From: Promethearchaeota archaeon | GTDB taxonomy: Archaea > Asgardarchaeota > Lokiarchaeia > Sigyniarchaeales > SOKP01 | Reading direction: 5' to 3' | Assembly (NCBI GenBank): GCA_011364925.1 | Contig: RDOA01000050.1 | Coordinates: forward strand, 1 to 26,775 | DNA length: 26,775 bases | The notes under the pieces: model-generated | The model's input: the letters and a program-made list of their open reading frames with translations, nothing else | Databases searched by the model: none | What the model was told of the DNA's origin: nothing | Translations under genes and position numbers: made by a program | Shown: positions 1 to 26,775 of the stretch, piece by piece | Numbering within the stretch: the first letter of the stretch is position 1 | Layout: every line of letters begins with the position of its first letter

Positions 1-1
1 T

Positions 2-751
2 CATGTTAATAGACTTACCAAGGAAATGGCGGAAGCTTCCGACGACTACGGCTTACCGTTTATTAAGGAGTTTTTAGGTGAGAAAACGGGAATTCCTCAG
101 ATGAGAACCATTCCTATCAATGCCGCTATTACCCACGAAAATAATGTAATGACTTATGATAACGCACGAGAAATTCTCGAAAATGTAAAAGGCCCCTACG
201 CAGTCTCACCTTGTGTTTGTGTTCAATCGATGGAACTCATTGGAAAAAAGTGCAAACATGATATGATTGAAAGATGTATGACGAATAGTCAAAGCTACAT
301 CGATCGCGGAGATGCTCGAGAAATTACCAAAGCGGAAGCATTTGAGATCTTACAAAAAGCTGAAGAAAAAGGACTAGTTATTCAGCCGGGAAATACTAAA
401 GATTCGGGAGGGTTTTGTCTGTGCTGCGAATGTTGTTGTGGAATTCTTCATTACGGTAAATTACTTGATAAACCTGCTCAGGTATTCGCAACAAATTATT
501 TTTCAGAAGTCAATGAGGAAGAATGTACTGGATGTGGAACATGTGAAGATGTTTGTCCGATGGACGCTATAGTTGTAAACGAGGTCTCCCATGTAATAAA
601 AGATCGGTGCATTGGATGCGGGGTGTGCGTTTCTAAGTGTCCTTCGAACGCAATAGTTCTTCGAGATAAAGAAACGAGAATTGTTCCTCCAGATGACGGA
701 GCAGAATTAATAGCGAAAATTACAGAAAGAAAAAATGAGTTAAATAGATGA
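2..751 (+). CDS. 4Fe-4S dicluster-domain protein (5'-partial; frame is open to the window edge)
   Basis: Two CxxCxxCxxxCP motifs (CTGCGTCEDVCP, CIGCGVCVSKCP), plus CVC and CLCCECCC. The frame is open from nt 2 (HVNRLTKEM...), so the ATG at 26 is probably internal. Confidence 0.9.
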   Translation, partial: HVNRLTKEMAEASDDYGLPFIKEFLGEKTGIPQMRTIPINAAITHENNVMTYDNAREILENVKGPYAVSPCVCVQSMELIGKKCKHDMIERCMTNSQSYIDRGDAREITKAEAFEILQKAEEKGLVIQPGNTKDSGGFCLCCECCCGILHYGKLLDKPAQVFATNYFSEVNEEECTGCGTCEDVCPMDAIVVNEVSHVIKDRCIGCGVCVSKCPSNAIVLRDKETRIVPPDDGAELIAKITERKNELNR

Positions 752-927
752 ATAATGAAGAGTATTCCGACGATGAATTAGAAGAAGAAATCGAAAAAGC
801 CCTCAAGAATAATCAGAATAAACCTAATGTTTTCAGAATCATCAAAAACGAAAAAAATGCGCTAGATAGGAAGGATAAAAGAGTTAAAGCTAAAATTAAC
901 TGGAATAAACAGAAAAATGAAAAATAA
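748..927 (+). CDS. Small 59-aa hypothetical protein (MNNEEYSDDELEEEIEKALK...KINWNKQKNEK)
   Basis: ATG 748-750 overlaps the upstream TGA 749-751 (ATGA coupling); TAA at 925-927. Acidic N-terminus and basic C-terminus. Absent from the ORF track, whose shortest entries are 60 aa. Confidence 0.55.
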   Translation: MNNEEYSDDELEEEIEKALKNNQNKPNVFRIIKNEKNALDRKDKRVKAKINWNKQKNEK

Positions 928-1014
928 ATTTCTTTAATTTAAAATCACTCAATTCGAGTAACTTTTACTTTGTTCTTTGAAAGATTTAAGAATATTTTCT
1001 GAAATGGCAACAAT

Positions 1015-1383
1015 TCAAGTAATTTTTTTCTTTTGAAATGATTTTTTATATGCCCATTCCATTAGAGGTAACATGGCATCCCTAACTTCAATCCCATCTT
1101 GAGTTAATGTATATTCAACCCGTGGTGGAATTTCAGCAAAAATTTCTTTCTTAATGAGTCCAGCTTCAGTGAGTTCTTTTAACCTATCACTTAATGTTTT
1201 AGGACTTATCCCAGTTAATTCTTTCATGAGTTGATTGAATCTGATTCTTTTATGATTACTAATCGTACCAATTATCACCAAAGCCCATTTTTTACTAAGA
1301 ATATTAATGATGCCTTCAATTGGACAAAAACAAAAACAACTTCCCTCCTTTTTATTACAGGGAACCTCAGTTTCCTTTTGAAT
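1015..1383 (-). CDS. HxlR (DUF24) winged-helix transcriptional regulator with Cys-rich N-terminus
   Basis: RFNQL...ISPKTLSDRLKEL...EIPPRVEYTLT is the HxlR signature. The frame continues upstream of the tracked start (1281) through CNKKEGSCFCFCPIEGIINILSKKWAL to a TGA at 1390-1392. Start uncertain: ATT at 1383 lies 6 nt after GGTGA. Confidence 0.9.
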   Translation of the reverse strand: MQKETEVPCNKKEGSCFCFCPIEGIINILSKKWALVIIGTISNHKRIRFNQLMKELTGISPKTLSDRLKELTEAGLIKKEIFAEIPPRVEYTLTQDGIEVRDAMLPLMEWAYKKSFQKKKIT

Positions 1384-1436
1384 AATAAATCACCATCTAT
1401 ATATTCACTATATACTTATATACTTTATAATTTAAA

Positions 1437-1474
1437 TACTTTGTTATTGATAGTTACTATAAATAATAAAGTAA
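1437..1474. promoter_or_regulatory. Candidate HxlR operator: overlapping inverted repeats in the divergent intergenic region
   Basis: TTACT-N11-AGTAA (1454-1474), TACT-N11-AGTT (1437-1455) and ATAGT-T-ACTAT (1450-1460). Confidence 0.45.
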
Positions 1475-1490
1475 AGGAGGTAAAACTATC

Positions 1491-1637
1491 ATGAGAAATT
1501 CAAAATTAAAATCCGAAAAAGAAACTCAAAATCAGGAAGATTTTTGTGCTTGTGGGTGTTCTGACCAGATTAATGAATTAAGTTCAGAAAATCCATTGTT
1601 AAGTAAAAAAGTTAACAGAAGAAATTCATGCTGTTAA
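1491..1637 (+). CDS. Small Cys-rich 48-aa peptide (MRNSKLKSEKETQNQEDFCACGCSDQINELSSENPLLSKKVNRRNSCC), putative metal/metalloid binder
   Basis: GGAGGT at 1476-1481, 9 nt before the ATG. CxCxC motif and terminal CC. TAA is immediately followed by an oligo-T tract. Confidence 0.8.
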   Translation: MRNSKLKSEKETQNQEDFCACGCSDQINELSSENPLLSKKVNRRNSCC

Positions 1638-1650
1638 TTTCTTTTTTTTT
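1638..1650 (+). terminator. Archaeal oligo-T terminator
   Basis: TTTCTTTTTTTTT directly after the stop of 1491..1637. Confidence 0.65.
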
Positions 1651-1785
1651 ATAATTCGATTACCTTGATTTAATTTGGGGTTATAAAGAAAATGGAAAAA
1701 TAAAGAGAAAAACAATTCGAGTAAGACTGTTTATTAGATATAATATAAAAAGCAAAATGTTCTTGAGAAGTAATATAAAACAAAT

Positions 1786-1799
1786 AAAAAAAAGAAAAA
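1786..1799 (-). terminator. Oligo-T terminator closing the minus-strand small-ORF array
   Basis: Minus strand reads TTTTTCTTTTTTTT downstream of the last small ORF. Confidence 0.45.
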
Positions 1800-1826
1800 T
1801 CATTTATTGGGATTTAGGGGGTTTAA

Positions 1827-1883
1827 TTATACAATTCGGAACTGATTGCTCAATCCTACCCTTCTCGTTCCTTTCTTTCTCAC
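1827..1883 (-). CDS. Possible 18-aa peptide (MRKKGTRRVGLSNQFRIV), may be degenerate
   Basis: GTG start embedded in the SD-like GAGGTGA (1886-1880); TAA at 1829-1827. SD-to-start geometry is poor. Confidence 0.2.
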   Translation of the reverse strand: MRKKGTRRVGLSNQFRIV

Positions 1884-1974
1884 CTCATTCTTGTAGTTAA
1901 ATCGTAAGTTTTTGGGTTTTTTTGGTTAAATTTGGAATTTTATATCGCGTAAAAAATTGTCAAATGAACGAAAA

Positions 1975-2046
1975 TTAAAATTCTAAACGCTCGAACTCAT
2001 TACCAGAGTTCTGAATTATTATCCATCTTTTTTCTGGGTTATCCAC
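1975..2046 (-). CDS. 23-aa peptide MDNPEKRWIIIQNSGNEFERLEF
   Basis: AAAAGGAGGT (2064-2055) is 8 nt before GTG at 2046; TAA at 1977-1975. Resembles the neighbouring peptide. Confidence 0.65.
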   Translation of the reverse strand: MDNPEKRWIIIQNSGNEFERLEF

Positions 2047-2093
2047 TTTTTCTTACCTCCTTTTTCATATGAGTATTTCTCTACTAAAAATTA

Positions 2094-2171
2094 TTAAAAC
2101 CGGAGCGTTACGTAATTTTCGCGATCAACGCTCAATTCATACTTTAGTTTTAACTTCTCAGATTCATTCAT
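2094..2171 (-). CDS. 25-aa peptide MNESEKLKLKYELSVDRENYVTLRF
   Basis: AAAAGGAGGT (2189-2180) is 8 nt before ATG at 2171; TAA at 2096-2094. Confidence 0.7.
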   Translation of the reverse strand: MNESEKLKLKYELSVDRENYVTLRF

Positions 2172-2261
2172 ATATTTCAACCTCCTTTTGCTATTCCTCT
2201 ATCTCTTTATCATTGGTATTAGGATTTTTTCCTGGTAATGAAACTTTAAAAAAATTTAAAT

Positions 2262-2534
2262 TTAAAAATTAGTTCGATAATTTCTATATAAACTCGCGTC
2301 GATATTGCTTTTTACCGATTTAATGTTTTTAAGTTCCTCGGCATATCTCGCGTTTAATTTAGCTTTATTGAATAGTTTTCTAAGTTTTTTACTAATTGGT
2401 TGTGATTTATCTCTCATTACTTTTTTCATTGCCACTTCCGCGACCTGCACCTGAGGCCTGCGCACCTCAGGTGCCTGGGTCTGGAAAGGAATCTGGCTAC
2501 TGGCGTTGGCACTTCTTTCTTTTGCTTGGGCCAT
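2262..2534 (-). CDS. Small basic hypothetical protein (90 aa; alternative start at ATG 2429)
   Basis: Open frame with SD-like AAGTGA upstream. Lys/Arg-rich C-terminal half ending ...YRNYRTNF. The 5' part overlaps a GC-rich hairpin. Confidence 0.7.
   Translation of the reverse strand: MAQAKERSANASSQIPFQTQAPEVRRPQVQVAEVAMKKVMRDKSQPISKKLRKLFNKAKLNARYAEELKNIKSVKSNIDASLYRNYRTNF
2431..2511. other. GC-rich stem-loop, candidate structured RNA element
   Basis: Perfect 10-bp stem GCACCTGAGG (2447-2456) / CCTCAGGTGC (2465-2474) with an 8-nt loop, extended by GACC/GGTC, TTCC/GGAA and GCCA/TGGC. 52 of 80 nt in 2431-2510 are G+C, against very AT-rich flanks. Confidence 0.7.
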
Positions 2535-2606
2535 CCTTTTTTATCACTTCTTTTATCTTAATTTTTTTTCTTTTTTTGTTGTTAATATTAGTTAGTTCAA
2601 TTGTTC

Positions 2607-2673
2607 TTTTATAGTTTTACTAAACTAAGTTCGAACGAACTTCGAACTTCATCACGAACAAAAAACTTAAATA
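2607..2673. promoter_or_regulatory. Back-to-back archaeal promoters with central palindromic operator
   Basis: Minus-strand TATA CTATAAAA (2614-2607). Plus-strand A-rich BRE followed by CTTAAATA (2666-2673), ending 22 nt before ATG 2696 (leaderless geometry). Inverted repeats AAGTTCGAA-N5-TTCGAACTT (2627-2649) and TAGTTT-N4-AAACTA (2612-2627). Confidence 0.65.
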
Positions 2674-2695
2674 GCCTTGATGTAGTTACATAATT

Positions 2696-5662
2696 ATGAG
2701 TATACCTAAATACCCTCCAAAAGAGATAATCACTCCTATGAAAATAAGTAAAGATTATGAACAGATTATACTTTGGATGCTCTACAACAATAACCAGTGT
2801 ACGTGGTCTGATCTTAAATCAGATCCAGTAAATATCAGTAACGCAACTTTGTCCAAGTATCTCAACATCTTAACTAATATCGGTTTCATTGAGAAAGAGA
2901 AAAAGGGTACCTATATAATTACTCCTGAAGGTCGTAAACATTATACCGAGCTTCAAGTTAAAGATTTGCACGAAGAAGTATTAAATTATCCTCCTGAAAA
3001 GATTAAAAGAAAAAGGGATTACGAAGATTGTATACTATGGATGCTTTATAATAATGAGTATTGCAAATGGTCAGATTTTCTTGAGGATCCACTTAATATT
3101 AATCAATCTTCATTATCAAAAAGTCTGAATGCTTTACAACAAAAAGATTTTATTGAAAAGGATAATCGTGAATATCACATCACGAATTCTGGAGAATTAG
3201 AATATTTCAATATGTTAAAAAAGTATGATTTAGATCGACAATCGATATTAGACGAAGAAACGAAGAGAGTCGAACTTATTACTGATAAAGTAGCGCAATT
3301 TTTTGATGAGTACAAGATCACTGATGATGGTGTGAAGTATAGGTTTTTAAATATGATAATGAGACTCGATTATACTAAGTTCGAAGTAACTTTATCGGAC
3401 GAATTAGATTTCAATAAAATTTTGCTCTTTTTATCAATTAATCACCCTGATAATTATCCCAATCACATTACTCCTAGAGATTTTGCTTTAAAGTACGATA
3501 TAAGTGTGACGACATTAAATTTTTTTATAGAGAAAATCGTGGAAGACAAGCTTTATGCGATAAAATTCTTCAAATTAAATGTCGGCGATAAATTTACTTA
3601 TTACATCCAAGCTGAGGAGCGATTAGAGAAAATTCTAAATGTGATTATCGAAGATTATATTAGAAAATTCACATATTTAAGCAAGTTTCGGAAAAAGGGA
3701 AGTGCTCAAGATCTAGTGCTTGATATTAATAAATTACTTGAGGATATAACAAACGATATTTGTAGTAAGTTATTTCACGAGGAATTAAAACCTTCTCTTA
3801 AAATGTTTCTACCCGAGTATATCGAGCATCTAGCCTATAAATTTGAAACAGAGAAGAGCTTAATTGACCAAACGGACAAAATTAAAGGTATTGCGTTTCA
3901 AAATGTATTTGAAGTTATTCAAAGTTTTGGAACGACGGAAGCGGCGAGTACTGTAAGTAAACCAATAGAAAGCGACTCTTTTTACTTTTTGCATAATAGA
4001 ATTTTTGATACCCTGGAGATAATATATTTGTCAAAATTAGATTTCTTCCGTATGCCTGAGTTTAAGAACGATTATTTCCCCATGAATACTGATCTCTTAA
4101 CTGCAATAGAGGATAAGTTGTCGAAAGGAAGTTTATTGAAAGTTAATGATTTGCTTACAAATAATATTGAGAATTTGAATGAAATTGAATTGATGATTCT
4201 GAGAGACATAATTTATACAAATAATGGAGAATTCGATGAATCAATAAAACTGGATCAGAAAATCATAGATAAATATCCTAATGAATATGTTGGATATCTC
4301 TTTCAATCGATAACTTATTTCTTAATGGGGAGGCTCAAAGATGCTATAGATATCGTTGATGCGGGGTTGAGTAAATCATCGAATATTCTTTTGACTGTTC
4401 AAAAAGCGCAAATTCTTATTAATTACGATCACGATAAAGCTGTAAAAATCATTGACGAAAAATTTGAAGATAATTCTGATAATTTTGCTTTGCTTCGAAC
4501 AAAATTCCTGACGGTGATGACTGATAAAGAGTGTTGTATAGGAGCAATAGATAAGCCTTTAGAATTGATAAATTCACTAATAGATTCCTATCCAAAAGAT
4601 TCCGAGCTTCTAATTTTAAAAGGTTTATTGTTTATAGTAAACCACAAATATAAGGAAGCAAAAAATTGGATAAAAGACAACATAAAACCTAACGTTTTTG
4701 AAGATAATCCTAGAATTGACATTGCTGCGTATTTAGTTTTAGCGTATTCTTACTTAGCGAGAGGGAAATTTGAGAAAGCTTTAAATATGGGTAAGAAAGC
4801 GGAATTTCACTATCCTAATCACCCACTTTCGCATATCATTAATGGTTTTATTCATGGTTTCAATCTTGTTTACGATTTTAATTCGGATAAAGCTAATCCC
4901 GAGCTTTTTAAAGAGGGATTTAGGAGAGCAATATCCCTACAACAAAGTGAAAAAAAATTGTCTAGGTACTATCAATTATACAGCTACATTCTTAACGAGA
5001 CTGATGGATTGGAAGAAGCATTAAAAGCAATTAATAAGGCGATTGAGTTAAGCCCAGAACATTACGATATATCTCAAACAAAAGCTCACTTATATTTAAC
5101 TTTCCCAGACAAAATAGGAGACTCATTTAAATTTTATGAAGAATTACACGAAAAATTCCCCCATGAAGATAGGGAGATACGTCAATTGACTTCTTTCTCT
5201 TACTATGCTATCGGAAAAGTAAAAGAGGGAGCAGACCTTCTTGAAGAGAGTCTTAAACTATACCCTGATTCAATAGGTATGTATAATAACTTAGCGATAT
5301 TTAAGAGTTCATTAGGAAAGTTTGAGGAGGCTATAGAGTTAATAGAAAAAGCGATTACTATAAATCCAACTGAAGCAAATTTATTCGATACCTACGGTGA
5401 AGTATTGATGTATGCAAAACGGTATGAAGATGCTATAGTAAAATTTACTCAAGCGTTAGAAATGAATCCTGTAGGATGGTTCGCGTTCCATACTTTTCTT
5501 AAACTAGCTAAATGTTATAAAGCTCTAGGTATGGAGGATAAATCTGACACCTGCTTCAATAAAGCAAAAGAATTAACGGAAAAAGTTATCCCTGGAAAAC
5601 GAAAGATCTATATTGATAAATTAGAAGAGAGTATTGATGAACTAGGCAAAGTGCCTATTTAA
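2696..5662 (+). CDS. Tandem winged-helix (MarR/ArsR-like) + C-terminal TPR protein, putative transcriptional regulator
   Basis: Two homologous wHTH units (YPP..DYE..ILWMLYNN..C.WSD...P.NI....LSK.LN.L....FIEK....Y.IT..G...Y), a probable third HTH (ITPRDFALKYDISVTTLNFFIEK), and many TPRs (e.g. MYNNLAIFKSSLGKFEEAIELIEKAITINP). Confidence 0.9.
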   Translation: MSIPKYPPKEIITPMKISKDYEQIILWMLYNNNQCTWSDLKSDPVNISNATLSKYLNILTNIGFIEKEKKGTYIITPEGRKHYTELQVKDLHEEVLNYPPEKIKRKRDYEDCILWMLYNNEYCKWSDFLEDPLNINQSSLSKSLNALQQKDFIEKDNREYHITNSGELEYFNMLKKYDLDRQSILDEETKRVELITDKVAQFFDEYKITDDGVKYRFLNMIMRLDYTKFEVTLSDELDFNKILLFLSINHPDNYPNHITPRDFALKYDISVTTLNFFIEKIVEDKLYAIKFFKLNVGDKFTYYIQAEERLEKILNVIIEDYIRKFTYLSKFRKKGSAQDLVLDINKLLEDITNDICSKLFHEELKPSLKMFLPEYIEHLAYKFETEKSLIDQTDKIKGIAFQNVFEVIQSFGTTEAASTVSKPIESDSFYFLHNRIFDTLEIIYLSKLDFFRMPEFKNDYFPMNTDLLTAIEDKLSKGSLLKVNDLLTNNIENLNEIELMILRDIIYTNNGEFDESIKLDQKIIDKYPNEYVGYLFQSITYFLMGRLKDAIDIVDAGLSKSSNILLTVQKAQILINYDHDKAVKIIDEKFEDNSDNFALLRTKFLTVMTDKECCIGAIDKPLELINSLIDSYPKDSELLILKGLLFIVNHKYKEAKNWIKDNIKPNVFEDNPRIDIAAYLVLAYSYLARGKFEKALNMGKKAEFHYPNHPLSHIINGFIHGFNLVYDFNSDKANPELFKEGFRRAISLQQSEKKLSRYYQLYSYILNETDGLEEALKAINKAIELSPEHYDISQTKAHLYLTFPDKIGDSFKFYEELHEKFPHEDREIRQLTSFSYYAIGKVKEGADLLEESLKLYPDSIGMYNNLAIFKSSLGKFEEAIELIEKAITINPTEANLFDTYGEVLMYAKRYEDAIVKFTQALEMNPVGWFAFHTFLKLAKCYKALGMEDKSDTCFNKAKELTEKVIPGKRKIYIDKLEESIDELGKVPI
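2711..3205 (+). repeat. Intragenic duplication of the wHTH module (about 2711-2944 and 2987-3205)
   Basis: Near-identical motifs ILWMLYNN, WSD, LSK, FIEK and Y.IT in both units. Confidence 0.85.
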
Positions 5663-5687
5663 TTCTTAATCAGAGATTGCTATTAAC

Positions 5688-5715
5688 AGAAATCAATTGA
5701 TTTCTTTCTTTTTTT
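5688..5715 (+). terminator. 18-bp perfect palindrome followed by oligo-T (terminator between convergent genes)
   Basis: AGAAATCAATTGATTTCT (5688-5705) is self-complementary and is followed by TTCTTTTTTT. Confidence 0.6.
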
Positions 5716-5776
5716 ATAATATTATTCTACAAGTTTTATTAAGGTCTTCAAAATTAAAGATTAAAATGGATTCTAT

Positions 5777-6757
5777 TTACCTTGAGATGTCGCGTTTTTT
5801 GAAGATAAAATATCCTAAAAGAATTAATGCAGCTGCAATGGTTAATATAAGAATTAGGGACCCTAAAGGAGAATAGTAATCGTTACGAGTAAATGTAACC
5901 TCCCAGGTGTCAGGATCAAATTCTTGAGTATATAACCCAAACCCGTAAAGAAAGTACAACATACTTTCAGAAACACCCCCCGAAATGATATTTAAAATTC
6001 CAATATAGCTATTAAACAAATGATATGCTAAGTCGAAGTGATATAACTGAAACTGGACATATATTGGAACTTCGTTATCGCCTAAATACATATACATAAA
6101 TAATGGTCGAAAAGTCATAAGTATGAAAAATGTAATGATAATAATTAATAAGGGTACTAATATTGCATTTCGCGTCTTTTTAAAAATACAAGAAAAACCA
6201 AAAGCAATGCTTTGAAAAAAGAATTGGACAATCAGAGAAAAAAGAAGATTTATTACGAAGAACTCTGCAATACCGTCAAAAGTATATTTTAGTGGAGCAA
6301 TTAAAGTTATTAGGGACAACGATGAAATGTTTAAAAAGAAACCGAAACATGTGAGTGCTAAATATTTAGTGATTAAAATTTCTCCTCTTGAAATTGGCTT
6401 GCTTATGAGTGTTAACATAGTTCCAGATTTGATTTCCTCAGCAATAAGGGGAGCACCAATTACAGTTAATATAATTGGAAATATTAGACTGTAAGTGTAG
6501 AAACCATATATTAAACCTAAATAATCGTTTAACGAACTTAAATACAACTCATAACCAGGGGGAATCATAAGAATAGCAATTAAAGGTCCCAAAATCATGA
6601 GAATAAAAGAAATAATAAATTTATGTATTTTAAACATGTCTTTAAATAGGGTTTTTTTAAAAAGTATGATGCTCGGTGTTGTGATAATCCCTTTTGTTCC
6701 AGATCTCACAAAATCCGTACTCAGCATATTAATTGTGTCTTCACTTTTGGAAGCCAT
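5777..6757 (-). CDS. ABC-2 type exporter permease
   Basis: Multiple TM helices, the IAEEIKSGTMLTLISKPISRGEILITKY motif and terminal FKKRDI. Start at 6757 (MASKS) preferred over 6772; overlaps the end of the ATPase gene. Confidence 0.9.
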   Translation of the reverse strand: MASKSEDTINMLSTDFVRSGTKGIITTPSIILFKKTLFKDMFKIHKFIISFILMILGPLIAILMIPPGYELYLSSLNDYLGLIYGFYTYSLIFPIILTVIGAPLIAEEIKSGTMLTLISKPISRGEILITKYLALTCFGFFLNISSLSLITLIAPLKYTFDGIAEFFVINLLFSLIVQFFFQSIAFGFSCIFKKTRNAILVPLLIIIITFFILMTFRPLFMYMYLGDNEVPIYVQFQLYHFDLAYHLFNSYIGILNIISGGVSESMLYFLYGFGLYTQEFDPDTWEVTFTRNDYYSPLGSLILILTIAAALILLGYFIFKKRDISR

Positions 6758-7730
6758 TTCTTTTTCCCTCATCTTTATCTATTATATCTAAAAACACATC
6801 TTGAAGGCTTGATTCGGGCTGATAAAAGGATTTTAGAATTAGTCCCTTTTCAACGATTAATTTAGGTATTTCTTTTTGAAATTGTTCGATGTCACCAGTG
6901 TTTACATAAATACTTTTCTCTTTTTCATCAATCCAAGCATTAGTAATGATTTCTAACCCTTTAATCAAGGATAAGAATACTTCATTAGCGTTAGTATCGA
7001 TTACATAAAGATTAGTGGATTTCGAGAACCATTTTTTCGCATTTTGGACGGAATCAGTTAAAATTATTCTACCCTTATTAATGATGGTGACTTTATCACA
7101 CATTTGTTCAACTTCAGAAAGAACATGACTTGAAACAAAAATACTCATGTTTTTGGAGATTTTTCGCACGTAATCAATTATTTTTTTTCTTACTAAGGGA
7201 TCTAAGTTGCTAGTGGGTTCATCTAAAATCAAGAGCTGCGGGTCGTGTATAAGTCCCGCTGCTAATCCAATTTTTTGTTTCATACCCATAGAATAAGTTT
7301 TTATTTTCCGATCTTTATCTTCCGTTAAATCAAAAAATTTTAGTAATTCAAGAGCCTTTTGTTCTGCTATACTTTTTGGAATCAAGTTCAAGCGTGCTAA
7401 ATAAGTCAAATATTCTAACCCTGAAAGTTTTTCGTAAAATGCAGGGTCTTGAGGAAGAAAACCAATAAATTTCCTAGCTTCTTTAGTACCCGCCTTTTTA
7501 CTTTTTAGATAAGCAGTTCCTTCCGTTATTGAAATGGCTCCAATTAACATGTTAATTGTTGAAGTCTTTCCTGCACCATTTGGACCTAAAAACCCATGGA
7601 CTCCTGATTCCATCGTGAAATCAATTCCTCTAACTGCAACAACTTTTTTTTCCCCAGTTCCGTATACTTTTGTGAGGTTATTGGTCCAAATATAATAATC
7701 GTCACGATTATCAAGGGGTGTGGAGTTCAT
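6741..7730 (-). CDS. ABC-2 type exporter ATP-binding protein
   Basis: Walker A GPNGAGKT, signature YSMGMKQ, Walker B LLILDEP, H-loop SSH. Confidence 0.95.
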   Translation of the reverse strand: MNSTPLDNRDDYYIWTNNLTKVYGTGEKKVVAVRGIDFTMESGVHGFLGPNGAGKTSTINMLIGAISITEGTAYLKSKKAGTKEARKFIGFLPQDPAFYEKLSGLEYLTYLARLNLIPKSIAEQKALELLKFFDLTEDKDRKIKTYSMGMKQKIGLAAGLIHDPQLLILDEPTSNLDPLVRKKIIDYVRKISKNMSIFVSSHVLSEVEQMCDKVTIINKGRIILTDSVQNAKKWFSKSTNLYVIDTNANEVFLSLIKGLEIITNAWIDEKEKSIYVNTGDIEQFQKEIPKLIVEKGLILKSFYQPESSLQDVFLDIIDKDEGKRNGFQK

Positions 7731-7802
7731 GGTGATAACATCAACCGGATTTCTTAAATAGGAGATTATCTATATTATTCAAGATCATAAGATTGCTTGA
7801 CT

Positions 7803-7867
7803 ATAAACTAGTTTATTTAGCTTAGCTTTATAAATCTTTCCCCCTAACGAGATATACTTCGAGATAT
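7803..7867 (-). promoter_or_regulatory. ABC operon promoter: BRE/TATA with palindromic operator and upstream direct repeat
   Basis: Minus strand GGGAAAGA followed by TTTATAAA (7834-7827). Perfect palindrome ATAAACTAGTTTAT (7803-7816). CGAGATAT twice (7848-7855, 7860-7867). Confidence 0.55.
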
Positions 7868-7924
7868 TCAAAAGAACTCTACTAACAAAATTTCCATCAA
7901 GATTCGTTAAGAAATAGCAGTTTG

Positions 7925-9103
7925 TTAAGAACTACTTTGCTTCTGATGTTCTTTAACGAGTTTTATCAAGTCCGCTTTTCTATATGAAGAGAGCACTTCA
8001 ATGCTGTTTTCATTGCAATATTCCTGAAGTTGTTCTACAGTCCACTTGTCATAATCAATCCACTTATCGACACTTTTTTGAGGGGATCCCTTTAAAATGA
8101 GGTCAATGATTTGCGCTTTCCTATAAGACGACGGAACATGAATATTATTTTTTTTACAGAATAATTTTAAATTACTCACCGTCCAGGTGCTATAGTCAAT
8201 TTCATCTTTTATTTCACTCACTTTTCTCACAAGTTTAGGCGCTGATAGGTTCTGGAGTATTTCAATTCCCTCAATTTTTCCCGTGGTATCGTTGGTATAC
8301 AGTCTAATTGTTCTATCGACAAGTTCAATTGGTCCTTTTGGAATTGAGTTCACAGGCTCCCATTTGGTTTCTTCTACTTCTTCTCCAAACACTTTTGTTG
8401 TTTTGACTGCTGCTCCATATAATTGGAAGGTTCCTATAAGCAAATTCTGCCGTTTGAAATTATCAGGAACTTCATTATTCACGATTTTCTCGATTAAATG
8501 TTTATTGTTAGCTTTAGGAGATATAGTAGGTGTAGTATCCAGAGTTGATATTGTAGATATGGAAGGTTGTTTTGGTTCCGATGAAATTTCCTTGTCCACT
8601 TTTCTTCTAATTGCTGGAGGTTCAACTATATCATCAATAATAGGAGGAGGACCGTTCCACGTGTGGATTTCTTTGTCGCTAATCTCAGCTACTTCTCTAA
8701 TCGTAGTCGCGTGTATCTGTTTAAACTCGTCAGAATCCCTATCTATGAATTTAGGGGGTTCAACCGCAGTGAATCCAAAAGCTCTCATAAATTCATCGGG
8801 TTCGTCTCCTTGATCGATGGATATGATCTTACAACGATGAAAGTGCGCTTTATTTACCAAATTGTTTTGTAATTCTGCAGCGATGCGAGACGAGATGAAT
8901 TTTTTCCTTACATGGGAGTTTACTCCTTTCCATATGAATATTCTTCTTAAATCTTCTTTGACGATCACTAAAACCTGATTAGAATCTAACACATTTTGAC
9001 CATTCTCAGCACGAAATTCATCTTCAGTTAAGTTTAAGTTAACTTTTTCTCCAGTGCTTTCCAAACCATAGACCATGAAGTTCTCGTAAGTTTCAGCCAT
9101 CAT
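7925..9103 (-). CDS. Asgard gelsolin-like protein (gelsolin domain + linker + X-like domain) with two C-terminal helix-extension-helix (Rho_N/SAP/LEM-like) repeats
   Basis: LDSNQVLVIV...IFIWKG..S..RKKF......A...IDQGDEPDEF matches the gelsolin/villin core pattern. Followed by a Pro/Ser/Thr linker, a beta-rich domain, and two IDY..WTV..L...C..N.I.V.SSYRKA..I.L repeats. Confidence 0.8.
   Translation of the reverse strand: MMAETYENFMVYGLESTGEKVNLNLTEDEFRAENGQNVLDSNQVLVIVKEDLRRIFIWKGVNSHVRKKFISSRIAAELQNNLVNKAHFHRCKIISIDQGDEPDEFMRAFGFTAVEPPKFIDRDSDEFKQIHATTIREVAEISDKEIHTWNGPPPIIDDIVEPPAIRRKVDKEISSEPKQPSISTISTLDTTPTISPKANNKHLIEKIVNNEVPDNFKRQNLLIGTFQLYGAAVKTTKVFGEEVEETKWEPVNSIPKGPIELVDRTIRLYTNDTTGKIEGIEILQNLSAPKLVRKVSEIKDEIDYSTWTVSNLKLFCKKNNIHVPSSYRKAQIIDLILKGSPQKSVDKWIDYDKWTVEQLQEYCNENSIEVLSSYRKADLIKLVKEHQKQSSS
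7949..8200 (-). repeat. Two 37-aa tandem repeats (8090-8200 and 7949-8059)
   Basis: IDYSTWTVSNLKLFCKKNNIHVPSSYRKAQIIDLILK versus IDYDKWTVEQLQEYCNENSIEVLSSYRKADLIKLVKE. Confidence 0.85.
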
Positions 9104-9387
9104 TAATTACGATCCTTTTTTTTAGTTTAAAAATAAGTATACTCCTACGAATTATGTAATTACAATCTCTAAGTGGGTTTGATCAATAAAACTTTTTCTT
9201 TTTCTTATACATAAAGCATCGAGTAGTTCCATTTAAAACTTTTGAGATTGGTGAATTGTGAGTGATGAGGATATGCTCTATTTTTTAGGATAGTTTAATA
9301 GCTAATATCTATTTTATTCGTTAACCTTAGGGGATATTGTAATAGATTACTCTGATCTTAATTAAAAATTGAAACTTGAACTGAATT

Positions 9388-10617
9388 ATGGCTGAGAACA
9401 ATAATAGAAAAATCTTCAAATATCGAATATTAACGCCTTTATGGATTGCGATATTTATTGATGTCCTTGGGTTCTCAATTCTTTTTCCGATGGTTGGTTA
9501 TTTTGCTGATCTTTTTCAAACCTCTCAGACTATAATTGGTTTAGTATTTTCTGTGAATGCGATGTTTGGTTTTGTTTTCGGTTATGCTTTATCGAAACTC
9601 AGTGATAAGTTTGGAAGGAAACCATTATTGATAATATCTCAATTTGGAACCTTATTGGCTTTTTTCCTCACTGCTTTCTCAAGCACACTATGGATGTTGA
9701 TCGTATCAAGAATCGTTGATGGGGTATTTGGAGGGAACTTTCCAATCGCTAAAGCCATTGTTAGCGATGAAGTTCCACCAAAAGATAGAGGAATTCAGAT
9801 GGCTAATGTTGGAATAGCTCATGTATTAGCCTCCTTGATTGGTCCTGCAATTGGTGGATTTACATTTACTTTTTTTGGTATTTTAGGTCCAGGCTTGTTT
9901 GCAGCTGGTTTAACAGTGATAACAATTGTTGTAACTTTTTCTATGCTAAAAGAAACATGGCCTAAGGAAAAACGTCTTCACTACGAAAAAAGTAAATCGA
10001 TTGTTGAGATAAAGATTCGAAAAAACAAGAATGCTCTTTTCATGTTGCTTCTTTGGGGCTTTCATACTGTGTCTTTTACCATAGTAATGTCCTCCATATC
10101 GTTTTTTAGTGCAAGCGTGTTACATTTAGACCCTATTGAAGTTTCGATAATGTTTATGATATCAGGAATCTTTAGAGCAGGGATTAGGTTTACTTTATTT
10201 AAACCAACTATTAAGAAACTTGGTGAAAGTAACGCTATAAGATTAGGATTAGTAATGTTTTTCGTAAGTTTCTTTATTATTGGTTTTTCTAATGATATAG
10301 TGATGATTTTAGTTATATTTATGTTTATTAGCTTTGCAGCCTCTTTAACTCGCGGTCCTATGAACAGTAAAATTAGTCAAACAGCCTCTCCAAAAGCGCA
10401 AGGTAAAATTAACGGGCTTTCTTCTGCGCTAGACAGCATCGCTCAAATAATTGGTCCTTTAGCTGGTGCATTTGTTCTTGATACTTTACCACCATATTGG
10501 TTGGGGATAATTGTAGCGATGATTGCTTTACCAGCGATGATAATGTCTTTTAAAAAGATTGAAGAGAAAAGATACGATCCTACTTCAAATTTAATGCAAA
10601 TTCCTATTGAAAAGTAA
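9388..10617 (+). CDS. MFS transporter, TetA/DHA1-like
   Basis: About 12 TM segments, motif A (LSDKFGRKP), SRIVDGVFGG and IGPAIGG. Confidence 0.92.
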   Translation: MAENNNRKIFKYRILTPLWIAIFIDVLGFSILFPMVGYFADLFQTSQTIIGLVFSVNAMFGFVFGYALSKLSDKFGRKPLLIISQFGTLLAFFLTAFSSTLWMLIVSRIVDGVFGGNFPIAKAIVSDEVPPKDRGIQMANVGIAHVLASLIGPAIGGFTFTFFGILGPGLFAAGLTVITIVVTFSMLKETWPKEKRLHYEKSKSIVEIKIRKNKNALFMLLLWGFHTVSFTIVMSSISFFSASVLHLDPIEVSIMFMISGIFRAGIRFTLFKPTIKKLGESNAIRLGLVMFFVSFFIIGFSNDIVMILVIFMFISFAASLTRGPMNSKISQTASPKAQGKINGLSSALDSIAQIIGPLAGAFVLDTLPPYWLGIIVAMIALPAMIMSFKKIEEKRYDPTSNLMQIPIEK

Positions 10618-10635
10618 GAAAAAAAGAGAAAAAGA

Positions 10636-11472
10636 CTATTTTTTTAAGAAATCTATTATCTTTTGATTCACTTCTGGAGCTCTTTCTTTTGGAGATTCGT
10701 GTCCTGCTTTATCGATAACTACAAGAGTGCTATTAGGAATTTTCTCGTGAATTCCTTCCATTGAAATTTTGGGAGTAAGTTTATCGTTAGAAGCAGTCAG
10801 TAGTAAAGTTGGGCATTTAATCGTGCTCAGCCTGTCAAAAGTATCGTGAGTTTTTAGCGCTTCAGCTTGCAAATTAATATCTTTTTCCGTTGGAGGGTCA
10901 ATCTTGCTCATCTCTATGAGATCCTCTGCAGACCAGAGATCATACCACTTTTTAGAAGGATTTGCTTCCATCTCTTTCCTAAATTTCATGTAGAAACTAG
11001 AGCGAGTGCTATCCCAAAATGCTTTAGCGGGATCGACCTTTTTCATTTCTAATTCGCTTAAGCGCATATTTTTATAAACTGTAGGTCCTCCCTCGTCAGG
11101 AAACCCATAATTGGTATTAATTAATATGAGTTTATTTACTCTTTCAGGGTACTTAAGAACAAAATTCTGTACAATCATACCTCCAAGGCTCCAACCGGCA
11201 ATATTTGCTTTTTCAATCCCTAAATGCTCCATAAGAGCGTTAATATCGTCAGCGAATATTTCCATTGTATATTCAGCATCGGGTCTTTCTGATTTTCCTG
11301 CTCCACGATTATCTAACGTAATAACCTTGAAATGCTTAGATAATACTGGTACTTGGGCCATCCAAGTTTCCTTCTTAACGCCAAAACCATGTATTAAAAA
11401 CAGAGGTTCGCCTTCTCCGTGAATTTCATAACAAAGTTTCACTCCATTTACTTTGGCATATTGTTCTGTCAT
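10636..11472 (-). CDS. Alpha/beta hydrolase (PcaD/enol-lactonase-like)
   Basis: LIHG, DNRGAGKS, nucleophile elbow GWSLGG, Asp (NDKLTP) and His (AGHES). ATG at 11472 follows GTGA (the track starts at GTG 11481). Confidence 0.92.
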   Translation of the reverse strand: MTEQYAKVNGVKLCYEIHGEGEPLFLIHGFGVKKETWMAQVPVLSKHFKVITLDNRGAGKSERPDAEYTMEIFADDINALMEHLGIEKANIAGWSLGGMIVQNFVLKYPERVNKLILINTNYGFPDEGGPTVYKNMRLSELEMKKVDPAKAFWDSTRSSFYMKFRKEMEANPSKKWYDLWSAEDLIEMSKIDPPTEKDINLQAEALKTHDTFDRLSTIKCPTLLLTASNDKLTPKISMEGIHEKIPNSTLVVIDKAGHESPKERAPEVNQKIIDFLKK

Positions 11473-11559
11473 TTTAATCACATTATTTCTAGGTACTAAT
11501 TAAATTAACAAGGTTTCAGTGTTATTTAAGATTTCTTCTTAAAATTTAAAATTTGAGAA

Positions 11560-12396
11560 TTATTGCTTTAAAAAATTAAGGACTTCTGAAATAAAGTCTG
11601 GAGCCTCTTCTAGCATAAAAAAGTGGCTACTTTTAAACATGACCAATTCGCTTGTGGGTATCTTTTCGTTTAATAACTCACACGAAGATGCTGATATAAT
11701 CCGATCTTTTACAGCAGTTAATATAAGAGTAGCGTTTTTAATATTTACTAAACAATCTACGGTATTATGGGTTGTGATTGCATAGATTTGATTGAGTATG
11801 TCTTGTGGTTTCGATGTTCCTTTCGTTGCCTCGAGGTGCATTAAATCTTCAGCAGTGAACATGTCATGATGTAATTTTTGTGGATTTTGATTCATATCCT
11901 TGAAGAAATTACGACTAAACCGTTGTTTCATTTTAACCCAAAAAGCATTCTCAGGATTTTTAACTTTCGCGTCATAAAACGAAAGTTGACTTCTTTGATA
12001 CATGTCTAACCCTGATTTATCCAAAGGAATGTTAGCAAAAGTACTCATCAATATCAACTTGTTCAGATGTTCTGGGTGTTTTAACGCAAATTGTTGAGCC
12101 ACCATACCCCCAAATGAATGACCGCCTACATGAGCTCTCTCGATATCTAAATAATTTAATAGCGATTTGACATCATCAGCTAACGTCTCCATACTATAGG
12201 TTTCAGAGGGATGATCTGAACAACCACAACCCCGAAGATCAAGAGTAATCACCTTGAATTTTTTGGAAAACTCTTGAGAATGCCATTTCCAGAATTCTTT
12301 ATACATCGCAAAACCATGCAATAAAACTAACGGATACCCTTCTCCTTGGACTTGAAAGCAGATTTTAACACCATTTATATTGGCAAAATCCTCCAT
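11560..12396 (-). CDS. Alpha/beta hydrolase, tandem paralogue of the downstream gene
   Basis: LLHG, DLRGCGCS, GHSFGG, KDRII and SHF; aligns along its full length with 10636..11472. Confidence 0.92.
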   Translation of the reverse strand: MEDFANINGVKICFQVQGEGYPLVLLHGFAMYKEFWKWHSQEFSKKFKVITLDLRGCGCSDHPSETYSMETLADDVKSLLNYLDIERAHVGGHSFGGMVAQQFALKHPEHLNKLILMSTFANIPLDKSGLDMYQRSQLSFYDAKVKNPENAFWVKMKQRFSRNFFKDMNQNPQKLHHDMFTAEDLMHLEATKGTSKPQDILNQIYAITTHNTVDCLVNIKNATLILTAVKDRIISASSCELLNEKIPTSELVMFKSSHFFMLEEAPDFISEVLNFLKQ

Positions 12397-12493
12397 AATT
12401 ATAATAGGAACAAAATGAAAATAAGCTTATTCATAAACATTTATCTAACTTTTAACTTTATACATGTTATACTAACATTGTGGTTATTTTTTT

Positions 12494-13255
12494 ATGATTG
12501 AGAAAAAGGTTTTAATTCCTAATGCAGAAAGAAACGAGCTCCACGGTGTATTTTACTTTACTCAAGAAGAAGACTCACTTGAAAAAGCTCCTATTCTGAT
12601 TATGTGTCACGGTTTTACAGGTGATAAGTCTGAGTGGGGGCGCTTTCCTGAGACCGCAAAGGCATTAAATAGAGAGGGTTATGATGCGTTAATATTTGAT
12701 TTTTCTGGGTCCGGTGAAAATAAAAGGGAACTGATAAATTTAACTAAGCAAGCCAATGATCTAGAAAGTGTGTATAATTGGGTTAAAAGTAAAGGTTATA
12801 CGAGAATTGCAGTATTGGGGCTCTCGTTTGGTGGACTTACTACAATAAAAGCAAATTTACAAGGACTTAAAACTGAGGTATTATGGGCACCTCCATTATT
12901 GCTCCATTCGACAGAAGACCAAGTTGATTGGTTTAAAGACATAGATAAGGGACCTGTAGAAATTCCTTCGTCTGGAGATTACGATCCAATTATTATCGAT
13001 ATGAGTTTTGTTATGGATGTGGCTAATTTTCGAATTAGGCCCGCGTTGAAGAAACATATTACCCCAACTCTAGTGGTTCAAGGTACCGCCGATGAGCAAG
13101 TTCCATTTGAATTAAACAAGAAAGCTTTTAGTTTGATGCCTCAAGATGACGATCATAAATTTATAGCAGTTCAAGGCGCAACTCACGATTTTGAAGCGGA
13201 ACATTTACAAATATTTATAAAAGAAACGATTAGTTGGTTAAAAAAATATTTCTAA
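12494..13255 (+). CDS. Alpha/beta hydrolase (esterase / serine aminopeptidase S33-like)
   Basis: CHGFTG, FDFSGSGE, GLSFGG, QGTADEQVP and GATHDF. Confidence 0.92.
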   Translation: MIEKKVLIPNAERNELHGVFYFTQEEDSLEKAPILIMCHGFTGDKSEWGRFPETAKALNREGYDALIFDFSGSGENKRELINLTKQANDLESVYNWVKSKGYTRIAVLGLSFGGLTTIKANLQGLKTEVLWAPPLLLHSTEDQVDWFKDIDKGPVEIPSSGDYDPIIIDMSFVMDVANFRIRPALKKHITPTLVVQGTADEQVPFELNKKAFSLMPQDDDHKFIAVQGATHDFEAEHLQIFIKETISWLKKYF

Positions 13256-13262
13256 AACAGAA

Positions 13263-15617
13263 CTAAGTTTTACTTTTAACAACTCTAGGTACATCTAACT
13301 TTAGCATTTTAAAGTTGTCTACCAAGCTTTCATAGCATTTGTCAGTAACAATAAATTTACCAACTGTTTTAGAGAGTATTTGAGAGTTATAGATTTTGTC
13401 AATGTGATTTAATATCATTTTTCCATAATAATTATTAGAGAGATCGTAAATATCGTAAGAATTGTCGTTGATTTTGATTATTTTACATTCGATAAGCTGT
13501 TGTTTTAACATATGAATAATTTTTACAGTCCATTTTTTAAAAGTAGGAAACTTTTTCAGCGTTTTTAAGTCAATTGATTCCAATTGATTGTTTTTAATTA
13601 GTTCGCTCAGCTTTAAAGATACGAATTTTTTGAAGTCTAACTTCAGTTCTTGAAGCGATTGTTTTTTTAAAGAATTGTTTTTAAACTCCTTTAGATAAAG
13701 CGGATTAGTGAATATTTTTGAATGACGTTCAAAACCAATTATTCTCAGCACTTTGTTTTGATAATTCGGAGTTTGTATTATTTTCAAATAAGTTTTGTTT
13801 AGTTCTTTTAGAATTTTTCTTTGTATAAAATCACTAAAGTATTTGCGGACATTATCCTTTTTTGGTAAAAAGCTGGTTTTCAACCGATTCTCTATTTTAT
13901 CGTATGCGTCAAGTTCGTCAACCTGATATTCCTTTAATTCGGTGATAATCTCGAACGGGATATAAGTTGAAACAAATTCTATTCCTTCCCATACTAGCTC
14001 AATCGCTGTTGTAATGTTGATTCTTCTTAAAGGTCTAACAATTTTAATATTTCCTGCTTTTATTGCGATCGGAGTTTTCTTGCACAAGATCAAATCAAAT
14101 GGCTTGATTTCATGTGTTAAAGGGTGATTGTTATCAGGAATTATAAACCCATCGGAAAATTGACTAATGTAACTACCAAGGATAGGTCTCTGGGCTAAAT
14201 CCCACTCAATTAAAGTGAATTGGTCAAGTTCACTAAGATTTACTTTGAAATCTAAGTCTACAACATTATCGGTATAAACTGTGTTTTTAATTTTTGGATT
14301 CTCTTGATCCCAAAATTGTTTAACTAAGTTTGTAATTGGATTGTTTCCATCAAAAATTTGGTTAAAAACTGGGAAATTTTCTAAAAAGTAGCTCTGTTCA
14401 AGATATTCTAAGTGATGCCTTTCAATACCACATTTCTCCAAAATGTAATAATAAAGCGGTGTCTCTGAACGAGAAGAAGAAGCCCATATTAATTTAGGGT
14501 AGTTGTATTTATAGCTGAATTTGATTTGTTTTAGCTTATCCGATTGTGTGTTAGCGATAACGAGTGACCTAAGAAAAGCGTGCTTTTGCTTAAGGCCTTC
14601 TTTGTAAAGCTCTTTCAATCTTTCCTTGTGGATACCAATCTGCGAATAAATCGTACTATTACTTGAAAAGTTACAATTCCTTGCTAAAGCTAAATAACCA
14701 TCCATGTTATCTTCTGATTCCATGTTTAAAATCGCTTCATTGACACTGTCTAACATTAACTCTGTGATCTGTTCTTTTAAGTTCACTTTTGTATTTCTTG
14801 GGAGATCCTTGAAGAATTCATCTAAATATACCCCAGACGAGAACTTATGAAGCAATAAATATCTCAGAATAGGATTTTCTATTATTGATACATCTGTTTT
14901 TTTTATCAAACCAACAACATCATCCTTCGGAAAATCGAACAATAGATTTTGTAAGTTGAGAATTGTGTTAACTTTTCGATAGAGTTCATATTCCCTTATA
15001 CTTTTGAATGTTGAGTTTAAAAGTTCAGGAAAATTCGAAATATAACCTCTTATTTCTTTAAATCTTACAGCGTATTTTAGAAATTGATCATAGAGTTTGA
15101 ACTTGAGAGATATATCTGCTATTTTTTTAATGTAGTCTATGTTGTTAGATTCTTGATGAGCTTGTTCTAGGAAACTAATCGCCTCGTAATATTTGGTGTC
15201 TCGAATTAACTCTTCTGCCTTTACGATGTAATTTTCTGTTTTACTTTGTTTAATTAGGTTAAAATTCGAGGAGAAATTTATTAACCGAACATCCTTACAC
15301 ACTGTTTCGCAAACATCTGGTTCGAGTAGAAGCAAAACTTTTACAATATGCTTACAAAATTTGGTATTCTTTTTAAAATCAGGACAGTCATGAACGATGT
15401 TAACGCGCTGCTCGTCTTGAAATATGTTTACCACATATTTTGAATTGCTTGAACCTTGGATATTAGCTAACACTTTAATGCTCGGAGTTTTTACGGCGCT
15501 AAAATTAATGATATTTCTGTTTGGTATGTTCTTTCCTCGATTGAATCTAGCTCCTAATACATGCCTTTTGAACAATTCTCCATTCTCAATATAATTCTTA
15601 AACTCGATTCTTTTCAC
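13263..15617 (-). CDS. SWIM zinc-finger domain protein (large, C-terminal part unassigned)
   Basis: IQGS....YVVNI...HDCPDF......CKHIVKVLL is a SWIM-like finger with His as first ligand. Third gene of the MoxR/VWA operon. Confidence 0.75.
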   Translation of the reverse strand: MKRIEFKNYIENGELFKRHVLGARFNRGKNIPNRNIINFSAVKTPSIKVLANIQGSSNSKYVVNIFQDEQRVNIVHDCPDFKKNTKFCKHIVKVLLLLEPDVCETVCKDVRLINFSSNFNLIKQSKTENYIVKAEELIRDTKYYEAISFLEQAHQESNNIDYIKKIADISLKFKLYDQFLKYAVRFKEIRGYISNFPELLNSTFKSIREYELYRKVNTILNLQNLLFDFPKDDVVGLIKKTDVSIIENPILRYLLLHKFSSGVYLDEFFKDLPRNTKVNLKEQITELMLDSVNEAILNMESEDNMDGYLALARNCNFSSNSTIYSQIGIHKERLKELYKEGLKQKHAFLRSLVIANTQSDKLKQIKFSYKYNYPKLIWASSSRSETPLYYYILEKCGIERHHLEYLEQSYFLENFPVFNQIFDGNNPITNLVKQFWDQENPKIKNTVYTDNVVDLDFKVNLSELDQFTLIEWDLAQRPILGSYISQFSDGFIIPDNNHPLTHEIKPFDLILCKKTPIAIKAGNIKIVRPLRRINITTAIELVWEGIEFVSTYIPFEIITELKEYQVDELDAYDKIENRLKTSFLPKKDNVRKYFSDFIQRKILKELNKTYLKIIQTPNYQNKVLRIIGFERHSKIFTNPLYLKEFKNNSLKKQSLQELKLDFKKFVSLKLSELIKNNQLESIDLKTLKKFPTFKKWTVKIIHMLKQQLIECKIIKINDNSYDIYDLSNNYYGKMILNHIDKIYNSQILSKTVGKFIVTDKCYESLVDNFKMLKLDVPRVVKSKT

Positions 15618-15641
15618 ACCGATTTAAAAAGTAAATAATAT

Positions 15642-18215
15642 TTATTGATTAGAAATAATTTCAGATATTAATTTGGGAAAATCTCTCCACTGATTTAAGG
15701 TCAGAAGAACTCCATCAGCTTCCTTTACCATTTTATTTGCCATTACCGGAGAAAATCCAAACTTCGGAACCACCATTACGAATTTCACATCTTTTTCTCT
15801 CATTATTTTTAGTTCTTTTAAGCTATTATTGAAATCGAAAACATCAGCATCAGTGAATAAAACATTTAATTTATATTTGGAACGAGCTTTTTTCTCAAAT
15901 TGAAGGTTTGCCCATTTAAGCGCGTGGTTTATACATGTACCGCCTCTTGCTGTGATATCAAGTAATTCATCTACCACCTTTTCTAATTCAACTTCTTCGT
16001 CTAGATTCTTTAATTTGTGTGTGTTAGACTCAAAAAAAGTAAGCGCTAGTTCTTCTGGTTTGAATGCGTAAACCAACATAGTAGTACATAACGCCATTTG
16101 TGATAATTTATTTCCACTCATGCTTCCGCTTACATCTAATTCAAGAACCAAGCATCGAAGGCCGTCAGTCGTCTTTGAGACTAAAAAATCATCGTTCGTT
16201 ATCGTGTTTACGGTCTTCCCACCTTCTAACAAATTGCTTATAGTCTCTTCTAAATCAATTAATTCAAAATCGTCGCCTAATGTGTAAGGGATAACAATAT
16301 TTTCTACGAGAGGACCAGATTTAGCAGTTCCAATTAAAGAATTCGCAGCATTAATACCCAAATCAATCATAATCTGCTTAATTATTTCTTTCAATCTCTG
16401 TTTAATTTTAGCAGAAATATTGTGTCTTGAATAGAACCATTGTTCCAGAAGATCAAGACCACTTCCCGCACCTAGAGAAGAAAATGCCATATCAAGCGCT
16501 TCTTTCCCCATTTCTTCAGCAGATTTTAACACTTGTGCTAAATTTTTCTCACTCAACGCACTAAGTACGTCTAAATTTGGTGGTTTTTGGGGAGCGCCCC
16601 CTAATGCTAGTTTAACAACCTCGTCGATCTGTTCTGGAGTTAACCCTAGTTGATCAAGATAATCTTTATATGTTTTATAGGTTGATTGATTTTCTTTAAC
16701 TAATTGTTTGAAAGCTTTGTAGCTTTTTTCGATTAAGTTCAAGATTTCTGTCTCGGTCATCCCTAACCTTGTACCCGCGTCTTTAATCGTTTTCATGTCA
16801 GGAGTAAAACCTTTCTTATTAAAATCCTTTACCATGGTGCTTAGGGAGTCTTTAGTAGCTGCGCCTCCTACTGTTTTGTTAATTAATTCAGAGACTTTGC
16901 TTTTAAGTTGAGATTGACAGGATAGATCGCTGCAACCTTTTTTTGATTCAATTAGGTTGTCAATATAATTTTTCATTTGAGCGTCAATCATTTGGTCATC
17001 GTTGTAATCCTTGTTAATTGCTTCCACATCTTTATCAATAATATTCGATATAAGCTTCCGCCAAGCTGGAGATTTTATAGGATTGTTGATTAATTCATCT
17101 TTGATATCAGCTGAGCTTTGCCTTCTATTAAAATTTTCAAAATTTTCATTAATTTCATTTAAATATTGCTCGCTCAAGTTATCTCCGAAATATTGGTCGA
17201 AATTCTTTGCATTATTGTATGCGTCTTTAAATGGGAGTTTTAAGCTAGTATTCAGGATATTATCTAATTTTTTTTGCGCGATTTTAGGATTCATCCCTAA
17301 GATTTTCGAAGTATTAAAAATATCGTTTAAATTTTTATTAGATTTAGAGAGATTTTGTTTTAATAAATCCTTGATAAGATTTTGACCCTGTTGGTTTAGT
17401 TTATTGGATTTCAAGGCAAATTCTGCGATGTTCAATCCTTCAAAAGAATTTTCTATTAAGCGTTCCTCTAATCCTTTTTTAAAAGCATCTAAGTTCTGAT
17501 CTTTTGCTAGTTGAGACATTAACTTCTCTTTCAGAGACTCTGTTTTTGAACTAATTTCGTCTAGCATACCTAATTTTTCAGCAGCATCAATATCTTCAGG
17601 CTCTAAATGGTTTATTTTCTTTTTGAGTAATTCCCTCGCGTAATCGAGAAAAGCGTCTAAATCCTTAAATTGATTGAAGTTAGCAACGGCATTATTGTCG
17701 ATGAATTTTAATGCGGTTTTATATGGATCTTCTTCCAATTGGTCGGCAAATTTGTCAAAGAAATCGTTTAAACTCTCGTCTATTAGTTGTTCTAAATCAA
17801 GGTCTTCTAGTTCATTGAAAAAGTTATCCAATAGTTCGAAATCGTCGTATATTTCATCTAATTCACTCAAATCCAAAGTTAATTCATCAAGTAAATCTTG
17901 TGCGGTTTCGCTTCCAAACATGTCCGATTTTAGCGTATCGGAACTTACCCGGTTTTTCGTAGGATCAGAATAGGATAGCAATTCTGTAGCAATTTTGCGA
18001 GCTAAGGCTTGATTCTCAAGCGGACTTGTTACCACAGCAATTTCAACAAAGTCCGCGATCTCACATTGACCTCTATTCATAAACCTCGCTATTATGAGTT
18101 TACAAATAGCGATTGCCTGACGAATCGACGGCTTATACATGCATTTTTCGTGGTTTCGCATTGCAGTTATGAATTTGAGCGAAAACCAAACAGGACTTTG
18201 GGGGAAAATTATCAT
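15642..18215 (-). CDS. VWA domain protein (CoxE/YehP-like C-terminal VWA) with long helical/acidic N-terminal region
   Basis: MIDAS DVSGSM, GGT and FTD; IDLEETI motif before the VWA domain. Start at ATG 18215 or TTG 18224. Confidence 0.9.
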   Translation of the reverse strand: MIIFPQSPVWFSLKFITAMRNHEKCMYKPSIRQAIAICKLIIARFMNRGQCEIADFVEIAVVTSPLENQALARKIATELLSYSDPTKNRVSSDTLKSDMFGSETAQDLLDELTLDLSELDEIYDDFELLDNFFNELEDLDLEQLIDESLNDFFDKFADQLEEDPYKTALKFIDNNAVANFNQFKDLDAFLDYARELLKKKINHLEPEDIDAAEKLGMLDEISSKTESLKEKLMSQLAKDQNLDAFKKGLEERLIENSFEGLNIAEFALKSNKLNQQGQNLIKDLLKQNLSKSNKNLNDIFNTSKILGMNPKIAQKKLDNILNTSLKLPFKDAYNNAKNFDQYFGDNLSEQYLNEINENFENFNRRQSSADIKDELINNPIKSPAWRKLISNIIDKDVEAINKDYNDDQMIDAQMKNYIDNLIESKKGCSDLSCQSQLKSKVSELINKTVGGAATKDSLSTMVKDFNKKGFTPDMKTIKDAGTRLGMTETEILNLIEKSYKAFKQLVKENQSTYKTYKDYLDQLGLTPEQIDEVVKLALGGAPQKPPNLDVLSALSEKNLAQVLKSAEEMGKEALDMAFSSLGAGSGLDLLEQWFYSRHNISAKIKQRLKEIIKQIMIDLGINAANSLIGTAKSGPLVENIVIPYTLGDDFELIDLEETISNLLEGGKTVNTITNDDFLVSKTTDGLRCLVLELDVSGSMSGNKLSQMALCTTMLVYAFKPEELALTFFESNTHKLKNLDEEVELEKVVDELLDITARGGTCINHALKWANLQFEKKARSKYKLNVLFTDADVFDFNNSLKELKIMREKDVKFVMVVPKFGFSPVMANKMVKEADGVLLTLNQWRDFPKLISEIISNQ

Positions 18216-18248
18216 TCGAATCAATACCTAATAATAATTATTTCAGAA

Positions 18249-19394
18249 TTATATAGAGCCTAATACTTGAGCAATGATGTTGTTGATAACATCTTTAGTC
18301 TTTACTCCAGGTTTCGTCTGTATTGCTCCGTATAGTACATTACTTGCAAGATTTCGAAGTATTTTATTTGGTTCCTCTGATGCATTTCTCTTTTGGGCGA
18401 CTCCAGTTAATCTTGCTAATGCAATTCCACTTCGCAAACTTGCAGGAGTTTGTATTTGATGATGGGTTCGTGTTCTGTTGATAATCAAATAGATTTTTTC
18501 TAAGATACTTTCTTCCACTTTATAGTAGGGATTGTTATGTTCGATGATCTTCATTTCAGTTTTTTTATCGGGGTAATCTAGCTCAATCCAGACATTAAAT
18601 CGATCTTTTAAAGCTTCGCCAAGTCGGTGCGTTCCAACTAACTCAGAAGGATTCATAGCTCCAATAAAGAAAAACCCTGAGGATGCTTTTACACGTCCTA
18701 TATGTGGAACAGATAATGTTCTTTCTTCTAATGGTTCCAAAAGTGAATTTTGCGTGTATTCAGTTGCGCGATTCACTTCGTTTGCTAAAAATAAGCCACC
18801 ATTAAGCATCGCTTTAATTAGTGGTCCAGAATTGAACGCTTCAAACGAGAACCCCTTCTGAATTGTAGTAGCAGGATTAAATGATCCGATCAAATGAGCT
18901 GGTTTTGTAGATTCATCGAAAGTGATCCACTCAAATGAGTCATTTCCCGTGATTTCCGCCCGTGACTGAGCGTAATACCTGCATAATGTGGTTTTACCTA
19001 TTCCTGGAGGGCCTACCAAAATTGGATACAAGTTAGATGCATCAGCTTCAAACATTAGGTCAAGTGCTCTTTCGTATTGTCCGGTTAAAACGATCTCTAA
19101 TCTTTCTTCCTTTTGCGAGAGTAAATTCTGTTCAAATAACTCTTTGAGAGAGTTTGGTTTTTGATTTGCTTTACTTTCTCTTTTTTGTTGAATATAAGGA
19201 GAAGTTTTTAATATCGAAAGATTATCTAATACTTTCTCTTTCGGCTTTTGGAGCGTTGGTTTCTGAGGAGTGGTTTTTTTAGGTGGTGCTTGTTCCGTCT
19301 GGGGTTTGGTAGACGTGGTTGTTGGTGGCGTTGTTTTCGTTTCTTTTTGAGCTTTATTTTGCTGATTATTTTTAGATATAGGTTTCTTTGCCAT
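18249..19394 (-). CDS. MoxR-family AAA+ ATPase (AAA_5 / CbbQ-NirQ-NorQ-like)
   Basis: GPPGIGKT, variant Walker B FLANEVNRA, QNSLLEPLEE, AMNP, ALKDRF and LDYP. Confidence 0.93.
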   Translation of the reverse strand: MAKKPISKNNQQNKAQKETKTTPPTTTSTKPQTEQAPPKKTTPQKPTLQKPKEKVLDNLSILKTSPYIQQKRESKANQKPNSLKELFEQNLLSQKEERLEIVLTGQYERALDLMFEADASNLYPILVGPPGIGKTTLCRYYAQSRAEITGNDSFEWITFDESTKPAHLIGSFNPATTIQKGFSFEAFNSGPLIKAMLNGGLFLANEVNRATEYTQNSLLEPLEERTLSVPHIGRVKASSGFFFIGAMNPSELVGTHRLGEALKDRFNVWIELDYPDKKTEMKIIEHNNPYYKVEESILEKIYLIINRTRTHHQIQTPASLRSGIALARLTGVAQKRNASEEPNKILRNLASNVLYGAIQTKPGVKTKDVINNIIAQVLGSI

Positions 19395-19525
19395 GATAAA
19401 AAACCTTTACAGATAGATTTTTGCTTTTTGAGATTTTATGTAAAAATAAAATTTCACTTAATGATTATTTTTGAAAAATTTATTTAAACCCAGACTAAAG
19501 AAAAAGTAAATTGTCGATATTTTCA

Positions 19526-20572
19526 TTATGGGTATAGAGCGATAGGATATCCACAGAAAGAGCAATTACCGTTTAAATCTAGACTACTTCTAGTCACTCC
19601 ATACATAGGTCTTTCTATCACTAAAGCAGAGCACTTAGGACAATAAGTATTTTCATAAGTTGAATGAGCTAGATTTCCTAAGTATACAAATTCTAATCCT
19701 ACTGATTTTGCAATGTTATAAGCGTTTTCTAGAGATTTTATTGGTGTGGGTTTAGTAATACCATATACATGAGATTTATAATGAGGAAAAAAACGAGATA
19801 TATGAAACGGAGTGTATTTTCCCAGATCACTTACGATTCTTTCCGAGATTGATCGAATCACTAAATCATCTGTGTTCAAACTTTCGATAAGGAGCGTTGT
19901 CAATTCGACATGAATGCCTAAATCAACCGCAATCTTTGCCGCGTTCCATATGTTTTCTATATCTGCTTTACAATATTTTTTAACCATCTTTTTTCCACCC
20001 TTAATATCAATATTTATTGCATCTAATCCACTTTTTACTAATTCTCTTAACACCTCCTCAGTCATGTATCCGTTAGTGACAAAAGTATTGTATAATCTCT
20101 CTTTTTTTGCTAATTTAAACAGATCTAAAGAGTATTCGAACAAAAGAGTAGGTTCATTAAACGATACTGAAGTTCCTTGACAATGATTAGAAATCCCAAG
20201 CTCTACAATCTTTTCTGGTGAGATGTATTCTTTTGAATTCTTAACTAACTCAAAAATGCTGGTGGAAGGGTGCGATATATGGTGATTTTGACACCAGAAG
20301 CAACTATAATTGCATCCGTATGTCCCTATCGTTATTGCCACACTTCCAGGGTAAAAATGATAAAGCGGTTTCTTTTCAATGGGATTGAAAGATAAAGCAG
20401 GGATTAAACCATAGACAATGGTATAGATTTCACCATCTTTATTAATTCTCGTTTGACAAAATCCTGCTTTACCGGTGGCAATTTTACATCTTCTCTCACA
20501 AGTTAGACATTGAGTATAATTCTCGTCTATTTTTCTTTGACAATTAGCTTTTCTTAAAAATTTTGAATTCAT
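19526..20572 (-). CDS. amrS: AmmeMemoRadiSam system radical SAM enzyme
   Basis: N-terminal CxxCxxxC...C, PIEKKPLYHFYPG, GCNYSCFWCQNHHIS, FNEPT, TNGY, and C-terminal CPKC...CSFCG. Confidence 0.88.
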   Translation of the reverse strand: MNSKFLRKANCQRKIDENYTQCLTCERRCKIATGKAGFCQTRINKDGEIYTIVYGLIPALSFNPIEKKPLYHFYPGSVAITIGTYGCNYSCFWCQNHHISHPSTSIFELVKNSKEYISPEKIVELGISNHCQGTSVSFNEPTLLFEYSLDLFKLAKKERLYNTFVTNGYMTEEVLRELVKSGLDAINIDIKGGKKMVKKYCKADIENIWNAAKIAVDLGIHVELTTLLIESLNTDDLVIRSISERIVSDLGKYTPFHISRFFPHYKSHVYGITKPTPIKSLENAYNIAKSVGLEFVYLGNLAHSTYENTYCPKCSALVIERPMYGVTRSSLDLNGNCSFCGYPIALYP

Positions 20573-20584
20573 ACAATGTCAATG

Positions 20585-21157
20585 TTAGATTCTCGAGATG
20601 TCTTTTATGATTTTGCTATCTTGAATTATTCCATAATCTAGAAAAGAGTTTGATAAAAATCTTTTAAATATTTTGTCAAATTGCTCTAGAATACTCGCAA
20701 AATAGAGATTTATTACTCCACCGTGCGCAACTATCAAAATCTTCTTGTTCGTGTATTTAGAATCGATGTCAAGAATTGTGTTTGAAAACCTCTCAAGAGC
20801 GTGATTAGCAGTTTCCCAACTATTGAATGATTTAGTTCTATTTTCAACACAAAGTTTCATAGTATCGAGGTATTCGTCCTTTGTTTTAAAGTATTTTCCC
20901 TGATCTCTGGAAATCTCGTTTAGATTTTCATCCTTTACTATCTTTTTATGAAGCTTTTCTGATAAAGGATATGCTGTTTGAAATGCCTTTTCTTCTCCTG
21001 ATGTTATAATAATATCGACATTTTGGAAAAAATCTAAGTCGAACAAGTCCATCGCTTTCTTTTGACCTCTTTCTGTTAAACTCCATTTCGATATTACTAC
21101 TTTTTCCTCAACTTTGACCTCAGCGTGTCTCAAAAGAATTAAAGTATTATTCGGCAT
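20585..21157 (-). CDS. Histidine phosphatase (phosphoglycerate mutase) family protein
   Basis: LLRHA, LT.RG, AFQTA, LNE and VAHGG. Confidence 0.88.
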   Translation of the reverse strand: MPNNTLILLRHAEVKVEEKVVISKWSLTERGQKKAMDLFDLDFFQNVDIIITSGEEKAFQTAYPLSEKLHKKIVKDENLNEISRDQGKYFKTKDEYLDTMKLCVENRTKSFNSWETANHALERFSNTILDIDSKYTNKKILIVAHGGVINLYFASILEQFDKIFKRFLSNSFLDYGIIQDSKIIKDISRI

Positions 21158-21191
21158 GAAATCCTCAAGTTATTCAATACAATAATTCGCA

Positions 21192-21461
21192 TTAAACTTC
21201 AGTTGAATGGAAAACATCTGGAGGATTTAACTCCCAATCCTCAAAGGGATCGTCTTTTACTGCTTCAATCATTGCTGGTCGAGCAGCAAGCCAATCTTCT
21301 TTTGAATTCCAAATTGCTAAACCTATTAATCGATCTGAATCTTCTTCTTTTGTTGTATGGGCCATAATTAAACCATTTTTGCCTTCCATAGCTTTACCAA
21401 ATCGATGCATAGACTCGATCAACAACTTTTCTTTACCGGGTTTAGGATAATGAATAGACAT
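21192..21461 (-). CDS. Antibiotic biosynthesis monooxygenase (ABM, dimeric alpha-beta barrel) domain protein
   Basis: KPGKE...G......W.SKE.W pattern, about 90 aa. May start 4 codons earlier at ATC 21473. Confidence 0.75.
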   Translation of the reverse strand: MSIHYPKPGKEKLLIESMHRFGKAMEGKNGLIMAHTTKEEDSDRLIGLAIWNSKEDWLAARPAMIEAVKDDPFEDWELNPPDVFHSTEV

Positions 21462-21529
21462 ATGAAAATAGATGTTAATTCACCTTCTTTTTATTCTTAT
21501 AATTTGTTTTTATTCATTTTTATTAAACT

Positions 21530-22786
21530 TTATTCAGATTCTTTTGCAAATAATAAAGGGATGAGTGTTAATAAAATCATAAAAGCAGAAACGATAAAGA
21601 TTATTGGTGTGGGTATATAACCTGGTTGACCATTAATCATTGCATATATTCCAAATTCTTGAGATAGCCAACCTCCAATAAGTGGTCCCGGTACCATAGG
21701 GACTAATACGGTGAAAAGAATAAAATATCCACTAAATTGACCATGCTTATCTTTTGGATATAAATCCTTTGTCCACGTATTTGCTGAAATTGTGAAGGTT
21801 GTCATACAAGAAATCCATACGGTGCCAGTAATTAAGATAAATACTAATTCACTAGTCATGGCAAAAAGAATAAGAAAGATGCATTCAAATATTACAGAGG
21901 ACATCGCGATCTTTTTGCGCCCAACTTTATCAACTAACATCCCCATAGGATAAGCAAGAATCATTGCAAATGTAAATAAGATTAGAATCAGAACGGAGGA
22001 GATTAATATGTCTAGATTGAGATAATACTCCATATATATTAAAACAAAAGGGAAAAATATATTAAACGCTAAACCCCAAAACGCTGCTCCCGAGAGAACT
22101 AAAAAGAAATCCTTATTTGTTTTGAGACTTTCTCTGTTGAATGTACTTTTTAAATGGCGATAAATAGATGAGTCTAATGGCTTTAGGTTCTTAGAATCTT
22201 CCGCTAATAAAGCCCCAATTAATCCAACTATACCTACAAGAAGACCAACAGCAAAAAAGTAGATGTAATAATCCCATTGTTCTATTACGATTCCTGAAAT
22301 TCCATAAACTATTAAAATAGAAAGTAAAGACATAATTTGAACGAGACTTAATAGCTTTCCTCTATTTTTGACATTTGTAATATCTCTTAAATAAGCGTTA
22401 AAAGCAGCATCGTAAGCTGTAGAACCGAAAAAAGTCATCAAGCAATCGAAGAGAATAGCAACTGCAACTGCTAATATAACATTGAAAGGTGCGATAAAAC
22501 CAGATAAAGAAAACAAAGCCGTTGTTATAGCCCAGAAAATAAAACCAATTATAAAAAACAGTTTTCTAGCTCCCTTGATATCACTGTAGGCTCCCATAAT
22601 TATGCTTGTAATCGTTGCCGTTATAGCACTTGCTGCTACCATAAACGATATATAAATAGGAATAGGTGTTATTTTATTGTACATAAAGATGTTAAAATAT
22701 TGATTTTCTATGCCCCAAGCGAGTTGACCCGCAAGCGTAATCAATATAACACTAGTTTTAATCTTTCTTGGTATCTTTTCTGACAT
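21530..22786 (-). CDS. MFS transporter (sugar/GPH-like)
   Basis: About 12 TM segments, GAYSD..G.RK and GMLVDKVGRKK loops, QLAWGIEN N-terminal motif. Confidence 0.9.
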   Translation of the reverse strand: MSEKIPRKIKTSVILITLAGQLAWGIENQYFNIFMYNKITPIPIYISFMVAASAITATITSIIMGAYSDIKGARKLFFIIGFIFWAITTALFSLSGFIAPFNVILAVAVAILFDCLMTFFGSTAYDAAFNAYLRDITNVKNRGKLLSLVQIMSLLSILIVYGISGIVIEQWDYYIYFFAVGLLVGIVGLIGALLAEDSKNLKPLDSSIYRHLKSTFNRESLKTNKDFFLVLSGAAFWGLAFNIFFPFVLIYMEYYLNLDILISSVLILILFTFAMILAYPMGMLVDKVGRKKIAMSSVIFECIFLILFAMTSELVFILITGTVWISCMTTFTISANTWTKDLYPKDKHGQFSGYFILFTVLVPMVPGPLIGGWLSQEFGIYAMINGQPGYIPTPIIFIVSAFMILLTLIPLLFAKESE

Positions 22787-22804
22787 AGTTGATACAAATT
22801 TATT

Positions 22805-24163
22805 TTATCTAGATTTCATAAATGGCATTATCATTTGAAAGAGTTTAGAGTAAACTATTCTAATTAGTTTAAGGTTGAATAGATATCTTATTATTTTCAG
22901 AATTGGGTGCTTTCTTGGTTGATATGTGCTTAAACTTTCATCGTAGGATAAGTGTTTGATATAAAAATTCTTTTTAAAGGTTGATAGAAGTAATGAATAG
23001 GTTATGATTGCAATGATATCCCATGCTCGTTTAATATGATCTTTAGGATAATTCAACTTTTCCCCCATTGCCATCCTAACAATTTCTACAATATGGAATA
23101 AATCTACTTTACTCTTAATCAACTCCTTTGTAGCCCACATTAGATAAAGACACCCACTGCAATAAGAAACAAGTGCCATTGCTCCTGTTTCCTCAGCCTC
23201 CTTAAACTTTTTCACACCTTCTGAGATCATATCAAAAGGTAATGATATATTTTTGACCCAGGATGCTCCTGCTCCAAATCCACAACATAGGGCATCCTGT
23301 TTAATATGTTTCATTTCAAGAATTGAGCATCCGCATTTTTCTAATATTCTTCTTGGATTCTCCCAATAGACGTTACCGTTCGCTTTAGAATAGCAATTAT
23401 CGTGAACTGTTACTGTTAATTCAAGTTTATTTGGTAAATGAATTTCTCCAGAATTGATATTGTCCAAAAGCCACTGATGAAAATTAATAAAATTCTGGTC
23501 ATGTTTCACACCCATTTCTTTTGGGTGGACATCGTTAAAAAGGTAATGTAAAGCATCTAAAGAAACTACAACATTTTGCGAACCCCACTCATCAAAATCT
23601 AATTTGGTTCTTTCAGCAATCCTCTGCACTACATCCAAGTATCCTCCTTGATAAAGATACGCACCACCTTCCCACTGATCTATGCGATCTATAGGCTTGA
23701 AGTATTCAAGTAATCTACTCCCTCCAATAATAAATGGTAATAAATGAGTATAGCTACCAATTAGGAATAAGGTGTCTTCGCTTTTAGGTGTGTAATACAT
23801 CCATTTGTAAATCCATCTTCTCTCTTGATTTGATAAAAATAGATTTAGTAATTGCCAAATGTTTCCATTTTCGGTAGGACAAACAAAATAATAAAGTGGA
23901 GGTGCGCCTCTTTTTTTATAGATGTCATTCCATCGTTCAAGTATTAATTGATATGGTTTTGCGTTTTGGGGACAGTAAAGATTACAAGATAGACAAGTAT
24001 TGCATTTACTAAGGACATACTTGGATTCTAAGCCCTTTATTAACCTTTGAATTTCTGCTTTTGATTCATCTAAAGGAAGTTCCAAGACAGGACACATGTG
24101 AAAACAAAGACCACACAAGTCACATAAATCCTCCTTAAATGTTATAGTTCTCTTGTTTCTCAT
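22805..24163 (-). CDS. Fe-S oxidoreductase, HdrD/GlpC-like (4Fe-4S dicluster + CCG domain)
   Basis: CDLCGLCFHMCP, CNTCLSCNLYCP, HDNC, CCGFGAG and YCSGC. Confidence 0.88.
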   Translation of the reverse strand: MRNKRTITFKEDLCDLCGLCFHMCPVLELPLDESKAEIQRLIKGLESKYVLSKCNTCLSCNLYCPQNAKPYQLILERWNDIYKKRGAPPLYYFVCPTENGNIWQLLNLFLSNQERRWIYKWMYYTPKSEDTLFLIGSYTHLLPFIIGGSRLLEYFKPIDRIDQWEGGAYLYQGGYLDVVQRIAERTKLDFDEWGSQNVVVSLDALHYLFNDVHPKEMGVKHDQNFINFHQWLLDNINSGEIHLPNKLELTVTVHDNCYSKANGNVYWENPRRILEKCGCSILEMKHIKQDALCCGFGAGASWVKNISLPFDMISEGVKKFKEAEETGAMALVSYCSGCLYLMWATKELIKSKVDLFHIVEIVRMAMGEKLNYPKDHIKRAWDIIAIITYSLLLSTFKKNFYIKHLSYDESLSTYQPRKHPILKIIRYLFNLKLIRIVYSKLFQMIMPFMKSR

Positions 24164-24202
24164 ACTTTCACATCGCCATGGATTTTCAACTTTAAAAGAA
24201 TT

Positions 24203-25018
24203 CTATGAAGCTAATATCAAAACAACAATATAAACAAGTATTAGATTCCCTAGTATTATCCCTACATCTTTTAATGTTGTTCTCCCTAACAAGTCTGTTC
24301 GAGGTTTCCTAAAAATATATAAAATTCCAAAGGGAAAGAAAATAATTGGGAGAAATATAATATTTTGGGTGAACAATAAAGCCAAAACAATAATTATTAT
24401 TGATATACATGACGCAATCCAAATAACTAATTGTGACATTTTGGGGGATAACCTAGACAGCGAATCGCCGTCAATTAACTCGTGTAACATCTGTCCAGTG
24501 TATCCAACTGAAGCTATAGAAAGGAGTATAAATAACTCTGGTAATGATAATTTAGGAAAATAGAACAGAGCTATATCTCCAGCATTAATCTTTATCATAA
24601 ACCAAGGTAGCACGATATGCGAGATTCCTAAAATGATATGGTTAATTATTACAAGCGACTTAAAGAGACAATAAATAATCACTAAGATTACAATTACTAG
24701 AAGGTAAACTCCTAAAATCAGATTAATCAAAATACTATTCATAAAACAAAGACTTCCCATTAAAAAGCACGCTATCGATATTGTCATTATTTCTTTACGA
24801 CTATATCCTTGCACTCTTTTAAGTGTTTCTTTTTCTTCTGGATTCTTCATATCTATAACATCATTGAGAGTATTCCCCGTAATTGCGTAAAAGGAAAACC
24901 CGGCTAAAATCCAAATATTATCTATAATTCTATAATGGTTTAGATAAATACTGAGTAGACATGGTACAAGCACACTAAAAAGGTATTCAATTCTCAATAA
25001 CCTAAATCCACTACTCAT
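24203..25018 (-). CDS. UbiA-family prenyltransferase (divergent)
   Basis: Multi-TM protein with first Asp-rich motif NTLNDVIDM and second motif HELIDGD. ATG at 25018 follows GTGA (the track starts at GTG 25030). Confidence 0.75.
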   Translation of the reverse strand: MSSGFRLLRIEYLFSVLVPCLLSIYLNHYRIIDNIWILAGFSFYAITGNTLNDVIDMKNPEEKETLKRVQGYSRKEIMTISIACFLMGSLCFMNSILINLILGVYLLVIVILVIIYCLFKSLVIINHIILGISHIVLPWFMIKINAGDIALFYFPKLSLPELFILLSIASVGYTGQMLHELIDGDSLSRLSPKMSQLVIWIASCISIIIIVLALLFTQNIIFLPIIFFPFGILYIFRKPRTDLLGRTTLKDVGIILGNLILVYIVVLILAS

Positions 25019-25085
25019 TAAAAAAATCACTTAAGATCTAATATAATGAAGTAAATTGAATAAAGTAAAAAAATTTAGGATTTTA

Positions 25086-25877
25086 TTATTTTCCGACAAA
25101 TTTCGGTTCCTTTTTCTCGTTGAGAGCAAAGACGCCAATTTTGTAATCTTCAGTTTCTGCCGATTTAATTTGCATTTGGCGTTCGTTTTCTAAATGTTGT
25201 TCTAAAGGTGTGCTAAGCGCGTCAAAGAAAAGTTCCTTAGTTCTAGCGTACGTTAAAGTAGGACCGCTTGCAAGTTTTTGAGCCCATTCCATAGAAACGG
25301 CATCTAATTTTTCAGGGGGTACGATTTCGTTAATAAAGCCGAGCTGTCTCATTTCTTCCGCAGTGTACGTATCTCCAAAAAACGCCATTTGGGCTGCTTG
25401 TTGCCATGGAAGTTGACGACTAAGTATGATAGAACCAGCGAAACCTGGAATTAACGCTAATTTACTAAAGGATTGGCTAAACTTTGCATTTTCTGAAGCA
25501 ATTATTAAATCGCAAGATAATGCAAGGTTCATTCCTGCTCCTACTGCCCAGCCATTTACCGCAGCTATAACCGGTTTAGGATAAAGACGTAAATATAAAG
25601 CGATTTTATAAAGATCTCTAGTTAAGTCGTCCATAACCTGTGCTGAAGTTCCGCTTTCGATACTAGCTTTGAATTGTTTGATATCACCTCCAGCAGAAAA
25701 TGCTTTTCCGGAGCCGGTGATTACCAAACATCTGATGTTACCATCATCCCTAATAGCTTCTATTGTTTCTAATAACTCTTTACCCGTAGCCTTGTTTAAT
25801 GGATTGAAATTATCGGGATTCGTTAGGGTTACAACAGCAATATTATCTTTAACTGTCAATTTAACATTGTTTCCCAT
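25086..25877 (-). CDS. Enoyl-CoA hydratase/isomerase (crotonase) family protein, PaaG-like
   Basis: GKAFSAGGDI, PKPVIAAVNGWAVGAG.LAL.CD and terminal EKKEPKFVGK. ATG at 25877 preferred over TTG 25892. Confidence 0.92.
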   Translation of the reverse strand: MGNNVKLTVKDNIAVVTLTNPDNFNPLNKATGKELLETIEAIRDDGNIRCLVITGSGKAFSAGGDIKQFKASIESGTSAQVMDDLTRDLYKIALYLRLYPKPVIAAVNGWAVGAGMNLALSCDLIIASENAKFSQSFSKLALIPGFAGSIILSRQLPWQQAAQMAFFGDTYTAEEMRQLGFINEIVPPEKLDAVSMEWAQKLASGPTLTYARTKELFFDALSTPLEQHLENERQMQIKSAETEDYKIGVFALNEKKEPKFVGK

Positions 25878-25944
25878 TTTTCTTCTTCTCAAAGTATAAT
25901 TTGGATTTTAATTTTAAACTATAATTATTACCAATTTTCTACTT

Positions 25945-26745
25945 TTAAAAAAACATTCTAATCGCTAATCCTATCAAAACCACAGCAACAAAGAGTTGTA
26001 AATATCTTTTTGGCATTTTTTTTGATATTTTTGCCCCCAATATTGATCCTAAAACAGAACCTACCGCAATTAATAATCCTACCAAATAGTCAATCTGGCC
26101 TGTCAAGCTTTTTATTATTGTATTATATATAGCTGTAAAAAATATAATAGATGTTGAGATTGCAGTAGAATTGTGGATTGGGAAGTTTAAAACCATATGA
26201 AGTGAAGGTGTGTTTATAATACCACCTCCAATTCCGAGTAAATTTGCAACAAACCCTGCTAAGATAAATAAGGGGATAGATTTCTTAAAATTAGCTTTAT
26301 GGTCAAGGTTTTTTAGTGAAAACTCGATGTGACTAACCTCTTGCAGTTCTGTACTATTTTTTCGCTTAATCCCCTTATATATCATGTTTGTTCCTGCTAT
26401 GAGTAAAGTTATTGCGAATAATATCTTTAGGATGTCATTATCGATCGATATAAACGAAAATAGGATAGAGGCTAACAAACTTCCACTTATACTAAAAATG
26501 CTGAAAAATACTGAAATTTTAAAATTAGTTCTTTTCTGTCGTAGATAAGTTACAAACCCAGCAAAACTAGAAAAAAGAATGATGAATATGCTCGTATCAA
26601 CTGCAATGTTAATGGCAATTGAAAAGAGTATAGTCATGATAGATACAAAAAAAACCCCACCTCCAACTCCGGCTATTGAAGAAAGCATGCCAGAAAGAAG
26701 ACCAAGCAAAATTAACAGAAATACAATATAAGGGGTTAATTCCAT
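25945..26745 (-). CDS. Sulfite exporter TauE/SafE family membrane protein
   Basis: Duplicated G.GGG motifs (AGVGGG, LGIGGG), A..TS motifs and GS.LGA.I. Confidence 0.92.
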   Translation of the reverse strand: MELTPYIVFLLILLGLLSGMLSSIAGVGGGVFFVSIMTILFSIAINIAVDTSIFIILFSSFAGFVTYLRQKRTNFKISVFFSIFSISGSLLASILFSFISIDNDILKILFAITLLIAGTNMIYKGIKRKNSTELQEVSHIEFSLKNLDHKANFKKSIPLFILAGFVANLLGIGGGIINTPSLHMVLNFPIHNSTAISTSIIFFTAIYNTIIKSLTGQIDYLVGLLIAVGSVLGSILGAKISKKMPKRYLQLFVAVVLIGLAIRMFF

Positions 26746-26775
26746 AGTCTGAAAAATTGTGTATGTGTCATAAAT

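Follow-up and report, generated by a model that had tools for sequence, protein, structure and literature searches.

The 988-aa regulator encoded at this locus, in which tandem winged helices (wHTH) are fused to a long array of TPRs, and the very small genes that diverge from it are best explained overall as a self-contained regulator/micro-protein module of Lokiarchaeia, an explanation to which we give an even chance. That we are dealing with a genuine module whose parts are linked in function appears highly probable, and that its small proteins bind the TPR domain of the regulator is a suggestion that we make with considerably more hesitation. Several species share the small genes, and wherever a match could be placed its neighbour was a regulator of this family; the small genes and the regulator almost certainly work together. 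The original prediction, made on the window (the whole 26,775-nt stretch of DNA analysed), had proposed an Asgard analogue of the bacterial RRNPP systems, and of that proposal the conserved unit and its independently built architecture held up, while the link to an exporter was lost. All of the features it had singled out were present and are far above chance, since the small ORFs, SD sites and palindrome are conserved in orthologous loci, and the neighbouring small ORFs that it had looked to beside homologous regulators were indeed found there, again conserved.

Domain structure and family of the regulator

The regulator gene (2696..5662, plus strand) encodes two wHTH domains followed by TPRs. 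Pfam matches at the N-terminus (HTH_45, HTH_34 and MarR) together with AF2 models placed wHTH1 at residues ~20–90 and wHTH2 at residues ~108–177, and the models added a third wHTH-like unit after a long helix (residues ~211–305), a helical region (310–410) and a disordered linker (412–434). The TPR solenoid, covering ~550 aa (residues 435–983), was matched by many TPR families of Pfam and modelled by AF2 with high confidence. Residues 180–440 had no Pfam or NCBIfam match above cut-off, the NCBIfam matches of the regulator (Sso10a, Sta1 and Lrs14) were sub-threshold, and PADLOC returned only generic wHTH and ABC-ATPase matches. The protein of 988 aa with tandem winged helices and many TPRs that had been read from the sequence was in this way borne out by Pfam, AF2 and fold matches.

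When compared with MarR, PadR, BldR and Sso10a proteins, residues 14–97 and 105–183 gave VIA Z ~10, both N-terminal domains superposing over 69–86 residues (Z 9–10.3, rmsd 1.8–3.6 Å), and the wHTH matches included DNA-bound structures, namely MarR-, PadR-, QsrR- and AspA-DNA complexes. As modelled, the regulator has the MarR/PadR-type winged-helix fold, a three-helix bundle with a beta-hairpin wing, and is predicted to bind DNA. It shares this fold with MarR/PadR/BldR/Lrs14/Sso10a proteins at Z ~10 and an rmsd of 2–3 Å, but those proteins form small homodimers whose chains carry a single wHTH each, whereas here one chain has two to three wHTHs in tandem, fused to a TPR solenoid. Foldseek neighbours of the TPR solenoid were TTC7B, OGT, APC/C TPR subunits and Tom71; its best 50 matches, TPR proteins of the eukaryote type, included no RRNPP chain, an absence compatible with homology to RRNPP. 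In the family alignment, the invariant asparagines N864, N865 and N895 occupy helix-A positions of the last TPRs, and they would lie on the concave face of the solenoid.

The regulator family comprises 733+ members, and the named relatives all carry Asgard (MAG) labels. In a comparison with 35 members over residues 1–430, the regulator showed identities of 45–92% and 56 columns were invariant, and it displays the family hallmark of a ~420-residue N-terminal region (two wHTHs, a DRQSIL helix and the third wHTH-like unit) followed by TPRs. Four full-length paralogues plus fragments were found in the source genome, and 5–25 matches per genome within the genus; with a family expanded to this extent, one member understood may explain many.

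The divergent promoter and a putative operator

The intergenic region between the regulator and the 90-aa gene spans 161 nt (2535–2695), in good agreement with the shared divergent promoter of roughly 160 nt that had been described. The TATA-like box of the regulator gene (CTTAAATAG, 2666..2674, plus strand) is kept in 8/8 orthologous intergenic regions and is centred ~26 nt 5′ of the ATG, a spacing that would imply a leaderless regulator mRNA. On the minus strand, a conserved TATAGTTT block at about 2606..2619 contains a TATA-like box, which would serve in the promoter of the 90-aa gene that diverges from the regulator. Between both boxes, exactly where a palindrome with 9-bp arms had been noted, lies the putative 23-bp operator AAGTTCGAA-CGAAC-TTCGAACTT (2627..2649), which occurs only once in the 3.9-Mb genome and the core of which is kept in 8/8 orthologues, within otherwise variable AT-rich DNA, and also in further species. 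An extra conserved half-site, GCGAA(C/T), is found near the palindrome at ~2654–2659. The operator sits at the first promoter only and the micro-genes seem to have promoters of their own; as a search ahead of the micro-genes turned up no copy of the operator, control of the micro-genes by the regulator is conjectural.

The 90-aa gene and its internal hairpin

The 90-aa protein (MAQA...APEV..PQV...YRNYRTNF) is encoded at 2262..2534 on the minus strand. Syntenic homologues having 37–57% identity were present in 6 species of the genus, identities reached up to 93% in metagenomes, and the protein had only 13 representatives among 1.84 billion proteins. Its gene showed a dN/dS of 0.45 overall and of 0.33 in the C-terminal half, with indels being multiples of 3. 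No Pfam or NCBIfam match passed the family cut-off, and the sole Pfam match, to DUF2382, was weak and stayed below threshold (E 0.035, 14.8 bits vs a cut-off of 23).

Inside this ORF we found a hairpin (2447..2474, minus strand) having an 11-bp stem, GCACCUGAGGU / GCCUCAGGUGC, and a 6-nt variable loop, with the palindrome again occurring only once in the genome. Across 8 aligned sequences the stem is near-invariant and the loop varies, and one C-to-U change leaves a G-U pair intact in the sense RNA. The codons of the stem are frozen, while 2–3 synonymous codons are used at other conserved residues. The hairpin is an element newly recognised here.

Micro-genes beside the regulator

The minus-strand ORFs of 90, 25 and 23 aa, all noted as ending in Phe, were present, with the C-termini TNF, LRF and LEF, respectively. 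Micro-gene B (2094..2171, minus strand) has 25 codons, or 28 aa if read from an upstream TTG, and carries the SD sequence GGAGGT at 2180–2185, 8 nt before its ATG. Its position and peptide pattern (M+R.E...FNP..L..RF) recur in 7 orthologous loci, and its E value against the family profile is 3.5e-4; it is the most divergent member. Micro-gene C (1975..2046, minus strand), having 23 codons and a GTG start, is likewise preceded at 8 nt by GGAGGT (2055–2060); its pattern M.K.EKR.IIIKNAGY.P.RL.F is kept in 8+ loci with synonymous changes, dN/dS being 0.38. When the peptide profile was used without the window's own peptides, this ORF still ranked first among the genome's 147,717 stop-to-stop frames (E 0.014). 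A frame of 18 codons at 1827..1883 (minus strand), where GAGGT overlaps a GTG start, coincides with the site of a D-type gene (MKRKE..ILNPTGYN..LRF) in 6 other species and still has the ATTTAACCAAAA box on its upstream side as well as a basic N-terminus; on this weak evidence it is probably a decayed third micro-gene of the D type. Two micro-genes are intact in the source genome, and three in most relatives. The peptides had no Pfam or NCBIfam match above cut-off and the genes of 23 and 25 codons are unannotated; conserved genes of ~23 codons are thus missed by annotation pipelines in Asgard genomes of this kind.

In 12 species of the same genus, either the 90-, 25- and 23-codon genes or 2–3 paralogous genes of 22–29 codons lie upstream of the orthologue of the 988-aa regulator and are read away from it. 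Synteny and conservation at the peptide level were seen in 8 loci and, beyond these, in G042, G056, G051 and G055. Searching 42 genomes with the peptide profile gave 14 matches other than training sequences. Ten of them are divergent from a family regulator and <1 kb upstream of it, another 2 fall in the same region and the last 2 are on small fragments, all of the placeable matches being beside family regulators. Only 15/42 genomes of the genus were positive with this profile, the sensitivity of which is limited (its own training sequence in G018 was missed).

The peptides end with F or Y in 21/24 cases, as compared to 14% among size-matched random ORFs, and position −3 is hydrophobic in 23/24. 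As a TPR ligand signature, these conserved hydrophobic-x-aromatic tails are suggestive only, and the aromatic C-terminus is not universal, as paralogous loci hold peptides with K or R at the end and a 79-aa homologue whose last residues are GVN. Several TPR receptors bind C-terminal tails, including Hop and Tom70/71 with EEVD, PEX5 with SKL and APC3/Cdc27 with an IR tail. At the level of fold, the regulator is like these in its long TPR solenoid and in having candidate partners with conserved extreme C-termini; unlike it, they are not transcription factors.

Possible function of the module

We propose that the regulator would bind the palindrome through its winged helices and would more probably activate or coordinate both promoters than block them, since the palindrome is located upstream of each TATA box. 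Inside the cell, the 90-aa protein and the peptides may be partners of the TPR solenoid and in turn influence how the regulator binds DNA. The mRNA of the 90-aa gene, through its invariant hairpin, possibly offers a second control point, at the RNA level. Complex prediction using the TPR domain (residues 430–988, 32-row alignment) and the 90-aa protein (15 rows) gave a score of 0.00, the fold of the partner being uncertain. In a more far-reaching form, which we consider rather unlikely, the locus would be an Asgard peptide-sensing transcription circuit independent of RRNPP, wherein the 22–29-residue peptides and the tail of the 90-aa protein dock by their hydrophobic-x-aromatic C-termini in the TPR solenoid and switch transcription, and some of the peptides might act between cells.

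The small genes could instead be a local regulon only, that is outputs of a regulator with a TPR solenoid that senses another protein or signal, with the small proteins acting elsewhere, e.g. on other cellular targets. Such a reading agrees with the divergent promoter and its operator, which show local control and not the identity of a ligand, and with the variable partners of the family, where shorter paralogues adjoin Ras-like GTPases and proteins of 180–250 aa and where small partners differ among subfamilies, including Zn-ribbon ORFs and small TM proteins. It leaves unexplained, however, why peptides were retained directly beside the regulator in G005 and G056, where the 90-aa gene is lost, and why a hydrophobic-x-aromatic tail is common to two unrelated-looking families of small proteins, and we regard it as a rather unlikely alternative to the module of regulator and interacting small proteins. 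Deeper paralogues of ~990 aa also have divergent genes of 71–82 aa and/or peptides. An aromatic C-terminus common to the Ras-like GTPases beside the shorter paralogues was ruled out, being absent there.

Comparison with known systems

Rgg/SHP and other RRNPP(A) receptors of Bacillota have a DNA-binding domain fused to TPRs (PMC5167397, PMC7564271, PMC12445099). The module is like them in this fusion, in short peptide genes that are divergent and adjacent, in a palindromic site within the shared promoter region and in peptides without a Sec signal. It is unlike them in several respects. Two to three tandem winged helices of the MarR/PadR type take the place of an XRE-type HTH, the TPR solenoid of ~550 aa resembles eukaryote-type long TPR proteins, the peptides are charged instead of hydrophobic, and genes for an exporter, a protease or Opp are not conserved nearby. 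The module also has a 90-aa gene in addition to several autonomous micro-genes, and it resides in an Asgard host as opposed to Bacillota with their phages and plasmids. The wHTH instead of an XRE-type HTH, together with the Asgard host, argues that the regulator is not an RRNPP homologue, and "independently built analogue" seems a fair description as far as architecture is concerned.

Cell–cell signalling as in RRNPP systems, with peptides being exported, accumulated, re-imported and bound by the TPR receptor, would make the locus a case of archaeal peptide quorum sensing. The architecture with short peptide genes divergent from an HTH-TPR regulator is Rgg/SHP-like, SHPs also have no Sec signal and leave the cell by the ABC transporter PptAB (PMC5167397, PMC7564271), and in the source genome an ABC-2 pair (permease, 5777–6772; ATPase, 6741–7730) is located next door, convergent and downstream of the regulator as had been pointed out. 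That pair is nevertheless missing in 7/7 orthologous loci, where a gelsolin/SAP gene directly follows the regulator, and it was therefore rejected as a dedicated exporter and is best seen as a private insertion outside the system. No conserved importer or protease gene was found in the neighbourhood of the orthologous loci. The peptides are charged (net charge −2 to +5), having hydrophobic runs of at most 5 residues and a maximum KD(11) of 1.37, and no export signal, whether Sec or an SHP-type hydrophobic body, was seen in them by hydrophobicity and charge, nor any in the 90-aa protein, in line with the lack of a signal sequence remarked upon originally. Quorum sensing is on these grounds improbable. 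A gelsolin/SAP protein is also encoded in the window.

For Methanosarcina mazei, the small proteome of which has been covered (PMC11456600), the 23-aa sP26 is an archaeal intracellular effector that targets glutamine synthetase (doi 10.1101/2020.05.06.080432). The micro-genes are like it in being archaeal genes of ~23 codons, sP26 being translated and binding a larger protein inside the cell. They differ in that the sP26 target is an enzyme and its gene is not beside a regulator, and there is no sequence similarity. Searching the literature for HTH-TPR/peptide systems of archaea in general or of Asgard archaea yielded nothing relevant and no published description. To our knowledge, no archaeal transcription factor is known to have a peptide ligand made by the ribosome, and the way in which Asgard archaea regulate their genes has hardly been explored. 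The module offers a compact testable case, comprising one regulator, one genome-unique operator, one RNA hairpin and a few peptides that can be synthesised.

Structure of the micro-gene units

In each micro-gene unit, a TATA-like box is combined with an A-rich leader, which contains the ribosome-binding site GAGGT, and with 22–29 codons; most of the stop codons are followed by an oligo-T run. A promoter-like box and an oligo-T terminator are also found in sRNA genes and the dN/dS of 0.4–0.6 indicates moderate constraint only, but that the units should be untranslated sRNA genes or promoter/terminator cassettes with incidental ORFs is very improbable, with the consensus RNA fold of micro-gene C being weak (only −6 kcal/mol, which disfavours the sRNA reading), with nothing relevant found by Rfam over 1–6000, and with GAGGT held at 7–9 nt before the start in most of 20 micro-ORFs, few being variant. 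Start and stop codons are preserved, indel lengths are divisible by 3, and the third codon positions vary although the peptide pattern is conserved, and on such signs of coding constraint the micro-genes are real genes, conserved as peptides.

Small protein genes divergent from the regulator

We found that one DNA-binding/TPR protein (the regulator), one candidate operator and several small protein genes form a conserved, co-inherited unit. The window, which is one entire contig (C61) of a 3.9-Mb genome with 32% G+C, carried the three minus-strand ORFs of the original prediction, of 90 amino acids (2262–2534), 25 codons (type B, 2094–2171) and 23 codons (type C, 1975–2046), all ending in Phe, and in both micro-ORFs GGAGGT lay exactly 8 nt ahead of the start. 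That prediction hinged in part on homologous regulators also having small ORFs beside them, and wherever an orthologous locus included upstream DNA, the same set was indeed present on the opposite strand: a gene of about 89–99 codons (MAQA...APEV..PQV...NF), followed by two or three ORFs of 22–29 codons belonging to three paralogous types. These were type C (M.K.EKR.IIIKNAGY.P.RL.F, the window's 23-mer), type B (M+R.E...FNP..L..RF, of which the window's 25-mer is the most divergent copy) and type D (MKRKE..ILNPTGYN..LRF), the last present in the window only as an 18-codon remnant (1827–1883) that is probably a decayed gene.

Comparison across species indicates that the small ORFs are genes. 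The peptide pattern remained constant while third-codon positions varied, indels were multiples of three, and median dN/dS was 0.38 (C), 0.64 (B) and 0.47 (D), with the 90-aa gene at 0.45 overall and 0.33 over the C-terminal half. The consensus RNA fold of the type C unit was weak, and the small-gene region gave no match in Rfam. With a TATA-like box about 50–60 nt ahead of each micro-ORF, GAGGT 7–9 nt 5′ of the start in most of the 20 first collected (with a few variants) and a run of 7–10 T within about 10 nt 3′ of most, the micro-genes look like autonomous transcription units.

Association of the peptides with family regulators

A peptide profile made without the window's own peptides ranked ORF 1975–2046 first of 147,717 genome frames, with no additional copies found in the window's genome, and gave matches in 15 of 42 genomes of the genus. 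Placement was counted for the 14 matches outside the training set. Ten were located upstream of a family regulator, in divergent orientation and <1 kb away (in genomes G042, G056, G051, G055 with two sites, G053 and G017), three sites of these loci adjoining 824–841-aa regulator paralogues; two were extra copies within the same region of G008, and two, on small fragments, could not be placed. The profile failed to recover one of the sequences it was trained on and is thus incompletely sensitive, so that absence from 27 genomes means little. In G005 and G056 the 90-aa gene was lost with the peptides still directly adjoining the regulator, and a deeper paralogue (G014:C8) had three peptides and no 90-aa gene.

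Other ~990-aa paralogues, and metagenomic members at 44–48% identity, had a divergent 71–82-aa gene, in many cases with small TM proteins or small Zn-ribbon ORFs alongside. At five loci of ~990-aa deeper paralogues (L051, L052 and L054–L056, in G019, G017, G001, G022 and G018) the divergent gene encoded 71–76 aa and was followed by a 110–125-aa protein whose C-terminal half is hydrophobic, and in some cases by a 42-aa hydrophobic ORF; these are possible membrane partners, and the orthogroup of the window's regulator lacks them. At the more distant loci L057 (1806–1964) and L058 (~1890–2200), CxxC...CxxC Zn-ribbon-like ORFs of 32–52 codons replaced the peptides.

Domain structure of the regulator

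The ORF at 2696–5662 (plus strand) encodes the predicted 988-aa protein of tandem winged helices and TPRs, in which two winged helices are clear (HTH_45, HTH_34 and MarR matches) and TPR matches are many. AlphaFold2 models (pLDDT ~80 for the whole protein, 79 for residues 1–430) placed wHTH1 at residues 20–90, wHTH2 at 108–177, then a long helix and a third helix/β-hairpin unit (211–305), helices up to about residue 410 followed by a disordered linker, and a confident TPR solenoid at 435–983. Both winged helices superposed on MarR/PadR/BldR/Sso10a proteins, including DNA complexes (Z 9–10.3, rmsd ~2–3 Å). Among its best 50 structure matches the solenoid was nearest to long eukaryote-type TPR proteins, namely TTC7B, OGT, APC/C subunits (TM-score 0.45–0.49 by target) and Tom71, with no RRNPP receptor, the bacterial class of HTH+TPR peptide receptors, among them. 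Full-length orthologues with 64–69% identity occurred in at least 11 other species of the genus, and relatives of the protein were labelled solely as Asgard, mostly Lokiarchaeota/Promethearchaeota.

The window's genome has four shorter full-length paralogues (637–842 aa), three of which adjoined small Ras/Rab-like GTPase genes (C48:78458–79012, C56:15096–15656 and C23:12006–12554) encoding proteins with non-aromatic C-termini.

Candidate operator and a conserved hairpin

The divergent promoter region, expected at about 160 nt, was 161 nt long and held the anticipated palindrome (2627–2649) between two TATA-like boxes. The palindrome core and both boxes were kept in all eight aligned orthologues, the flanking AT-rich DNA was not conserved, and the palindrome occurred once in the genome. 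The plus-strand box is centred ~26 nt upstream of the regulator ATG, implying a probably leaderless mRNA. Both boxes have the candidate operator on their upstream side, a position that in archaea is usually taken by activators, not repressors, as established for Ptr2/Lrp-type factors; by analogy the regulator may be an activator.

Codons 21–29 of the 90-aa gene contain an 11-bp stem, nearly invariant in eight aligned sequences, with a variable 6-nt loop; one C-to-U change retains a G–U pair in the sense RNA. The codons of the stem are fixed as G-ending ones despite the genome's AT-richness, in contrast to other conserved residues, which are encoded by two or three synonymous codons. The element was unique in the genome, and was not found in searched loci without the 90-aa gene. 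All this points to an element at the level of nucleic acid, most probably a hairpin in the RNA. Outside it, a conserved Ala at codon 62 (alignment column 74) was GCG in nine of nine sequences despite the AT-rich genome, which may reflect another nucleotide-level constraint.

Possible mode of action and comparison with known systems

We propose that the regulator would bind the operator and control both divergent promoters, with the small proteins as its intracellular partners. These proposals are supported by hydrophobic runs of at most five residues in the small proteins, by the uncertain fold of the 90-aa protein itself in a complex prediction, and by the C-termini of the peptides, which end in F or Y in 21 of 24 and are hydrophobic at position −3 in 23 of 24. 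That the small proteins bind the TPR domain is a tentative step, which we regard as possible rather than probable; the main rival explanation sees the small genes as no more than output under the regulator's control. Extracellular signalling by the peptides is unlikely, since neither an export signal in the small proteins nor a conserved transporter at orthologous loci was found.

The architecture of the module works like that of Rgg/SHP, an RRNPP receptor with its short peptide. The predicted RRNPPA analogy holds to that extent, but HTH type, peptide type and host all place the module outside that group. Functionally, its nearest archaeal precedent is the 23-aa sP26 of Methanosarcina, and no published account of such a regulator/micro-protein module was found in the literature searched. 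The window contributes a further species, the anatomy of autonomous units, the exclusion of the ABC-2 exporter and, beyond the features originally predicted, the conserved hairpin.

Neighbouring genes

Genes located past the micro-genes were not conserved. The predicted ABC-2 exporter does exist as a permease/ATPase pair (5777–7730) between the regulator and a nearby gelsolin/SAP gene (7925–9103), but it is not part of the module: the seven orthologous loci that extend downstream all lack the pair and have the gelsolin/SAP gene immediately after the regulator, which makes the pair a private insertion. The PADLOC mad3/AriA-type matches of its ATPase probably reflect generic ABC similarity. The gelsolin/SAP protein, encoded by the regulator's conserved downstream neighbour, matches the gelsolin domain weakly, short of the Pfam cut-off, and carries two SAP/HeH/Rho_N-like repeats at its C-terminus. 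At L057, L058 and L060 a conserved 214–220-aa gene is directly downstream of the regulator. A 4Fe-4S protein gene in the window and the 59-codon ORF overlapping its stop codon (26–927) both also occur upstream of a 60% identical regulator on a metagenomic contig (L059:409–1667), and by this recurrence the 59-codon ORF is probably a real gene.

Follow-up and report, generated by a model that had tools for sequence, protein, structure and literature searches.

We report two tandem micro-ORFs, pep1 and pep2, in the genome of an Asgard archaeon, and on comparative sequence evidence we conclude that they are most likely real micro-genes, encoding peptides of 25 and 23 residues that are under moderate constraint. 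They belong to a family of small reading frames that recurs, in three types designated A, B and C, next to a large regulator (c0) and a small basic protein (c2). We consider it rather probable that pep1 and pep2 are genuine, separately translated members of this c0/c2 module that act as outputs of its switch and possibly as its ligands.

Genes of 22–29 codons escape standard annotation, and small proteins are little known in the Asgard archaea, to which eukaryotes are more closely related than to any other prokaryotes. The analysis presented here leads from a single locus to a micro-gene family with comparative evidence for translation and with several loci per genome, which is recurrently linked to a large family of winged-helix/TPR regulators (2–8 paralogues per genome). 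Should the peptides prove to be outputs or ligands of the latter, the module would provide a concrete and testable entry into the gene regulation of this lineage; even if they do not, the results show that comparative scans guided by Shine-Dalgarno (SD) sequences are able to recover real micro-genes in the MAGs studied here.

Two micro-ORFs with identical ribosome-binding sites

The window, i.e., the whole stretch of DNA that was analysed, is the complete contig C61 (26.8 kb); the genome has a size of 3.9 Mb and a G+C content of 33%. The close relatives of this genome are Promethearchaeia (Lokiarchaeia-type) MAGs, and the relatives obtained from sediment include the genomes named Loki_b31 and ABR-type genomes. 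Both micro-ORFs are located on the minus strand. The first, pep1, occupies positions 2094..2171 and consists of an ATG at 2171, 25 codons in total, and the double stop TAA TAA; the second, pep2, occupies positions 1975..2046, starts with a GTG at 2046 and runs for 23 codons to a TAA stop, with IIIxN[AS]G as its core motif. The Shine-Dalgarno sequence AAAAGGAGGT is found 8 nt before the start codon in both cases (2180..2189 for pep1 and 2055..2064 for pep2, minus strand), and the two sites are 125 nt apart, exactly as an earlier note on this DNA had described them. The same note assigned to both peptides the pattern M-[DN]-x-x-E-K ... [YF]-x-x-L-x-F-stop, which both indeed fit, except that the start codon of pep2 is GTG and not ATG. 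It also pointed out that the two peptides had escaped annotation. An exact look-up of both sequences in a collection of 15 billion proteins gave no match, and they are therefore unannotated there; likewise, we found no annotation or literature record of either peptide.

The number of SD sequences of this kind is unusual. AAAGGAGGT occurs 3 times in the window compared to 0.26 expected occurrences, a count reached by 0 of 100 shuffled sequences, and 69 times in the entire 3.9-Mb genome. Genome-wide, ORFs of 20–30 aa that are led by AAGGAGGT number seven, three of which are pep1, pep2 and a paralogue of pep1 on contig C101. For comparison, an SD-like 5-mer of any kind precedes approximately 10–18% of the long ORFs of the genome. 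The combination of SD and ORF at pep1 and pep2 exceeds chance.

The third copy of AAAGGAGGT in the window precedes a Cys-rich ORF of 48 aa at 1491–1637 on the plus strand (SD at 1473–1481), which features a CxCxC motif and a terminal CC and adjoins the gene of an HxlR-type regulator (1015–1281, minus strand). The exact sequence of this ORF is not in the protein collection, and the ORF is missing from the syntenic loci.

Evidence for coding

The earlier note suggested a pattern search among related genomes. A search of this kind failed: SD, ATG and [DN]xxEK, combined into a strict DNA pattern and applied to 41 relatives, detected unrelated ORFs only, and profile searches were therefore needed. 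The latter covered first the genus and then the order, and found full-length, stop-bounded relatives with E values down to 1e-15. The type-B profile alone has full-length, stop-bounded matches in at least 13 genomes of the genus (E down to 1e-15), and the pep1/pep2 family as a whole is present in at least 17 of the 42 genus genomes, a count that includes a B variant found at other loci.

The stop-bounded orthologues span 22–29 codons, and each of them has its own A-rich GAGGT ribosome-binding site, with the GAGGT core located 7–9 nt before an ATG or GTG in all copies. There are 15 type-A copies in the genus (23–29 codons) and 22 aligned type-B copies (22–25 codons), and the length differences among copies of both types amount to whole codons throughout. 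The start column of the type-B alignment contains ATG or GTG, depending on the orthologue. Frameshifts, stop codons and the loss of SD or start codon had been named in the earlier note as observations that would speak against the peptides, and they are not what the alignments contain: the orthologues are open, with SD and start in place, and an internal TAG is present in one copy (G050). The fate of the terminal Phe, which was part of the same argument, is mixed. Phe or Tyr ends approximately three quarters of the copies in the genus; however, the aromatic end is not invariant, and the related micro-ORFs of genus g22 have not kept it.

A check for selection, also proposed there, points in the same direction as the open frames. 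The pairwise pN/pS ratio of type A (n=15) is 0.59 in frame versus 0.93 and 0.78 in the shifted frames, and that of type B (n=14) is 0.54 in frame versus 0.93 and 1.12 shifted; the corresponding comparison for type C rests on n=5. Ratios near 0.55 suggest moderate constraint only. Further detail comes from the pep1 paralogue on C101, which matches pep1 in length, SD and double stop. The two share a terminal Leu-Arg-Phe, and their codons differ at several positions, which represents synonymous recoding.

The notion that the pair arose by an old duplication can be retained in part. Such a duplication would be old, because types A and B adjoin in at least 11 loci, where they are found side by side; on the other hand, homology between A and B is weakly supported by their profile cross-matches (E 0.07–0.9).

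The tandem array and its likely transcript end

Inspection of the loci shows that the micro-ORFs form arrays of two or three units, in which three types recur in the order A-B-C. Type B is recognized by its core IIIxN[AS]G and by a C-terminus similar to ERL[DE]F. By sequence comparison we assign pep1 to type A and pep2 to type B of such a tandem A-B-C array. The third unit is decayed in the window: an alignment with the intact type C of four genomes (G005, G002, G056 and G008) places a pseudo-C at 1800..1890 on the minus strand, which kept an SD-like GAGGT at 1886..1882, lost its start codon, and diverged in its body. The same decay of the third unit is observed in G014 and G024. Immediately beyond, at 1786..1799, the minus strand reads T5-C-T8, and each of the seven loci compared has an oligo-T run where the alignment places this one. 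The run is likely the archaeal transcript end of the array.

The regulator c0

The gene c0 (2696..5662, plus strand) encodes a regulator of 988 aa with two winged helix-turn-helix domains and approximately 14 TPR-like repeats, as characterized with Pfam, NCBIfam, a PDB sequence search, AF2 and Foldseek. Pfam identifies TPR_1, TPR_2 and other TPR families, and the AF2 model contains approximately 14 helical repeat pairs arranged in a long superhelix; the middle region of the protein is poorly modelled. The Foldseek matches are generic long TPR superhelices (APC/C subunits, TTC7, OGT, Tom70), and the modelled superhelix of c0 thus resembles scaffolds that hold peptide tails. Orthologues of c0 (≥62% identity) are found only in array-carrying genomes; in one of these (G044) the contig ends after c0, c2 and a type-A unit. 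The N-terminal half of c0, comprising the two winged helices and approximately 300 aa, defines a family with 2–8 paralogues per genome, whose members come in forms of approximately 640, 840 and 990 aa. The paralogues in the same genome (two on C48 and one each on C23, C56 and C43) have no adjacent array of SD-led micro-ORFs, and neither does a c0 homologue with 50% identity from a different MAG (L097), which is accompanied by a membrane protein gene instead.

On the other side of c0, an ABC-2 permease and ATPase pair at 5777–7730 separates c0 from a gelsolin/SAP gene in this genome only. Elsewhere among the syntenic loci, the gelsolin gene comes directly after c0.

The neighbour c2 and the divergent promoter

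The gene c2 (2262..2534, minus strand) is located directly upstream of pep1 on the same strand and is divergent from c0. It encodes a basic (pI 10.6), mostly helical small protein of 90 aa, which is present, unnamed, in the protein collection. The protein has no Pfam or NCBIfam match, and the ESM Atlas returned nothing for it. Ten orthologues were aligned, the size ranges from 90 to 99 aa across the syntenic loci, and the AF2 model consists of a disordered N-terminus followed by long helices. The coding sequence of c2 contains a GC-rich 10-bp hairpin or palindrome (2447..2474, minus strand), which 11 orthologues retain. Its arms show one compensatory double change (G051) and two wobble-compatible changes, and its loop varies between 6 and 8 nt. 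The element could act as RNA or as a site in the DNA.

Separately, we considered the micro-ORFs as mimics of the C-terminal tail of c2 and rejected this idea: the hhalign probability is 0.1–0.2%, and Smith-Waterman scores of 28 pairs compared with shuffles yield z near 0.

The divergent promoter region between c0 and c2 contains an array of GAAGTTC/GAACTTC inverted repeats at 2627..2651. Repeats of the type GAACTnC-N4-GAAGTnC were recognized by eye in 5 of the 10 intergenic regions fetched between c0-like and c2-like genes (L126, L128, L136, L138 and L139, from genera g12 and g22 and a paralogue in g1); the exact 7-bp inverted repeat is restricted to the three g12 loci. The repeats are a candidate operator for the winged-helix domains.

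Recurrence of the module across genera

Synteny of c0, c2 and the micro-ORF array is seen at 13 loci, which come from 12 genomes, with c2 not recovered in two of the 13 (G056 and G005), and the downstream side is variable. Genomes within a genus are kin, and the search was consequently widened beyond the genus. A c2 profile detected c2-like genes in g12 (3 of 5 genomes), in g22 (27 of 54 genomes), and beside c0 paralogues in g1. A divergent c0-like gene adjoins the c2-like gene in at least 13 of the 19 loci fetched, and SD-led micro-ORFs are found 40–150 nt downstream of c2-like genes. Those of g22 and of the paralogous module in G043 have 22–25 codons and a core of the IIIKN type, and the one that follows the c2-like gene in g12 is C-like and has 29 codons. 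A profile of the g22 micro-ORFs matches in 26 of the 54 g22 genomes; at least eight of the matches adjoin c2-like genes, and some of them form tandem pairs. Most of the evidence for linkage comes from related genomes and is not independent. The recurrence in different genera and next to paralogues is our main argument that the peptides would belong functionally with c0 and c2.

Some c2-like genes of g22 have no micro-ORF (L130, L132, L133 and L141–L143). A conserved G-rich/C-rich hairpin is located downstream of them, in which a G5AG5 arm pairs with a C5TCC arm before a T-run.

Family members away from c0 and c2

Members of the family also occur away from c0 and c2, so that the tie between the peptides and c0 is not an obligate one. 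In seven genomes of the genus (L083–L088 and L081), a B variant with the core IIIKT and the C-terminus ERID[FC] is conserved between the gene of the CCA-adding enzyme and that of aEF-2, 230–350 nt upstream of the latter and on the same strand. A pair consisting of a D and a B micro-ORF is found near GNAT/HAD genes, and the type-A paralogue on C101 stands alone near a TIR membrane protein and a Gtr1/RagA-like (Rag-like) GTPase. A second tandem pair in the same genome, at C39:2003-2256 (L099), comprises micro-ORFs of 22 codons, one of them B-like with a KNAG motif, and is followed by a T-rich stretch.

One promoter-like element is common to the stand-alone units of this genome, the C39 array and further small-protein genes. 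The element consists of TTTAAGAGTCCAATCAAAGTTT, approximately 10 nt, and AACTAAATATGTAT, and is located 50–65 nt upstream of SD-led ORFs of 22–78 aa, among which are a type A, a type D of 32 aa and a B-like frame. It was found at C101:27957, C20:56348, C39:1934, C88:9569, C56:18085 and C35:17682, and also at approximately 3020–3090 of L041. The genes with this element may form a small-protein regulon.

Peptide properties and proposed function

The peptides have a charged N-terminus, followed by a short stretch rich in Ile and by a turn with Asn/Gly or Pro (NAG and NP motifs in the middle of the peptide), and their C-terminus is usually aromatic. Both are hydrophilic, with GRAVY of −0.87 for pep1 and −1.01 for pep2, maximum Kyte-Doolittle values over 9 residues of 0.24 and 0.10, and longest apolar runs of 1 and 4 residues, respectively. 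The hydropathy computation yields no signal or hydrophobic segment in either peptide, and there is no transmembrane or amphipathic hydrophobic helix of the kind found in hydrophobic toxins or phenol-soluble modulins.

We propose the following mechanism. The regulator c0 would bind the GAAGTTC/GAACTTC repeats and control the transcript that carries c2 and the micro-ORFs; the hydrophilic peptides would remain in the cytoplasm and act as outputs of the c0 switch; and they may in addition be ligands of the c0 TPR superhelix, feeding back on c0. The ligand step taken by itself, in which the peptides (or c2) are bound by the superhelix, would be plausible for the modelled fold, and we regard it as tentative and on balance rather unlikely. 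Somewhat less likely still is the complete version: an Asgard-native peptide-sensing transcription switch, in which a winged-helix regulator would bind cytoplasmic micropeptides, and perhaps c2, in its eukaryote-like TPR superhelix, and these would adjust its affinity for the GAAGTTC repeats. If true, this would be an archaeal analogue of the RRNPP logic, independently evolved and operating without secretion.

Alternative explanations

The strongest competing explanation accepts the peptides as real and denies their connection to the regulator: c0 and c2 would merely co-regulate or neighbour them, and the peptides would act on an unrelated cellular target with no binding to the TPRs. This is possible, if somewhat unlikely. 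It would account for the stand-alone copies that have their own promoter-like element, common to other small-ORF genes on C101, C20, C39, C88, C56 and C35, as well as for the B variants that 7 genomes have between the genes of the CCA-adding enzyme and aEF-2, and for the c0 paralogues of the same genome that lack arrays. However, c0-like genes, c2-like genes and micro-ORFs are linked in three genera and in a paralogous module, which inherited gene order alone hardly explains.

We consider it very unlikely that the locus is an archaeal quorum-sensing system of the RRNPP type, in which the peptides would be exported by the neighbouring ABC-2 transporter, accumulate outside, re-enter the cell and bind the TPR regulator. 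Small SD-led peptide genes do adjoin a TPR DNA-binding protein, and the ABC-2 permease and ATPase pair lies beside c0, but this pair is an insertion unique to this genome, and the hydrophilic pep1 and pep2 lack a signal or hydrophobic segment. The published signature of these systems (PMC10075063) includes a propeptide of 10–100 aa that is secreted (through a Sec signal or by virtue of a PptAB-type profile, basic plus hydrophobic) and a receptor of approximately 250–500 aa that contains TPRs, with the genes of receptor and propeptide being direct neighbours. Two of these five features are present here, namely the small propeptides (25 and 23 aa) and the TPRs in c0, and three are absent: the secretion profile, the receptor size (988 aa for c0) and the direct adjacency, c2 being located between c0 and pep1. 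Moreover, the DNA-binding domains of c0 are winged helices and not an XRE HTH, and no RRNPP receptor is found among its PDB sequence matches or the Foldseek matches listed.

The remaining alternatives are also very improbable. According to the first, the region works as an RNA, either non-coding or dual-function, that contains the small frames incidentally. The observation that could suggest it is that 20 of 21 copies use CGT for the Arg of the type-B C-terminal motif, at a genomic G+C of 33%, and that short local stems can be drawn around this codon. Against it, RNAalifold predicts 0 pairs over the 21 copies, the 455-nt transcript folds no better than its shuffles (z +0.39), and Rfam gives no match, so that neither a conserved secondary structure nor a known RNA family is seen; frame-specific pN/pS and whole-codon indels favour coding over the RNA reading, to which we give hardly any weight. 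The CGT is a constraint at the nucleotide level for which no consensus structure accounts. In pep2 it is codon 20 (window ~1987–1989); other Arg codons are AGA or AGG.

It is similarly improbable that pep1 and pep2 control in cis a gene located downstream of them, in the manner of leader or arrest peptides such as TnaC or the fungal arginine attenuator peptide. A length of 23–25 codons and a better-conserved C-terminal half would suit a nascent-chain sensor, but a conserved oligo-T run lies at the end of the array, the genes that follow are species-variable and often on the opposite strand, so that the syntenic loci contain no conserved downstream gene on the same transcript, and each micro-ORF has its own SD and does not overlap a downstream start.

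Finally, there is scant probability that type B originated from the beta-hairpin of a Roadblock/LC7 domain and, as a micro-protein, interferes with Roadblock or Rag-like GTPase complexes: the type-B profile matches a 139-aa Roadblock protein of g22 (L056 1255–1671 in G100; Pfam PF03259) over 13 residues that are nearly identical to the type-B core (E 9.4e-5 per genome), and the type-A paralogue on C101 is near a Gtr1/RagA-like GTPase, but this single match, to one g22 protein family, is borderline once corrected for 154 genomes, and none of the 35 Roadblock-like frames of the same genome is among the top profile matches, i.e., there is no enrichment in the own genome.

Comparison with known systems

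Similar in layout are the RRNPP peptide-receptor systems of Firmicutes and their phages (Rgg/SHP, PlcR/PapR, NprR/NprX, Rap/Phr and AimR/AimP), in which a tiny, usually unannotated peptide gene with a strong ribosome-binding site is likewise found beside a TPR DNA-binding regulator, whose TPR domain binds the peptide. The locus described here differs in its archaeal host; in the 988-aa, two-winged-helix c0 as opposed to receptors of 250–500 aa with an XRE HTH; in its hydrophilic peptides without a secretion signal; in the 90-aa gene placed in between; in having two or three tandem peptide genes; and in that c0 has no sequence or fold match to RRNPP receptors.

The phenol-soluble modulin alpha operon of Staphylococcus consists of tandem genes of approximately 20–25 codons, which have their own SDs, encode peptides without a signal peptide, and were long missed by annotation. 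The tandem arrangement of tiny, unannotated genes with an SD of their own and no signal peptide is the same here. The modulins, however, form amphipathic helices and leave the cell through the Pmt ABC transporter, whereas our peptides are charged and contain turn motifs, and the nearby ABC-2 pair is not conserved together with them. The micro-ORFs of type I toxins (Ibs, Ldr) are also duplicated and arranged in arrays, with 18–35 codons each, but they encode hydrophobic membrane toxins that are checked by antisense RNAs, in contrast to pep1 and pep2 with no hydrophobic segment.

A last comparison concerns TPR proteins that dock the tails of their partners, such as Tom70 and Hop with EEVD, PEX5 with SKL, and APC3 with IR tails. 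Although the g22 micro-ORFs lack an aromatic end and peptide docking by c0 is a candidate only, c0 shares with these proteins canonical 34-residue TPRs and fold matches to superhelices of the APC/C, OGT, TTC7 and Tom70 type, and most of the peptides in the genus present an aromatic residue at their C-terminus.
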